From Clostridia bacterium (GTDB taxonomy: Bacteria; Bacillota; Clostridia; Oscillospirales; CAG-272), in the NCBI GenBank assembly GCA_017621755.1, contig JAGASL010000006.1, positions 26,727 through 90,726 of the forward strand: a stretch of DNA of 64,000 bases. Reading direction: 5' to 3'. The stretch's first letter is position 1, and each line of letters starts with the position of its first letter. The notes beneath the pieces were generated by a model that was not told where the DNA came from, ran no database searches, and worked only from the letters and a program-made list of their open reading frames with translations. Shown here one piece after another: positions 1-64,000 of the stretch. A program made the position numbers and the translations under genes.

Positions 1-298
1 GAATGCTGACGGTGTTGTGGGCATCAGCATGGCACCACGCCACCTTTCCACAGGCGAGCGCTGCAGCATTGCAGACGTGATCGCACACATCGAACACTTT
101 TGCTCGCTTGGCGGTGAAAATCACATTTGCCTTGGCTGCGACTTCGACGGGATCGATGCCACGCCGGCCGGGCTTGAATATGTAGACCGTCTTCCCCGCC
201 TGGCATCTGAAATGTCTCGCCTTGGCTACCGCGACGAACAGATCAACAAGATCTTTTTTGAAAACGCGCAGCGTTTCTTGTTCAAATACGTAAAATAA
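1..298 (+). CDS. Membrane (renal-type, M19) dipeptidase family protein, C-terminal part; 5' end lies outside the window
   Basis: Frame is open from base 2 (NADGVVGI...). Contains HIEH...LGCDFDG and the typical C-terminal 'LGY.DEQINKIFFENAQRF' of amidohydrolase-fold dipeptidases. Confidence 0.8.
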   Translation, partial: NADGVVGISMAPRHLSTGERCSIADVIAHIEHFCSLGGENHICLGCDFDGIDATPAGLEYVDRLPRLASEMSRLGYRDEQINKIFFENAQRFLFKYVK

Positions 299-303
299 AA
301 AGC

Positions 304-330
304 GGCAGACCGGACACATGCCGGTCTGCC
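304..330. terminator. Intrinsic terminator-like hairpin between convergent genes
   Basis: GGCAGACCGG (304-313) / CCGGTCTGCC (321-330) perfect 10-bp stem, with an A-run on the left side. Confidence 0.65.
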
Positions 331-341
331 ATTCATGCAGA

Positions 342-524
342 TTAAGACTCCTTCGGCTTGAAGGTAGCGCACACCGTTTCGCTACTGGATAACGCATAGC
401 TGGGACCTACAGCAATCTGCTCGGCCATGCAGCAGTTACCCCCCTCGTGGTATACACAATTGCGTACATCACAGACAATTCCCTTGTTTGGCTTGCTGCT
501 GCAGTCTTTTCTTTCGTTTTCCAT
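342..524 (-). CDS. DUF1540-type small Cys/His protein (60 aa), probably spore-associated
   Basis: MENERKDCSSKPNKGIVCDVRNCVYH...C.AEQIAVG...TVCATF matches the C-x4-C-x2-H...C...C-x-TF pattern. GGGAGG RBS precedes the ATG at 524. The longer track ORF to 662 is over-extended. Confidence 0.85.
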   Translation of the reverse strand: MENERKDCSSKPNKGIVCDVRNCVYHEGGNCCMAEQIAVGPSYALSSSETVCATFKPKES

Positions 525-557
525 GTTTTTTGTCCTCCCATCATTTGGATTTGCTAT

Positions 558-586
558 TATTCTGTCCGTGATTCGGAGATTTATAC
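558..586 (-). promoter_or_regulatory. Putative forespore sigma-G/sigma-F promoter of the DUF1540 gene
   Basis: Minus strand reads GTATA-N17-CAGAATA (sigma-G consensus GHATR-N17/18-CATWHTA). GGACAGAATA also fits the sigma-F -10. Confidence 0.55.
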
Positions 587-603
587 TATATTCGGAGTTT
601 TTT

Positions 604-1344
604 ATGCTATATGTAATCGCAGATCTCCATCTTTCAACCATGGAAGGAATGAATAAATCCATGGAGATTTTCGGCCGTCGCTGGTCCGGCTACGTAGATA
701 AGCTGCGTAAATGCTGGCATGCAGTGGTAGAACCGGAGGACAGCATTGTTATCCCCGGAGACATATCCTGGGCGCTATCGCTGCAGGATGCCGTTTGCGA
801 CCTTCACTTCTTGGATGAGCTTCCCGGCCATAAATATATCGGCAAGGGAAACCATGATTTTTGGTGGTCTACCGCCGCAAAAATGGAAAAGCTTTTTACT
901 ACAGAAGGAATCACCTCTATTTCTCTGCTGAACAACAACGCTTGGCTGTGTGAGAATGATTTTATTTTGTGCGGCACGCGCGGCTGGTACCAGGAGGAAT
1001 CCTGCGATAACATGCCAAAGGAAGCTGATTTTGAAAAGCTGGTAGCGCGAGAGGCCATGCGTCTTCGCCTGAGCTTGGAGAGCGGAAAAGCCTTAGCAGC
1101 AGAAAACCCCGGCAGAGAAACGCTGGTCTTTTTACACTTTCCTCCCGTTTGGAACGGTCTACATTGCCAGCCCATCTTAAGCCTGCTGCACGAATACCAG
1201 ATCAAGCGGTGCTTTTTTGGGCACATCCATGGAAATTATACGGCACCGGCCAGTTTTCAAGAGGACGGTATACAATTTTCTCTGATCGCAGCCGATTTTC
1301 TGAATTTCTCTCCTCGTCCCATTCTCCCCGAATATTTTATTTGA
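604..1344 (+). CDS. Calcineurin-like metallophosphoesterase
   Basis: DLHL, PGDIS, GNHD, LHFPP and FGHIH motifs. ATG at 604 with GGAG upstream; the track start at 427 is over-extended. Confidence 0.9.
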   Translation: MLYVIADLHLSTMEGMNKSMEIFGRRWSGYVDKLRKCWHAVVEPEDSIVIPGDISWALSLQDAVCDLHFLDELPGHKYIGKGNHDFWWSTAAKMEKLFTTEGITSISLLNNNAWLCENDFILCGTRGWYQEESCDNMPKEADFEKLVAREAMRLRLSLESGKALAAENPGRETLVFLHFPPVWNGLHCQPILSLLHEYQIKRCFFGHIHGNYTAPASFQEDGIQFSLIAADFLNFSPRPILPEYFI

Positions 1345-1384
1345 TCAAAAACAAGCAAAACATAACAAAAATAGCAAAATCTGC

Positions 1385-1413
1385 TTGACAAAGCTATCTT
1401 TGTGCTGTAAAAT
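1385..1413 (+). promoter_or_regulatory. Sigma-A promoter of tig-clpP-clpX
   Basis: TTGACA-N17-TAAAAT. Confidence 0.75.
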
Positions 1414-1465
1414 AATATAGATGTAATTTTATAAAATATCCATTTTACTTTCGGAGGAAAAAAAC

Positions 1466-2749
1466 ATGAGTCTGACCAAAAAAACCAAATCCAAGGCTGT
1501 AAAAAACCAGTACGAGCTGGAAATCTCGGTAGATAGCGAAACCTTTGCTGCCGCCGTTGATGCTGCCTATCGCAAGAATGCTGAGAAGATCAACGTTCCC
1601 GGCTTCCGCAAGGGCAAGGCTCCCCGTGCGCTGATTGAAAAGATGTACGGCAAGGGCGTATTTTATGAGGATGCCATCAACGCCTGCATTCCTGATGCCT
1701 ACGAGGAAGCTATCAAGGAATCCAAGCTGGACGTTGTAGGCCAGCCTGATTTCGATGTTGTTTCTGCTGACAATAACGGGCTTGTACTGAAGGCTGTTGT
1801 TTTTGTAAAGCCTGACGTGAAGATCGAAAACTACCTGGGTATCGAAGTCGAGAAGAAGGTTGCCGAGGTGACCGATGAGGACGTAGAGGCCGAGATTACC
1901 CGTGCCCGCGAGCGCAACTCTCGCATTATTGACGTAACCGACCGTGCAGCCAAGCTGGAGGACAGCGTTAACATTGATTTTGACGGTTCTGTTGACGGCG
2001 TGCCCTTTGATGGCGGCAAGGCCGAAAAGTTTGATCTGAAGCTAGGCTCCGGCCAGTTTATCCCGGGCTTCGAGGATCAGGTTGTTGGTCACGCCATCGG
2101 TGATGAATTTGACGTTAACGTCACCTTCCCCGCTGACTACCACGCAGAGAACCTGGCCGGCAAGGCCGCCGTATTCAAGGTAAAGCTGAACGGCATCAAG
2201 GAGACCGAGCTGCCTGCTGCTGACGACGAGTTTGCAAAAGACGTTTCGGAATTTGATACCTTTGCTGAATATAGCGCCGACGTACGGGCAAAACTTCAGG
2301 AGAGAAATGAAAAGACCGCCGAGAACGAGTTTGAGGAAAAGCTGATCGATGCCCTGATCGAGAAGCTGGAGGCAGATATTCCCGAGGTTATGTTCGTAGA
2401 AGAGACCGACAATTTTGTACGCGACTACGAAAACCGCATGAGAATGCAGGGTCTGGATCTAGAGACTTACTTCAAGTTTACCGGCATGAACCTTGACGGT
2501 CTGCGCCAGCAGCTGCGTCCGCAGGCTGAAAAGCAGGTAAAGGTTCGCCTGGCTCTTGAAAAGATCGCTAAGCAGGAGAAGCTGACTGCCGCAGCAAAGG
2601 AGATCGAGGCTGAGTATAAGAAGATCGCTGATTCCTACAACATGCCCGTAGAAAAGGTAAAAGAGTTGATTGCAAAGGAAAACCTGGCCGCCGACCTGAA
2701 GGTAAAGGCCGCTATTGACCTGGTGAAGGAAAAGGCAATCATTAAGTAA
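1466..2749 (+). CDS. tig: Trigger factor
   Basis: [10 protein letters not shown] ribosome-binding motif; FKBP domain (FDGG...[12 protein letters not shown]); GGAGG RBS. Confidence 0.98.
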
Positions 2750-2778
2750 TATCCGCACACGCAAAAGGAGGAACCCCC

Positions 2779-3363
2779 ATGGCATTGGTACCAATGGTCA
2801 TTGAAGAAACCAACCGCGGCGAACGGTCTTTTGATATCTATTCCCGTTTGCTGAATGACCGTATTATTTTTCTTGCTGATGAAGTGAATGACACAACTGC
2901 ATCTTTAGTTGTAGCACAAATGTTGTATCTCGAATCGGTTGACCCTGACAAGGATATCAACTTCTATATCAACAGCCCGGGCGGCTCTATCAGCGCCGGC
3001 ATGGCGATTTATGATACGATGAATTACATCAAATGTGACGTGTCTACAATTTGCATTGGCATGGCTGCCAGCATGGGGGCCTTTCTTCTCGCCGCTGGAA
3101 CGAAAGGCAAGCGTTTGGCGCTGCCAAACAGCGAAATTATGATCCACCAGCCCTTAGGCGGCATGCAAGGTCAGGCATCGGATATCAAGATCCATGCCGA
3201 TCATATTTTGCGCATTCGCGACAAAATGAATCGCATTCTTTCTGAAAAGACCGGAAAACCGCTTGAGGCCATTATAGCCGACACCGAGCGCGATAATTTC
3301 ATGACTGCCGACCAGGCCGCCGCATATGGCTTGATCGACAAGGTGATCGAAAAGAGAAACTAA
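2779..3363 (+). CDS. clpP: ATP-dependent Clp protease proteolytic subunit
   Basis: DIYSRLL, YINSPGG, GMAASMG, IMIHQP and RDNFM motifs. Confidence 0.98.
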
Positions 3364-3377
3364 TCTGAGGTAAATTC

Positions 3378-4712
3378 ATGTCTACTCCCACCACCCAAGA
3401 CGGCCACACGCCACGCTGCTGTGGCTTTTGCGGAAGAAGTGAGGATCAGGTTTTATTCTTGATTCCCTCCCCCCGCAACAACAATTTTTATATTTGCGAT
3501 GACTGCGTGGATGCATGCTCGGATTTTTTGAACGCCTCAGATGAATTAACTGCCGCAGCCACGGAGACGGCCCTTTCCTACGAAACGCTACCCAAGCCGA
3601 TGGAAATCAAAAGCATGCTGGATAGCTATGTAATCGGCCAGGACGAGGCAAAGCGAGTATTAGCCGTATCAGTTTACAATCACTACAAGCGCATCCTTTC
3701 CAAAGAGAAGAAAAACGGCAACACGCGGCGCAACAGCCAAGCTACAGCAAGCGAAGCCGAAGAAGAAACGGTTGAAATTCAAAAAAGCAACGTTCTCCTT
3801 CTCGGCCCTACCGGTGTTGGAAAAACCTATCTGGCCCAGACCTTGGCGCACAGCTTTCAGGTTCCTTTCGCCATTGCCGATGCTACCACATTGACCGAAG
3901 CAGGCTACGTTGGTGAAGATGTTGAGAACATTCTTCTTCGTTTAATTCAAGCCGCCGACTATGACGTCTCTTTAGCCGAAAAAGGCATCATCTATATCGA
4001 TGAGATTGACAAGATCTCGCGTAAGGGTGAAAACACCTCTATCACGCGCGACGTTTCCGGCGAGGGTGTGCAGCAAGCCCTGCTGAAAATTTTAGAGGGC
4101 ACCGTGGCCAACGTACCACCGCAAGGCGGTAGAAAACACCCCAATCAAGAATTTATTCAGATCAACACAGAAAACATTCTCTTTATTTGCGGCGGCGCCT
4201 TTGACGGTCTTGAAAAGATTATTGAAAAGCGCAAGGGCACGCAGGCTATTGGGTTTGGCGGTGAAATTTCAAACCGCAAAAACAAGTTAGCAAAGGGTGT
4301 TTTCCGTGACGTGCAATCGCACGATATTGTTAAGTTTGGTATTATTCCTGAGTTGGTAGGTCGATTGCCTGTTATTGTAACGCTGGAAAATTTAGACAAG
4401 GAGGCCTTGGTGCGCATTATGCGCGATCCCAAGAACTCCCTATCCAAGCAATACAAAAAGTTGTTTGAGTTAGACGGCGTTACGCTATCCTTTACCGACG
4501 AGGCTTATGATGCGATTGCCGCACAAGCCATCGAACGCGAGATCGGAGCAAGAGGCCTTCGCTCAATCATGGAAAACATGATGATGCAGCTTATGTACGA
4601 GATCCCCTCCCGTTCTGATATTTCTGCCGTTACCATTACGGCCGATTACGTAAACGGCAAGGGTGAGCCGCTTTACACATTCTGCAAAACAGAAGAAACT
4701 GCTGCTGTATAA
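3378..4712 (+). CDS. clpX: ATP-dependent Clp protease ATP-binding subunit ClpX
   Basis: N-terminal C4 zinc finger, [36 protein letters not shown] and the IGF loop. Confidence 0.98.
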
Positions 4713-4715
4713 CAC

Positions 4716-4753
4716 AAAGGCACTTGCCGTCTTTTTGCTGCAAGTGCCTTTTG
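4716..4753 (+). terminator. Intrinsic terminator after clpX
   Basis: AAAGGCACTTGC / GCAAGTGCCTTT stem followed by T-rich sequence. Confidence 0.65.
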
Positions 4754-4775
4754 CCTTTCTTTTATAAATAATCAA

Positions 4776-4808
4776 AAAAGCGAAAGAGGTTTTCCCTCTT
4801 TCGCTTTT
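4776..4808. terminator. Bidirectional intrinsic terminator (lipoprotein gene side)
   Basis: AAAAGCGAAAGAGG / CCTCTTTCGCTTTT perfect inverted repeat. Confidence 0.75.
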
Positions 4809-4818
4809 GTTTCAATTA

Positions 4819-6471
4819 TTAAGTCAAATCACCAAACGTATCTGTCCACCACTGGGAAAGTGCACCGGCCAAGGAACCGAGATCAAAATCGCCGGAACTG
4901 GTAAAGGTGTTTGTCAGTTCAGCAAAATACGAGGTGGAAGAGATCTCTGCGCTGGCAACAGCGAGATAATTCTCAAACTCGCTCATCGTTTCGCACGCAT
5001 ACAGGCGATCAAAGTAGAGGCCCGAAATTTCAGACATCTGCTCCCAAGCATCAGCATCTACTTCCTTCAAAGCAGAGCTTGCGCCGTATACACCGGAAAG
5101 CAGGGACTGCAGATTCTGCTGCTTTGCCGTCTCCCAAAGATCAAGCGGCATGCCCTCTTCAGGATAAGCCATCATTACGTTGCCGGTGTAAGCAATGTTC
5201 ATCATGTAATCCTGATTCAAGCGCTTAACGGCACCGTCATCATTCAGAAAATAATGGGTTCCCTCTACACCGTATTGCAGAACGTTGCGCAGCTCGCTAT
5301 CGCAGGTCAGATCCTTAATGATCTCCATAGAACGCTGCTCGCTTACCGTATAGCTGCTGATCGCAAACATGGAGCTAAATACGTCGGTATCCTCCAGACG
5401 AGGATATGCCAGCGGAACTACATAGTAATCATCGCTGTACTGCTCATAAAGAGAATAATCGCCGGTCAAAACACCAACGCCGAAGCTTTCCTGCGTGGTC
5501 TTGAAGTACCCATTCTCCTTGCAGTAGAACATCTCCTGCATGAAGGACTTGTAGCTGCCGGCAGCAAAGAGATTAGAAACAACAGGGGCGAAGGCGGGTC
5601 CGCATTCGATCGTTGCCGTAGGATACAGAGTCGAGATAACCGACTTGCCGCTTGCATCCTTATTCCAATACTTAACAAGCGGATAATCGGCCATGCCATA
5701 CATAGGCGCGATAACACTGGTATCCTCCTTTTCAGCGATCAGATCGATCAGCTGAGCAGCAGGTGTGCCAACGCCAAAGGAGGTGAAGGTGGCAGGATCG
5801 AAGTAATACTTATCAGCCATCTCACGGTTTACCATGAGGAAGGTGTATTCACCGATCATCTGGTTGTTCGGAACGGCAAAAAATTCTTTGTTCTTTGCTT
5901 CGCCATCCTTACTTACCTTGGAATTCTCCAAAATGTTATTATAAACGTAACGGCCAATGATCTTGTACGTATTCGTCAGTGCATCGTTTAGAGAAAGCAG
6001 GCGCTCTTTCTTTACGTATTCCATCAGCATATCCTCGCCTGTGATCAGCAGGATATCCATCTGGTATGTACCAACCTCGGGATAATCAAGAACCAGCATG
6101 CCGTCGTCATCCAACTTATAGGATTCCTCTTTCGTTACCGGCTTGATTGGCGTACCCTCCGGGCGGCTATCAACCTTCTTGAAGTGCGCATCTACCTTCG
6201 CCTTATACTCATCTTCCGTGCAGAATACCAGATCAACGTGCGTGGTATACTTCGTCTCGGTCAAATCGTTAAAGGCCTTTTCAACTGCAGCCTCCGTCTC
6301 TGCTGACAGCTTGTTTTCGGAAATGATCCACATGCTGATGGTAACAGCCTCGCGCGATGTGTTGACGTTGGAATTGGTATCTACTTCCTCTTCCTCAGCA
6401 CAACCGCTCAGCATCCCTGCAGTGAAAACCATCGCAAGACAGAGCAACAGGCATAACAATTTTTTCTTCAT
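4819..6471 (-). CDS. Lipoprotein, divergent ABC sugar-binding protein-like (orphan)
   Basis: MKKKLLCLLLCLAMVFTAGMLSGC signal peptide and lipobox. C-terminal 'AISS...RSMEII...ELRNVLQYGVEGTHY' resembles clostridial extracellular solute-binding proteins. Confidence 0.7.
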   Translation of the reverse strand: MKKKLLCLLLCLAMVFTAGMLSGCAEEEEVDTNSNVNTSREAVTISMWIISENKLSAETEAAVEKAFNDLTETKYTTHVDLVFCTEDEYKAKVDAHFKKVDSRPEGTPIKPVTKEESYKLDDDGMLVLDYPEVGTYQMDILLITGEDMLMEYVKKERLLSLNDALTNTYKIIGRYVYNNILENSKVSKDGEAKNKEFFAVPNNQMIGEYTFLMVNREMADKYYFDPATFTSFGVGTPAAQLIDLIAEKEDTSVIAPMYGMADYPLVKYWNKDASGKSVISTLYPTATIECGPAFAPVVSNLFAAGSYKSFMQEMFYCKENGYFKTTQESFGVGVLTGDYSLYEQYSDDYYVVPLAYPRLEDTDVFSSMFAISSYTVSEQRSMEIIKDLTCDSELRNVLQYGVEGTHYFLNDDGAVKRLNQDYMMNIAYTGNVMMAYPEEGMPLDLWETAKQQNLQSLLSGVYGASSALKEVDADAWEQMSEISGLYFDRLYACETMSEFENYLAVASAEISSTSYFAELTNTFTSSGDFDLGSLAGALSQWWTDTFGDLT

Positions 6472-6529
6472 ATGTGTCCTCCTGGAAATCAAAAGCGCCC
6501 TCAAGCGAGCCTTGTCTAATCACTATATT

Positions 6530-6558
6530 ATTTTACTACATCTTTGTCAGAATGTCAA
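6530..6558 (-). promoter_or_regulatory. Sigma-A promoter of the lipoprotein gene
   Basis: Minus strand TTGACA-N17-TAAAAT. Confidence 0.65.
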
Positions 6559-6683
6559 GGTCATTTCGGCTTTCAACTATGATTTTTTTGTGAATTTTGC
6601 CGACCAATACATCCTTTACCAAGATGGCATTGGCAAAGTGCACAAAAGCGGGGTTCTATTTTTGTACAACACCACCAACAGGA

Positions 6684-7769
6684 TTATTCGAGGTAGTCGC
6701 GCAGCAGCTTCGAGCGGCTGGGATGACGAAGCTTTCTCAGCGCCTTTGCCTCTATCTGACGAATACGCTCACGCGTAATATTGAACTCCTTGCCTACCTC
6801 CTCCAGGGTGCGAGCACGGCCATCCTCTAAGCCAAAGCGAAGCTTCAAAACCTGCTCCTCACGAGGGGTCAACGTACGAAGAACAGAGCAAAGCTGCTCA
6901 CGCAGGAGCGAATAGGAAGCGGTATCGGCCGGTGCCGGAGAATCGTTGTCCTCTACAAAATCGCCCAGATGGCTATCCTCTTCCTCGCCAATCGGCGTTT
7001 CTAAGGATACCGGATCCTGCGCGATCTTCATAATCTCGCGCACCTTGTCGGTCGACATGCCGATCTTTTCTGCAATCTCCTCCGAGGTGGGTTCTCTTCC
7101 CAGCTCCTGCAGCAGCTGGCGCGCCGTGCGGGATACCTTGTGAATCGTTTCTACCATGTGCACCGGAATACGGATCGTCCGCGCCTGGTCTGCAATCGCG
7201 CGGGTGATTGCCTGGCGAATCCACCACGTTGCGTAGGTAGAAAACTTATATCCCTTATGATAGTCAAACTTTTCAACCGCCTTCATCAGACCAAGATTTC
7301 CCTCCTGGATCAGATCAAGGAAATACATGCCCTTACCCACATGACGCTTGGCAATGCTGACAACCAGACGCAGGTTTGCCTCAACCAGCTCGTCCTTCGC
7401 TTGCTTATCACCAAGAGCAATCCGCTCAGCCAGATACATTTCACGCTCGCTGTTCAGAAGCGGAATTTTGCCGATCTCCTTCAGGTACATGCGAACCGGA
7501 TCGTCAATGGCAAGGCCCTCCTGCGCCAAGAGCTTTTCCATCTCCTCGGCGCTTGAAAAGCTCTCCGACTCTGCATCCCCGCCTTCACCAAACGGCTGCG
7601 CATCACCCTCGCCAACACCGTTACTTTCAAGCGACTCATAGATCTTCTCCATCTGTTCGATATCATAATCGATATCCTCCAGAACCTCCATAATGTCGCT
7701 GCTGGTGATCGAGCCGGCGCCGGTCTGCTCAATAATCTCGTTTACATCCAATTTTTTCCCATCACTCAT
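6684..7769 (-). CDS. rpoD: RNA polymerase primary sigma factor (SigA)
   Basis: [36 protein letters not shown] and [17 protein letters not shown] motifs; located downstream of dnaG. Confidence 0.98.
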
Positions 7770-7808
7770 GATTTGAACCTCTTTTATTTGTCATTTACTT
7801 TGTTGTAT

Positions 7809-9575
7809 TTATTCGTCATTTTTGCGGCGATCGATCAGGGCCGCCAGACTTGACAGGGTGACACCGTCGCTCCGCTCTCTTGCTGCGGCAATCGCCTCAC
7901 GCAAGCATCTCACGCTTTCCAAAAAAACATCGTCGCCATTATCGGTCAGCTGCATTCTTGCGATTTTCATATGCGTGATGCGCCCAACCTCGTCAGCAGA
8001 AAAGCTCTCGTTCAGAAGCTCGGTTGCATCTTCGTCCTCTACGTGCGCTTGCAGATAGGAATAAACTTTTTTTCCGAACTCGGTAAAGAAGTCATCTTCT
8101 CGCAAATTGATCTCTGCCGTAAAGGCACGCTTTCTGTGGCCAATTTGCAATAGCATCAAGCCAAGCACGGCCTCCTCTGCCCTGGCAGCCGCCGGATTTT
8201 TGACAAAATCCGCGTTTACCTTATCGGCAAAGCCGGCAGCCGACTGATGTATTTTCTGCGTTTCTTGCTGTTTGTATGCACTTTTCTTTTTGGCAATCAT
8301 ACGCCCAACGTCCTGGCGGATGCTTTCTTGCGACACGTCTGTGCGCTTTGCAACCTCGGCAATATAGACATCGCGCTCTGCCGAGGAATAAAAACCGGAA
8401 ATTAGCTCGCACATGGCATTGATCGCCTTGATCTTTTCCTGCGGAACCGTTATATCGTGCTTGCTGAGAATGGATTCAAAATAATATTCAAACTTTGTGC
8501 GACTCTCCTCAAGCAGACTGCGAAACTTTTCAGCACCGAATTTTTTAATAAACTCATCCGGATCCTTGGCTCCATTCAACCGCAAGAGCTTTACCTCTAG
8601 CCCTACGTCACCAAACATCTTGACAGCACGATCTGCCGCCTTGCGACCAGCATCGTCCATATCATAGGAAATAATGACCTTTTTGGTATATCGGGTCATC
8701 ATACGTGCCTGGTCCTCTGTCAATGCCGTTCCCAGCGTAGCAACAGCATTGGTAAAGCCAGCCGCATGCATGGCAATAACGTCCATATATCCTTCACAAA
8801 GGATCAGCTGTTCAGCGCATGCGGTGCGCGCAAAATTCAAAGCAAACAAATTTTTGCTTTTTTTGAAAACCGGCGTGTCAGACGAGTTTTTGTATTTCGG
8901 CTGACTATCATCCATAACGCGGCCGCCAAAAGCAATGATGTTACCGCTCAGGTCAATAATGGGAAACATCACGCGATTGCGGAAGGAGCTGTAAAGGCCG
9001 CCCCGCTCTGAGCGGCCGCACAAAAAGCCGGCGATCAGCTCGTCCTCGGTATACCCTTTTCCCTTCATGTGATTGAAGAAAACATCATATTCCGCTGGTG
9101 AGTAGCCTAAACCAAAGTGCGTGATCACCGCACGCGATAGGCCGCGCTTTTCCATCAGATAAGCTAAAGCGGCATGCGCACCAGGGGTGTTTTGGTACAA
9201 GGCACTATGAAAGAAGCGCGCAGCATCTCTGTTCATTTCAAACAGGCGCGTACGGTCATATCTCTTACCGCCAAATGTCTCAGGCGCGCGTTGTATACGA
9301 ATACCCGCGCGGCGCGCAAGAAACTCTACCGCATCCTCATATTCCAGATTTTCAATCTTCCGCACAAAGGTGATCGCATCACCACCTGCGCCGCAGCCAA
9401 AGCAATAGAAGCTATTGCTGGCAGAAAAAACGGTAAAGGACGGTGTTCGCTCGCTGTGAAACGGGCAAGAGCCGGTTTGATTAGAGCCGGTACGCTTTAG
9501 ACTGACGTATCCGCCGATCAGGGCAGCAAGATCGGTTCTTGCCAGAACCTCCTCAACGATTTCTTTTGCAATCAT
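7809..9575 (-). CDS. dnaG: DNA primase
   Basis: CPFH...CFGC zinc finger, FRNRVMFPI, FGGR, PKYKNS, CEGYMD TOPRIM motif, KDPDE. ATG at 9575 preferred. Confidence 0.97.
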   Translation of the reverse strand: MIAKEIVEEVLARTDLAALIGGYVSLKRTGSNQTGSCPFHSERTPSFTVFSASNSFYCFGCGAGGDAITFVRKIENLEYEDAVEFLARRAGIRIQRAPETFGGKRYDRTRLFEMNRDAARFFHSALYQNTPGAHAALAYLMEKRGLSRAVITHFGLGYSPAEYDVFFNHMKGKGYTEDELIAGFLCGRSERGGLYSSFRNRVMFPIIDLSGNIIAFGGRVMDDSQPKYKNSSDTPVFKKSKNLFALNFARTACAEQLILCEGYMDVIAMHAAGFTNAVATLGTALTEDQARMMTRYTKKVIISYDMDDAGRKAADRAVKMFGDVGLEVKLLRLNGAKDPDEFIKKFGAEKFRSLLEESRTKFEYYFESILSKHDITVPQEKIKAINAMCELISGFYSSAERDVYIAEVAKRTDVSQESIRQDVGRMIAKKKSAYKQQETQKIHQSAAGFADKVNADFVKNPAAARAEEAVLGLMLLQIGHRKRAFTAEINLREDDFFTEFGKKVYSYLQAHVEDEDATELLNESFSADEVGRITHMKIARMQLTDNGDDVFLESVRCLREAIAAARERSDGVTLSSLAALIDRRKNDE

Positions 9576-9577
9576 GC

Positions 9578-10582
9578 TTACCCCTTCCACACCTTGGGGA
9601 TAAAAATATCCTCATATTGCGCAATGGCATAGCGATCCGTCATGCCGGAAACGTAGTCGCATACACAGCGGCCAATGCCGTCGCGGCTAATATTCCTTTG
9701 ATAAAGAGCGGGCATTTTTTCAGGATTTTCACTGTAATACTGATACAAGCAAACCAAAAGATCCTTTGCCTTGTCCTCCTCTGCCTTAGCAAGGGAATCC
9801 ACGTATACGTTCTTTTTTAAGAAATCGCGCAGCGCCATGGTCGCCTGGTAAATTTCCGGCGTCATGTTGATCGCATTCGTGTCACGGCTGGCCTCGATCA
9901 CGGAAATAACCATGGTATTAATGCGCTCGCTGTGCGAGCTGCCAAGAATCTTTACCAGCTCTACTGGGATATCATCGGGCGTTAAAATGCCCGCGCGGCA
10001 AGCATCGTCAATATCATGATTGATGTAGGCAATACGATCGGCAAATTTCACGATCACGCCCTCCAGCGTGCTCGCCATGCAATCACCGGTGTGGTTCAGA
10101 ATACCGTCACGCACCTCGTAGGTGAGATTCATGCCCTCTCCGTCATTTTCTAAAAAATCTACAACACGCAGGCTCTGCTTATAGTGTGTAAAATCGGGTG
10201 AAAAGCATCTCTGCATAGCAGATTCACCGGCATGACCAAACGGCGTGTGGCCAAGGTCATGTCCCAGTGCCGCCGCCTCACAAAGATCCTCATTCAAGCG
10301 CAGGGCGCGCGCAATAATGCGCGCCACCTGGGTAACCTCCAGCGTGTGCGTCATACGGGTACGATAATGCTCATCTGTGGGAGAAAAGAACACCTGTGTC
10401 TTATGCATGAGACGGCGAAAGGATTTGCAATGCAGGATCCGATCACGGTCTCGCTGAAATTCCGTGCGGTTTTGGCAGGGCTCGATCTCCTTTTCCCTAC
10501 CACGGGTGCTTTTTGTCAAAAAGGCGTATGGGGACAAATATTCTTCTTCTCTTTTCAAAAAAAGATCGCAAACGTTTTCCAT
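9578..10582 (-). CDS. Deoxyguanosinetriphosphate triphosphohydrolase-like HD protein
   Basis: RTEFQRDRDRI, FRRL.HKTQV, RTRMTHTLEV, HDLGHTPFGHAGE and DYVSGMTD motifs. Confidence 0.95.
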   Translation of the reverse strand: MENVCDLFLKREEEYLSPYAFLTKSTRGREKEIEPCQNRTEFQRDRDRILHCKSFRRLMHKTQVFFSPTDEHYRTRMTHTLEVTQVARIIARALRLNEDLCEAAALGHDLGHTPFGHAGESAMQRCFSPDFTHYKQSLRVVDFLENDGEGMNLTYEVRDGILNHTGDCMASTLEGVIVKFADRIAYINHDIDDACRAGILTPDDIPVELVKILGSSHSERINTMVISVIEASRDTNAINMTPEIYQATMALRDFLKKNVYVDSLAKAEEDKAKDLLVCLYQYYSENPEKMPALYQRNISRDGIGRCVCDYVSGMTDRYAIAQYEDIFIPKVWKG

Positions 10583-10674
10583 AAAGCCCTCCCTCGTAAT
10601 ATGCCTTTTATAATAAGATACTCCGTTTTTTCAAAAAAGACTCTTTTTCGCGTAAAAAAACCGTTTTACATTAA

Positions 10675-11304
10675 TTATAAATAATCAAAACGCGCGCCTT
10701 CCTCTAAAACAATGGCACGCCCGCCTGAGATTTCTGTCACCTGCTGGCAAAATTCCTCTTTCTTTTCTGCCAGCATAGCCACGTGAACGGTCACGTCTGC
10801 TGCAAAATCGGTATCATCTACACGGATCCCCTCTGCCTGCAGCAGGGGCGAGAGCCTTTGATAATCCGCGTAGGTAGAAATCATCGCCAGCATCTCCAGC
10901 TTGGCACGGGTAACGATTCCTCCGGCCTCTACCGCCATTCTTGCCGCTTGCGTATACGCGCGGACCAAGCCGCCAGTACCCAACAGCGTTCCGCCGAAGT
11001 ATCGCGTTACCACGATGATCGTATCGGTGATCTCACCCTTGCGCAGCACGTCCAGCACCGGCAAGCCGGCAGTTCCCTGCGGCTCTCGGTCGTCACTATA
11101 CCGCATAGTACCGTTTTCACGCAAAACGTAGGCGTATACGTTGTGCGTGGCATCCGGATAGGTGGAACGGATCTCACTTAAAAAAGCCAGCGCCTCTTCC
11201 TCGTTTGAAACCGGCAAGGCATGCCCTATAAAGATCGATTTCTTTTCTTCAAACGTTTCCTGCGCTCTGTTTTTGATGGTTTTATAGGTAGTCTGCATCC
11301 TCAT
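10675..11304 (-). CDS. yigZ: YigZ/IMPACT family protein
   Basis: KKSIF, ATHNVYAY, SDDREPQGTAG and VTRYFGGTLLGTGGLVRAY motifs. The start may be the second ATG at 11298. Confidence 0.93.
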   Translation of the reverse strand: MRMQTTYKTIKNRAQETFEEKKSIFIGHALPVSNEEEALAFLSEIRSTYPDATHNVYAYVLRENGTMRYSDDREPQGTAGLPVLDVLRKGEITDTIIVVTRYFGGTLLGTGGLVRAYTQAARMAVEAGGIVTRAKLEMLAMISTYADYQRLSPLLQAEGIRVDDTDFAADVTVHVAMLAEKKEEFCQQVTEISGGRAIVLEEGARFDYL

Positions 11305-12586
11305 CCTCCATCGTTAGAGCGCGATCCTGCTCGTCTAAATAGGCACGAAATTGCCCCAGGCCTCGCTTATCAAGAACTGCCACCAGCACAACGCCGTTTT
11401 CTTCATACGATATACTTTCAACCGTGCCGTAATGGTAAACAGCGCTCACGCGCCCCTGCTCGGTATATGGGAAGCACAGGCGCACACGCTTCTTTTCCTG
11501 CCGCACGATGGAAAGCAGCCGCTCAAGCAGCGAGTCTACACCGTAGCCCGTTCTTGCGGAGATATAAACGGTATCCTCGCGCTCCTGCAAGGCGTTCATA
11601 AGCTCCGGAACGCAATCGCATTTATTAAACACGTACAAAATAGGCTTTTCTCCAGCACCAAGCTCCTCAAGCAGCTGCTCGGTAACCGCCAGATGCGCCT
11701 CCCCCTCCGGGTCGGTCGCATCAATCAGCACCAGCAAAATATCCGCATAGGCAGCCTCTTCAAGTGTAGAGCGAAAGGCCTTGATGAGATGGTGGGGCAG
11801 TTTGCGAATAAAGCCGACCGTATCCGTTAGCAGCAGGCTTTCACCATCCTCTAACTCCAGGCGCCTGGTCGTAGGGTCCAGCGTAGCAAAAAGCTTGTCC
11901 TCGGAAAGCACGCCGGCATTGGTCAAATAGTTCAACAGGGTGGATTTACCGGCATTGGTATAGCCAACGATCGCCACCTTGGGAATACCTGAACGATCGC
12001 GTGCCGCACGCATGGTAGCGCGCGTGCTCTCCATTTCTTCCAGTTGTGCCTCTAAGGCATCAATGCGCCGCTTCATATGGCGGCGGTCGCTTTCTAACTG
12101 TGTTTCACCCGGGCCACGCGTACCAATGGTGCCGCCAAGACGAGAAAGCTCGGTTCCGTGCCCGGTTAGGCGCGGCGCGGTATATTTTAGCTGCGCCAGC
12201 TCAACCTGCAGCTTGCCCTCTCCGCTGGTGGCATGCAGCGCAAAGATATCTAAGATCAGCATGCTGCGGTCGATGACGCGCACGTCACCAAGATCATCCT
12301 CTAAGTTGCGGATCTGAGAGGGGGAAAGATCAAAATCGAACACCGCCAGATGAATATCTTCTTTTTGACAAAGATCCCCAAGCTCAGCCACCTTGCCGCT
12401 GCCAATGCAGGTACGCGCATTATAGGCGGCACGAACCTGCACCAGGCGCGCAAAGGCCTCGCCACCGGCGGTATCCAGCAGACGCTCCAGCTCGTCAAGG
12501 CTTACGTGGCATTCGGCAAGCCCGGCTTGATCGGGCGCGATGCCGACCAAGATCGCGCGCTGCGCAATATTTGCGTGTTCAGCCAT
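11282..12586 (-). CDS. hflX: Ribosome-splitting GTPase HflX
   Basis: EGKLQVELAQL, RGPGETQLE, GYTNAGKST, LFATLDPT, DTVGFI and NKCD motifs. Confidence 0.97.
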   Translation of the reverse strand: MAEHANIAQRAILVGIAPDQAGLAECHVSLDELERLLDTAGGEAFARLVQVRAAYNARTCIGSGKVAELGDLCQKEDIHLAVFDFDLSPSQIRNLEDDLGDVRVIDRSMLILDIFALHATSGEGKLQVELAQLKYTAPRLTGHGTELSRLGGTIGTRGPGETQLESDRRHMKRRIDALEAQLEEMESTRATMRAARDRSGIPKVAIVGYTNAGKSTLLNYLTNAGVLSEDKLFATLDPTTRRLELEDGESLLLTDTVGFIRKLPHHLIKAFRSTLEEAAYADILLVLIDATDPEGEAHLAVTEQLLEELGAGEKPILYVFNKCDCVPELMNALQEREDTVYISARTGYGVDSLLERLLSIVRQEKKRVRLCFPYTEQGRVSAVYHYGTVESISYEENGVVLVAVLDKRGLGQFRAYLDEQDRALTMEDEDADYL

Positions 12587-12605
12587 ATCAATCTCCTTTT
12601 GGAAG

Positions 12606-12638
12606 AAAAAGAGGACGCAGGCTGCGTCCTCTTTTTTT
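12606..12638 (-). terminator. Intrinsic terminator after rpmE
   Basis: AAAAAGAGGACGCAG / CTGCGTCCTCTTTTT near-perfect palindrome. Confidence 0.75.
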
Positions 12639-12649
12639 AGGTAACCAAA

Positions 12650-12853
12650 TTATTTGCTCATTGCAAGACGCTTCTTGAACTTATCAACGCGTCCGCCGGC
12701 ATCCACCAGCTTCTGCTTGCCGGTATAGAAAGGATGACAGTTGGAGCAAATTTCAACGTTCATGTCGCCCTTTACAGAACGGGTAACAACGGTAGCGCCA
12801 CAAGCACACTTGATCGTTGCTTCCTTATACTCGGGATGAATTCCTGCTTTCAT
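12650..12853 (-). CDS. rpmE: 50S ribosomal protein L31 (zinc-binding, C+ type)
   Basis: MKAGIHPEY...CACG...[13 protein letters not shown]...GGRVDKF. A TTGCAA-N17-TATAAT promoter lies just upstream (about 12905-12933). Confidence 0.98.
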
Positions 12854-12951
12854 TTTTACACCTTCTTCACATAGTATTTGCCATGCTTAAATGCAGTACA
12901 CTTTATTATAACAGCATTTTTGCAAAATTGCAAGTCTTTTTTCAAAAAAAC

Positions 12952-13653
12952 TTATAATTTTTGCAATATTTGCTTTTTCAGGTCGGAAATGATCTTTTTT
13001 TCAAGCCTTGAAATGTAGGATTGCGATATGCCTAAGCTATCCGCCACCTCCTTCTGTGTCATTTCCCTGCCGTCACGCATCCCGTACCGCATCTCAATGA
13101 TCACGCGCTCGCGCTCGTCAAGCGCCGCAACAAGCGAGCGAACCAGCTTTCGCTCCTCCAGCTCTTCAATATCCTTGCAAACCGCATCCGCATCGCTGCC
13201 AAGAATATCGGAAAGAAGCAGCTCGTTACCATCCCAGTCCACATTCAGCGGCTCATCAAACGAGATCTCTCGCCTTTGCGCGCCGGTTTTGCGGATATAC
13301 ATCAAGATCTCGTTTTCAATGCAGCGCGAGGCGTAGGTAGCCAGCTTAATATTTTTGTCCGGCCGAAAGGTGTTGATCGCCTTCATCAGCCCCATCGTGC
13401 CGATCGATATCAGATCCTCGATGCCGATGCCGGTGCTTTCAAATTTCTTGGCTATAAACACGACCAGTCGCAGATTATGCTCGATCAAGACCGCGCGCTT
13501 GCTCTCATCATTGGCCAAGGCTGCCAATATCGCCTCCTCTTCCTCGCGCTCAAGCGGCGCCGGTAATACATCCGGCCCGTTGATGTAATAGATCTGCCCC
13601 CACGAGCGGCGCCGAAAAAGACGCGTAAACATTCTTTTCAACCAAGTCAACAC
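12952..13653 (-). CDS. sigE: Sporulation sigma factor, pro-sigma-E
   Basis: Basic amphipathic pro-sequence, [56 protein letters not shown] and [12 protein letters not shown]; directly after spoIIGA. Confidence 0.95.
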
Positions 13654-13665
13654 AACGATCGCCTC

Positions 13666-14538
13666 CTAACACAGAGAGGCCGGCACCAAGCCGCCATACC
13701 CTGCAAAATCCTTAATCTCATGCTCCGCAATGGCCAATATCGCATCTACGGCGTATTTGTTCTTTTCACAATCCTTACCATACAAATACACGTCATCCGG
13801 CAGATAGCCAACCAGCATCTGCTTTCCTACCGCGCCGCTTGCAAGCACCACACGCACCCTGCGGCGCAGGTGTAGCGGCAGTCTGCTTTCATCCATATTT
13901 TGGTGCAAGAAAGCAAGCACCTGCGGTGGTATAACAGCCAATGCCTCCTGCTCGCGCAGCAGGATGACCGGCTTGCCCGTGAGCGGATCCGCAAGCAAAT
14001 TGCCACTATCGACCAAGGCGCATACGGTGACGGCTTTATCCCCCACCCAGATCTCAACCATGATCTCACGCTTGCTTCGTTTTCGAGAAAGGATACGCCC
14101 ACAAGCAAATAGCAGGAGTGCGCTGACGGCTGCATATAAGAGAAACATCTCAGCTTTTTTTTCGCTATTGACCACATTAGTACTGCTTACCTCAAAAAAG
14201 GTAGAAAGAAAGCTGTAAAACGCGGTCAATATGCCGCCAAGCAGCAGGGCTGCGCCAAAAAAGGAAAGGAACAAGCTAAGCAGCATTCGCCCCCCTACCG
14301 GCGCATATGCGATCACGCATAGGCAAAACGCCATTAAAAAATGCACCACCAGCGTCCACCACCAGGAAAGCGCCGGCAGCAGGATCATCACGCCGTAAAT
14401 ACCGCCAATAAGGGCCGCAAGCACCAAGCGAAACGGCCTGCGTTTGATGCGCAAGAACCACCCTGCTGCAAATAAAACCAGAAAGTCTATACTGAAGTTG
14501 ACTAAGAACAAAACATCTCCATATACGACCTGCTGCAT
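13666..14538 (-). CDS. spoIIGA: Sigma-E processing aspartic peptidase SpoIIGA
   Basis: VYGDVLFLVNF.ID N-terminus, five TM-like segments, catalytic LVDSGNLL.DP.TG.PVI. AGGTGG RBS precedes the ATG at 14538. Confidence 0.92.
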   Translation of the reverse strand: MQQVVYGDVLFLVNFSIDFLVLFAAGWFLRIKRRPFRLVLAALIGGIYGVMILLPALSWWWTLVVHFLMAFCLCVIAYAPVGGRMLLSLFLSFFGAALLLGGILTAFYSFLSTFFEVSSTNVVNSEKKAEMFLLYAAVSALLLFACGRILSRKRSKREIMVEIWVGDKAVTVCALVDSGNLLADPLTGKPVILLREQEALAVIPPQVLAFLHQNMDESRLPLHLRRRVRVVLASGAVGKQMLVGYLPDDVYLYGKDCEKNKYAVDAILAIAEHEIKDFAGYGGLVPASLC

Positions 14539-14559
14539 ACGGCACCACCTTTCTTTTGC

Positions 14560-14592
14560 ATTATACAAAACAGTTGCTTAAAAATCTGTCAC
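14560..14592 (-). promoter_or_regulatory. Spo0A-dependent long-spacer sigma-A promoter of spoIIGA-sigE
   Basis: Minus strand GTGACA-N21-TATAAT, with a 0A-box-like TGTCACA overlapping the -35 on the opposite strand. Same architecture as the B. subtilis spoIIG and spoIIE promoters (21-22 bp spacer). Confidence 0.65.
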
Positions 14593-14622
14593 AAAAGGGC
14601 GGCTGCTTTCTGAAATTTTCTC

Positions 14623-14651
14623 TTGTATTTCGGCGAGATGCATGGTATAAT
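14623..14651 (+). promoter_or_regulatory. Sigma-A promoter of the glycoside hydrolase gene
   Basis: TTGTAT-N17-TATAAT with a TG extended -10. Confidence 0.65.
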
Positions 14652-14671
14652 CGAAAAAAGGAGGTGCCACT

Positions 14672-15601
14672 ATGGAAAGAATACCAGCCCCACGCCTAAA
14701 TGGCGAATACGTTACCATATATCATCCGCAAGGTGACGTTTATCAAGGTCGCGAGACCACACATTTCACCCCCGGCACACATTACGAAACGTGGGTGGCC
14801 AACGATTTCAGCCTGATCAAGCATCACGATTCCTATCATATGATAGGCATCACCCACCCGAAGCCCCCGCAATTTATTGATGAATTCAACCCGGGCGAGG
14901 GTGACTGCCATGAGGCCGAGGAGGTCCTCTTTCACGCAACGGCAAAGGGCAACACGTTTGCCGACCTGCTAAAGGACGGTGCCTTTACCGACCAAGCCAA
15001 GCTGCTCTACCCGCAGGAGCGGCCAGACGAGGTTCCCTTCATTCATGCACCGCACCTCACAAAAGCGAAAAACGGTCGTATTCGTATGATCTACGGCCCC
15101 AAATATATCCGCCTGGCAGAAACGGACGATTTTGTGAATTTTGAGCGCCGCACGCTATTTATTGACGGTGATACGGCGCGCGACCCGTTCCTGTTTGAGG
15201 AGGATGGCGTATTTACGGTGATCTATGCCGTAGAAAACCGCGTGGATTACCGCCAATCGACCGACCTGGTTCATTTTACCGAGGCACGCACGCTGCAAAT
15301 CAACCCCTTCGGCAACGAGGATGGCATTCTGGCTGCATCAGAATCCCCCTTCCTCTTTAAGCATGACGGCTTTTATTACCTGATGTGGGCGATCTATGAC
15401 GGCCGCCTTGGCGTTTATGACCACCGCACCTTTATCTTTGGCGCCAGAACGCTTGAGGGGCTGGCCAACAGTGCCCCGCTTACCATGCTGCCCGCCCACG
15501 CAGGCGAGATCTACGAGGACGAAAGCGGCATCTATCTCCTCTCAGCCTACCATCCGCAAAACGGTATCAGCGCGGTAGAGCTGAAATTTGAGTATCGATA
15601 A
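14672..15601 (+). CDS. Five-bladed beta-propeller glycoside hydrolase (GH32/GH43/GH68 clan-like), cytoplasmic
   Basis: WVANDF, HAPH, ARDPFLF and ASESPFLF motifs resemble the NDP/RDP/E catalytic triad. No signal peptide. AGGAGG RBS. Confidence 0.7.
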   Translation: MERIPAPRLNGEYVTIYHPQGDVYQGRETTHFTPGTHYETWVANDFSLIKHHDSYHMIGITHPKPPQFIDEFNPGEGDCHEAEEVLFHATAKGNTFADLLKDGAFTDQAKLLYPQERPDEVPFIHAPHLTKAKNGRIRMIYGPKYIRLAETDDFVNFERRTLFIDGDTARDPFLFEEDGVFTVIYAVENRVDYRQSTDLVHFTEARTLQINPFGNEDGILAASESPFLFKHDGFYYLMWAIYDGRLGVYDHRTFIFGARTLEGLANSAPLTMLPAHAGEIYEDESGIYLLSAYHPQNGISAVELKFEYR

Positions 15602-15660
15602 AAAAGAAAAAACGCCCAAGGGGTGCCTTCCATAAAGCAGGTTTACCTGCCGGAAATATC

Positions 15661-15737
15661 GTGGGGCGGGGGCTTGCTCCCGCCGAAAACAAACGATATA
15701 TGCCAAGAAAGCGGCGGGAGATGAACCCCCGCCCTAC
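15661..15737. repeat. GTAG/GTGG-type REP doublet (REPIN-like)
   Basis: GTGGGGCGGGGGCTTGCTCCCGCCG (15661-15685) and an inverted GTAGGGCGGGGGTTCATCTCCCGCCG (15712-15737), each internally palindromic, separated by 26 nt. Confidence 0.7.
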
Positions 15738-15740
15738 AAC

Positions 15741-15775
15741 AAAAGGAGTACGAGCAATTTGTTCGTACTCCTTTT
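15741..15775. terminator. Bidirectional terminator hairpin inside the cassette
   Basis: AAAAGGAGTACGAGC / GTTCGTACTCCTTTT. Confidence 0.7.
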
Positions 15776-15837
15776 CACACGCCTTGCCTGCAAGGTATAG
15801 CGTGTTATACTTTTTGTATACTGTCGGGCGATAATGA

Positions 15838-15958
15838 GCTCCCTTGTGTAAAGGGAGGTGGCACGGCTTGCCGTGACGGAGGGATTGTAAAAGCTAAAAG
15901 TTCTCGTATGACAATCCCTCAGCCGCCTTCGGTGTCAGCTCCCTTTACACAAGGGAGC
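15838..15958. repeat. 121-bp palindromic MITE/REP-like element
   Basis: Perfect 20-bp terminal IR GCTCCCTTGTGTAAAGGGAG / CTCCCTTTACACAAGGGAGC, inner IR GAGGGATTGT / ACAATCCCTC, plus small side hairpins. Confidence 0.75.
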
Positions 15959-16040
15959 CTTTCTTTATGTTCATCTATAACTTGTCAATTTTCCTGACAA
16001 GCACTGCTTTTGTGGACACAAATGCAACCAAGAGATCGTG

Positions 16041-17084
16041 TTATGGTACAATTAACGCCTTAAAACCCTCTGTTTCTCTGATAGGATCAAAGCAACGGTT
16101 GTTATTCAAGCAGCGAATGAAATCATCAACATCGGTTATATCGGAATCGGTAACAGGATGCTCTTGTTCGACAAGTGAAAATAGCGGAGCTGTGAATCTT
16201 ATCTTTCTTTGGTGATTTATTTTTGTCATTTCTTCCGCATGGTATCTCGCTTTTTTCAGTTCTTCCAACACGCGATCATATTGATGCACTCTGCAAAAAT
16301 GAAAGGCTTTGCTGATGCAATTATATTGCAAGGTGTTATGGTAGTATTGAAAATTGCCGTCGGGGAACATAATATTCAGTATTTTTTCAATGGCATCAAA
16401 TGCTTCTATGGAGGTTTGACCAAATTTTAATTGAAACAGAAAATCATACAGCTTTGTGTTTGTTAGGTGCTGACAATGTTTTTTCTTTTCTTCGCCATCC
16501 AAGCACCAACAAAGCAGGTCGTCTCTCTTCTCCTCATTCTCCTCTAATAAAGCATATTTCTTTGCTTCCTCTTTCTTATGATTAGAACTCAGCGAAAGAA
16601 CGATGCCGTGCAATGCTTTCTCGTATAAATTTGAATCCTTGGTGTTATCCAAAACCAATTTATAATGTTTGGCAGAGCTTTCAAGCAAACGCGCATATTC
16701 ACTCTCATCCGCTATTGGCATGGCAACATAATATTCTGCCGATGCCAACCATTCCACATATTCCATATTTCCGGGATATTCGGCAACGGCACGCACGGCA
16801 ATTTGATAATTCTTTTCTTTATCGTCATGTTCCCAATATTTGTGGAATGCTTTGTCAAATTCTTCTTTCCGCAAATCTTTTTGATATGTTTCCATTCCAA
16901 GCAGATAATCAGTGGTTACGTTGAACAAATTGGCAAGCGGAGGCAATAGAGAAATGTCAGGCATAGCAACATCCGTTTCCCAACGGCTAACCGCTTGCGG
17001 TGAGATAGAAAGAAGCTCGGCGAGGTTTTCCTGTGTCATATTTGCTTCTCGGCGAAGCAATTTTATCGTTTGTCCAAATGACAT
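16041..17084 (-). CDS. XRE-family helix-turn-helix regulator with a helical (TPR-like) C-terminal domain
   Basis: IKLLRREANMTQENLAELLSISPQAVSRWET..AMPDISLLP.LA.LFNVTTDYLLG (HTH_3). AGGAG RBS. AT-rich codon usage. Confidence 0.9.
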   Translation of the reverse strand: MSFGQTIKLLRREANMTQENLAELLSISPQAVSRWETDVAMPDISLLPPLANLFNVTTDYLLGMETYQKDLRKEEFDKAFHKYWEHDDKEKNYQIAVRAVAEYPGNMEYVEWLASAEYYVAMPIADESEYARLLESSAKHYKLVLDNTKDSNLYEKALHGIVLSLSSNHKKEEAKKYALLEENEEKRDDLLCWCLDGEEKKKHCQHLTNTKLYDFLFQLKFGQTSIEAFDAIEKILNIMFPDGNFQYYHNTLQYNCISKAFHFCRVHQYDRVLEELKKARYHAEEMTKINHQRKIRFTAPLFSLVEQEHPVTDSDITDVDDFIRCLNNNRCFDPIRETEGFKALIVP

Positions 17085-17129
17085 ATATATGGTTCTCCTA
17101 ACTTTGTTACTTGACCGGTCTGTGATTAT

Positions 17130-17179
17130 ATTATAGCCGTTTTTGATTATTTGTCCACCTCTCGCTGGTTGAGAGGGTG
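17130..17179 (-). promoter_or_regulatory. Promoter and candidate auto-operator of the XRE gene
   Basis: Minus strand TGGACA-N16-TATAAT. Imperfect IR CACCTCTC...GAGAGGGTG (17156-17179) abuts the -35. Confidence 0.45.
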
Positions 17180-17209
17180 TAAATTGAAAATTGAGTAAAG
17201 TATATAAAT

Positions 17210-17241
17210 TTGGCGTACCTGCTTTATCGCAGGTACGCCAA
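17210..17241. terminator. 13-bp hairpin at the right end of the cassette (terminator for apbC and/or subterminal palindrome)
   Basis: TTGGCGTACCTGC-TTTATC-GCAGGTACGCCAA. Confidence 0.6.
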
Positions 17242-17261
17242 GGGTGTTTTTTCTTTTTATT

Positions 17262-18122
17262 TTACTTCGGCAGCTTTTCGCCGTTGGTAGCGCGCTCAAC
17301 AGCATCGGCTACCGGCTCGAAGTATTCTGCCTCCATCAGCTCGATCACGCCCTTGTCGCAAAGCGAGGAAAGCTCGGGGTCGATCGGCAGCTTACCAAGC
17401 ACGGGAATATGCCGTGCGGCGGCAAATTCATCAATACCGCTATCGCCAAACAGCTTGTGCTCCTTGCCGCAATCGGGGCAACGGAAGTAGCTCATATTCT
17501 CTACGATGCCGAGAATACGGATGCCCATCAGATTGGCCATATTGACAGCCTTATCCACGATCATGGATACCAGCTGCTGCGGCGATGTAACGATCACGAT
17601 ACCGTCAAGCGGCAGGCTCTGGAATACCGTCAGCGGTACGTCACCCGTTCCGGGAGGCATATCTACGAACATGTAGTCTACCTCGTTCCAGCAGGTATCC
17701 GTCCAGAACTGCTTGACCATGCCGGCGATCACCGGGCCGCGCCAAACAACGGGCTTGCTCTCTTCATCCAGCAGCAGGTTGGTAGATACTACCTCAATGC
17801 CGGTCTTGGTCTGTGCCGGGAACATGCCCATCTCCGAGCCCTCCAGCTGCACGCCGCGCAGGCCAAAGGCACGCGGGATCGAGGGGCCGGTAATATCGGC
17901 ATCCAGCACCGCCGTCTTATAGCCACGGCGATTCATCAACGTAGCCAGCGCACAGGTAACGGTGGATTTACCAACGCCGCCCTTACCGCTGACAACGCCG
18001 ATCACACGCTTGACGTTGCTGGCCGCATTTTGCGGCGCAAGCAGATCGGTATTCTTCTGCCCCTTCTCGCGCGAAGCGCAATTACTGGAGCAGGTGCTAC
18101 AATTATGTGTACACTCACTCAT
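17262..18122 (-). CDS. Mrp/NBP35 (ApbC) Fe-S cluster carrier ATPase
   Basis: N-terminal CTHNCSTCSSNC, SGKGGVGKST, DADITGPS, WRGP, DMPPGTGD and ENMSYF.CPDCG motifs. Confidence 0.95.
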   Translation of the reverse strand: MSECTHNCSTCSSNCASREKGQKNTDLLAPQNAASNVKRVIGVVSGKGGVGKSTVTCALATLMNRRGYKTAVLDADITGPSIPRAFGLRGVQLEGSEMGMFPAQTKTGIEVVSTNLLLDEESKPVVWRGPVIAGMVKQFWTDTCWNEVDYMFVDMPPGTGDVPLTVFQSLPLDGIVIVTSPQQLVSMIVDKAVNMANLMGIRILGIVENMSYFRCPDCGKEHKLFGDSGIDEFAAARHIPVLGKLPIDPELSSLCDKGVIELMEAEYFEPVADAVERATNGEKLPK

Positions 18123-18157
18123 ATTTTACCTCTTATCTTTTCGCCGTTTTGGCGTTT

Positions 18158-20458
18158 TTATTGACACTGAATTTTAATCTTTCCATCCTCGGCTGTCAAG
18201 GTAACACGTTGAACAGGCGCGGAATAATGACGAATGACCTCCTCGGCGATCGGATCCTCTACTGTGCTGCGGATATACCGGCGCATATGGCGGGCACCGT
18301 ACTTAAAGGAATAGGATTCCTTGGCGATCAAGGCAGAAACGGCTTCGTCATAGAAGAGAGTGATGCCGCGGTTAAGCAGCGCCGCCTTTAACTCCTCTAA
18401 CATAATAACCGCGATCTGCCCAAAATTTTCTTCGGATAAATGGCGGAAGGTGATAATTTCATCCACACGGTTCAAGAACTCGGGCCGCAGGAAGGAGGAA
18501 AGGGCGCGCTCGGTATTCTCCTTACCGAATTCCGCAACGCTTTCACCGAAGCCGGAAACAGCGCCCGAGCGGGCAGAGCCGGCATTGGTGGTCATCACGA
18601 TCAGCGTGTTTTCAAAGTTGACCACGCGCCCTTGCGCATCGGTCACCTTGCCCTCGTCCAGAATCTGCAACAAGATATTCAGAACATCAGGGTGGGCTTT
18701 TTCAATCTCGTCAAACAGCACGACCGAATACGGGCGCCGCCGGATCTTTTCGGTCAGCTGCCCTGCCTCGTCATAGCCCACATAGCCGGGAGGCGCACCG
18801 ATGATCTTGGAGACCGAGTGCTTTTCCATAAATTCGGACATATCCAGCCGGATCAACGTCTCGGGCTGGTGGAACAGATCGGCTGCCAGCACCTTAACCA
18901 GCTCTGTCTTACCAACACCGGTAGGACCGGCAAAGATAAAGGAGACGGGCGCGCGTCGCGCGCTGACACCGGCACGGCTGCGCTTAATGGCACGGGTGAC
19001 CGCAGAAACGGCCTCATCCTGCCCAACGATATGCTCGCGCAGGCGATTTTCTAAGCCCTCCAGCCGTTCAAACTCATCGGCACGTACCGTGCTGGCGGGA
19101 ATGCCCGTCCAGATCTCGATCACGCCGGCAAGGTCGGCATTGGTCAACGTAACGGCAGCGCAAGCATTTTCCAGCTCTGCTTGCTTTTCAAGCAGCTGCA
19201 GCTCCTTGACCTTTACGTCTGCCATGCGGCGATACTTCTCTTCGTTATCCTCGCCGTCCGGCATACTTTCCACGGCTGTTTTTTCCTCATACAGCAGTTT
19301 CAGCTCATGGTCAACACGGCGCTTCTCGTTGATCGCCACAGAGGAAAGCGAGACGTGCGAAGCAGCCTCGTCCAACAGGTCGATCGCTTTATCCGGCAAA
19401 TACCGATCGGTAATATATCGCTCAGAAAGGATAACGGCATTATACAGCACCGCATCCGGGATAGCGACACCGTGATATGTCTCGTAATAATCCTTGATAC
19501 CGCGAAGAACCTCCACGCTCTCAGAAACAGAAGGCTCATTGACCATAACGGGCTGAAAGCGCCGCTCAAGAGCGGTATCCTTTTCAATGAACTTACGGTA
19601 CTCCTTCAGCGTTGTAGCGCCGATGATCTGCACCTCACCGCGTGAAAGCGCGGGCTTGAGGATATTGGCAGCATTCATGCTGCCCTCGCCTTCTCCAGCA
19701 CCAACGATGTTATGCACCTCATCGATCACCAAAATGATGTTGCCTGCCTCCTTCACCTCGTTCAAAAGGCCGAGCACACGTGATTCAAACTGGCCGCGGA
19801 ATTGCGTACCCGCTACCAGCGCTGTCAGATCAAGCAAATGAACCTCGGAGCCCTTCAGCCGATACGGCACCTCGCCGGCCGCAATGCGTGAGGCAAGCGC
19901 CTCGGCAATGGCTGTCTTACCAACGCCAGGCTCGCCGATCAGGCAGGGGTTGTTTTTTTGCCGGCGGCAAAGGATCTGTATCACGCGCGAAAGCTCTCGC
20001 TCGCGTCCAACAATGCGATCCAGCTTTCCATCAGCCGCCTTCTTTGTCAAATTTTGACAGTAGGTGGAAAGGAACTTTCTTTTAGGGGCAGCCTTTTTTC
20101 CATCACCGGTCTTGGCCTTGCCCTCCTCGCTCTGCTTATCGCGACCATCGCCTGCGGCGGCAGACTGAAAGATCTTGGGCAACTCAATGGCTGGGGCGCC
20201 GCCCTCTTCTTCATTTTCCGCATCAAGAGAGGAAGGCAGATTTTCCTTGTCGCCAAAGAAGCTACCCAGCTCTGCGCTCATGCGGTCAAAATCATCCTCG
20301 CTGATTCCCATCTTGTCAAGCATGTCGTTGACCGGCTTGATACCCAGCTCACGCGCACACTTGAGGCAAATGCCCTCGTTAACGGTTTTCCCGTCCTCCA
20401 ATCTGGAAATAAAAACCACCGCAACACGCTGGTGGCATCTTGCACACATTTGCATCAT
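18158..20458 (-). CDS. ATP-dependent Clp protease ATP-binding subunit, ClpE/ClpC-like with an N-terminal zinc finger
   Basis: CARC...CLKC N-terminus instead of Clp-N repeats; two AAA+ modules ([16 protein letters not shown]); IGAPPGYVG. Confidence 0.92.
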   Translation of the reverse strand: MMQMCARCHQRVAVVFISRLEDGKTVNEGICLKCARELGIKPVNDMLDKMGISEDDFDRMSAELGSFFGDKENLPSSLDAENEEEGGAPAIELPKIFQSAAAGDGRDKQSEEGKAKTGDGKKAAPKRKFLSTYCQNLTKKAADGKLDRIVGRERELSRVIQILCRRQKNNPCLIGEPGVGKTAIAEALASRIAAGEVPYRLKGSEVHLLDLTALVAGTQFRGQFESRVLGLLNEVKEAGNIILVIDEVHNIVGAGEGEGSMNAANILKPALSRGEVQIIGATTLKEYRKFIEKDTALERRFQPVMVNEPSVSESVEVLRGIKDYYETYHGVAIPDAVLYNAVILSERYITDRYLPDKAIDLLDEAASHVSLSSVAINEKRRVDHELKLLYEEKTAVESMPDGEDNEEKYRRMADVKVKELQLLEKQAELENACAAVTLTNADLAGVIEIWTGIPASTVRADEFERLEGLENRLREHIVGQDEAVSAVTRAIKRSRAGVSARRAPVSFIFAGPTGVGKTELVKVLAADLFHQPETLIRLDMSEFMEKHSVSKIIGAPPGYVGYDEAGQLTEKIRRRPYSVVLFDEIEKAHPDVLNILLQILDEGKVTDAQGRVVNFENTLIVMTTNAGSARSGAVSGFGESVAEFGKENTERALSSFLRPEFLNRVDEIITFRHLSEENFGQIAVIMLEELKAALLNRGITLFYDEAVSALIAKESYSFKYGARHMRRYIRSTVEDPIAEEVIRHYSAPVQRVTLTAEDGKIKIQCQ

Positions 20459-20505
20459 ATCACCACACAATTCATATAACCAAAAAGTAAAAACCTATCT
20501 TGTAT

Positions 20506-20534
20506 ATTATACAGTAGGTTACCCACGGTGTCAA
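20506..20534 (-). promoter_or_regulatory. Sigma-A promoter of clpE/C-apbC
   Basis: Minus strand perfect TTGACA-N17-TATAAT. Confidence 0.75.
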
Positions 20535-20584
20535 CAAAAAACCGGTCTCTTTTTTGCCAAAAACGTAAATTCTTTATGACCATT

Positions 20585-23500
20585 TTACCGCAAGATCACG
20601 TTTTCCTTACCAAGCAGGTCACGCAAGCGAGAAAGCAGCCCTTCACTTGCCAAAACGGAAATCCCCTTGGCGGCCACATACTTTTTGTTGCTGTTATCAT
20701 ATAGGATCAGGGCAGTATTCCCTTTTTCCTTACGCGCCAGGCGAAGCGCTTCTTCGCATCTTGCGTGAGTAAGCGAGGGCACCTTCAGATACAGCTTGTC
20801 CTCTGCCGGGGCCTTGGGCATCTGTACGGCTGATGCTTGATAATCCTCATCCGGCTGCAGGCGCGTGACGGCAGAAAGAAGCAGCTTTGGCTCTTCCCCC
20901 TCACGGATGGAAAGCTCGCCCTCCATATACACCGCATTTTCGACGAGTAGATCTGCCCCCAGGCGGGCCAGCACCTTAGGAAACACAACAATCTCCATTT
21001 CAGAAAAACGATCGGCTAAGGTGAAAAACGCCATCGGCTCGCCGCTGCGCGTATTCTTGTTCACGCGCTTGGTGATCACGCCGGCCACACCGACCCGCTG
21101 CTTATCCGCATACCGGTCAGAGGTGCCGGATTCCTCAGAATAGGATTGCATAATATCGCCTATCTGTTCGGCGTGCAGCGTCTGCACGTGCTTTTTGTAA
21201 TCATCCAGCAGGTGACCAGAGAAGGACATGCCTGCGCTTTCCTTTTCCAAAATCAGCAATTCCCGCATGCTAAATTCAGGCAGATCTGGATATTGGAATT
21301 TTGTTTTGGCTGTATCATTCGGCAGCGCGGCAGAAAACAGATCAAGCTGCCCTGTTAAATTCGAGCGGCTTCGCGCCTGCGCCGCTTCTAAGATCTGCTC
21401 GTAGGCAGAAAGCAGCTGGCTGCGCTTTGTTCCCAGACGGTCAAAGGCACCACACTTGACCAGCGCCTCTAACTGCCGGCGGTTCAGATCCGAGCCGGCC
21501 ATACGATCGACAAAATCCTCAAAATCGAGAAAATCGCCGTGCTTACGTTCTTGCAAGATCTGCTCAACAAAGGTTCTGCCCACGTTTTTTATGGCTAAAA
21601 GGCCAAATCGGATATGATCGCCCGCCACCGAGAAATGCAAGCGGCTCTCATTGATATCCGGTGCCAGAACGGCAATATGCGCCTTTTGACATTCCGCCAT
21701 ATATTCACCCAGCTTACCCGTATCCCCCAGCACTGAGGTCATCAGGGCAGCCATATATTCGCGCGGATAATGGGCCTTCAAATAAGCGGTGCGGTAGGAG
21801 ATCACGGCATAGGCCGTTGCATGGCTTTTATTAAAGGCGTAGCTGGCAAAGCTGACCATTTCCTCAAACACCTGTTCGGCCGCCTGCTGATCAACGCCGC
21901 GTGCCAGGCTGCCCTCTACAAACAGCGCGCGCTCAGCCTCCATTACCTCCGGCTTTTTCTTTGCCATGGCACGGCGAACCACGTCTGCATGGGCAAAGCT
22001 GTACCCGGCCAGCTCACGGCAGATCTGCATGACCTGCTCCTGGTATACGATACACCCGTTGGTAACACCCAGAATGTCGCGCAAGGCGGGCACGGCATAG
22101 CGAACCGGCTCTGTTCCGTTCCTACAGGCAATATAGCGCGGAATAGAATCCATCGGGCCGGGGCGATATAGTGCGATGGCCGCGATCACGTCCTCTAAAT
22201 TGGCAGGCTTTAGCTGCGTGAGCAGCTGCTTCATCCCGGCGGACTCTAACTGAAAGACGCCGTTTGTCTGCCCCTCTGCCATCAGGTGATAGGAGGCCGC
22301 ATCGTCAAGCGGAATTTTGGAAAGCGAAAAGCCGGGCTCGCGCACGCGAATCTCCTTTTCCGCATTGGAAAGGATCGTTAGATAACGCAGGCCAAGAAAA
22401 TCAAATTTAACAAGGCCAAGCGAGGCAGCCGTATCCATGTCATACTGTGTAACCGTCACGTCACCGTTGACAGAAAGCGGCACGTAGTAATCGGTCGGGT
22501 GCTCGGTAATAACGATGCCGGCGGCGTGAGTCGAGGCGTGGCGAGGCATCCCCTCCAGCGCGCAGGCAACGTCTAACAGCCGGCGTATCTCAGGCGAGCC
22601 ATCGTATAACTCACGCAGCTCCTTTTTGGCCATGGCATCGGCTATCGTGACGTTCAGCTCGTGCGGGATCAGGCGTGCCACGCGATCAACCTCGGCATAC
22701 GGCATGCCCAGCGCGCGGCCTACGTCACGCACGGCGGCACGGGCCGCCATCGTACCAAAGGTAACGATCTGCGCTACGTGGTCGGCGCCGTATTTGCGGC
22801 GCACGTATTCGATCACCTCGCCACGTCTGTCGTAACAAAAATCGGTATCAAAATCCGGCAGGGACACGCGCTCCGGGTTCAAAAAGCGCTCAAACAGCAG
22901 GTGGTAGCGCAAGGGGTCTACGTCCGTGATCCCGATGCAAAAGGCTACCAGGCTCCCCGCGCCCGAGCCACGGCCGGGGCCGACCGGAATATCAGAGCGC
23001 TTGGCAAACGCGATAAAATCCTGCACGATCAAAAAATACGCGTTAAAGCCCATTTGATCGATCACGGAAAGCTCATAACGCAATCGTTCACGATATTCCC
23101 CTTCACTCGCGAAGGAAAAATCGATTACGCCGGTCTTTACCTTCTCAGAAAAGCCCTTTTCCGTTAGGTCAAGCAAGCACTCCTTGTGCGTTCGGCCATC
23201 CGGCGGCGTAAAGGTTGGCAGATGGGTCTGCCCGAATATAAAGTCGAAATTACACATATCGGCGATCTTGCCAGTGTTTTCAACAGCCCCCGGATAATCG
23301 GCAAACAGGCGCTGCATCTCTTCGGTGCTTTTATAGTAAAACTCATCCGTTTCAAAGCCGATGGGGCGCCCATCGGTGATCACATTGCCAGTCTGCACAC
23401 ACAGTAAAATCGCCTGCGTATCCGCATCCTTTTTTTCGATATAGTGCACGTCATTGGTGGCAACCAGACCGATACCGGTCTCCTCTGCCATCACGCGCAA

Positions 23501-24067
23501 GGCCTTTGCTACCGTTTGCTCCTCGGTAAGGCTGTGGTCCTGCACCTCTAAATAAAAATGATCCTTGCCAAAGATCTCCTGTAGCTCTCTTGCGTGCTGC
23601 GTGGCACCGTTTATATCGCCTGCCAGGATCAGCTGCGGGATCTTGCCCGCCAGGCAGGCTGAAAGCGCGATCAATCCGCGGCTGTGCTTGCGCAGCAGCT
23701 CCATATCTACGCGCGGCTTGGCATAAAATCCCTCTGTGAAGCCGGCCGAAACAAGCGCAATTAAGTTGCGGTAACCAATTTCATTTTCAACCAAAAGAAC
23801 AAGGTGATAGGCCGCGGAATCCATCCGCCCCTCACGGTCGTGTCGTGTACGCGGCGCAACGTAGACCTCACAGCCAATGATCGGCTTTACCCCTTCTTCT
23901 ACACAGGCGCGATAAAAGGCAACGGCACCGTACATGACGCCATGGTCGGTAATGGCAACAGCAGAGTGCCCTTCTCTTTTTGCCTTTTTGGGGATTTCCG
24001 TTACACGGCAAGCACCGTCCAGCAGGCTATATTCACTATGCAGATGAAGATGAACAAAATCTGCCAC
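20585..24067 (-). CDS. dnaE: DNA polymerase III alpha subunit
   Basis: PHP domain (HLHLHSEYSLLDG, AITDHG), GPGRGSGAGS, PDFDTDF, KFDFLGLR, YAFNKSH and an OB fold. Confidence 0.98.
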   Translation of the reverse strand: MADFVHLHLHSEYSLLDGACRVTEIPKKAKREGHSAVAITDHGVMYGAVAFYRACVEEGVKPIIGCEVYVAPRTRHDREGRMDSAAYHLVLLVENEIGYRNLIALVSAGFTEGFYAKPRVDMELLRKHSRGLIALSACLAGKIPQLILAGDINGATQHARELQEIFGKDHFYLEVQDHSLTEEQTVAKALRVMAEETGIGLVATNDVHYIEKKDADTQAILLCVQTGNVITDGRPIGFETDEFYYKSTEEMQRLFADYPGAVENTGKIADMCNFDFIFGQTHLPTFTPPDGRTHKECLLDLTEKGFSEKVKTGVIDFSFASEGEYRERLRYELSVIDQMGFNAYFLIVQDFIAFAKRSDIPVGPGRGSGAGSLVAFCIGITDVDPLRYHLLFERFLNPERVSLPDFDTDFCYDRRGEVIEYVRRKYGADHVAQIVTFGTMAARAAVRDVGRALGMPYAEVDRVARLIPHELNVTIADAMAKKELRELYDGSPEIRRLLDVACALEGMPRHASTHAAGIVITEHPTDYYVPLSVNGDVTVTQYDMDTAASLGLVKFDFLGLRYLTILSNAEKEIRVREPGFSLSKIPLDDAASYHLMAEGQTNGVFQLESAGMKQLLTQLKPANLEDVIAAIALYRPGPMDSIPRYIACRNGTEPVRYAVPALRDILGVTNGCIVYQEQVMQICRELAGYSFAHADVVRRAMAKKKPEVMEAERALFVEGSLARGVDQQAAEQVFEEMVSFASYAFNKSHATAYAVISYRTAYLKAHYPREYMAALMTSVLGDTGKLGEYMAECQKAHIAVLAPDINESRLHFSVAGDHIRFGLLAIKNVGRTFVEQILQERKHGDFLDFEDFVDRMAGSDLNRRQLEALVKCGAFDRLGTKRSQLLSAYEQILEAAQARSRSNLTGQLDLFSAALPNDTAKTKFQYPDLPEFSMRELLILEKESAGMSFSGHLLDDYKKHVQTLHAEQIGDIMQSYSEESGTSDRYADKQRVGVAGVITKRVNKNTRSGEPMAFFTLADRFSEMEIVVFPKVLARLGADLLVENAVYMEGELSIREGEEPKLLLSAVTRLQPDEDYQASAVQMPKAPAEDKLYLKVPSLTHARCEEALRLARKEKGNTALILYDNSNKKYVAAKGISVLASEGLLSRLRDLLGKENVILR

Positions 24068-24068
24068 G

Positions 24069-24965
24069 TTATAAATCCCCTTTCTTCTTGTTTAGAAGCT
24101 CTTCAGCGATCTCTACGATTTTTTTCAGTCTATGATTGAGGCCGGATTTCGTCATGGGCGGATCTGCGGCAGCCGCCAGTTGAAGAAGCGAAAGATCTGG
24201 ATATTGCAGCCGCAGGCGCGCTGTTTTTTCAAGCTCAGGCGACAAAAAGGAGAGCTTATTCTCTGCAATCAGCCTCTCTATCAGCTCGATCTGCCGCATG
24301 GCGCTGGCAATGGTCTTATCAATATTGTTGGCGTCGCAATTGGCTAGGCGATTTGCATCATTCCGCATGGCGCGCTCGATCTTCTGATCCATCACCGTAA
24401 AGGTGGCCTGCGTAGCGCCTATATGGGCAAAAAGATCCTCAATAGACGTGCTATCGCGGAAATAAAGCAGCTTTTCGTTTCTTCGGTCGGCCTGCTTGGG
24501 GGCAAGATCAAAGGTCTCTAACAGGGCAGCAAAACCCTCGCGCCGCCGCCCACAGGAGAATTCAAGCCGGTATCCCGTATCAGGAGCCTTTACACGCCCT
24601 GCCGCAAAAAAAGCGCCGGAAAGGAACGCCTTTCGGCAGTTGCCGCATTTTTCAGCAAAAGGAATTTTCAACGTCTCTCCCTCCAAATCAGAAAGAAACT
24701 TTGAGGCAGCACCAGAAGAAAAACATAGCACGTCACCTGCAACCGCCCCCGGGCGCTTCATTCGCTTACTTTCCCGCGAAAACTGCTCGAATACCAGCCT
24801 TTCTACCGTTTCAAACTGCAGCCCCTCATGCAAGGCAACGCAAACGGTATCACCAGAAAGCTCTGCACGCATATATAAAATGCCAAACAAAAAGGCGCGC
24901 CTGCAGCAGGCCTTTTTAGAAAGCCCTGCTACGATCTCTTCTTTTACGGCCTCTGTAAACGACAT
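24069..24965 (-). CDS. whiA: DNA-binding protein WhiA
   Basis: MSFT..VKEE, AFLSGAF, RNDANRLANCD.NN, RLRLQYPDLSL.QL and TKSGLNHRLKK motifs. Confidence 0.93.
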   Translation of the reverse strand: MSFTEAVKEEIVAGLSKKACCRRAFLFGILYMRAELSGDTVCVALHEGLQFETVERLVFEQFSRESKRMKRPGAVAGDVLCFSSGAASKFLSDLEGETLKIPFAEKCGNCRKAFLSGAFFAAGRVKAPDTGYRLEFSCGRRREGFAALLETFDLAPKQADRRNEKLLYFRDSTSIEDLFAHIGATQATFTVMDQKIERAMRNDANRLANCDANNIDKTIASAMRQIELIERLIAENKLSFLSPELEKTARLRLQYPDLSLLQLAAAADPPMTKSGLNHRLKKIVEIAEELLNKKKGDL

Positions 24966-25900
24966 GTCTCTTCCTCTTTCACATCTAAAAACTCAATTTC
25001 CGGAACAAGGCTGATGCCCAAGGTACCCAAAACGCGCTCCTGCACCAAGCAAACGAGCCGGTGCACATCTCGGGCGGTTGCGCCCCCTACGTTGACAATA
25101 AAGCCGGCATGCTGCTTGGAGATCTGGGCACCGCCGATGGTATAGCCACGTAGGTCACACATGTCGATCATGCGCCACACCTCGCCCTCCTTCGGCCGGC
25201 GAAAAACGCTGCCGGCGCTTGGTAAGGACAAGGGCTGTGCTTCTCTTCTCTTTTTTGTCACCTCGGCAATTCGCGCGCGTATTCGTTGCGTTTCGGTTGG
25301 GGTGCATGCAAAGGTGGCATCTAAAAGGATCCATTCCTTTGTTTTTTGCAGCAGGCTCATACGGTAGGAAAACGCAAGCTCGTTTTTAGAGAACACGCGT
25401 TTTTCCCCGGTGACCGTAGAAAACATGGTAGCCGCCTCTAAGCATGACGCTATATCACTACCATGCGCGCCGGCATTCATTTTCACACCGCCGCCGACCG
25501 TACCGGGAATGCCGTATAGGCATTCCAGCCCGCCAAGACCTGCGCGAGCCGCCGCCAACACGAGGTCACCCAAGCGGCATCCGCAATCTGCCTTGATTTT
25601 TGTTCCGCTAATTTGAACACCTCGCAACGCGGCCGTTGAAAAAATAACACCGGGAAAGAAACCATCCCCCGGTATGATATTACTGCCGCCGCCAAACAAA
25701 GCATATGGGATCTGCTTATGCCTTGCTATTAACAAACAGCGGCACAGCGCCTCTTTACTGGCTGGCGTGCAAACGGCATCGGCCAAGCCGCCAACGTGCA
25801 TCGTGCAAAGCTCCGCAAGCGGTACGTTGCGCCGCAATGCAGGCACATCAGAAGCGCTCGATAAAAGACCAAAATATTGTTGCCGTGCGAAAATACCCAT
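24944..25900 (-). CDS. murB: UDP-N-acetylenolpyruvoylglucosamine reductase
   Basis: GGGSN, GIPGTVGG..MNAGA, FSYR.S, QPL..PSAGSVF, HAGFIVN and PEI motifs. Confidence 0.95.
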   Translation of the reverse strand: MGIFARQQYFGLLSSASDVPALRRNVPLAELCTMHVGGLADAVCTPASKEALCRCLLIARHKQIPYALFGGGSNIIPGDGFFPGVIFSTAALRGVQISGTKIKADCGCRLGDLVLAAARAGLGGLECLYGIPGTVGGGVKMNAGAHGSDIASCLEAATMFSTVTGEKRVFSKNELAFSYRMSLLQKTKEWILLDATFACTPTETQRIRARIAEVTKKRREAQPLSLPSAGSVFRRPKEGEVWRMIDMCDLRGYTIGGAQISKQHAGFIVNVGGATARDVHRLVCLVQERVLGTLGISLVPEIEFLDVKEEETCRLQRP

Positions 25901-25904
25901 ATTC

Positions 25905-25945
25905 TTTCCCCCTCTTTCATACTCATTCTATGAAAGAGGGGGAAA
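25905..25945 (-). promoter_or_regulatory. RBS-sequestering hairpin containing a candidate mother-cell (sigma-E/K) -10 element
   Basis: Perfect 17-bp stem TTTCCCCCTCTTTCATA / TATGAAAGAGGGGGAAA ending 4 nt before the murB ATG. No U-tract. CATAGAAT at 25925-25932. Confidence 0.6.
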
Positions 25946-25951
25946 AACAGG

Positions 25952-27637
25952 TTACTGCCCCTGCAGCATATCAATGGCGGCAAGCCTTTGTGCATCCGTT
26001 ACCGAAAGGCCACCGAGAATGCGCGCCAGCTCCTCTACCCGCTCCTCACGTGTCAGGCGCAGCACGCTTGTTTCAGCACGCCCATCGCGCTCGCCCTTTG
26101 CGATCACAAAATGGCAATCTGCCAGCGATGCGATCTGCGCAGAGTGTGTTACACACAAAACCTGCGAGCGGCTGCCGGCATCTCTTAGCTTGATGCCGAT
26201 CTTGCGTGCCGTCTTACCGGAAACGCCCGTATCGACCTCATCATAAATAATGGTTGGTATGCCGTCTTTATCAGCCAACACGCTCTTAATAGAAAGCATA
26301 ATGCGTGAAAGCTCACCACCCGAGGCAATTTTCGCCATAGGTGCCGGCGGCTCGCCAGGGTTGGTCGAAATCAAGAACTCGATCTTATCAAAACCGTTTT
26401 CGTCAAATTCAGCACGCCCGTGCTTGATCTGCTCTTGTATGCTTATTTTGAAATGCACACGAGGCATATCCAAAAAGGCCAGGGCTTCTGCAATTTCCGC
26501 TTCAAGCTGCGTTGCCGCCGTTAGGCGCGCCTCGTGCAGCTTGCGCGCCTGCGCCAGCACACGCCCGTAACAGGCTTCCTCTTCCCGCTGCAGCGCCGCC
26601 AGACGATCATCGGCGCTCTCTAAATCAGAAAGTCGCTCTGCCGCCTTAGCGCGAAAGTCTAAAACGTCTGCTATGCCGCCCTTGCCATATTTGCGGCAAA
26701 GCCGGTCGATCGCATCCAGCCGTGCCTCCACACGGTTGAGAAGCTCGGTCGGGTCTCCCTCTATGTCGCCACCGAATTCATCAATTTTTTCGGCGCAATC
26801 ATCAATCTGCCACATTTTTTCTTCAAGATCCGCGGCGATCGATTGAACCTCGGGAATAACGTCGGCTAATTGAGACAGGGCTTGTATTGCCCGTGAAAGA
26901 ATATAAACGACGCTCCCCTTTTCGCTCCCCTTTAGTGCGCGATAGGCAAAGGAGACGTTTTTAGAGATTTTTTCGGCATTCTTTAACCGCCCACGCTTTT
27001 CTTCCAGCTTTTCTTCTTCACCAGCGCGTAACGAAACGGCATCAATATCCGCGATCTGATAGCGCAGCATCTCGATCTCGCGAAGCCGCTGCCCCTCGTC
27101 TACCGATACGTCACGAATCTGCCGGCGCAAGGCGCATAGCTCGTGATACAGTGCACGGTATTCCTCTAAAAGCTGCTCATCATCCGCATAGCTATCAAGG
27201 ATGTGGGTTTGGTTTTGTGGATCGGTGATCAAGCGATTATCGTTTTGCCCATGAATGTGTATCAGCGCAGGGCCAATCTCTTTCAAAACGGAAAGCGTAA
27301 TCGCGCGGCCATTTATGCGCACAGAGGAGTGGCCGTCTGTCTGCACTGTTCGCTGGATAAGGAGCTTTCCCTCCTCGTCCGGTTCAACGCCGCAGCTTGA
27401 TAGCGCAGCCAGCGTTTCCTCTGCCAGATCATCGAACACCGCGCTGACTAAAGCGCGGCTTTCGCCGGTACGAATCAGCTCACGCTCTGCGCGTTTTCCC
27501 AACAAAAGCCCAATGCTATCAATGATAATAGATTTCCCCGCACCCGTTTCACCGGTAAACGAGGAAAAACCGCCCGCTAAATCTATATCTACCGACTTAA
27601 TGACCGCAATATTTTCAATATGCAGCGAGGTCAGCAT
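25952..27637 (-). CDS. recN: DNA repair protein RecN
   Basis: TGETGAGKSII, IHGQND, ASGGELSRIML, YDEVDTGVSG and VTH.AQIA motifs. Confidence 0.97.
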   Translation of the reverse strand: MLTSLHIENIAVIKSVDIDLAGGFSSFTGETGAGKSIIIDSIGLLLGKRAERELIRTGESRALVSAVFDDLAEETLAALSSCGVEPDEEGKLLIQRTVQTDGHSSVRINGRAITLSVLKEIGPALIHIHGQNDNRLITDPQNQTHILDSYADDEQLLEEYRALYHELCALRRQIRDVSVDEGQRLREIEMLRYQIADIDAVSLRAGEEEKLEEKRGRLKNAEKISKNVSFAYRALKGSEKGSVVYILSRAIQALSQLADVIPEVQSIAADLEEKMWQIDDCAEKIDEFGGDIEGDPTELLNRVEARLDAIDRLCRKYGKGGIADVLDFRAKAAERLSDLESADDRLAALQREEEACYGRVLAQARKLHEARLTAATQLEAEIAEALAFLDMPRVHFKISIQEQIKHGRAEFDENGFDKIEFLISTNPGEPPAPMAKIASGGELSRIMLSIKSVLADKDGIPTIIYDEVDTGVSGKTARKIGIKLRDAGSRSQVLCVTHSAQIASLADCHFVIAKGERDGRAETSVLRLTREERVEELARILGGLSVTDAQRLAAIDMLQGQ

Positions 27638-27653
27638 TGTTACACCTCCACGC

Positions 27654-28106
27654 TTACAGGGTATTTAGCATCTGCCTGATTTTATTACATATTTCTGCTG
27701 ACTTTGCAGGGTCGCGGATGACCACAATAACGGTATCGTCTCCGCCTACACAGCCAAGAACATCTGCATTGCCGATAGCATCGATGCAGGAAGCAACCGG
27801 CTGTGCCATGCCGGGATATGTACGAACCACGATCATATTACCGGCGCTGTCAATTCGTTGTACCGATTCTGCCAGGGCGCTATTAAACCGCGGCGCCGGT
27901 GCCTCGCGCTTGGTGGGGTGCACGTATTTATATACACCGTCTGCCATCATGGCCTTCACGAGCTTCAGCTCGCGAATATCGCGCGAGATCGTTGCCTGTG
28001 TGGCAACGTATCCGGCGTCGTTTAACCGGCTGATCAGCTCCTCCTGCGTATTGATATTGTACGTCTCAATCAGCTCTAAGATCGCCTGCTGTCTCTTGCT
28101 TTTCAT
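27654..28106 (-). CDS. argR: Arginine repressor
   Basis: RQQAI, TQEEL, TQATISRDIREL, T.PG.A and GGDDT motifs. Confidence 0.96.
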   Translation of the reverse strand: MKSKRQQAILELIETYNINTQEELISRLNDAGYVATQATISRDIRELKLVKAMMADGVYKYVHPTKREAPAPRFNSALAESVQRIDSAGNMIVVRTYPGMAQPVASCIDAIGNADVLGCVGGDDTVIVVIRDPAKSAEICNKIRQMLNTL

Positions 28107-28116
28107 CTGCCAAACC

Positions 28117-28974
28117 TCACTCCGCTATTTTCATTTTTTTCTGTAAAACACTAATGAAATCTTTTTTATCAAAGGAAATGATATGAAATGAAACCGGGGC
28201 CTTCTCTACGACCACGCAATCCATTGGCTCAAGATATATATTCTCTCGCCCATCTATCGTCACGGTGATGTTATCATCCTCGGCCAGATTTCTGACGCGA
28301 AGCGTTTCCCCATCCCCGTAAAGCAGCGTGCGATTAAAAAAGGAGTGCGGGCAGATCGGTGTAGCACAAATGGCCGAAACCTCTGACGAAAGAACCGGCC
28401 CGCCGGCGGAAAGCGAATAGGCCGTTGAACCGATTGGCGTTGCCAAAATCAGCCCGTCTGCCATGTATTTTACCTCATTTTTTGTTGAAACAGAGGAAAG
28501 GCCCAGTGTTACTACGTGCCCGATAGACGAGCGGTAAAACACCACGTCATTCACGGCAAGGCGCGGCAGCTCCCAGCGCTGGCCGTTTCTTTCTAAGGAA
28601 ACGCGCAGGGTCATCAGCACGCGCAAGGAAAAATCGTCTTGCAGCAAGCGGTGCAGCTCCTCTAAGCGATCCGGCTCCAGCTCTGCCATATAGCCCAGGC
28701 GGCCAAGATTGATGCCCAGCAGCGGCACACGAAGCCTGAGCGCGATGCGAGAGGCCTCTAATACAGTTCCGTCTCCGCCCACGGTGATCACCGCTTCCGC
28801 ATCTGTGGGAAGCGCGCTCTCTTCCAGCTCTATAATGCGCCGGTCGCAAACGGTAGCAAGCGGCGCCCGCATATATACAGTAGCACCGGCATCCAACAAA
28901 ACCGATGCTGCTGCTCGTGTGACACATAGCCCCTCATCCTTTTGCAGATTAGGGATCATAAAAAACCGATTCAT
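28117..28974 (-). CDS. nadK: NAD(+) kinase
   Basis: GGDGT, GINLGRLGY, ND, DGLILATPIGSTAYSLSAGGP and DG motifs. The ATG at 28974 is coupled to the tlyA stop; the track start at 29172 is over-extended. Confidence 0.93.
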   Translation of the reverse strand: MNRFFMIPNLQKDEGLCVTRAAASVLLDAGATVYMRAPLATVCDRRIIELEESALPTDAEAVITVGGDGTVLEASRIALRLRVPLLGINLGRLGYMAELEPDRLEELHRLLQDDFSLRVLMTLRVSLERNGQRWELPRLAVNDVVFYRSSIGHVVTLGLSSVSTKNEVKYMADGLILATPIGSTAYSLSAGGPVLSSEVSAICATPICPHSFFNRTLLYGDGETLRVRNLAEDDNITVTIDGRENIYLEPMDCVVVEKAPVSFHIISFDKKDFISVLQKKMKIAE

Positions 28975-28975
28975 A

Positions 28976-29707
28976 TCAGCTCTCCGTACCCATAATAAAA
29001 TAAGCCAAATATTCTTTATTGCCGTCACCGCCAAGGATAGGAGACGGGATGACCTGTTTAAATTCCAGGCCATATTCCCCGGCAGACCGCAAAACCCTAT
29101 CAATTGCCATTTGTCTGTCCCCCTCATCACGCACAATTCCGCCATGGCGCACCGCATGCCGCCCTGCTTCAAACTGTGGCTTGATCAAGCTGACCAGCAC
29201 CGCCCCCGGCTCTAGCATAGAGGCAAGCGCCGGAAAGATCAGCGTTTGTGAAATAAAGGAAACGTCCATCGTGACAAAATTGGGCTTAGGCTCAAAATCC
29301 TCCGCCTTCAGATAGCGCGCGTTGTAATTTTCAAGACAAGTAACGCGCACGTCATTTCGCAAGCTTTCTGCCAGCTGGCCCTGCCCCACGTCCAGCGCAT
29401 ACACCCTGCTTGCGCCATTTTGCAGGGCACAATCGGTAAAACCACCGCTGGATGCACCAATGTCCAGAACTACACACCCATCACAGGAAATGGGAAAGGC
29501 CGCCAATGCCGCCTCCAGCTTCAAGCCGCCGCGGCCAACGTAACGAAACAGATCGGTTACCGAAACCACCGCGCACTCTTCAACGTCATATGCCGGCTTG
29601 GTAATCACCTTGCCGTTTACTGTAACGGCCCCCTCCTCGATCAAGGCTTTCGCCCTTGTACGCGTGGAGGCATAGCCGTTTTCCTTCAAAAAGCTATCTA
29701 ATCTCAT
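28976..29707 (-). CDS. tlyA: TlyA family rRNA 2'-O-methyltransferase
   Basis: MRLD S4 domain, YVGRGGLKL, DIGASSGGFTD, DVSFIS and LIKPQFEAG motifs. Confidence 0.95.
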   Translation of the reverse strand: MRLDSFLKENGYASTRTRAKALIEEGAVTVNGKVITKPAYDVEECAVVSVTDLFRYVGRGGLKLEAALAAFPISCDGCVVLDIGASSGGFTDCALQNGASRVYALDVGQGQLAESLRNDVRVTCLENYNARYLKAEDFEPKPNFVTMDVSFISQTLIFPALASMLEPGAVLVSLIKPQFEAGRHAVRHGGIVRDEGDRQMAIDRVLRSAGEYGLEFKQVIPSPILGGDGNKEYLAYFIMGTES

Positions 29708-30171
29708 GCAAACAACGGCGCGAGCGACGGCATGAACAAACCGATCAAAATGCCGAGCAAGGCGCCCATAACCACCTGCAGCGGTGTGTGGCCGATCAGC
29801 TCCTTAAGCGCCTTTTCAGAATATTCCGGGTTGCCGGAGAACAGATCGGAAACAATATGATTCAGCACCTTGGCATGCTCGCCTGCCGCGCGGCGAACAC
29901 CGGTAGCATCATACATCACGATGCCGGCCAGCACAACGCAGATAGCAAAGCCAGGCGAAGCAACACCAACAACACGTGCATAGCTGAACGCTAACGCACA
30001 AACCGCAGAGGAATGCGAGCTTGGCATCCCGCCCGAGGCCCATAACCGGTGAAAATCAAAATGTCTTTCTTTATAAAAGCCTGTAAACAGCTTCAAAATC
30101 TGTGCAAGCAGGTAGGCGATCACCGCGCATACCAGCACATCGTTTGATAATAGATCCTTGATAATATTCAT
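29704..30171 (-). CDS. Divergent PAP2 family protein (DUF212)
   Basis: SGGMPSSHS, VMYDATGVRR.AG and LKELIGHTP.QV motifs. Confidence 0.93.
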   Translation of the reverse strand: MNIIKDLLSNDVLVCAVIAYLLAQILKLFTGFYKERHFDFHRLWASGGMPSSHSSAVCALAFSYARVVGVASPGFAICVVLAGIVMYDATGVRRAAGEHAKVLNHIVSDLFSGNPEYSEKALKELIGHTPLQVVMGALLGILIGLFMPSLAPLFA

Positions 30172-30175
30172 ATTT

Positions 30176-31063
30176 TCACTTCTCCCGGCTTAATAGCGCA
30201 TCAGCAAAAGAGCAAAGCATCTCTGCCCCCTCAAATCCTGATAGGGCCTTCTTGGCTGTGGCGGTTAATGCCGCTGCCTCTGTCAGCGCTTCTTCTTTTG
30301 TCATATACGTCAAAAACGTGACCTTCCCATCACGAGCATCCTGGCCAATGCTTTTACCAAGCAATTCCTGATCGCCATACACATCCAAAACGTCATCCAC
30401 GATCTGAAAGGCGCGACCGATACCGCTGGCATAGGTGCGACAGGCATTGAGCACTTCCTCATTCGTTACACCGGCGGCAAGACAGCCAAGCTCTACGGCC
30501 GCACAGATCAAGGCACCTGTCTTCAGCTCCTGTAAATGGCATAAAACCTCCAGGGAGGGCTTTTCTTTTTCAGCGCGAATATCCATCATCTGCCCGCCAA
30601 CCATGCCGCGCGCGCCGGCAGCAGCAGCCAGACATTGCACCGCGCGAACGCGGCAGGATGCATCAGTCTCTGCGTGGGCGATCGTTTCAAAGGCCATGGT
30701 CAGCAAGGCATCTCCTGCCAGCACAGCCTCTGCTTCTCCATACACCTTATGATTGGTGAGTCTTCCCCTTCGATAATCATCGTTATCCATGCATGGTAAA
30801 TCATCGTGGATCAAGGAATAGGTATGCACCATTTCCACCGCTGCTGCAAAAGAGAGGGCTGCCTCTTTTTTGCCGCCAAGCAAAGCAGAAAAGGCCAACA
30901 CCAGAAAAGGCCGAATACGCTTACCGCCTGCCAGTGCGCTGTAACGCATACCTTCAAAAAGCATAGAAAGTGCAGAATCTTGATCACTTAGCAGCACAGC
31001 GAGCCGTTCCTCTACAGCGATCGCCGCTGCATTTGCGGCGCTCTTCCAATCACCAGCCATCAT
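30176..31063 (-). CDS. ispA: Farnesyl/geranylgeranyl diphosphate synthase
   Basis: GGKRIRP, HTYSLIHDDLPCMDNDDYRRG, KT, FQIVDD and GK motifs. Start at 31063 overlaps the xseB stop (ATGA). Confidence 0.93.
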   Translation of the reverse strand: MMAGDWKSAANAAAIAVEERLAVLLSDQDSALSMLFEGMRYSALAGGKRIRPFLVLAFSALLGGKKEAALSFAAAVEMVHTYSLIHDDLPCMDNDDYRRGRLTNHKVYGEAEAVLAGDALLTMAFETIAHAETDASCRVRAVQCLAAAAGARGMVGGQMMDIRAEKEKPSLEVLCHLQELKTGALICAAVELGCLAAGVTNEEVLNACRTYASGIGRAFQIVDDVLDVYGDQELLGKSIGQDARDGKVTFLTYMTKEEALTEAAALTATAKKALSGFEGAEMLCSFADALLSREK

Positions 31064-31302
31064 ACTTGATCGTGGGATGGGAAGTCTGCTTCCTGCATAT
31101 CCCCATCCTCTCCCTGCAGCAAAACGCGAACGCGTTGCTCTGCCTGCGTTAATTTTTCGTTGCAATACTTAACAAGACCGATCCCCTCTTCAAAGACGGA
31201 GAGCGAATCCTCTAAGCTCGTTTTTCCGTTTTCAAGGAGACGAACGATATCCTCTAATCTCCCTAATGCTTCCTCAAAGCTTTTATTATTCTTTTCTTGC
31301 AT
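31060..31302 (-). CDS. xseB: Exodeoxyribonuclease VII small subunit
   Basis: SFEEAL.RLE.IV..LE.G..SLEDSL..FEEG..L. Confidence 0.96.
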   Translation of the reverse strand: MQEKNNKSFEEALGRLEDIVRLLENGKTSLEDSLSVFEEGIGLVKYCNEKLTQAEQRVRVLLQGEDGDMQEADFPSHDQV

Positions 31303-31313
31303 GTCAATTCCCC

Positions 31314-32597
31314 TTATTTATCCGCTTTATTATCAGGCAGAACGCATTCCGCACGTCCAAGCACGGTACCGTCACACAGGCGAACAGAAAAATCGCTGCC
31401 TGGCTTGAAACTCTTCACAGACGAAGCAACGTGCTTGCCCTCATCATACACCACACCGTAACCGCGCAGAAGCACGGCAAGCGGATTCAGCATGTCCAGC
31501 TTGGCAGCGGCCTCACGAAAGCGCCCCTTTTCAGCCGTCACGCGTTCCTTGGTAAGATGAAAAAGCCGCTCACTTGCCGAAAGCAGGCGCATCGTCTGCT
31601 CGCGATATAGTCCATCCGGCTTAGAAAGCACCGGTCTTTGCGCCAGGTCTGCCACCGTTTTTTGATAGACCTGCAGCCGATTAACAGTCGCCTGCTGCAT
31701 GCGGCTATGCAGCACTTGTATAGCTGCGGCCAGCTCTCGCGCATCTGGCACAACAAGCTCTGCCGCGGCAGAGGGGGTTGGTGCGCGACGGTCAGCCACA
31801 AAATCGCAAATGGTAAAATCCGTCTCGTGCCCTACCGCCGAAACCACCGGCACCGTGGATGCCGCAATCGCCCTTGCCAAGCGCTCGTCATTAAAGGCGT
31901 ACAGATCCTCAAAGGAGCCACCACCACGGCCGATGATGAGCACATCTGCCGCTTTATGTGTATGAAAATAATGCACACCGGCCAGCAGGCTTGCCGGTGC
32001 CTCTGCCCCCTGCACCAGGGCAGGATACAAAACGACCTTGGCCTGCGGAAAGCGCCTGCCAAGAATTTGCAGGATATCACGCACGGCAGCACCGGTTGGC
32101 GAGGTGATCACGCCAATACGGCGTGGGAAGCGCGGTAGAGGGCGTTTTCTTTTTTCATCAAAGAGCCCCTCCTGCTCCAGCTTTTTCTTCAGTTGCTCAA
32201 AGGCCAGATATAGAGAGCCGATACCATCCGGCTCCATCATCGTAACGTATAACTGATATTTGCCGTCACGCACGTATACCGAAACCGAGCCGCGCGCAAG
32301 CACCTTCATCCCATTCTCGGGCTGGAAACGCAGGCGCCCGGCAGAAGAGCGGAACATAACGGCAGACAGCACGCCATCTGCATCCTTTAAGGAAAAATAC
32401 AAATGACCGGAAGCGCGGTGAAAGGTGAAGTTAGAGATCTCACCGCGAACGGTCACGTCTGCCAAAACCGGACTTTCTGCCAGCAGAGAGCGAACATACT
32501 CGTTCAGCTGGGAAACCGACATGGCCGCTTTTTCTTCCTTTTGCTGCTGCCCGCCATCCTTCACGCCGGCAAGGCTACGAAACCGTTCTAAATCCAT
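31314..32597 (-). CDS. xseA: Exodeoxyribonuclease VII large subunit
   Basis: GEISN, SGHLYFSLKD, VITSPTGAA, GRGGGS.EDL, SAVGHETD and APTPSAAAE motifs. Confidence 0.97.
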   Translation of the reverse strand: MDLERFRSLAGVKDGGQQQKEEKAAMSVSQLNEYVRSLLAESPVLADVTVRGEISNFTFHRASGHLYFSLKDADGVLSAVMFRSSAGRLRFQPENGMKVLARGSVSVYVRDGKYQLYVTMMEPDGIGSLYLAFEQLKKKLEQEGLFDEKRKRPLPRFPRRIGVITSPTGAAVRDILQILGRRFPQAKVVLYPALVQGAEAPASLLAGVHYFHTHKAADVLIIGRGGGSFEDLYAFNDERLARAIAASTVPVVSAVGHETDFTICDFVADRRAPTPSAAAELVVPDARELAAAIQVLHSRMQQATVNRLQVYQKTVADLAQRPVLSKPDGLYREQTMRLLSASERLFHLTKERVTAEKGRFREAAAKLDMLNPLAVLLRGYGVVYDEGKHVASSVKSFKPGSDFSVRLCDGTVLGRAECVLPDNKADK

Positions 32598-32608
32598 ACC
32601 CTTATTTC

Positions 32609-33556
32609 CTATTCTGCGGCATGCGCCATAGCGGTCAACAGCGCAATGCCCACTGCATTATCGGCCGAAAGCGCCGGGCTAGCAAATGCCGCATCCAGCT
32701 CGCTTTCTATACGAGAACGAAGGATGGAATTGCTCATCACACCGCCGGCAAACAGCATCGTCCCCTCGCCATATAGCGCCTGATACGCCTTAGCCATCTC
32801 AACAAGCGCGTTACCCAAAAAATCAAAAACAAAGGCCGCTGTAAGCGGGGCATCCCCAGTATCATGATACAGCTTCAACGCCATATTCTCAAGCCCGGAA
32901 AGATTCACGTAGCAGCCATCCTGCGCCACCCGCTTACGTGGGATCTTTTTCGTATTCTGCAAAGCAAGCGCCTCTAAGGCGGGGCCACATGGAAAAGAAA
33001 GACCCATAGCTACGCCAATGCGATCGACCGCCTGCCCGGCGTGCAGATCCTTGGCGCCGCCTACGCAGCTGACGCAAAAGCCCCCCTTTGCCTTCTCTGC
33101 CCTTACCAGCTCGGTCGTTCCGCCGGAAACGTGAAAGGCGCCGAAGGGGTGCGCAAGCAGATCGTATCGACCCGAGGAATGAACCGCCGCCATCAAATGG
33201 CCGCACTGGTGCGAAAAGGTGTAAAGCGGCACGCCGTGCACAGCGGCAGCGCTTTGCGCGGCCGCTACACCGCCAAGAAAGCAAGGCATATACGAGCCCT
33301 CTACGTTTCTTGGGCGACCTGAAACGCCAATCGCTATGATCGAACGCCCATCCATGAGACTGGCAAGCTCCTGCATCGCAGAGGGGAGATTCTTTACGTG
33401 CGCGAACAGCGCGTCTGACTGGCGCAAGCCGCGCTCGCCCTCGCCGACCGGCAAAGGCCGCTTGATATTGGCCAGCACCTCGCCGCTTTTATCAACAAGC
33501 CCGACTGACGTGGTATAGTTGCTAGTATCAATGCCAAGAAAGCACTCAGTTGGCAT
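32609..33556 (-). CDS. TsaD/Kae1-like (glycoprotease M22 fold) paralog
   Basis: LGIDTSNYTTS, SHQCGH metal motif, HVSGGTT, GQ.VDRIG, GGV.SN and DNA.G motifs; divergent from canonical TsaD. Confidence 0.8.
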   Translation of the reverse strand: MPTECFLGIDTSNYTTSVGLVDKSGEVLANIKRPLPVGEGERGLRQSDALFAHVKNLPSAMQELASLMDGRSIIAIGVSGRPRNVEGSYMPCFLGGVAAAQSAAAVHGVPLYTFSHQCGHLMAAVHSSGRYDLLAHPFGAFHVSGGTTELVRAEKAKGGFCVSCVGGAKDLHAGQAVDRIGVAMGLSFPCGPALEALALQNTKKIPRKRVAQDGCYVNLSGLENMALKLYHDTGDAPLTAAFVFDFLGNALVEMAKAYQALYGEGTMLFAGGVMSNSILRSRIESELDAAFASPALSADNAVGIALLTAMAHAAE

Positions 33557-33965
33557 GATCGGTGTCTACCCCTACTTCCTTTACCACGGCATTCAGCACA
33601 CCGTTGACAAAGGCGCGCGCCCCTTCCTCGTCATAAGCCTTTACCAGCTCCAGCGCCTCGTTTACCGAAACCAGCGTGGGAATATCCGGGCAATGGCAAA
33701 TCTCGTAAACAGCAAGCTCCATGATCGTTAAGGAAACCGGCGAGATTCTCGCCTTCTTCCAGCCGTGGCTATGCTTTTCAATCAGCGCATCGATTTCTTC
33801 AAGATGCGAAGCAACGCCACCGATAACGGCATGCACGTAGTCATCGTCCTCTATTTCCCGGGCGTTTTTCGCCGTTTCGTAAATTTCTTCCATGCTCCGC
33901 TCTGGGTGGAACTTTGCTTCAAACAACAAAACAAATGCCGTCTCTCTTGCCTTTCGCCTGTTCAT
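33546..33965 (-). CDS. nusB: Transcription antitermination factor NusB
   Basis: RRKARE, W...RI, P..VSVNEALELVK.Y and FVNGVL motifs. Confidence 0.95.
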   Translation of the reverse strand: MNRRKARETAFVLLFEAKFHPERSMEEIYETAKNAREIEDDDYVHAVIGGVASHLEEIDALIEKHSHGWKKARISPVSLTIMELAVYEICHCPDIPTLVSVNEALELVKAYDEEGARAFVNGVLNAVVKEVGVDTDHAN

Positions 33966-34045
33966 ACCGTCAAAATGCGTTCAAAAAAGAGCGAACGCGT
34001 TCCTTTACTTTAAAATTCATCAAGCAAAAATGCCGACTATGAATA

Positions 34046-34074
34046 ATTATACACTTTTTCAATTCAATTGTCAA
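34046..34074 (-). promoter_or_regulatory. Sigma-A promoter of the nusB...recN operon
   Basis: Minus strand perfect TTGACA-N17-TATAAT. Confidence 0.8.
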
Positions 34075-34187
34075 CTTCTTTCAAATAATTTATTATTTTT
34101 ATATTTTCTCAAAGAAGGAGAAAAAGCCCTGTATCGTTTTGAAAGGAGATGGGCTTCCGTTTTGACGCGGTGATCCCCCCATTCGTA

Positions 34188-34211
34188 TCATTGACCAAGT
34201 CATTGACCAAG
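34188..34211. repeat. Perfect 12-bp tandem direct repeat
   Basis: TCATTGACCAAG x2. Confidence 0.85.
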
Positions 34212-34295
34212 AATCCACCTCTAAAGCGGTTTATGCAAAGTACTTGCTTTTTTTGTAAACCTATGCTATGATAATAGGGTACGGAGGATCGACCT

Positions 34296-34706
34296 ATGAA
34301 AGCTATCTTACCCTATATCAAAAAAATTTTGACAAGCTCTTGCATCTGCTTCACACTGATCACACTTTTTTTGTATCTGATCGGCAAAGCTGTGCCTACC
34401 GTAGGCGATGCTGTCGCCATTTCCAGCCTATTCACGATCTACCTATTTTCTCTGCTTTTGGCGCTGGCAGGCCTACTGCTGGGCATTTCCACCATCCAGA
34501 TCGGCTGGCGCGTGCTGCTGCACTATCTGGCTTCCCTGTTCGCCTTTTACGTCGTTTTTATCGTTATCGCGATGAAGCTGAGCGCCGCCCGCTCGGCCCT
34601 GATCGGGCTCTTGCTCTTTACGATGCTGTACGCCATTCTAATGGGTGTTTATCTGTTCCTTCACCATTCCTACAGCAAAAAAGAAATCACAAAAAAGCCG
34701 CAATAA
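34296..34706 (+). CDS. Small four-TM membrane protein (DUF3021-like)
   Basis: Four hydrophobic helices and an 'RVLLHY' motif. GGAGG RBS. TTGCTT-N17-TATGAT promoter at 34244-34272. Confidence 0.7.
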   Translation: MKAILPYIKKILTSSCICFTLITLFLYLIGKAVPTVGDAVAISSLFTIYLFSLLLALAGLLLGISTIQIGWRVLLHYLASLFAFYVVFIVIAMKLSAARSALIGLLLFTMLYAILMGVYLFLHHSYSKKEITKKPQ

Positions 34707-34717
34707 CACGAAGAAAA

Positions 34718-34752
34718 AACCGGGCAGATGCACCAAAAGCATCTGCCCGGTT
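34718..34752. terminator. Bidirectional terminator
   Basis: AACCGGGCAGATGC / GCATCTGCCCGGTT. Confidence 0.75.
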
Positions 34753-34757
34753 CTTTG

Positions 34758-36032
34758 TTATCGAAGCACAACGCGGTCACACGCCTGTGCTGTTATCGTT
34801 GCCTGAAAAAACGCTTGCAATGCGTGAATAAGATGCAAATAGTCATTGGCGCACATAGTTTCGGTAGCGGCGTGCATGGCCAACTGCGGCAGCCCGATAT
34901 CCACAGAGCGAATAGAAACCTGCGAGGAGCTGATGGCCCCCAGCGTTCCGCCGCAGGGCATGTCGGCCCGCATATAAAAATCCTGGTACGGGACCCCGGC
35001 TCCCTTCAAGATCGCCTTGAAGATCGCAGAAGAAAAAGCGTCGGTCGTATAGTTTTGGTTGGCGTGGTGCTTGATCACGATACCGCCACCCAGCTTGACT
35101 GGGTTGGTGGGGTCAGATTTTTCGGGGTGATTGGGGTGAATGGCGTGCGCATTGTCGCAGGATACCATAAAGGAATGCGGCAGCATATCATCCAATCCTT
35201 GTTCGTAGGCGGCAGCAACACGCGCCATAGTTACATATAAGAAATCTGAGCCGGCGCCTTGCTTTGTTTGGCTACCAACCTCTTCGTTATCTGCCAGATA
35301 GATCATCGACACGCCTTCTCCCTCTACCTCATTCAATGCCGCAACAGAGGCAAAGGCCGAGGTGAGATTATCAATACGCGGCGAAACAAGCAGCTCCTCA
35401 TCGAAGCCGGCTAAATACGGCTCAGCCGCATTCACCAAGAACAGATCACGTTCTAAAACTTCTTTTTTGTCCTCTGCTTCAAAATAAAGCTTGAAATTCT
35501 CGTCAAGAGAGACAACCGGCTGCAGATCGATCTGCGGATTCAGCGAAAGCTCCTTGTTTGCTTCTCGGTTAAAGTGAATGGCCAGGCTGGGTATCACGAC
35601 CTTGTGCTCATCCTCTATCAGTGTTGCGTGAAGGCTGCCGCTTTCGCTGTCATAGCTTACAATGCGCCCGGCAAGGCAAAGCGGTGTATCCAGCCAGCTG
35701 TAATACAGCCCGCCGCCGTAACGCTCTACGTTCAGCTTGGCACAACCGCCCACATAGGCAACGGCGTCCCCCTTTACCTTTAGGCAGGGTGAATCCAAAT
35801 GCGATGCAACAACGCGAAAGCCGCCCGGATTCTTGCCCAAGCAAAAGGCGATCAGTGCGCTGCCATCACGCATCACATAATATTTCCCCTGGGGAGCCAA
35901 ATGCCACGGATCACATTCCTCTAAACGTACAAACCCCTTTGCCTCTAATTGCTCGGCAGCGCAGGCCGCCGCGTGATAGGCAGTTTTGGAACGGTTCAGG
36001 CTTTTCATTAAATCAAAAACGGTAGAATTCAT
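34758..36032 (-). CDS. M18 family aspartyl aminopeptidase
   Basis: HLDSP, YGG, RIDNL, DNEEVGS, DNAHAIHPN, CGGTLG and LAMH motifs. ATG at 36032. Confidence 0.93.
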   Translation of the reverse strand: MNSTVFDLMKSLNRSKTAYHAAACAAEQLEAKGFVRLEECDPWHLAPQGKYYVMRDGSALIAFCLGKNPGGFRVVASHLDSPCLKVKGDAVAYVGGCAKLNVERYGGGLYYSWLDTPLCLAGRIVSYDSESGSLHATLIEDEHKVVIPSLAIHFNREANKELSLNPQIDLQPVVSLDENFKLYFEAEDKKEVLERDLFLVNAAEPYLAGFDEELLVSPRIDNLTSAFASVAALNEVEGEGVSMIYLADNEEVGSQTKQGAGSDFLYVTMARVAAAYEQGLDDMLPHSFMVSCDNAHAIHPNHPEKSDPTNPVKLGGGIVIKHHANQNYTTDAFSSAIFKAILKGAGVPYQDFYMRADMPCGGTLGAISSSQVSIRSVDIGLPQLAMHAATETMCANDYLHLIHALQAFFQATITAQACDRVVLR

Positions 36033-36155
36033 CCCTCTATCCCCTTTCTTACTGTCATTATTGTACCACACTCTGCCAAAAAGTCAAGAAAAAGAGGGCT
36101 CCTTCTTGCTTTTTTTGCGTTTTCGCGCTATAATAAACGCAACAAGGAGAACGCT

Positions 36156-37028
36156 ATGGATCTTTCAAATTGTACGCTATGCCCCAATGAATGCCATATT
36201 GACCGCAGGGCACGTCCCGGCCGCTGCCATATGACGGCTGATGCACGCATCTGCCGAGTTGCGCTGCACGCCTGGGAAGAGCCTATTATCAGCGGCACGC
36301 GCGGCAGCGGCACCATCTTTTTTGCTGGCTGCAGCCTGGGCTGCGTTTTTTGCCAGAATTATGAAATAAGCCACGCATCGGTCGGTCGTATCTATTCGAT
36401 CGACGAGCTAATTGCCGCTATGAAGCAGCTGGTTGCTGACGGTGCGCATAACATTAACCTTGTAAATCCGACGCATTACGCCCACGTCCTCAAGGAGGCG
36501 CTTTCTCAATACAAGCCACCTGTGCCGGTTGTTTACAATACTGGTGGGTATGACAAGGTTGAGACCCTGCAGGAATTAGACGGGCTGATAGATATATATC
36601 TGCCCGATCTTAAATGCTTAAATCCTGCACTTGCCGCACGCTATTCTGGCCGCACCAATTACCCCGACATCGCGTGCGCGGCGCTTGACGAAATGTTTCG
36701 CCAGGTGGGGCCTGCCGTGGTACGGGACGGGCTGCTGCAACGCGGCATGGTGGTGCGGCACCTGGTTCTGCCCGGCTGCTCGGAGGAGGGTGTACGCGTG
36801 ATGAATTACCTGACCGAGCGATACGGTGATGCCATCTATATTTCTGCCATGAGCCAATATACACCGCATGGCGATTTGAGCACCTGCCCTGAAATAAATC
36901 GCAAATTAAAGCCTATTGAATACAAGCGCGTAGTAGCAGCATTACAGCGCGCCGGCGCTAAAAGCTGCTTTACCCAAGAGCCTGACAGCAGCAGCGACAT
37001 GTATATTCCACCGTTTGATCTAAAATAG
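36156..37028 (+). CDS. PflX-like radical SAM protein
   Basis: CTLCP.EC...C N-terminus, HAWEEP.ISG..GSGTIFF.GCSLGCVFCQN (CxxxCxxC), YLPD.K and RHLVLP motifs. Confidence 0.9.
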   Translation: MDLSNCTLCPNECHIDRRARPGRCHMTADARICRVALHAWEEPIISGTRGSGTIFFAGCSLGCVFCQNYEISHASVGRIYSIDELIAAMKQLVADGAHNINLVNPTHYAHVLKEALSQYKPPVPVVYNTGGYDKVETLQELDGLIDIYLPDLKCLNPALAARYSGRTNYPDIACAALDEMFRQVGPAVVRDGLLQRGMVVRHLVLPGCSEEGVRVMNYLTERYGDAIYISAMSQYTPHGDLSTCPEINRKLKPIEYKRVVAALQRAGAKSCFTQEPDSSSDMYIPPFDLK

Positions 37029-37054
37029 GGCATCCCGCACGGGGTGCCCTATTT
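37023..37054. terminator. Bidirectional terminator
   Basis: AAATAGGGCATCCCG / CGGGGTGCCCTATTT. Confidence 0.7.
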
Positions 37055-37062
37055 ATGTGCGA

Positions 37063-39498
37063 TCAATGAATCAACAGGTCATCTGCTTCGGCAAAATCAT
37101 TCGCTGCATCAAAGCACTTAAACTCGTATCCATTCAGCGTCAGCTCGCGGGATACGCCCAACACGGCAGAGGAAATCGTGAACGTAACCGTCTCTTCCGT
37201 GCTGTTAAACAAGCGTACAAGCAGGCTTTCCCCTTGCCGGCAGCAGGCCGAGACCACAATGGCACGCTGATCAAGCAGAAATAAGGGAGCAACCTCGCCC
37301 TCTGTCTTGATCGGGAAGAAGTTGATCGGCGCTGCCGTCTGCTTCAGGGCCATATTACGCGCTTCAACGCGGGTCTCCAAATAGCCCGCTTCGCCCTCCG
37401 TCAGTACAAACATACCATCTACCATGCCCTGGTCAATACGATCTACGTAGCGATCGGTATTCGTCAAGGGGCGATCGGGGATCGGATGGCCTGCATACGC
37501 CGCCGGCTGCACTACGCCAAAGGAGACCGTGCCGCCCTGTGCGCGTACGCCGTAGTTGCCAAAATTGATGATGCCGGCCGTGCGACCGCCCTGGCTATAA
37601 AGCACGTAATCCTGGAATACCTGCTCTCTGCCGTCCTGCGTGATCTCCTGCATGCCAAACATCGTTTTTCCCGAAAGGCTGCCATTCTGCGGCAGATCAA
37701 ATTCCATACGCAGGATCTTATCCTTTTCTGCATTAAAGAGCCTATATTCCACCTGTATCTCTTCGCAATCATGCGGAATGATATAGCGAACGATCGCCCA
37801 GCTTTCGTGATATTCTAAATAGGATTCTACGATGGTGCGCACCGGGCCATCCTCTACGATGCTGACAGGCTTACCATCCGGCGCCACGAAGCGGTCGCCC
37901 ATCTTTTCTGCCGGCATGAGATGAAATTCACCGCATTTAGTTTTATAATCCTCATAGTGGAAGCCCCACGGATCACCGCAGTAATCATAAACAACAAGCC
38001 TTGCACTACCGGGCAAAACAGCCTCATGGCCGTTATGCACCCAGCGGTCGATCAAGCCGGTCTGCGGATCAATGGCAAACGTATTGTTGCCATTGGTGAA
38101 GGTTAGCGAAAGCTCCTTTTCCCGTTCCACCGGGTCAGCCAGGCTGAAGCGACAGCTGAACCGATTCATGGCAGAAGGGGCCAGCTTAGCGCGGAACACG
38201 ATGCGCTTACGCCAATCAAGATTCATATTCGCGCTCGGCTTTTCAAGCTGGCTGGGAATAACCGTACCACCTTGCTTGATCTCCGGCACATAGATCTGCG
38301 GCAGCCAGTTCTGATTCTCCAGATTCAGCTCGCAGACCATAGTAGCATCCACCTCGAAGGGATGCGGATTATATACAAAGATCGGATATTCGCCCACATC
38401 CGCACGCGCCTGCCCGCGCGTGAGCGCGATAAAGGCGTGATATTTCAAATCGCGGGCTAAGGATAACCCATAGTTGAGTTTCTGCAGCGCATCCCGCTCG
38501 CCCTCCTTGACTGAGGTGCCTGGCAGGATGTCATGAAACTCACAGAATAGCAGTTTTTTCTCGATCTGCCGTAATTCATCTGCTGGATATTCACTTCCAC
38601 AATAGGATGCATGGGCGCACATTTTTTCAGCAACGTAAAGCTCGTTTTCCAGCTTTTGGTGCAGCTTTTTAATACCGATCTGCGAGGTGTAGCAGCCCGG
38701 GAAGATATGCTTCAAAGATTCCTCCATCACCGGCAGGCTATCTCTTCTCTTCTCCAGCCCTTCAAAATATTCCTCCATCGAGGTGTGCTTGATCTCCACC
38801 TCCGGATGCTCACGGCGCACGGCATCAATATCCGCAAGATCCTTACGGCTGGGCCCGCCACCATGATTGCCAACACCCCAGAAAAGAATATGCTCGTCAC
38901 GATTCTCCTTTTCCATATTGGCAATACCGTTACGCACCTTTTCGCCGGCCACGCCAAGCAGCGTGCAATAGAAGTCTATGGCGCGGTGAAGCAGGATCTC
39001 GCTATTGTTATAGCCACGCCACACAAAATCGCGCCCTTGCGGGTCGCTTGCTGCGCGGCGGCAGCAAACGTAGCCGGTGTAACCGGTGCGCTGCAAGATC
39101 TGAACCAGGCCGCGGCTGTGACCAAAGCTATCAAAATTGACGGCAATGTGCGGCGAAACGCCAAACTTCTCTTTGAAATATGCCTGCCCAACGGCGATCT
39201 GGCGCAAAATGCTCTCGCCGCTTGGCATATTAACGTCCGGCTGGATGTACCAGCCACCCATAATGATCCAGCGGCCGTTAGCCACGTGGCGCTTGATGCG
39301 CTCAAAGAGCGCGGGGGATGTCTTTTCTACGAATTCGTACAATACGCTTTCGTTATGGTTAAAAACGAAGCCGGGGTATTCCTCTAAAAAATCGGCTGCT
39401 TGAGAGAAGGTGGTGATAGCGGTACCAAGACCTTCTTCATATTCCCACAGCCATACGGGGTCGATATGGGCATTACAAACCAAAAAGAGTTTTTTCAT
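37063..39498 (-). CDS. Alpha-mannosidase, glycoside hydrolase family 38
   Basis: NAHIDPVWLW, GGWY.QPD.N.PSGES, DSFGH, G.GNHGGGP, GCYTS and FHDILPG motifs. Confidence 0.92.
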   Translation of the reverse strand: MKKLFLVCNAHIDPVWLWEYEEGLGTAITTFSQAADFLEEYPGFVFNHNESVLYEFVEKTSPALFERIKRHVANGRWIIMGGWYIQPDVNMPSGESILRQIAVGQAYFKEKFGVSPHIAVNFDSFGHSRGLVQILQRTGYTGYVCCRRAASDPQGRDFVWRGYNNSEILLHRAIDFYCTLLGVAGEKVRNGIANMEKENRDEHILFWGVGNHGGGPSRKDLADIDAVRREHPEVEIKHTSMEEYFEGLEKRRDSLPVMEESLKHIFPGCYTSQIGIKKLHQKLENELYVAEKMCAHASYCGSEYPADELRQIEKKLLFCEFHDILPGTSVKEGERDALQKLNYGLSLARDLKYHAFIALTRGQARADVGEYPIFVYNPHPFEVDATMVCELNLENQNWLPQIYVPEIKQGGTVIPSQLEKPSANMNLDWRKRIVFRAKLAPSAMNRFSCRFSLADPVEREKELSLTFTNGNNTFAIDPQTGLIDRWVHNGHEAVLPGSARLVVYDYCGDPWGFHYEDYKTKCGEFHLMPAEKMGDRFVAPDGKPVSIVEDGPVRTIVESYLEYHESWAIVRYIIPHDCEEIQVEYRLFNAEKDKILRMEFDLPQNGSLSGKTMFGMQEITQDGREQVFQDYVLYSQGGRTAGIINFGNYGVRAQGGTVSFGVVQPAAYAGHPIPDRPLTNTDRYVDRIDQGMVDGMFVLTEGEAGYLETRVEARNMALKQTAAPINFFPIKTEGEVAPLFLLDQRAIVVSACCRQGESLLVRLFNSTEETVTFTISSAVLGVSRELTLNGYEFKCFDAANDFAEADDLLIH

Positions 39499-39644
39499 GA
39501 GCGCCTCCTGTATTCATCTTGGTGTTTCCAGTATAGCACACTTCTCTTTTAAGGGCAAGATACAATTTCATAACAATTGTTGAAACTATATCTATTTGTT
39601 ATATCGTTATATGATTTTTTGAAAATACATATATAACAATAAGC

Positions 39645-39681
39645 AAAAAAGACCGAAACGCCGTTGCGTTTCGGTCTTTTT
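39645..39681 (-). terminator. Terminator after tRNA-Lys
   Basis: AAAAAGACCGAAACGC / GCGTTTCGGTCTTTTT. Confidence 0.75.
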
Positions 39682-39756
39682 GGTGCTCCATCGGAGACTC
39701 GAACTCCGGACACCATGATTAAAAGTCATGTGCTCTACCATCTGAGCTAATGGGGC
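39681..39756 (-). tRNA. tRNA-Lys (anticodon TTT)
   Basis: GCCCCATTAGCTCAGATGGTAGAGCACATGACTTTTAATCATGGTGTCCGGAGTTCGAGTCTCCGATGGAGCACCA forms a cloverleaf with encoded CCA. TTGACA-N17-TATCAT promoter at 39790-39818. Confidence 0.97.
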
Positions 39757-39840
39757 GTATGCAAATCGGTCTTTGATATCGACTTGCATATGATACCATA
39801 TTTTTTCTTTTTTGTCAAGGCATTATCTAAATTTTTTTGA

Positions 39841-41109
39841 TTATTCGCCGTAATCCGAAAAACCGGAAAGACAGCATTCCAGTTTCAGCAGGCGATTGTA
39901 TTTGGCCACGCGCTCGCTGCGGCACGGGGCGCCGGATTTGATATAGCCGGCATTGGTTGCCAGTGCCAGGTCGGCGATCGTGGTATCCTCTGTTTCGCCA
40001 GAGCGGTGCGAAAGAATATAGCGGTAATGGTGCCGCTGCGCCATGCGGATCACATCCATCGTTTCAGAGAGGGTTCCGATCTGGTTTGGCTTGATCAAAA
40101 TGGCATTTGCCGCGCCGCAGCCAATACCCATACGCAGGCGCGTAGGGTTGGTGACGAACAGGTCATCACCTACCAGCATGATCTTCGCACCAAGCGAACG
40201 TGTCAAGGCATTCCAGGCATCAAAATCCTCTTCACCAAAGCCGTCCTCGATCGAGGCGATGGGATAGCGGTGTACAAGCCGCTCCCAATACGCAAGCAGC
40301 TCCTCGACGGCCATTTGCTTTCCCCTTTTGGGAAGCACGTACCCTTCCCCTTCGCCCTTGCGCCATTCGCTGGCGGCGGCATCCAAGGCGATCTTTACCG
40401 TATCAAAATCATAGCCGGCCTTTTGAATAGCCTCACAGATCAGCTCGATGGCATCCTCATCGCTCCCTAGATCCGGCGCGTAGCCACCCTCATCCCCCAC
40501 CGTAGTGGCCAAGCCGCGCACACGCAGCAGCTTGCCGAGCATTTTATAGATCTCGCTGCCCATGCGCATTGCCTCTGCAAAGCTGGCAGCGCCGACCGGC
40601 ATGATCATAAATTCTTGAATATCCACGTTGTTTGCCGCATGCGCGCCACCGTTTAAGATATTCATCATGGGGATCGGCATTCGCTTTGCCATTGAACCAC
40701 CCACGTAACGATATAAGGGCTGGCCAAGCGAAAGCGCGGCCGCGCGTGCCGCCGCCAGCGAAACGGCCAGCATCGCGTTCGCCCCCAGCTTGCTCTTGTT
40801 TTCGGTACCGTCCAAGACCAGCATAGTGTGGTCGATCTCCTCCTGCTCGTAGGCAGAAATGCCGCTTATTGCCGGGGAAATAAGCTTGTTGACGTTATAA
40901 ACGGCATCAAGCACGCCCTTGCCCTCATAGCGCTGGCGCCCACTATCGCGCAGCTCGTGCGCTTCATAACGCCCGGTGGACGCACCGGATGGCACCGAAG
41001 CGATACCAGTCGTACCATCAGACAGCAAGACGCTTGCTTCTACCGTTGGGGTTCCCCGTGAATCTAAAATTTCGCGTGCCGTTACGCGAACAATCTGATT
41101 TTTTCCCAT
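39841..41109 (-). CDS. eno: Enolase (phosphopyruvate hydratase), possibly a sporulation-linked paralog
   Basis: [56 protein letters not shown] and RSERVAKYN motifs. GAGGTG RBS precedes the ATG at 41109. Confidence 0.95.
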
Positions 41110-41136
41110 TTCGCACCTCGTTTTTCTATATGGTGG

Positions 41137-41166
41137 TAGTATATCCATCAAACGGTTCCTTCATAC
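41137..41166 (-). promoter_or_regulatory. Putative forespore sigma-F/sigma-G promoter of eno
   Basis: Minus strand GTATG-N15-GGATATACTA (sigma-F consensus GYATA-N15-GGnnAnAHTR). Confidence 0.6.
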
Positions 41167-41234
41167 AGTAAAGCAATGCCCGCATTGTTTAGCGCAGGCA
41201 TCGTTTTAGAATATCAGACTTATTTCGAAGCAGA

Positions 41235-41843
41235 TCAATCCGCAATATATTCACGCACCTTCAGCGGTACACCGGCCTCATCACAAAGGCGCTGACATTC
41301 GGCAAGCGCCTCGGGTGACAGGAACTGGCGAACAACCGAAAAAATGACCTGTGGCACATATTCCTTGACACGAGAAGCAAAGGAAAACATACCGTCAAAG
41401 GCGGCAAGGCCATATTTCGAGTGACAAATGGCATCATATTCCTCGGCAGACGGTGCATTCAGGCTGATAGACAACACGTCAAAGCAGCCAGCAAAGCGTG
41501 CGGCAACGTCTTCCCCGTAGATCAGCGAGGCATGGCCGTTTGTGTTTAAGCGGATCTTAACAGCAGGGTACGCCCGGCGCACCTGCCCACAGACCCAAAG
41601 CATATCATCCAACCGGCAGGTAGGCTCCCCGTAGCCGCAGAAGATCAGCTCACCGTATGCCGTAGGATCGGCCTGCTGAATAGCAGCCCACACCTCTTCT
41701 CGGCTCGGCTCACGCTCCAGCCAAAGGCTATCGCTACCGTATGCGCCGTCACCATTCTTGCGAATGCAAAAATCGCAGCGATTGGTGCACTTATTCGTCA
41801 TGTTTACGTACAGGCCGTTTTCTACAACGTAGGTGATCGTCAT
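41235..41843 (-). CDS. TatD-associated radical SAM protein
   Basis: LYVN.TNKCTNRCDFC.R, LWLEREP, FCGYGEP, IRLNTNG and SISLNA motifs; immediately after tatD. Confidence 0.9.
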   Translation of the reverse strand: MTITYVVENGLYVNMTNKCTNRCDFCIRKNGDGAYGSDSLWLEREPSREEVWAAIQQADPTAYGELIFCGYGEPTCRLDDMLWVCGQVRRAYPAVKIRLNTNGHASLIYGEDVAARFAGCFDVLSISLNAPSAEEYDAICHSKYGLAAFDGMFSFASRVKEYVPQVIFSVVRQFLSPEALAECQRLCDEAGVPLKVREYIAD

Positions 41844-42653
41844 TTATATTCCCTCCCAGAGGCGAAACAATCTTTTGGCGTTTTGAGAAGTGATGGCAAC
41901 TGCCTCCTCATAGCTTACCCCCCAAAGCTCGGCCAGCTTTTCCGCCGTGTGGCGCACAAGGCCTGAATGGTTGAGATGGCCACGGAATGGGTGCGGTGCT
42001 AAATAGGGGCAATCGGTTTCTATCAAAACGCGGTCTTGTGGCAAGGATGCAGCAACTGCCGCAATTTTTGTGGCGTTTTTGAAGGTTATAGTGCCGGAAA
42101 AAGAAATGCAAAAGCCACGGCGGATCAGATCCTGTGCCATTTCCGCGCTGCCGCTGTAGCTATGAAACACGCCGAACACGCCGGGGTGACGGCAGATCGC
42201 ATCAAAGCAATCGCCGTGCGCCTCTCGATCGTGAATGATGACCGGCATCTGATATTTCACAGCCAACGACAACTGGGCATCCAGGTATTCTGCCTGCATT
42301 TTTTTGTCGGTTTCCGGGTAATGGTAGTCAAGCCCTATCTCGCCAAGCGCTACGATCTTATTCTCTCGTGGTGCCTGCAAAAGCAGCTCCAGCTTGCCAA
42401 GCTCTGCCCCCATATCCGGGTAACGCTGCGCATCAGATGGGTGAATACCCACAGCGGCATACATCAGCGGATAACGCTTTGCCTGCGCGATGGCGGCAAG
42501 CGACGTACCGATATCGGTACCCACGTTGACAATGCCGCCAAGCTCACAGGTAGCAAACAAGGAATCAAGCAGCGAATCGACACCGCTGGGACATTCCTCA
42601 GAGTGAAAGCGCGCATCAAAATAGTGCGCATGGGAATCAAACAGCAGCGCCAT
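41844..42653 (-). CDS. tatD: TatD family nuclease/hydrolase
   Basis: DSHAH, GIHP, GEIGLDY, IHDREA, HSYSG and ETDCPYL.P motifs. Confidence 0.93.
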   Translation of the reverse strand: MALLFDSHAHYFDARFHSEECPSGVDSLLDSLFATCELGGIVNVGTDIGTSLAAIAQAKRYPLMYAAVGIHPSDAQRYPDMGAELGKLELLLQAPRENKIVALGEIGLDYHYPETDKKMQAEYLDAQLSLAVKYQMPVIIHDREAHGDCFDAICRHPGVFGVFHSYSGSAEMAQDLIRRGFCISFSGTITFKNATKIAAVAASLPQDRVLIETDCPYLAPHPFRGHLNHSGLVRHTAEKLAELWGVSYEEAVAITSQNAKRLFRLWEGI

Positions 42654-44608
42654 TAGCGAATACGGCTGCCAAGCGGCGTATCATCATCAAGGAAGGCAAC
42701 GCGAATACGGTCGCCGCCGGAGGCCAAGATCATACCGTTACTCTCTACCCCGCACAGCTTAGCTGGAGCCAGGTTGGCAACGATGATTACCTTTTTGCCG
42801 ATTAGCTCCTCAGGTGCATAATCCTTGGCAATGCCGGAAACGATCTGGCGTTTTTCATAGCCAAGATCCACCTCCAGGCGGAGCAGCTTTTTGGATTTAG
42901 GCAGCTTTTCGCAGACTAAAATCTTGGCAGCACGCAAATCAACGCCAAAGAAATCGTCAATTGTGATCTCTGCGGGGTGCTCGTCATCCTCGTCTTTGGC
43001 AACAGGCTCCTTCGGCTTAGCAGCCTCTTCAGCAGCCTTGCGCTCTGCTTCACGGTCGACAAGGAACTTTGCCTCGTCAATACGGGCGAACAGCACGCAG
43101 CCCTCGCCAAGCTTCTCACCGCTCTTGAGCGCACCAAAGCCTTCGATGGTTGCATAATCGGTCTTATCCGTTGCCAGGATAGCAAAGATCTTCTCTGCCG
43201 TAGCAGGGATAAACGGAGTCAGTAAAACAGCAGCAGAGCGGATCACCTCAAGCAGGTTATAAAGCACGGTGCCAAGGCGCTCGCGCTTGCTCTCATCCTT
43301 TGCCAGGGCCCAGGGCATAGTCTCATCAATATACTTATTGGCGCGGCGCAGCATAGAGAAGATCTCATCCAGCGCATCGGCAATATGGTAATCCTCCATC
43401 AGGCGGCGGGATTCGGCCTTCGCCTTGAGAACGGCAGCCTTCAGCTCACCATCCGTTCCCTCCTCGGCACCGGGTGCCGGAATGATGCCCTCGAAATACT
43501 TCGTGGTCATAGCATGGGTACGGCTGACCAGGTTGCCAAGATTGTTGGCTAGGTCAGTATTATAGCGGTTGATCACGTTCTCATAGGTGATGCTACCGTC
43601 AGCCGCATACGGCATCTCGGACAGGGCGTAATAGCGAACGCCGTCTACCGAGATCAGATCAGCCAGCTCATCGGCATACACCACGTTGCCGCGAGATTTC
43701 GACATCTTATCCACGCCCGAATTAAACCACGGGTGGCCAAACACCTTTTTCGGCAGCGGCAGCCCCAGCGCCATCAGGAAGATGGGCCAGTAGATGGTGT
43801 GGAAGCGAAGAATATCCTTACCTATGATATGCACGTCAGCCGGCCAGTTGTGGTTGAACAGCGCAGGCTGCTCGGCATTATCGGGGTCATAGCCGAGGGC
43901 GGTGATATAATTGGAAAGCGCATCTACCCATACGTAGATCACATGCTTTTCATCAAACGGAACCGGGATGCCCCACTTAAACGAGGTGCGGGAAACGCAC
44001 AGGTCCTGCAGGCCGGCCTTTAAGAAGTTGTTGACCATTTCCTTTTTGCGCAGCTCGGGCTCGATAAACTCTGGGTTCTCCTCAATGTGCTTGATCAGGC
44101 GGTCTACGTACTTGCTCATACGGAAGAAGTAGGCCTCCTCCTTTGCGCGCTGCACCGGGCGACCGCAATCCGGGCACACGCCGTTGGTCACCTGCGTATC
44201 GGTAAAGAAGGACTCATCCGGCACGCAGTACCAGCCCTCGTACTCGCTCTTATAGATATCGCCCTGATCGTAAAACTTCTTAAAGATGTGCTGCACGCTC
44301 TTGACGTGCTTTTCGTCGGTGGTGCGGATAAACTGATCGTAGCTGGCGTTCATCAGATCCCAGATACGGCGCACCTCGCCGGAAACCTTATCCACGTATG
44401 CCTGCGGCGTAATGCCGGCATCCTTAGCGCAATCCTCGATCTTTTGACCGTGCTCATCGGTGCCGGTCAGGAAATACACGTCCTTGCCCATCTGGCGCTG
44501 AAAGCGCGCAACGGCATCCGACATGATGATCTCATAGGTATTACCAAAATGCGGCTTGCGCGAGCTGTAAGCAATCGCGGTGGTGATATAAAACTTTTCT
44601 TTTCCCAT
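42653..44608 (-). CDS. metG: Methionyl-tRNA synthetase with C-terminal tRNA-binding domain
   Basis: YITTAIAY, HFGN (HIGH variant), GTDEHG, YVWVDAL, GKDI.RFH and KMSKS motifs; Trbp111-like tail. Confidence 0.97.
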   Translation of the reverse strand: MGKEKFYITTAIAYSSRKPHFGNTYEIIMSDAVARFQRQMGKDVYFLTGTDEHGQKIEDCAKDAGITPQAYVDKVSGEVRRIWDLMNASYDQFIRTTDEKHVKSVQHIFKKFYDQGDIYKSEYEGWYCVPDESFFTDTQVTNGVCPDCGRPVQRAKEEAYFFRMSKYVDRLIKHIEENPEFIEPELRKKEMVNNFLKAGLQDLCVSRTSFKWGIPVPFDEKHVIYVWVDALSNYITALGYDPDNAEQPALFNHNWPADVHIIGKDILRFHTIYWPIFLMALGLPLPKKVFGHPWFNSGVDKMSKSRGNVVYADELADLISVDGVRYYALSEMPYAADGSITYENVINRYNTDLANNLGNLVSRTHAMTTKYFEGIIPAPGAEEGTDGELKAAVLKAKAESRRLMEDYHIADALDEIFSMLRRANKYIDETMPWALAKDESKRERLGTVLYNLLEVIRSAAVLLTPFIPATAEKIFAILATDKTDYATIEGFGALKSGEKLGEGCVLFARIDEAKFLVDREAERKAAEEAAKPKEPVAKDEDDEHPAEITIDDFFGVDLRAAKILVCEKLPKSKKLLRLEVDLGYEKRQIVSGIAKDYAPEELIGKKVIIVANLAPAKLCGVESNGMILASGGDRIRVAFLDDDTPLGSRIR

Positions 44609-44779
44609 TGCTTTATCTCCTCTGCAGTCTTTCTGCGATTATACAATTCTATTTACATATTTTATCACATAACGCAAAAAAATTCAATAGTTTTTCTCTT
44701 TTCCACACACCTTTTATGATTATATCTTGATTTTTTCGCGTTTTCATGATATACTGAACAAAAAAGGGGGAACGACGCT

Positions 44780-44989
44780 ATGCGCTGTAAAAAGGAACTG
44801 CCTTACGATAAATGCTGCTTCTACTGTGAAAAGGGAGCAATTCAAGAGAATGGCGAAACGGTATACTGCCAAAAAAAGAAGCAAGAAGTACCCGCCGATC
44901 AGGTATGCCACGCGTTCTCCTATGACCTGCTTCGCCGCAAGCCGGAATTCCCTAAGCTGCCCGATGTAGAGCTGCCCACGTTAGATTAA
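44780..44989 (+). CDS. Small Cys-rich hypothetical protein (69 aa), putative zinc-binding
   Basis: C-x2-C...C...C-x2-F-x-YD-L-L-RR-x-P pattern. AGGGGG RBS, TTGATT-N17-TATACT promoter (44727-44755) and a terminator follow. Confidence 0.75.
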   Translation: MRCKKELPYDKCCFYCEKGAIQENGETVYCQKKKQEVPADQVCHAFSYDLLRRKPEFPKLPDVELPTLD

Positions 44990-45004
44990 TTATTTATCTA
45001 TACA

Positions 45005-45036
45005 AAAGAAGCCGATGCATGCGCATCGGCTTCTTT
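45005..45036. terminator. Bidirectional terminator
   Basis: AAAGAAGCCGATGC / GCATCGGCTTCTTT. Confidence 0.75.
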
Positions 45037-45050
45037 CTATCTAGCAATAA

Positions 45051-46829
45051 TTAGCCCAGATTTGCCTTCAGGGTGGCCAGCTGGTTCTTCAGCTCTGCGG
45101 GAAGCTTGTCGCCAAACTTCTTGTAGTGCTCCTCAATCTCAGCGGCTTCCTTCTTCCAGGTCTCGGCATCTACCGTCAGGATGGACTTCAGGGTCTCCAT
45201 ATCCATATCCAGGTCGGTCAGGTCGATATCCTCAGGCTTCGGAACGAAACCAATGGCGGTCTCGGTAGCATCAGCCTTGCCCTCGCAGCGATCAATGATC
45301 CAGTTCAGGACACGCATATTGTCGCCGAAGCCGGGCCACAGGAAGTTACCCTCATCATCGGTACGGAACCAGTTAACGTTGAAGATCTTCGGTGCCTTGT
45401 CGCCCAGCTTTTTGCCCATATCGAGCCAGTGCTGGAAGTAGTCACCCATATGATAGCCGCAGAACGGCAGCATAGCCATCGGGTCGCGGCGTACAACGCC
45501 AACCGCACCGGCAGCGGCAGCGGTGGTCTCAGATGCCATAGCGGAGCCGATGAACACACCGTTTTCCCAGTTCTTGGACTGGTAAACCAGAGGCGTGCAC
45601 TTTGCACGGCGGCCACCAAAGATGATGGCAGAGATCGGCACACCCGCACCCTTATCAAACTCCTCGGAAATGCAAGGGCAGTTCTCTGCCGGTGCGGTAA
45701 AGCGAGAGTTCGGGTGAGCGGCGTAGGTGCTCTTATCAGCCTTTACGAACATAGAGGGGTTCCAGGGGTTACCCTTCCACTCCAGCGCGTTTTCAGGCGG
45801 ATTCTTATCCAGGCCTTCCCACCAAACGGTGTTGGTGTCAAGGTTGAGAGCAACGTTGGTGAAGATGGTATTCTTCTTGGTGGATTCCAGCGCGTTGAAG
45901 TTCGACTTCTCGTTGGTACCGGGGGCAACGCCAAAGAAGCCGTTTTCGGGGTTGATGGCGTAGAGACGGCCATCAGCACCGATGCGCATCCAGGCAATAT
46001 CGTCACCAACGGTCCACACCTTGTAGCCCTTTTCCTTGAGGTACTTAGGCGGAATGAGCATGGCCAGGTTGGTCTTACCGCAGGCGGAGGGGAATGCAGC
46101 AGCAATGTACTTAACCTCGCCCTTCGGATTTTCAAGACCCAGGATCAGCATATGCTCTGCCATCCAGCCTTCCTTCCAGCCCTGGTAGGAGGCGATACGA
46201 AGAGCAAAGCACTTCTTACCAAGCAGCACGTTGCCACCGTAACCGGAGTTAACGGAAATGATGGTATTATCCTCCGGGAACTGGCAGATATAGCGCTTTT
46301 CGGGATCAATATCACAACGGGAATGGAAGGCACGAACCCAGTCATTGGAATCACCCAGGGTGTCCAGCACCTTGGTGCCTACGCGCGTCATAATGATCAT
46401 GTTCAGCACAACGTAAACCGAATCGGTAATTTCAATACCGATCTTGGCAAGAGGAGAGCCGATCGGGCCCATCGAGAACGGAATGATATACATCGTCTTG
46501 CCCATATAAGAGCCACGAGCGATATCATACAGCTTCTTGTACATTTCGGCCGGCGCACACCAGTTGTTGGTGGGGCCTGCATCCTCCTGCTTGGTGGTGC
46601 AGATAAAGGTTCTGTCCTCTACACGAGCAACGTCGTTGGGGTTGGTTCTGTGCAGATAGCAGCCGGGCAGCATTTCCTCGTTCAGCTTATGCAGCTCGCC
46701 GGTCTTAACAGCCAGCTCGCGAAGCTCGTTCAACTGCTGCTCGCTACCGTCGATCCACATAACATTGTCAGGCTTTACGAGATTCTTCATCTCCTCAACC
46801 CAGGCCAATACTTGCTTGTTGTTGGTCAT
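45051..46829 (-). CDS. pckG: Phosphoenolpyruvate carboxykinase (GTP)
   Basis: DVARVE, GYGGNVLLGKKCFALR, AEHM, FPSACGKTNLAM, GDDIAW, HPNSRF and WPGFGDN motifs. Strong high-expression codon bias. TTGCAA-N17-TATAAT promoter at 46908-46936. Confidence 0.97.
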   Translation of the reverse strand: MTNNKQVLAWVEEMKNLVKPDNVMWIDGSEQQLNELRELAVKTGELHKLNEEMLPGCYLHRTNPNDVARVEDRTFICTTKQEDAGPTNNWCAPAEMYKKLYDIARGSYMGKTMYIIPFSMGPIGSPLAKIGIEITDSVYVVLNMIIMTRVGTKVLDTLGDSNDWVRAFHSRCDIDPEKRYICQFPEDNTIISVNSGYGGNVLLGKKCFALRIASYQGWKEGWMAEHMLILGLENPKGEVKYIAAAFPSACGKTNLAMLIPPKYLKEKGYKVWTVGDDIAWMRIGADGRLYAINPENGFFGVAPGTNEKSNFNALESTKKNTIFTNVALNLDTNTVWWEGLDKNPPENALEWKGNPWNPSMFVKADKSTYAAHPNSRFTAPAENCPCISEEFDKGAGVPISAIIFGGRRAKCTPLVYQSKNWENGVFIGSAMASETTAAAAGAVGVVRRDPMAMLPFCGYHMGDYFQHWLDMGKKLGDKAPKIFNVNWFRTDDEGNFLWPGFGDNMRVLNWIIDRCEGKADATETAIGFVPKPEDIDLTDLDMDMETLKSILTVDAETWKKEAAEIEEHYKKFGDKLPAELKNQLATLKANLG

Positions 46830-47007
46830 TTTTGCGTTCTCCTCTATACATAATTATTTTTTACAGAAATGTGGAATGTGAAAAATGCCAAACTTTTCAC
46901 GATTTCTATTATAGCATGCTTTTGTCAAATTTGCAATACGAAAAACAAAAAATTGCATTTTTTCACAATTTTTTCACACGTCATCCACAGGTGCGCCCTA
47001 CAAGACC

Positions 47008-47036
47008 TTGACAGCGCACGGAATATTCCTTATAAT
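47008..47036 (+). promoter_or_regulatory. Sigma-A promoter of the ABC exporter operon
   Basis: Perfect TTGACA-N17-TATAAT. Confidence 0.8.
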
Positions 47037-47071
47037 AATACTATGCACACATTTGAAAGGAGATAGCCACC

Positions 47072-49381
47072 TTGCTTGAAAGAATCTCCACCCATCTACA
47101 GGAAAACATAAAAAATGCCTGGCGCACGATAAAGGGCGGATGGCGTCAATTTCTTCCCTTTCTGATCGCGCTGTTTTTTATTCAACTGATGCTATTCGCC
47201 GTTACGCTCGGCTTTGACAGCAATTTCAAGGTTGAAAAGGCAACGATCGAGCAGGAATACAACTATCACCTCGCCATCAAGGGGCTGAGCCAGGGTCAAG
47301 CGCTTACCTTAAAAAACGACCCGCGAACGGTATTTTCTAATGACTACGTGTACCAGGTCGTTAGCATTTCCGAGCATTACGCCGAGGGGATCGACAGCGT
47401 ATACGACGTATACATCCGCTTTGTAACCGGCAACAAAAACTTTGGCATATACGGTCTGTTCCGCAAGGATACCGTGCAGGCCTGCTACAGCACCTTTGCC
47501 TACACCTACCATGACGTGTACGCGCCGGATGGCGGTACTGCCACGCTATACTTTTCCCCGCTTTATCAGTTAGAATCCCTTTGGTGGCAGAATTACGGCA
47601 TTATGGCCGCTGTTTTATGCATTCTTAGCCTGCTTTGCGCAACGGTGCTTGGGCGTGTATACCGCATACGCCTCAACCATGACCGCTTTACCTACGGTAT
47701 CTACGTTACCTTCGGCGCAAATGGCCGGCGGCTGCGCACGACCGCCTTTTGGGAAATGCTGCTTTGTGCCTGGTTAGCCCTTGTTCCATCTTATATCTCG
47801 GCCTATTTTTTGTGCCAGCACCTATATCATGCATCGGGGCTGGCTTTTACCCCCGGGCTAAAGACACAGCTATGGGTCCCCCTTCTGGTTTTACCCATTC
47901 TCTATTTAGCCATTCGCCTGCCCATGAAGCTGCTGGCACAGAAGGAACCGCTTTTGCTGATCAGCGCGATGGACAACTCGCATTACGTCAAGCGCCCGTA
48001 TCGCTCTGCCGTGATGCATCTTCACCGTTTCCCACGCTTCTATGAGTTGCTCAGCACGCTACGCTATCATCGCTACTATCTAAAGCTGGCTGTCAGCTCG
48101 GCCATTTTGTGTGCTATGTTCGTCAGCGGTGTTTATCTTTCACAGCTCTATCAGATAAACCGCGACATTCGTATTGAAAACGACTCGGCCTTTCACGTGA
48201 CCATCCATGACCCCACGTATGAGCCGCAGGATTTTCAAAAAAATCTATCCGAGATCGCGCACGTTACCGCCGTATACAAGGATCGCCCTACCTTTGATTT
48301 AGAGGCGAACGGCATGTTCCTCTCTGTAAGCAAATCCGATCTTCTTCCCTTTTCCGGCGTGATGAACCACCCGCTTGACCGAGCAGCGGCCGTATTCAAC
48401 ACGGTGCAGCTGATCGGCGCGCAGGACGAGGATCTTATCCGGCAGCTTGAGAGCACCTACGAGATCGAGGGGGATCTTTCCGCCGTCCTGCGTGATGAAA
48501 ATACGATCGCCATCGGCTCTTCGATAAACAACCGCACCGTATTTGACCTGCAGGTGGGCGACAAAATCACACTGGCTACGCCACTACTGATCCCCGAGGG
48601 GGCCGAGATCAATCCGGTGCTGAGCGGCAACGCGCTGCTTGAGGATCAGATCCTGCAGGCAGTTTACGAATACAAGACCTACACCGTTGGCGCTGTGATC
48701 ACCAATTACCCAAGCGCCATTTCCGGCACACCGCTGATCGCCGGCGCGCCGCTTTATGAAAGCATAACCGGAAAAAGCGCCGTGCGCCGTAGCCTGAACA
48801 TCGCCATTGACTCCAACATTTCGCCCGCGCAATACATCCGCTTAGAAAATGAGGTGCGTGCCTTGGCATCCACCGGCTGGAAGATCAGCATCGAAAGCCG
48901 GGAGACCTATTTCCAAAACCGCATGGAACGGCAATTCAATTATGAGCAGCTGGCGCTGCTGGTCTCCTCTACGCTGCTGATCTTTATTCCACTTGTTTGG
49001 TTTTTCTCGCAGCTCTTCTTTTACCGCAAGCGCGCGGTCGAATTCAATATTCTGCGTGTGCTTTCATCCCCCATGCAGGCTATCCGCCGCCTGCACCTAC
49101 AAAGCACGCTGCTAGTCTTGCCGATCGCGGCTTTCTCGCTCTTGATCGCAGGGCTGTGTGTGCTTGCCGTTTACGTGCTGGTACAATACGTGCTGCCAAG
49201 CGCCTTGCGCATCTCTGGTGCCGTGGTGCTGCCGCTCACGGCATCGCCCCTGCCCTTTATCATTTGCTTTGTCCTCACTCTGCTATGCAGCGTTAGCTCC
49301 TCGCTGATCCCCTATTGGATCTATAAAAAGCGACAAACGCAGGATCCTATGGAATTTTTCAATTCGGAGGATGGTATTTAA
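47072..49381 (+). CDS. ABC transporter permease, FtsX/MacB-type (duplicated TM and extracellular domains)
   Basis: Two 1+3 TM repeats, each with 'R...E/T..I...G/S' FtsX-like segments. TTG start with AGGAG RBS. Coupled to an ATPase gene. Confidence 0.8.
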   Translation: MLERISTHLQENIKNAWRTIKGGWRQFLPFLIALFFIQLMLFAVTLGFDSNFKVEKATIEQEYNYHLAIKGLSQGQALTLKNDPRTVFSNDYVYQVVSISEHYAEGIDSVYDVYIRFVTGNKNFGIYGLFRKDTVQACYSTFAYTYHDVYAPDGGTATLYFSPLYQLESLWWQNYGIMAAVLCILSLLCATVLGRVYRIRLNHDRFTYGIYVTFGANGRRLRTTAFWEMLLCAWLALVPSYISAYFLCQHLYHASGLAFTPGLKTQLWVPLLVLPILYLAIRLPMKLLAQKEPLLLISAMDNSHYVKRPYRSAVMHLHRFPRFYELLSTLRYHRYYLKLAVSSAILCAMFVSGVYLSQLYQINRDIRIENDSAFHVTIHDPTYEPQDFQKNLSEIAHVTAVYKDRPTFDLEANGMFLSVSKSDLLPFSGVMNHPLDRAAAVFNTVQLIGAQDEDLIRQLESTYEIEGDLSAVLRDENTIAIGSSINNRTVFDLQVGDKITLATPLLIPEGAEINPVLSGNALLEDQILQAVYEYKTYTVGAVITNYPSAISGTPLIAGAPLYESITGKSAVRRSLNIAIDSNISPAQYIRLENEVRALASTGWKISIESRETYFQNRMERQFNYEQLALLVSSTLLIFIPLVWFFSQLFFYRKRAVEFNILRVLSSPMQAIRRLHLQSTLLVLPIAAFSLLIAGLCVLAVYVLVQYVLPSALRISGAVVLPLTASPLPFIICFVLTLLCSVSSSLIPYWIYKKRQTQDPMEFFNSEDGI

Positions 49382-49382
49382 T

Positions 49383-50075
49383 ATGGCCATTTTGGAAGTT
49401 ACCGATCTGATCAAGCTATTCCGCCAATCGGATGAAACGATCACCGCCGTCAATCGCGCTACCTTCTCGGTAGAGGATGGCGAATTTGTAGCCATCATCG
49501 GCCCATCCGGATCCGGAAAATCCACCCTGCTGCATCTGTGCGCAGGGTTAACGCGCCCCAACTCAGGCAGCATTTGCATTCGCTCGCAGGACATTACCAA
49601 GATGAAGCCAGAAAAGCTGGCCCAGTTCCGCGGGCAGTACATCGGCATTGTTTACCAGCGCCACAATCTGATCCCCCACCTAACAGCGCTGGAAAACATT
49701 CTTATTCCGCCCATGATGTGCGGAAAGCCGGCGTTTTCTTATGAAGAAACGCTAAAAAAGATTGTCAATTCGCTGGGCATCAAGGATCGCCTGAGCCACC
49801 TGCCAAACGAGCTTTCCGGCGGCCAGCAGCAGCGTGTTTCTATTGCCCGTGCGCTGATCAACCGCCCGCAGGTCCTGTTTGCTGACGAGCCGACCGGCAA
49901 TCTGGACCGTGCCAACGCCGAGGAGGTACTTTCCATGCTCTTGCGCGCGCAAAAGGAATTCGGCCAGACGCTGGTCATGGTCACCCATGATATGACGATC
50001 GCCCGCCGCGCCGACCGCGTGCTGAAAATGGATGACGGATTTCTTTCCCGCATGCTGCCGGAGGAACTGCAATAA
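49383..50075 (+). CDS. ABC transporter ATP-binding protein (LolD/MacB family)
   Basis: GPSGSGKST, LSGGQQQRV.IARAL, ADEPTGNLD and VTHD motifs. Confidence 0.95.
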   Translation: MAILEVTDLIKLFRQSDETITAVNRATFSVEDGEFVAIIGPSGSGKSTLLHLCAGLTRPNSGSICIRSQDITKMKPEKLAQFRGQYIGIVYQRHNLIPHLTALENILIPPMMCGKPAFSYEETLKKIVNSLGIKDRLSHLPNELSGGQQQRVSIARALINRPQVLFADEPTGNLDRANAEEVLSMLLRAQKEFGQTLVMVTHDMTIARRADRVLKMDDGFLSRMLPEELQ

Positions 50076-50081
50076 TACGCC

Positions 50082-50116
50082 AAACAGCCAAGCAGGCATA
50101 TGCTTGGCTGTTTTTT
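50082..50116 (+). terminator. Intrinsic terminator
   Basis: AAACAGCCAAGCA / TGCTTGGCTGTTT followed by a T-run. Confidence 0.75.
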
Positions 50117-50350
50117 GGTTGCCGACATATTTCGTGCTTATTTGCAAAACCTACTTGTTTTTTCCTCATTTTACCACTAAAACGCCATGTTTTTGGTAAA
50201 TATTAACAAATATTCGCATGTGATTTTGTGCAACATTTTTCGGCCTCTCCTATTGCTTTTCATGGAAATATATGGTAAAATTACAACGTAATCCAAAATT
50301 TTCCAATTCATTCTTAAATTACCAAATATTTTCATATGGAGTGTAAAACA

Positions 50351-51124
50351 ATGGAATATGCAACCAAAATTCTGATCGCCGACCCCAACCATGAAGAAAG
50401 AAAAGCCCTGCGCGAAAGCCTGTACAAGGCCGGTTACCGCCAGATCGAGGAAGCTACCAACGGCGAGGAGGCGATCTCTAAGATCGGGCTTTATCACCCC
50501 GATGTAGCGATTATTGATGCCTGGCTTTCTAAGATCGATGGCATTGGTGTTATCCGCAACTGCTCCTCCTTTAATTTCTCGCCTGATCCGCAACCGGTCT
50601 ATATTTTAGCCTCCTTGGCTGCCAATCCACATATGTTTGTAGAGGCGACCAGCGCCGGGGCCAATCTTTGCTTAGTTAAGCCCTTTGATCTACCCAGCCT
50701 TTTTGAGCACATCAATGCCTTTGTGCAGCTTCGCGGTAAAATGGCAAGCCCCACAGCCGAGGGCATGGGAAGCGACATGGAAACGCAGGTGACCAAAATC
50801 ATCCATCAGATCGGCGTTCCCGCCCACATCAAGGGCTACCAGTATCTACGCACAGCCATTTTAATGACCATAGCCGATAACGACATGATCAACTCGGTCA
50901 CAAAATCACTCTACCCCTCGGTTGCCAAGCAGTATGCCACCACAACCAGTCGCGTTGAGCGCGCCATTCGCCACGCCATCGAGGTCGCCTGGGATCGTGG
51001 CGACGTAGACGTTCTCAATTCCTATTTCGGCTACACCATTCAAAACAACCGTGGCAAGCCGACCAACAGCGAATTTATCGCCATGATCGCCGATAGCATG
51101 CGCCTGAAACGCAAAATGCTGTAA
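50351..51124 (+). CDS. spo0A: Sporulation master regulator Spo0A
   Basis: Diagnostic C-terminal domain [18 protein letters not shown]...[19 protein letters not shown]...[14 protein letters not shown]-terminal receiver is divergent. TTGCTT-N17-TAAAAT promoter at 50253-50281. Confidence 0.96.
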
Positions 51125-51131
51125 ATATGAG

Positions 51132-51168
51132 AACCCCCGCAGAGATCAACGATCTCTGCGGGGGTTTT
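51132..51168. terminator. Bidirectional terminator
   Basis: AACCCCCGCAGAGATC / GATCTCTGCGGGGGTT. Confidence 0.78.
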
Positions 51169-51169
51169 G

Positions 51170-52126
51170 TTAGTCTATATCCTCGACTACCTTCTCGGGC
51201 GGGAGCTCGAGGGAGCGGGGGTTTTTGATGATGTGCAGCAGGTTCTTGAAGGCGGAGGCGTAATAGTAGCCATCGCAGATGCGCTCGTCGGTCACGACGC
51301 GGAAGCCGACGAAATTACGCTTATGTACCTCCCCTTCCTCGTCTACGATATAGCGGGTATATTTCTTACCGTAGGAAAGGAAGATCGGCAGGTTACCAAA
51401 ATCATACAGGTGGTGGTAGATGGGGCCGATACCGAGCGAGCCCATGCTGGTGATGACCATAGAGCCATGGAACGGGCTGACCTTGGTCAAGGCACGCGGC
51501 AAGAGACCGATATAATCCAACCCACGCAGGAAGTTGATAGCCAGCTTCATCAAAAAGCCGGGGATCAGATTGATGAGCTTAGCCGTGTTATCAAAATCGG
51601 TGCTGGAGCCATCACCGATGGCTGCTACGGCAACCGCATTCCACTTTTCGTATACGTCATAGATCGTATCGGTCGGCTCAAAGATGCATTTCATCGTGGT
51701 ATCGGGTGCGGTGGTAGAAAGCTTCTTTTTGATGGTCATAACCACCTCGATATTGTTACGAGAAAACACCTTATTACCGGCAATAAAGCGATTAATGCCC
51801 GGGCGGGTAGCCACGGTGCGCACGTACGCGGCGATCAGAATATGCAGCAGGCCGAGGTTTTTGTAGCCTCTGGCGCGCAGCTCGCGAATGTAGGGCTCGA
51901 TATCGGTGATATCGATCTCATCCTCAAAGTGGTTCTGCGCATCCGAGCGGATCTTCATAATATAGGGCGAAATGCGGGCTGCCGGCTCCAGCGTGCGGAT
52001 GCGGCGGCCGTCTGCACGGTCGCCAAGGCGGCGACGGCGCTTTTTCTTCTTTTCTTTTTTGGGATCGGTAACGGGGGTAATGTCAGTTTCCTCTGTTGTT
52101 GCACAGGCAGTTGCTTGTGTTTCCAT
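51170..52126 (-). CDS. Stand-alone 2-oxoacid dehydrogenase E2 (acyltransferase)-like catalytic domain protein
   Basis: P.INRF, GS..ITSMGSLG and TDERICDG motifs; no lipoyl domain. Own TTGACA-N17-TATAAT promoter at 52169-52197. Confidence 0.8.
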   Translation of the reverse strand: METQATACATTEETDITPVTDPKKEKKKKRRRRLGDRADGRRIRTLEPAARISPYIMKIRSDAQNHFEDEIDITDIEPYIRELRARGYKNLGLLHILIAAYVRTVATRPGINRFIAGNKVFSRNNIEVVMTIKKKLSTTAPDTTMKCIFEPTDTIYDVYEKWNAVAVAAIGDGSSTDFDNTAKLINLIPGFLMKLAINFLRGLDYIGLLPRALTKVSPFHGSMVITSMGSLGIGPIYHHLYDFGNLPIFLSYGKKYTRYIVDEEGEVHKRNFVGFRVVTDERICDGYYYASAFKNLLHIIKNPRSLELPPEKVVEDID

Positions 52127-52213
52127 ACGGGCTGTGACCTCCGATGCTTTTATTACAAAATATAACTAATTATAACACATTTTTTACATTTTGTCAACTG
52201 TTTCGTAAAAAAC

Positions 52214-52246
52214 TGCCCTGCCGCATCGTGCTGATGCGGCAGGGCA
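52214..52246 (-). terminator. Terminator of the glycogen operon
   Basis: TGCCCTGCCGCATC / GATGCGGCAGGGCA with an A-run on the left (a U-tract on the minus strand). Confidence 0.75.
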
Positions 52247-52249
52247 ACT

Positions 52250-54181
52250 TTATTCAGATACGATGCGCAGCAAGCGGAACGAGAGTGGTGGCAAAGCTAC
52301 GTGACCGGTGACGGTTTCATCCGTATACAGATCACGCCAAACGCCGTCAAGCGGGTAGGTACAGCGCTCGGCACCACTATTGACAGCCAGCACCAGGCGG
52401 CCGGCACTCTTCTCTGCCCGCTCGATCACCAGGCAGGCGCCGGAGGCGTGCAGCACACGATAATAGCCATGGGTAAGAATATCGGCAGCCGCAGCGCGGA
52501 TGGCGCCGGTCTGCTGATAGAAGGTGCGTAGGGCTACATCCTCGTTCCCCCACGGATAGGTGCGACGATTAAAGGGGTCTCGCCCGCCCTCCATGCCTGC
52601 CTCATCCCCATAATAGATACACGGGATGCCGGGCATGACAGACAAGATCGCCCATGCTAAACGCAGGCGCTGCTCAGCCAGCTCGCGCTCAGCGGGTGTC
52701 AGGCGAACGGATCTGATCTCTTCAAACGAGAGGTCTGACAGATCGCGCCCACCAAGCACGGTCAAAATGCGCTCGGTATCGTGGGTGCCAAGCAGATTCA
52801 TAAGTGACTCGCTGACAAAGCGCGGATAATGGGCATAGATGGTTTTGGTGACCTGCGCAAAGCCTGCCGCATCCCCCTGCAGCAGGTAGCGCACGATGGC
52901 GTTCTTTAGCGGATAGTTCATCACCGAATCCAGCTCCAGCCCGCGGAAATAGTGACGGCGCTTATCATAGGCAATCTTATTGCTGGCATCCTCCCACACC
53001 TCACCGATAACGGCGGTCTCTTGAGAGCGTTTTTTGATCTGCCGGCGAATATCACGCAAAAGTGCGGGGTTTAGCTCGTCGGCTACGTCCAGGCGGAAGC
53101 CGGAGGCACCAGCCAGCATATAGGTATCGACCACGCCACCATCCCCGGCGACAAAGCGAATATATGACGGATCAGCCGAACGAACGGTAGGCAGGATCTT
53201 CACACCCCACCAGCACAGATAATCATCTGGGAAGGAGAAAAAGCGGTACCAGGAATAATACGGCGACTCTTTTGACTGATGCGCGCCAAGGCTATCATAC
53301 CGCCCATCGGCGTTAAAATAGCGGCTAACAGACCCGGTATGATTAAACACGCCGTCCAGCAGCACGTGCATACCCTGCTCCTTTGCCGCTTGCAAAAGCC
53401 GGTCAAAAGCGGGTCTGCCGCCAAACATCTCGTCAATTTTCATGTAATCGCCGGTGTCGTATTTGTGGTTGGAATAGGCCTCAAAGATGGGGCAAAGGTA
53501 AAGCACGGTTACCCCCAGCGACCGCAGGTATGGCAGCTTTTCGCGCACGCCATCCAAATCTCCACCGTAAAAGAGGTTGTTTTTCAGCGGAGCGCCGGGA
53601 TAGGCCGGGTACTGCGTGATCTCGGCGTCCCAGCTTTCTGCCATTTCTACGTCTGAACGCGGAGCGGCGTTTCCGCCACGGCAAAAGCGGTCAACAAAGA
53701 TCTGGTACATAACGCCCTGCTTCAAAAAGGCGGGGGTCTGATACGCATCACGGTAGATCAGCAGCTGATAGGGGGCGGCATAGCCGGCATCCTCGGTAAA
53801 CCAGGCGTATTCAGAAATATCCTCGCCGTGGGAATACAGACGGCCGTAAGCAGTATCCGCCACCACGTGATAGAAGAAGAGGCCGTCCTCTTGCCCGGCG
53901 CACAGCGCGGCGGCTGTTACCGTGGCACGAAAACGGTCATAGGCAGCGGGCTGCTGCTCTTCTATCTTGATAAGCGGAAATTCATGGATCTGCCCGCTAT
54001 CATCTGACCGAAAACGCAGAAAAGCGTTTTCGGTCAGAAAGGCGCGGTCGATCGACACCGTAAAAGTAAGAAGCTCCTTATGCGGGAAGGCGGAAAAAAG
54101 CTCTGCATGCTCCTCTGTCAGGGCAGTTTTTTCTACCTTCAAGGGAGACGGGATATCGCGAAAATTGGAATAAGCCAGCAT
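52250..54181 (-). CDS. GH13 neopullulanase/cyclomaltodextrinase-like alpha-glycosidase
   Basis: YQIFVDRF, GGDL.G, NHKYD, DGVFNH, GFRLDVADE, GEVW, THDTER and YYGDE motifs. Confidence 0.92.
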   Translation of the reverse strand: MLAYSNFRDIPSPLKVEKTALTEEHAELFSAFPHKELLTFTVSIDRAFLTENAFLRFRSDDSGQIHEFPLIKIEEQQPAAYDRFRATVTAAALCAGQEDGLFFYHVVADTAYGRLYSHGEDISEYAWFTEDAGYAAPYQLLIYRDAYQTPAFLKQGVMYQIFVDRFCRGGNAAPRSDVEMAESWDAEITQYPAYPGAPLKNNLFYGGDLDGVREKLPYLRSLGVTVLYLCPIFEAYSNHKYDTGDYMKIDEMFGGRPAFDRLLQAAKEQGMHVLLDGVFNHTGSVSRYFNADGRYDSLGAHQSKESPYYSWYRFFSFPDDYLCWWGVKILPTVRSADPSYIRFVAGDGGVVDTYMLAGASGFRLDVADELNPALLRDIRRQIKKRSQETAVIGEVWEDASNKIAYDKRRHYFRGLELDSVMNYPLKNAIVRYLLQGDAAGFAQVTKTIYAHYPRFVSESLMNLLGTHDTERILTVLGGRDLSDLSFEEIRSVRLTPAERELAEQRLRLAWAILSVMPGIPCIYYGDEAGMEGGRDPFNRRTYPWGNEDVALRTFYQQTGAIRAAAADILTHGYYRVLHASGACLVIERAEKSAGRLVLAVNSGAERCTYPLDGVWRDLYTDETVTGHVALPPLSFRLLRIVSE

Positions 54182-54190
54182 AGCTGCTCC

Positions 54191-56629
54191 TTAGGGATTG
54201 TTTTTCTCGTGAATGCTCTTGATGCCCCAAATATTGTCTGCATACTCACGAATGCTGCGATCGGCGGCAAAAATGCCGGCAGACGCGATATTCTTTAGAG
54301 ACATGCGGTTCCACTTCATCAGGTCGGCATAGTCGCGGCAGGCGCGCTCGTGCGCACGGTAATAGGAATCAAAATCGGCCAGGCACATATACGGGTCAGG
54401 CACGCCAGCACCCATGACGAGGTAATTAGAGAACTCAGCGAAGGACTGGCCGTTAAAGCCAACGGCAAGCGTATCGATCGTCTCTTTGATCTTCGGATTG
54501 GCATTATAATAGTTGGCAGATACATAACCGTGGCGCCAAAGATCATCTACCTCCTCGGTGGTGAGACCAAACAGGTACATATTTTCATCACCAACCGCCT
54601 CGTAAATCTCTACGTTTGCGCCGTCTAAGGTACCCATGGTAATGGCGCCGTTGATCATCAGCTTCATGTTGCTGGTGCCGCTAGCCTCTTTACCGGCAAG
54701 CGAGATCTGCTCGCTGATCTCGGCGGCGGGAATCAGCATTTCGGCCACGCTGACGTTGTAATCCTCCATAAAGACAACGCGGATCTTTTCGCGAATGCGG
54801 GGATCCTTTTCAATTTCGGCGCTTAGGTTGCAGATCAGATTGATGATCTGCTTGGCCATATAGTAGCCCGGGGCAGCCTTGGCGCCGAAGATAAAGGTCT
54901 GCGGCGGAATATCCAGGGCGGGATTCTCTTTCAGATCGTGATACAGCGAAACGATGCGCAGCACGTTCAGCAGCTGGCGCTTATATTCGTGCATACGCTT
55001 GATCTGCACGTCAAACAGCGAATCGGGATTGATGCGAACGCCGTTGCGGCGGTAGGCGTAATGGGCAAAGCGCTCCTTATTGTGCCGCTTGATCTCGGCA
55101 AGACGGGCAAGAACAGCCTCGTCACCCATGAACTTTTCAAAATCGGCAAGGCGCTCGGGCTCCTTCTTAAAGGAATCGCCAATGCACTCGCTGAGCAGAT
55201 TAGAAAGCTCGGGGTTCGAGTAGCACAGCCAGCGGCGGTGCGCCACGCCGTTCGTAACGTTGGTAAACTTCTCGGGCTGGTAGTGATAGAAATCAGAGAA
55301 GATCGTTTTCTTCAGAATATCCGAATGCAGGCGGGATACACCGTTTACCGCGTGCGAGCCAACGATAGACAGGTTCGCCATGCGAACATAGCCGTGGTGC
55401 AGCACAGACATGCGCGAAATGCGATCCCAATCGCCGGGATAGCGGTTCCACAGATCGGCACAGAAGCGACGGTTAATTTCGCAAATAATGGCATAAATTC
55501 TCGGCAGACGCAGGCGGAAGAGATCCTCGTTCCACATTTCAAGCGCCTCGGGCATAACGGTATGGTTGGTATAGGACACCACGCGAAGAACGGTATCCCA
55601 CGCTTCCTCCCAGGAAAGGCCATGCTCATCCACCAAGAGGCGCATCAGCTCCGGCACGGCAAGCGCGGGGTGCGTATCGTTGATGTGAATGGCTACCTTA
55701 TCAGCAAAATTGTCTAAGCGATTATAGGTCTTGAGGTGATCGGCAATGATGCTTTGCAGCGAGGCAGACACCAGGAAATACTGCTGGCTGAGGCGGAGCA
55801 GCTTACCCTCGGTATGGTTATCGGCCGGGTAGAGCACCTTTGAGATCACATCGGCATTGTTGCTTTCCTGCATGGCGCGCACGTATTCGCCCTGCGAAAA
55901 GAGCTTCATATTAAAATTGGTGATATTGCGTGCCTTAAACAGGCGCAGGCTGTTGACAGCCTCGCTATCCGCACCGGAGATCATCATATCATACGGAACG
56001 GCCTGCACCTCTTCGTAATCCACATAATCAATATGCAGGCGCCCGTTTTCCCAGCGCTCCTTTACGCGGCCGCCAAAGCGAACGGCGCACGCCTTGTCGG
56101 TACGCGGTACAAGCCAGGCATCCCCACCGGGCATCCAGATATCCGGCAGCTCGACCTGGTTACCGTCTACAATCTTCTGCTTAAAGAAGCCGTATTCATA
56201 AAGAATGGAAAAGCCGGTAGCAGAATAGTCCAGCGTGGTAAGCGAATCCATAAAGCAAGCGGCAAGACGGCCAAGACCGCCGTTGCCAAGGCCGGGATCC
56301 GGCTCGAAGGTGTACAGATTATCCAAGGACTGCCCCATCTCCTCAACCAACGCGCGCATATCCTGATCGATACCGAGATTGCAAAGATTATTTTTAAGGG
56401 AGCGGCCGATCAAGAATTCCATGCAAAGGTAATAGATCTTTTTGGCGCCCTGCTTTTTTACGTTGACCTTAAAATCGGCACGCTTTTGCGTCAAGATATC
56501 CTTCACAACGAGGATGACGGATTTGTAGGTTTGCTCCGGGCTGGCCTCTTCAGGTGTGACACCAAAATAACGGGACAGCTTGCTATTGAGCATTTGCTTA
56601 AGCTCCTGCTTATCGGGTAAATTTCTCAT
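54191..56629 (-). CDS. glgP: Glycogen/starch phosphorylase
   Basis: LGNGGLGRLAACF, INDTHP, NHT..PEALE, TNG, KRMHEYKRQ and EASGTSNMK (PLP lysine) motifs. Confidence 0.97.
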   Translation of the reverse strand: MRNLPDKQELKQMLNSKLSRYFGVTPEEASPEQTYKSVILVVKDILTQKRADFKVNVKKQGAKKIYYLCMEFLIGRSLKNNLCNLGIDQDMRALVEEMGQSLDNLYTFEPDPGLGNGGLGRLAACFMDSLTTLDYSATGFSILYEYGFFKQKIVDGNQVELPDIWMPGGDAWLVPRTDKACAVRFGGRVKERWENGRLHIDYVDYEEVQAVPYDMMISGADSEAVNSLRLFKARNITNFNMKLFSQGEYVRAMQESNNADVISKVLYPADNHTEGKLLRLSQQYFLVSASLQSIIADHLKTYNRLDNFADKVAIHINDTHPALAVPELMRLLVDEHGLSWEEAWDTVLRVVSYTNHTVMPEALEMWNEDLFRLRLPRIYAIICEINRRFCADLWNRYPGDWDRISRMSVLHHGYVRMANLSIVGSHAVNGVSRLHSDILKKTIFSDFYHYQPEKFTNVTNGVAHRRWLCYSNPELSNLLSECIGDSFKKEPERLADFEKFMGDEAVLARLAEIKRHNKERFAHYAYRRNGVRINPDSLFDVQIKRMHEYKRQLLNVLRIVSLYHDLKENPALDIPPQTFIFGAKAAPGYYMAKQIINLICNLSAEIEKDPRIREKIRVVFMEDYNVSVAEMLIPAAEISEQISLAGKEASGTSNMKLMINGAITMGTLDGANVEIYEAVGDENMYLFGLTTEEVDDLWRHGYVSANYYNANPKIKETIDTLAVGFNGQSFAEFSNYLVMGAGVPDPYMCLADFDSYYRAHERACRDYADLMKWNRMSLKNIASAGIFAADRSIREYADNIWGIKSIHEKNNP

Positions 56630-56652
56630 TCTTCATTATTCCTTTGAGTAGA

Positions 56653-58080
56653 TTATAAAGTGTTATAAATGCCAAGATAACCCTTGGCAGACGCACCCCA
56701 CGAAAAATCATGAGACATAGCGTTATGCACAAGCGCCGACCAAAGCTCACCATTTTCATACAGCGCTACGGTGCGGCGAACGGCATCCATCATATCGTGT
56801 GCGTTATACGAGGCAAACGTAACGCCGTTCCCTTCCCGTGTTTCGGGGTTGAAGGGCTTGATGGTATCATACAGGCCGCCGATCTCACGCACGATCGGCA
56901 CGGCGCCGTAAACGCTGGCGATCATTTGCGAGAGGCCGCACGGCTCGCTCTTAGACGGCATGAGGAACATATCAGCGCCGGCATAGATCTGCTTAGACAG
57001 CGCCTTATTAAAGGCCAACACAACGCCAACCTTTGAGGGATAGCGATCGGCCAAGGCGGTAAAATATTCCTCAAGGGAATCCTCACCCGTTCCCAGCAAA
57101 ACGAACTGAATATCCCATTGCAGCATCTCCTCCAGCACACAGCGCACCAGGTCAAAGCCCTTGTGCGAGGCAAGGCGGGATACCATAGCGATCACCGGTG
57201 TGGTGGGCGATTCAGGCAAGCCGAGAATGCGCTGCAGTTCCAGCTTGTTTTCGCCCTTCCCTGCGCGGTCATTTACATCATAGCGGAACTTGATATCCGG
57301 GTCGATGGCGGGGTTGTAATACTGCAGGTCGATACCGTTGACAATGCCGCTGGTCTTATCGGCATACTGGCAGATGATAGCAGCAAGACGGCCACTGAAA
57401 TAGGGTGACTGCAGCTCCTGCGCGTAACGGCAGCTAACCGTAGTCAAACGGTCACAGCAAACGATGGCTCCCTTGGTGAGGTTGATACAGCCATCAAACT
57501 CTACGCAGCTGCGCGCAGATTCCGGTAGGTCGAACACATCGCCCAAGATAGCAAAATCGTAAATTCCCTGATAATCGATATTATGGATCGTGTAGACGGT
57601 TTTTATGTTATAGAACCGTGGATCCGCGCTGTATTTTTGCCGCAGATAGATAACGGTGAGGGCCGTTTGCCAATCATTGGCATGCAACACATCCGGGAAA
57701 AACTGCAGAAGGGGCAGCATATCCAGCACCGCATGGCTGAAGAAGGCAAAGCGCTCGCCATCGTCATACTGGCCGTACAGCGCAGGGCGCTTAAAATAAT
57801 ACTCGTTATCTAAGAAATAGTAGATCACGCCATTTGTGCGGTATTCATACACACCGCAATACTGCTGGCGCCAGGAGAGGTGAACGGTAAATTCACACAC
57901 CTTGGTCATCTGCGCGCGGTAAGCATCAGAGATCGAGCCGTAAAGCGGCATCACCGCGCGAACGTCAACCTCTTCGCCCTGCGCGGCTAAGGCTGCGGGG
58001 AGTGAGCCCATGACGTCACCCAGGCCGCCGGTGGAAGCAAACGGCACCGCCTCGGCACCGACAAGTAAAATCTTTTTCAT
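56653..58080 (-). CDS. glgA: Glycogen synthase
   Basis: E..PF.STGGLGDV, HANDWQ, TIHN..YQG, SRL..HKG and PS..EPCGL.Q motifs. Confidence 0.96.
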   Translation of the reverse strand: MKKILLVGAEAVPFASTGGLGDVMGSLPAALAAQGEEVDVRAVMPLYGSISDAYRAQMTKVCEFTVHLSWRQQYCGVYEYRTNGVIYYFLDNEYYFKRPALYGQYDDGERFAFFSHAVLDMLPLLQFFPDVLHANDWQTALTVIYLRQKYSADPRFYNIKTVYTIHNIDYQGIYDFAILGDVFDLPESARSCVEFDGCINLTKGAIVCCDRLTTVSCRYAQELQSPYFSGRLAAIICQYADKTSGIVNGIDLQYYNPAIDPDIKFRYDVNDRAGKGENKLELQRILGLPESPTTPVIAMVSRLASHKGFDLVRCVLEEMLQWDIQFVLLGTGEDSLEEYFTALADRYPSKVGVVLAFNKALSKQIYAGADMFLMPSKSEPCGLSQMIASVYGAVPIVREIGGLYDTIKPFNPETREGNGVTFASYNAHDMMDAVRRTVALYENGELWSALVHNAMSHDFSWGASAKGYLGIYNTL

Positions 58081-58101
58081 CAGATTACCCCCTTTCAAGG
58101 A

Positions 58102-59238
58102 TCAAAGCGAACGCCCCTTTTCTACGCAGAAGGGCAGCTCGGGATGGCCGGATAGAGATACATCGTCATGGAAGAGAACGTATTTATCAGCAATAACACA
58201 ATTAAGCGACACGTTCTCACCCACGTAGGTATCCATAAAGAGGATCGAATTGCGCACAACACTACCCTTGCTGACCTTAACACCGCGGAACAGGATAGAG
58301 TTTTCAACGGTTCCCTCGATGATGCAGCCATCCGCGATCAAGGAATTAGACACCTTGGCGCTGCCGGTATATTGTGCCGGGGCCGAATTGCGAACCTTGG
58401 TCAAGATCGGGCGCTTGGGATTATTAAAGAGATCGTGGCGCACGGTTTCATTCTTGATCAGCTCCATGCTGTAATCATAATAGTCCGTAATCGAATCGAT
58501 ATTGGCATAGTACCCGTCAAAGCGGTAGATCCGCAGGCGGTCGCGGCCGATGCTACGGCGAATAATATCCTGGCTGAAGCTGGTATAGCCGTGTGCCTGC
58601 GCGTTAACCAGAGCGCCCAGCAGGTAGCTGCGGCTGATGACCCACACGTTGATATTCACGTCTGCTTCTGTCTTGTCATAGAAGGTGGGGTGAACGACAA
58701 GGTCGGTGATCTCGCCATTTTCATCCGAGGAGACGATGATATTCTTCTCTGCATTGGCGGGCGTAATCGGAATGCGCTTGACCGCCATGGTGAGCACAGC
58801 GCCACTATCCACATGCGCACGCACCATATCCTTGAGGTCGATGTTGCAAATACCGTCGCAATCCGAAAGCACGACGTAATCTGCCTGCATCTTGGAAATC
58901 GAGTGCTGAATGCTCATCAACGCCTCTAAGCGGGTGTTATACAGCTCGTTCTTATAGTTGGCATAGGCCGTGATATACGGCGCCAGGATGCGCACGCCGC
59001 CCGAGCGGCGCGCCAGATCCCAATCCTTACCCGAGCCGATATGCTCCATCAAGGAAAGATAGTTATAGTGCGTAATGATGGAAATATCCGTAATGCCCGA
59101 ATTCACCATATTGGAAAGCGGAAAATCCACCAGGCGGTAACGGCAGCCGAAGGGCACGGAGGCCATTGTCCTCTTCTTAGTCAGATCGGCAATGTTTTTA
59201 TCATGAATGTTTGAAAAGATGATGCCTGCTGCGTTCAT
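58102..59238 (-). CDS. glgD: Glucose-1-phosphate adenylyltransferase regulatory subunit
   Basis: [18 protein letters not shown] and GSGKDWDL.R motifs; beta-helix tail; lacks the LAGG motif; follows glgC. Confidence 0.93.
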
Positions 59239-60455
59239 GCGTTTTCCCCTCCCTGCTTCTTTTTCTCGTATTCAGCAACGTTGAGCATCTCGCCAGCCGC
59301 GATCTTATCGCCTGGCTGCACACACACACCGTTACCCACTACGGCGATCTTTTGCTCGCCATCGCATTTTTCGCCAACCACGGCGCCCTCGCCAATCACC
59401 GCATCGGAATCCAGAATGGCGTACTGTACGGTAGCGCCACGCTTGATCGTGCAGCCCTGCATGATGACCGCATCACGCACAACGGCACCTGCCTCTACGG
59501 TAACACCGCTGAAGAGAACGGAGTTTTCTACCGTACCGTAGATCGTGTCACCCTCGGTCACCACGGCATTGTGTACCGAGCTGCCCGCGCCGATAAAATG
59601 CGGCGGCAGCGCCGGCGTACGCGAATAGATGCGGAACCAGCGATCATGCAGATTATATACGGGCTCCTCACCCAAAAGATCCATGTTGGCATCCCACAGG
59701 CTCTTGATCGTACCAACGTCCTTCCAATAGCCGGAGAAGCTATAGGCGAACAGACGCTTGCCATCGTTAAGCAGCGCGGGAATGATGTTTTTGCCAAAAT
59801 CATTGGCCGAGCCGGGGGTATTTTCATCCCGGATCAGATATTCCTTCAGCACGTCATGGCTGAAGAGGTAAATACCCATTGAGGCATTGGTGCTCTTGGG
59901 GTGCTTGGGCTTTTCTTCAAACTCGATAATACGCCCATCCTCATCGGTATTCATAATACCAAAACGGCTTGCCTCCTCGATCGGCACGTCGATCACCGCG
60001 ATGGTACAGTCTGCCTTGCGCTCCTTGTGGGCGGCGATTAGCGCGCTGTAATCCATCTTATAGATATGGTCACCCGAAAGGATGAGCACGTATTCCGGAT
60101 CATAGCGATCGATAAAATTCAGATTCTGAAAAATGGCGTTGGCGGTTCCCTTATACCAGGCGGCACCATCCTTGCCCTGGTAGGGCGGCAGCACCATAAC
60201 GCCGCCGGAGGAGCGGTCAAGATCCCAGGGCTGGCCGTTGCCAATGTACTCGTTCAAGGCAAGAGGCTGATATTGCGTTAAAACGCCTACCGTATCGATG
60301 CCGGAGTTGATGCAGTTTGAGAGAGGAAAATCGATGATCCGATATTTACCGCCAAAAGGGACGGCGGGCTTTGCTGTTTTCTCAGTCAGCGTGTACAAAC
60401 GACTCCCCTGACCGCCTGCCAGCAGCATGGCAACGCATTCTTTACGCTTGAACAT
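59235..60455 (-). CDS. glgC: Glucose-1-phosphate adenylyltransferase
   Basis: [45 protein letters not shown] and YWKDVGT motifs. Confidence 0.97.
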
Positions 60456-60457
60456 AA

Positions 60458-62392
60458 CTATATGAGCCTCCCATCAATGATTTTTTTCTTAAAATAAAGC
60501 GCCGCAAGGGGCGGAAGCGTCAGACGAAGGACACCGTCATCCCCCACCAGCTGGGTACAGGAAAGTGGCGTTCCCGCGCCGCCGTAGCGCGCATCATCCG
60601 TATTCAGCAGCAGCTCGTATTCGCCCGGGGCAAGGCTGGGTATCTCATAATTCGCTCGCATAACGGGCGAAAAATGGAAAACCGCGATCAGCTCCTCGCC
60701 GCGCAGGTTACGGCGCGCGAAGCAGGAAACGTTATCCTCCTTGCGATCGGGGTAGATCCAGCGGAAGCCGCCCCAAGAAAAATCATCCTCCCACAGGCAG
60801 GATTCCTGTAAGTAAAGGCGATTGAGGTCGCCCACCATCAGCCGCAGCTGCGCATGGCGCGGGTAATCACACATGAACCACTCTAACTGGTTTTCGTAAT
60901 CCCATTCGCGGAACTGGCCGTATTCACAGCCCATGAAGGTCATTTTTTTGCCGGGGTGTGCCATCATATAGGCAAAAAACGTACGGTCTGTCGCAAATTT
61001 TTGCTCATAGTCGCCATAGCATTTATCAATCAGCGAGCGCTTGCCGTGTACCACCTCATCGTGTGAGATGGGAAGGATGTAATTTTCATCAAAGGCGTAC
61101 ATCATGGAAAAGGTCAGCTTGTCATGGCAGTACATGCGGTACAGCGGATCTGTTTCCAAATAGGCATACATATCGTTTGCCCAGCCCATATTCCATTTGA
61201 AATTAAAGCCAAGGCCGCCCTGGCATACCGGCTTGGTGATCATAGGCCAGGAAGTAGATTCCTCGGCGATCATCAGCACGTCTCCAAATTCACCGAACAC
61301 GGCAGAATTCAGCTTTTGGAAGAAAGCGATCGCCTCTAAATTCTTATTATCACCGTGGGCGTTGGGCACCCATTCACCCGGGTTGCGATCATAATCCAAA
61401 TACAGCATCGAGGCAACGGCATCGACACGCAGACCATCGATGTGGTATTCCCGCAGCCAGAATAGCGCGTTTGAGACAAGGAAGGACTGCACCTCCTCAC
61501 GCCCCACGTCAAAAAAGCGGGTACCCCAGCTGGCGCTTTCCTGCCGGTCACGCCCCTGGTATTCGTAAAGCGGCCTGCCATCAAATTCATATAGCCCGTG
61601 CTCGTCCTTTGGGAAGTGGGCCGGCACCCAGTCCATAATCACCCCAATATGGTGACGGTGCAGCTCGTTAACGAAGAACTTAAAATCCTCCGGCGTTCCA
61701 TAGCGTGAGGTGGGCGCATAGTAGCCACATACCTGATAGCCCCAGGAGCCATCAAACGGGTGCTCGGCAATTGGCAGCAGCTCTACGTGCGTATACCCCA
61801 TTTGCGTGAGGTACGGCACCAGCTCGGCGGCCAGCTCACGGTAATTGAGGTAGGCATCCCCCTCTGTATTCGCCCGCCCCTCCCGCGTGATAAACGAGCC
61901 GGCATGGATCTCGTAGATGTTCATCGGCGCGCTGTAAAAGTGTGCCTTTTCCGAAATAGCGCGCCGCCTGCGAAGCCAGCTGCTATCCGTCCATGCATAG
62001 GCGGTTTCGGTATGAATGATCGAGGCGGTGTTCTTCAGAGTTTCAGAGGCGAAGGCGTACGGGTCGGCCTTATCATGCACGCCGGAATCCGAATAGATAC
62101 GCAGCTTATAGCAGGCCCCCTCGATCGGCTTATCGGCTTGATAAACCAGCTCGAAGATGCCACGGTCGGTTACCCGGTGCATTTCGTCGCTCTCGCACCA
62201 ATGATTAAAATCGCCAACAACAAAAATTCGGGTGGCATTGGGAGCCCAGGTGCGAAACACATAGGTATCCCTTGTTCCGCCCTCTGCCCGATGCACACCC
62301 AAGTAATGATATGCGTGAAAATTGGTGCCTTGGTGAAAAAGATATGGAGCAAGCTCCGTGTTTTTTGCGCATTGTGTATGATCGGTTTGCAC
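60458..62392 (-). CDS. glgB: 1,4-alpha-glucan branching enzyme
   Basis: [37 protein letters not shown] and SHDEVVHGK motifs. GTG start with GGGGG RBS. TTGCAA-N17-TATAAT promoter at about 62427-62455. Confidence 0.96.
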
Positions 62393-62552
62393 GGCATAGC
62401 CCCCTTACTATTATGTATCTATATTTATTATAGCGCATCAATTTTGAAATTGCAACCGATTTTCGTCGATTGTCTAAAAAAATATGTACTTTTTTTGAAA
62501 AAACTATGAAAAATGACCAAAAAGTGGGGGCAAAAAACAAAGAAAAAAGGAA

Positions 62553-62577
62553 AAGGACACGAACCTTGCGTGTCCTT
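62553..62577 (-). terminator. Terminator after the tRNA pair
   Basis: AAGGACACG / CGTGTCCTT followed by U-rich sequence on the minus strand. Confidence 0.6.
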
Positions 62578-62584
62578 CTCTTTC

Positions 62585-62662
62585 TGGGGTGAGTAATCGG
62601 AATCGAACCGATGACCTCCAGGGCCACAACCTGGCGCTCTAACCAACTGAGCCATACCCACC
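62585..62662 (-). tRNA. tRNA-His (anticodon GTG), with encoded G-1
   Basis: G-GTGGGTATGGCTCAGTTGGTTAGAGCGCCAGGTTGTGGCCCTGGAGGTCATCGGTTCGATTCCGATTACTCACCCCA. Confidence 0.96.
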
Positions 62663-62698
62663 ATATGCAATTCGTTGCTGCAAGGTGCCACGCGTGTA

Positions 62699-62775
62699 TG
62701 GCGTACCTTGGGGGACTCGAACCCTCGACCTACTGCTTAGAAGGCAGTTGCTCTATCCAGCTGAGCTAAAGGTAC
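62699..62775 (-). tRNA. tRNA-Arg (anticodon TCT)
   Basis: GTACCTTTAGCTCAGCTGGATAGAGCAACTGCCTTCTAAGCAGTAGGTCGAGGGTTCGAGTCCCCCAAGGTACGCCA. Confidence 0.96.
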
Positions 62776-62808
62776 ATGGACGCGGGTGGCACCCTTCGCA
62801 ACGGTGAT

Positions 62809-62837
62809 ATTATACCAAGTCTTGCGCGATTTGTCAA
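62809..62837 (-). promoter_or_regulatory. Sigma-A promoter of the tRNA-Arg/His operon
   Basis: Perfect TTGACA-N17-TATAAT with a TG extension. Confidence 0.85.
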
Positions 62838-62878
62838 GCCCTTTTTGCAAAATTCTTTCTTTTTTCTTTCAAAGCAAA

Positions 62879-62907
62879 TACAGGGCGCAGCTGTTTTGCG
62901 CCCTGTA
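62879..62907 (-). terminator. Terminator after the SPFH gene
   Basis: TACAGGGCGCA / TGCGCCCTGTA. Confidence 0.65.
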
Positions 62908-62921
62908 AAAAGCCAAGCTGA

Positions 62922-63860
62922 TTATTTTGCAGCGGAATTGGTACCAAACTTTGAAATTTCAGCAGCCGAGGAGACCAGGCCCGCAAGCGACTGCAGCTCA
63001 GAGGGGATGATCAGCTTGGTAGACTGGCCATCGCCAACCTTAGCAAGCGTCTCTAACCCCTTCATAGCAATATAGCCCTCGCCTGGCTTTGCCTCGTTGA
63101 TCATGTTGATGCCCTGGGCAACAGCCTCCTGCACCTTCAAAATAGCCTCGGCCTCGCCCTCTGCCTCGCGGATCTTCTTTTCCTTTGCTGCCTCAGCACG
63201 CAAAATGGCAGACTGCTTTTCCGCCTCTGCCTCTAAGATCATCGACTGCTTGCGGCCTTCGGCAACCAGAATGGCACTGTTCTTTTCACCCTCAGCACGT
63301 AGAATGGCCTCGCGGCGCTCACGCTCTGCCTTCATCTGCTTTTCCATTGCCTCCTGAATTTCCTTAGGCGGCATGATATTCTTCAGCTCTACGCGATTGA
63401 CCTTGATACCCCACATGTCGGTAGCCTCGTCCAGGATGGCGCGCATCTTGGTATTGATAATATCGCGCGAGGTAAGCGTGTTGTCAAGATCAAGATCACC
63501 AATGATATTACGCAGCGTAGTAGCCGTCAGATTCTCAATGGCAAAGATTGGGTTAGTAACACCGTAGGTATACAGCTTGCAATCGGTGATCTGGTAAAAG
63601 ACGACCGTATCGATCTGCATACGCACGTTATCCTTGGTAATAACCGGCTGGGGCGGAAAATCAACGACCTGCTCCATCATATTTACCTTTTTGTGAACCT
63701 TTTCTAAAAACGGCACAGAGATGTGAATACCCGTTTTCCAGGTGGTGCGATACGCACCAAGAAAGGTAACGACGTAGGCATGCGCCTGCGGAACGATGTG
63801 CACGTTGCACAGCAACAGAATAATAACGATAATCCCAAGAGCTCCTAAAACATACGGCAT
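62922..63860 (-). CDS. SPFH/band-7 (stomatin, QmcA-like) membrane protein
   Basis: N-terminal TM, VITKDNV, TTLRNIIG.L.LD..LTSRD.IN and AMEKQMKAERERR coiled coil. Confidence 0.93.
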   Translation of the reverse strand: MPYVLGALGIIVIILLLCNVHIVPQAHAYVVTFLGAYRTTWKTGIHISVPFLEKVHKKVNMMEQVVDFPPQPVITKDNVRMQIDTVVFYQITDCKLYTYGVTNPIFAIENLTATTLRNIIGDLDLDNTLTSRDIINTKMRAILDEATDMWGIKVNRVELKNIMPPKEIQEAMEKQMKAERERREAILRAEGEKNSAILVAEGRKQSMILEAEAEKQSAILRAEAAKEKKIREAEGEAEAILKVQEAVAQGINMINEAKPGEGYIAMKGLETLAKVGDGQSTKLIIPSELQSLAGLVSSAAEISKFGTNSAAK

Positions 63861-63884
63861 AAAATTAGTTCCTCCTATAAAAAA

Positions 63885-64000
63885 TTATTTTTTACAAATC
63901 AGCTTAACACCCTCAACCGCGATGACAGTTACAATGTCCCCTTCTTCATATGTAACATCATCGTCTGTGGTTCTGGCACTCCAGCATTGACCGCGCACCT
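63885..64000 (-). CDS. NfeD-like protein, C-terminal OB domain (partial; not in the ORF track)
   Basis: My translation gives VRGQCWSARTTDDDVTYEEGDIVTVIAVEGVKLICKK*, matching the NfeD-C 'G..W.A...G..V.V..VEG..L' pattern. It lies directly upstream of the SPFH gene. Confidence 0.85.
   Translation of the reverse strand, partial: VRGQCWSARTTDDDVTYEEGDIVTVIAVEGVKLICKK

Follow-up and report, generated by a model that had tools for sequence, protein, structure and literature searches.

Putative non-autonomous gene cassettes of gut Clostridia that appear to insert into the loops of intrinsic terminators

The 64,000-nt stretch of Clostridia DNA analysed here (the window) contains two convergent host genes, a GH43-like glycoside hydrolase (14672..15601, + strand), an open reading frame whose match to PF04616 is weak and under the curated cut-off (E 1.9e-4), and an apbC/Mrp-type P-loop NTPase (17262..18122, − strand; PF10609, E 2.2e-90). 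The terminator hairpin common to both genes is split by 1622 bp of DNA (15620-17241) that lies within its loop. The left half of this terminator (15601..15619), which the stop codon of the glycoside hydrolase gene adjoins, comprises an A-tract, the stem arm ACGCCC and the dinucleotide AA (15618-15619) that forms the target, and is complementary to the right half (17242..17258), made up of the stem arm GGGTGT and a T-tract. As an earlier, sequence-only reading of this DNA had proposed, removal of 15618-17239 in silico restores a bidirectional terminator in the order A-tract, stem, loop, stem, T-tract, which folds at -19.2 kcal/mol. The 35 of 42 positions at which that reading had matched 15601-15642 to the reverse complement of 17217-17258 were likewise confirmed, about 23 of these nucleotides belonging to the element, and an independent repeat search recovered the same inverted pair (42 nt, 83%). 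The direct repeat CCAAGGG is confirmed, 15616 and 17238 being the sole + strand positions of this 7-mer in the window, but its significance as a repeat does not hold up: since AA alone is common to the family described below, the longer match is mostly a coincidence of the element ends with the host stem. Metagenome contigs part from the window exactly past 17241.

The ends of the inserted DNA, as throughout the family, are each a 28-bp quasi-palindrome of 11-6-11 form, and the two are inverted relative to each other. The left end (LE, 15620..15650, + strand) is degenerate, G-GGGTGCCTTC-CATAAA-GCAGGTTTACC, with a small additional hairpin, GCAGGTTTACCTGC, whereas the right end (RE, 17210..17241, + strand) is a perfect palindrome, TTGGCGTACCTGC-TTTATC-GCAGGTACGCCAA, the last two bases of which are AA. 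The RE hairpin (17209-17242) has a 13-bp stem and folds at -26 kcal/mol (z -6.8 on the + strand and -9.6 on the − strand). LE and RE match as terminal inverted repeats at about 19 of 23 nt, as counted from the alignment. Joining 17239 to 15618 yields a second quasi-palindrome centred on AA, with perfect outer 11-nt arms and inner 12-nt arms matching at 8 of 12 positions, which bears out the inverted repeat predicted for the circularised piece. The end motif ATAAAGCAGGT is found twice in the window, against 0.01 occurrences expected from shuffles, and 16 times in the 2.38-Mb genome, with 11 of the 16 located within element ends.

Between the ends lies a modular non-coding block which, judging from its sequence, combines an element-borne two-way terminator with a promoter-like site and with repeat modules that are optional. 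Next to LE is a GC-rich nested-stem module (15657..15737, + strand), delimited by an alignment gap relative to orthologous cassettes; the stretch 15650-15745 folds at -47.3 kcal/mol (z -5.9). This module is optional: none of the five orthologous cassettes has it, and many metagenome copies lack it, their contig joints skipping 15644-15740. Rfam returned no real family within 15400-17400, the module included. The two-way terminator is a hairpin, AAAAGGAGTACGA...TCGTACTCCTTTT (15741..15775, inverted repeat I3), which folds at -22.5 kcal/mol on the + strand (z -8.1) and at -19.2 kcal/mol on the − strand and is kept in other copies. The replacement hairpins noticed earlier near each end are strong, 17242-17258 together with the RE hairpin scores as a terminator on the + strand, and host transcription is probably still stopped by these hairpins. 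A promoter-like site, TTGCCT-16-TATACT with a TG (15784..15811, + strand; 9 of 12 matches plus the TG), faces the cargo and may act as a promoter; C1 and C65 are copies with their cargo gene downstream of this site. Further inward is a nested 120-bp inverted-repeat unit (15838..15960, inverted repeat I2), apparently a gene-less derivative of a separate hairpin-framed mini-element encoding a DUF559 nuclease, the arms of the unit also framing a DUF559 gene in locus L232. The summed contig depth of this unit in gut metagenomes is very high.

The sole long open reading frame of the cassette (16041..17084, − strand) encodes a 347-aa regulator with an XRE-type helix-turn-helix (HTH) and TPR-like repeats (HTH_3/XRE, PF01381, E 2.3e-13), preceded by a predicted promoter of its own, TGGACA-16-TATAAT (17128..17157, − strand; 11 of 12 matches). 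In agreement with the sequence-only reading, the cargo is this one XRE gene and is AT-richer than its surroundings (GC 0.35-0.44 over 16100-17200, compared with 0.52-0.63 in the flanking genes). The AF2 model of the protein (pLDDT 91.7) is all-helical past the HTH, and its best PDB matches are PlcR (E 1.7e-5), ComR, PrgX and Rgg2, albeit with low TM-scores (0.17-0.35) and a sequence identity of 12-17%. According to this model, the cargo has an RRNPP-like, quorum-sensor-like architecture, in which an N-terminal XRE HTH is followed by a TPR-like helical domain as in PlcR, ComR, PrgX and Rgg; the likeness concerns the cargo protein only. Across copies, the HTH is the best-conserved portion of otherwise divergent cargo proteins. 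Pfam detected no recombinase domain in the cargo frame and neither a recombinase nor a transposase among the frames of the window, consistent with the earlier claim that no recombinase is encoded.

The same ends recur at unrelated loci. The genome carries at least 14 copies; ten LE copies, paired RE copies and four copies of a second type (type B) were found, and two further copies are located at contig starts. The ten LE copies are recovered by nhmmer with E ≤ 5e-10, three or four of the copies share 99-100% identity across 140 nt, and the copies are dispersed rather than arrayed. At least 115 LE stretches were found in other gut Clostridia genomes, in records labelled Oscillospiraceae, Eubacteriales or Clostridia, and the distribution is patchy, with LE present in 10 of 41 relatives; together with the low GC content, this points to a foreign origin of the cassette DNA. 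Cassettes in five other species share 82-85% DNA identity with the one described here over 15615/15618-15656 and 15738-17241..17252, occupy unrelated sites with dissimilar flanks and cease to be similar at the predicted ends. Contigs from three other studies contain near-identical cargo, the glycoside hydrolase flank being uncovered and the apbC side barely covered; those of two of these studies (X7 and X10) continue past 17241 into different flanks, each with a stem and a T-tract. Searched plasmids yielded no matches, IMG/VR no LE and the phage search one 49-nt match. Cargo genes of other copies in this genome encode a second XRE-TPR protein, a sigma-like protein or a membrane protein, some copies being gene-less, and the cargo in other genomes includes AraC, ECF sigma, GNAT, methyltransferase and LytTR proteins, regulators being predominant. 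Among 69 cargo-region open reading frames of other copies, Pfam found no recombinase and no transposase. Collectively, members of the family have inverted 28-bp ends that enclose modular non-coding DNA and, in most cases, a single cargo gene.

Analysis of the flanks argues that intrinsic terminators are the landing sites, as had been suggested. For 37 paired copies chosen by their ends alone, the median folding energy of the rejoined flanks is -17.2 kcal/mol, compared with -7.5 kcal/mol for 1330 mismatched pairings; values of -13 kcal/mol or lower were obtained for 28 of the 37 copies versus 7% of mismatched pairings, and flank complementarity of at least 11 of 12 positions for 22 versus 1.9%. 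A good hairpin was not rebuilt in the remaining nine copies. In 27 of 103 LE loci, the 14 nt of the left flank recur downstream as their reverse complement, mostly directly after RE, compared with 3 of 103 in the upstream control. The search for the end motifs at other terminators with other cargo, which the sequence-only reading had proposed, was thus successful, the flanks being mutually reverse complementary. The element is preceded by AA in 34 of the 37 copies; among the at least 115 flanks listed, A occupies positions -3 and -2 in 94% and 96%, respectively, with an A-tract at -12..-18. TT precedes LE in none of the 115 flanks listed, and the polarity is strict. The insertion AA is no more than about 1 nt away from the hairpin's dyad centre, and the target stems vary in sequence between copies. 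AA is present at both junctions, the right one being partly imposed by the search pattern for RE, which fixed the terminal A to some extent, and a duplication and a shared crossover core are indistinguishable by sequence.

The earlier reading had further suggested looking for an empty site in relatives and for a circle junction, and neither was seen. In relatives, only apbC was matched (68-74% DNA identity; 59-73% identity of the orthologues) and the glycoside hydrolase gene was not found; none of the apbC orthologues carries the cassette, and a terminator hairpin is present at the gene end in 7 of 11 loci. The glycoside hydrolase protein had no matches among JGI metagenome contigs. In contigs of four runs (X4, X7, X9, X10) no joint spans 15618-17240, coverage holes of this kind proving nothing, and the single match to the 21-nt junction motif in metagenome contigs is a chance one, lying inside a coding region that has no element nearby. 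The 96%-complete assembly contains no match to PF01797 (Y1_Tnp), PF07282 (TnpB), PF00665 (rve), PF01609 (DDE_Tnp_1), PF04986 (Y2_Tnp), PF02486 (Rep_trans) or PF04480 (DUF559), although the PF04986 result proves little because control genomes are likewise blank. PF01548 (IS110) gave a sub-threshold match only; of 30 element-bearing genomes, 4 have a match above its cut-off. Recombinases that the assembly does encode are one large serine recombinase and two tyrosine recombinases, one of the latter being Xer-like, conserved and single-copy (present in 35 of 41 genomes); a single relaxase is encoded as well. The large serine recombinase (C8) was rejected as mobiliser, showing no co-occurrence with LE, as was an integrase (C57), whose homologues, present in 12 of 30 genomes that bear the element, have no end motifs nearby. 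No end motifs were found near the fetched Y1, serine, IS110 or integrase genes, and no transposase in 11 small contigs examined under 5 kb (of 13 under 6 kb). Nor was an autonomous master copy of up to 2 kb with the same ends encountered among the about 57 sampled loci having at least 700 nt past LE. None of the known transposase families tracks the element.

These observations make it likely that 15620-17241 is a non-autonomous mobile cassette of a family that is dispersed among gut Clostridia and lands in terminator loops, and that this copy inserted between the convergent glycoside hydrolase and apbC genes, bringing the XRE-TPR regulator and its promoter. The recurrence of the same ends at unrelated loci upholds the proposal of a recombinase-less cassette mobilised in trans, the catalysis in trans being what we infer. 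As to the mechanism, we lean, tentatively and at less than even odds, towards conservative recombination at the AA core through an excised circle. The cassette would leave as a circle with an RE-AA-LE junction (arm-2-arm), which would recombine with a terminator having the same central AA. The crossover core being AA in this model, the dinucleotide would be invariant and the polarity fixed. Similar quasi-palindromic arm-2-arm sites are used by small serine recombinases (Hin/hix), IS607 and Tn4451, and in these systems, as here, the donor junction and the target share one non-palindromic central dinucleotide, which ends up at both element ends and sets the polarity. Hin/hix sites are 12-2-12 with a central AA, and TnpX of Tn4451 uses GA. 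The serine-recombinase geometry recognised earlier thus stands as far as two quasi-palindromes with a central AA are concerned, but serine recombinases do not track the element: PF00239 was detected in 7 of 10 relatives with LE, in 19 of 31 without it and in 20 of 30 genomes bearing the element, linkage to or co-distribution with the element was seen for no serine recombinase, and the target arms are poorly conserved.

It is possible, if somewhat doubtful, that the family represents a previously unrecognised cassette-mobility system, in which a structure-reading enzyme outside the catalogued transposase families, or a host enzyme, inserts palindrome-ended cassettes into the terminator-loop AA, with terminators serving as safe harbours across the genome, and shuttles chiefly RRNPP-type receptors, AraC proteins and sigma factors from species to species, the Gut-1 RNA motif and other gut repeats being modules of the cassettes.

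Unlikely, in our estimation, is single-strand 'peel and paste' transposition, in which an HUH nuclease resembling those of IS200/IS605, IS91 or Rep would act in trans, read the folded end hairpins and cut 3' of AA at the foot of RE and 3' of the exposed AA in the terminator loop, with no true duplication. The hairpin-loop target, the strict polarity and the RE hairpin with its terminal AA are in keeping with such an enzyme, and 13-14 of 30 genomes bearing the element have Y1_Tnp genes. IS200/IS605 derivatives (PATEs) and REP/RAYT units similarly combine hairpin ends, strand polarity and short conserved cleavage bases and need no duplication. IS608 relates its target to its right end by a tetranucleotide logic, which the left flank (NCAA/NGAA) and the RE end (CCAA) may resemble. 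However, this genome lacks Y1_Tnp, Y2_Tnp and Rep_trans despite its near-identical copies, which leaves the IS200/IS605 alternative of the earlier reading without a Y1 gene here; the Y1 genes of other genomes belong to ordinary IS200-like units, whose ends are unrelated, or are weak matches without end motifs. IS200/IS605 elements lack true terminal inverted repeats, which the cassette has. Moreover, the hairpins are terminal here, and the putative cleavage point falls at the hairpin foot, whereas in PATEs it is some nucleotides off.

Less plausible still is a DDE transposase with a preference for palindromic targets and a 2-bp duplication, the cassettes being mobile insertion cassette (MIC) or MITE derivatives of an unassembled insertion sequence (IS). 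IS30-family elements use palindromic targets and generate 2-3-bp duplications, and IS1630 targets terminators; by analogy, the palindromic target, the 2-nt direct repeat at the junctions and the terminal inverted repeats could reflect such a reaction, and multi-copy IS are often missing from metagenome-assembled genomes. Against this, neither rve nor DDE_Tnp_1 domains are present in this genome, no transposase was found among the loci extending at least 700 nt past LE, and a symmetric reaction should leave both orientations (AA and TT), rather than the AA of the 115 LE flanks listed. MIC231 of Bacillus cereus is reportedly a mobile insertion cassette with a passenger gene. Like MICs and MITEs, the family combines inverted-repeat ends and non-transposase cargo with the absence of a transposase and presumed mobilisation in trans, and gene-less short forms exist beside gene-bearing ones. 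MIC/MITE ends are shared with a known IS, whereas none was found here, and the terminator-loop target, the fixed-polarity AA, the palindromic ends and the regulator-biased cargo set the family apart. The mic element that carries qnrD is a mobile insertion cassette with a passenger gene (PMC3913671).

Involvement of host or accessory factors, that is, of an Xer-like tyrosine recombinase that acts upon the folded ends or of a DUF559 (Vsr-like) nuclease, possibly with the element-borne XRE HTH binding the palindromic ends, seems improbable. The 11-6-11 ends are reminiscent of the core site of tyrosine recombinases, and the HTH is the part of the cargo that is best conserved, but the element boundaries fall outside, not inside, the 6-bp spacers. 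The palindrome that follows one tyrosine recombinase gene (C62) was rejected as a cognate site, since of 30 orthologous loci only the one in this genome has it. DUF559 is found in 23 of 30 element-bearing genomes (small strong open reading frames in 19 of 30) and in 6 of 10 LE-positive versus 4 of 31 LE-negative relatives, a co-occurrence confounded because DUF559 units are nested passengers and related genomes are not independent; the domain is absent from this genome, and end-like motifs are near only 2 of 30 DUF559 loci. Finally, that the region is not mobile at all but evolved locally, through a duplicated terminator and acquisition of the XRE gene by ordinary homologous recombination, is scarcely credible, for although neither an empty site nor a circle was seen at this locus, the same ends and cassette recur at unrelated loci in many species, with similarity ending at the ends.

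Other known systems resemble the family in part. Palindrome-targeting insertion sequences, including REP-targeting IS (PMC1525189) and ISPpu9, an IS110-family element with modular circles (PMC12288879), use extragenic palindromes as insertion targets, as here, but encode their own enzyme. A conserved core dinucleotide at both junctions is likewise common to the IS110 family, as are, on the model favoured above, circular intermediates and non-coding modules hitch-hiking on a transposase; IS110/IS1111 elements have a DEDD transposase and a bridge-RNA target, which the cassette does not share, and one bridge-RNA-type guide could not specify the targets because their sequences vary. Integron cassettes resemble the family in being poor in promoters, in carrying a single gene and in having a recombination site that folds (attC), but here there are no IntI, arrays or R''/R' GTTRRRY cores. 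Group IIC introns also prefer terminator hairpins, yet the cassettes occupy the loop rather than a position 3' of the hairpin, and reverse transcriptase and ribozyme are absent. No published description of terminator-loop cassettes was found in the literature outside subscription journals, and the family is apparently undescribed so far.

The recognition of AA in a hairpin tip points to a recombinase activity still to be found; such an enzyme could be turned into a tool for inserting DNA at neutral sites. Should the family move as proposed, terminators would be general low-cost landing pads for acquired genes in a dominant gut lineage. Given the cargo bias, regulators, including quorum-sensor-like receptors, would be traded between species as plug-in units that carry their own promoter and terminators, and the system could account for several orphan repeats of gut metagenomes, including Gut-1.

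The 1622-bp cassette at window positions 15620–17241 lies between two convergent host genes, a GH43-like ORF on its left (14672–15601, + strand; a weak match) and an ApbC/Mrp-type NTPase gene, apbC, on its right (17262–18122, − strand), and is one copy of a dispersed family. A sequence-only reading had placed it in the loop of a split terminator, and all of the sequence statements made there are confirmed. The heptamer CCAAGGG is repeated at 15616 and 17238, its only two + strand occurrences in the window. The segment 15601–15642 agrees with the reverse complement of 17217–17258 at 35 of 42 positions; an independent repeat search likewise returned this pair (42 nt, 83%). Deletion of 15618–17239 in silico restores the anticipated terminator, with A-tract, stem, loop, stem and T-tract in succession, folding at −19.2 kcal/mol. 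The interior is indeed AT-richer than the flanking genes (35–44% vs 52–63% G+C), and its sole long ORF (16041–17084, − strand) encodes the expected XRE-type HTH protein.

The left and right ends, LE (15620–15650) and RE (17210–17241), are 11-6-11 quasi-palindromes of 28 bp in inverted orientation, LE being degenerate and RE perfect, with its terminal AA forming part of the stem. The RE hairpin together with the host T-tract is predicted to be a terminator on the + strand, with a lower score on the − strand; it is plausible that the GH and apbC genes are still terminated despite the insertion. Between the ends lie an optional GC-rich block of nested stems (15657–15737), a two-way terminator to its right (15741–15775), an inward-facing promoter-like site (15784–15811), a nested 120-bp inverted-repeat unit (15838–15960) and the cargo gene with a strong promoter (17157–17130, 11/12 consensus matches). 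The cargo protein is predicted to be an RRNPP-like HTH+TPR regulator, because its AF2 model (pLDDT 91.7) best matches PlcR, ComR, PrgX and Rgg2. The nested double stem (15650–15745 folds at −47.3 kcal/mol, z −5.9) has no match in Rfam; present in some copies and cleanly missing from others, it resembles a further insertable module. In other genomes (L232:1400–1900 and L068), units with the same arms (GGCTCCCTTGTGTAAAGGGAG... / ...CTCCCTTTACRCAAGGGAG) as the one at 15838–15960 enclose a small DUF559 (Vsr-like) nuclease gene; the unit at 15838–15960 is a gene-less derivative of them and reaches a very high summed contig depth in gut metagenomes.

The boundaries of the cassette are also visible in comparisons between species. 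Orthologues of the cargo protein (85–86% identity) reside within elements of five other species, and DNA similarity to these cassettes (82–85%) covers 15615/15618–15656 and 15738–17241..17252, skipping the GC-rich block, with none outside. Contigs from three further studies carry a nearly identical 16068–17241, leaving the GH flank uncovered and barely reaching the apbC side, and contigs from two of these studies (X7 and X10) run past 17241 into different stem and T-tract sequences. The cargo protein family comprises 559 clusters at E ≤ 1e-10; by manual count, 57 of the 120 clusters listed lack any contig longer than 3 kb, which is what breakage of assemblies at the repeated ends would produce. 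An empty site at the window locus was not found in relatives, in metagenome contigs of four runs or, via the GH protein, in JGI contigs; a terminator hairpin lies directly 3′ of apbC in 7 of 11 relatives and the element in none of them.

Within the 2.38-Mb source assembly (G000), the end motif ATAAAGCAGGT occurs 16 times, 11 of them at element ends, and twice in the window, where 0.01 occurrences would be expected. BLAST and nhmmer recovered 10 LE copies at E ≤ 5e-10, with RE hairpins to match, and the left and right flanks of copies, for example on contigs C48 (CTATAAAAAGAAGGAGAGAC / GTCTCTCCTTCTTTTTATAG), C13 (GTAATAAAAAAGGAGCC / GGCTCCTTTTTTATTAC), C65 and C1, are mutually reverse complementary. 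As the sequence-only reading had envisaged, the ends recur with other cargo: the C48 copy encodes another XRE-HTH protein, the C65 copy a sigma-like protein of 541 aa and the C1 copy a membrane protein of 238 aa that has no Pfam match. Gene-less copies of 360–460 bp coexist with gene-bearing copies of 1.0–2.1 kb. In type B copies (C42:13200–13400, C48:70497–70846, C52:2400–2760 and C64:780–1130), the AA-left end is the perfect palindrome and the right end the degenerate one, opposite to the window copy. Three to four copies share 99–100% identity over 140 nt and two contigs begin within a copy, which suggests recent activity, or else recent homogenisation, of the family in this genome.

Several further observations concern these copies. 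Two RE loops are flipped (GATAGA vs TCTATC) between otherwise alike copies. Gene-less copies are filled with heptamer-hairpin arrays of GTGATAT / GTGAAGT repeats (C13:17700–18260, C52:2380–2790 and C67:3960–4720; loci L257, L258 and L260), which score 46–49 bits (E about 1e-7; gathering score 50) against the orphan Rfam motif Gut-1 (RF01706), so that Gut-1 may be a module of the cassette family; Weinberg 2010 (PMC2864571) lists this motif as ‘human gut only’. At C62:3905–3960 (L128/L131), a solo end palindrome, GCGTACCTGC-N6-GCAGGTACGC, sits without AA at the tip of a terminator hairpin between an XRE-like ORF and a conserved Xer-like recombinase gene; among 30 orthologous loci only that of the source genome has it, and it may represent a footprint or a minimal element. 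On a 1.9-kb contig (C11:1–1865, L212), an LE-side fragment and a gene for a phage terminase large subunit are ~450 bp apart, and the fragment may represent a copy in a prophage; LE was not found in IMG/VR.

An exact-pattern scan of one genome per species yielded at least 115 LE stretches in other genomes, nearly all of the matches listed being in records titled gut Clostridia, Oscillospiraceae or Eubacteriales MAGs, of human, ruminant and avian origin; among relatives the distribution is patchy (10/41). The 115 unique flanks among the matches listed have A at −3 in 94% and at −2 in 96%, and further upstream ~8 variable, C-rich nucleotides and an A-tract. Downstream, 27 of 103 loci contain a reverse-complementary copy of their 14-nt left flank, mostly immediately after ...CCTGCTTTATCGCAGGTACGCCAA, vs 3 of 103 in the upstream control. 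We then rejoined the flanks of 37 LE–RE pairs chosen by their two ends alone (the window copy, 4 from the source genome and 32 belonging to other genomes, with one locus entering twice). Their median folding energy is −17.2 kcal/mol, whereas 1330 mismatched pairings have a median of −7.5; an energy of −13 kcal/mol is reached by 28 of the 37 (7% of mismatched pairings), and 22 are complementary at 11/12 bases or more (1.9%). The rebuilt loops (GAAA, GCAA, AAAC, TCAA, CAACG and others) place AA within ~1 base of the dyad centre. Nine pairs give a poor hairpin; in some, the ends were probably wrongly paired or belong to copies in tandem or nested arrangement (e.g., L040).

Cargo regions of about 57 loci contain 77 ORFs (some of those in unbounded loci being host genes), of which 28 form a single XRE-HTH/TPR cluster; the others include AraC, ECF sigma, GNAT, methyltransferase, LytTR, WYL, DUF559 and unknown proteins. 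A scan of 69 cargo-region ORFs gave no recombinase or transposase domain. Enrichment with the element is seen for DUF559 alone (19–23 of 30 element-bearing genomes; 6/10 LE-positive vs 4/31 LE-negative relatives, which are not independent), but DUF559 is itself a nested passenger and is absent from the source genome. The source assembly (96% complete) has no Y1, TnpB, rve, DDE_Tnp_1, Rep_trans or DUF559 domains and a sub-threshold IS110 match only; a Y2 profile search was blank there and likewise in control genomes. Its large serine recombinase, conserved Xer-like recombinase, AT-rich-island integrase and relaxase genes have no cassette ends beside them and do not co-distribute with the element. 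The island (C57:52500–54500, L130), at a contig end and with small XRE ORFs beside the tyrosine integrase, is a separate horizontally moving element; integrase homologues are 95% identical in another species and 50–78% in a further 11 of 30 genomes.

A 2-nt crossover core is a feature of serine-recombinase sites such as hix, and a predicted arm-AA-arm circle junction together with AA-centred palindromic targets follows the same logic, as does IS110-type recombination (PMC12288879). Conservative recombination, in which the circle junction would recombine at AA with the palindromic target, is our first, if tentative, choice. An HUH single-strand mechanism, which hairpin-loop targets and hairpin ends fit equally well, ranks second and seems unlikely. 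A DDE transposase comes third, as a rather improbable agent: AA, never TT, stands beside LE in the 115 flanks listed, and this fixed polarity counts against a symmetric DDE reaction. Movement by host or accessory factors, ranked fourth, is very doubtful.

The literature searched, with subscription journals outside its coverage, contained no description of such terminator-loop cassettes. The family resembles mobile insertion cassette/MITE-like systems (PMC3913671) and shares palindrome targeting with REP-hunting IS (PMC1525189); it differs from both in that no matching autonomous IS was found, the target is a terminator loop and the AA is polar. In kind, the cassette family is a mobile insertion cassette/MITE-like system with palindrome targets.
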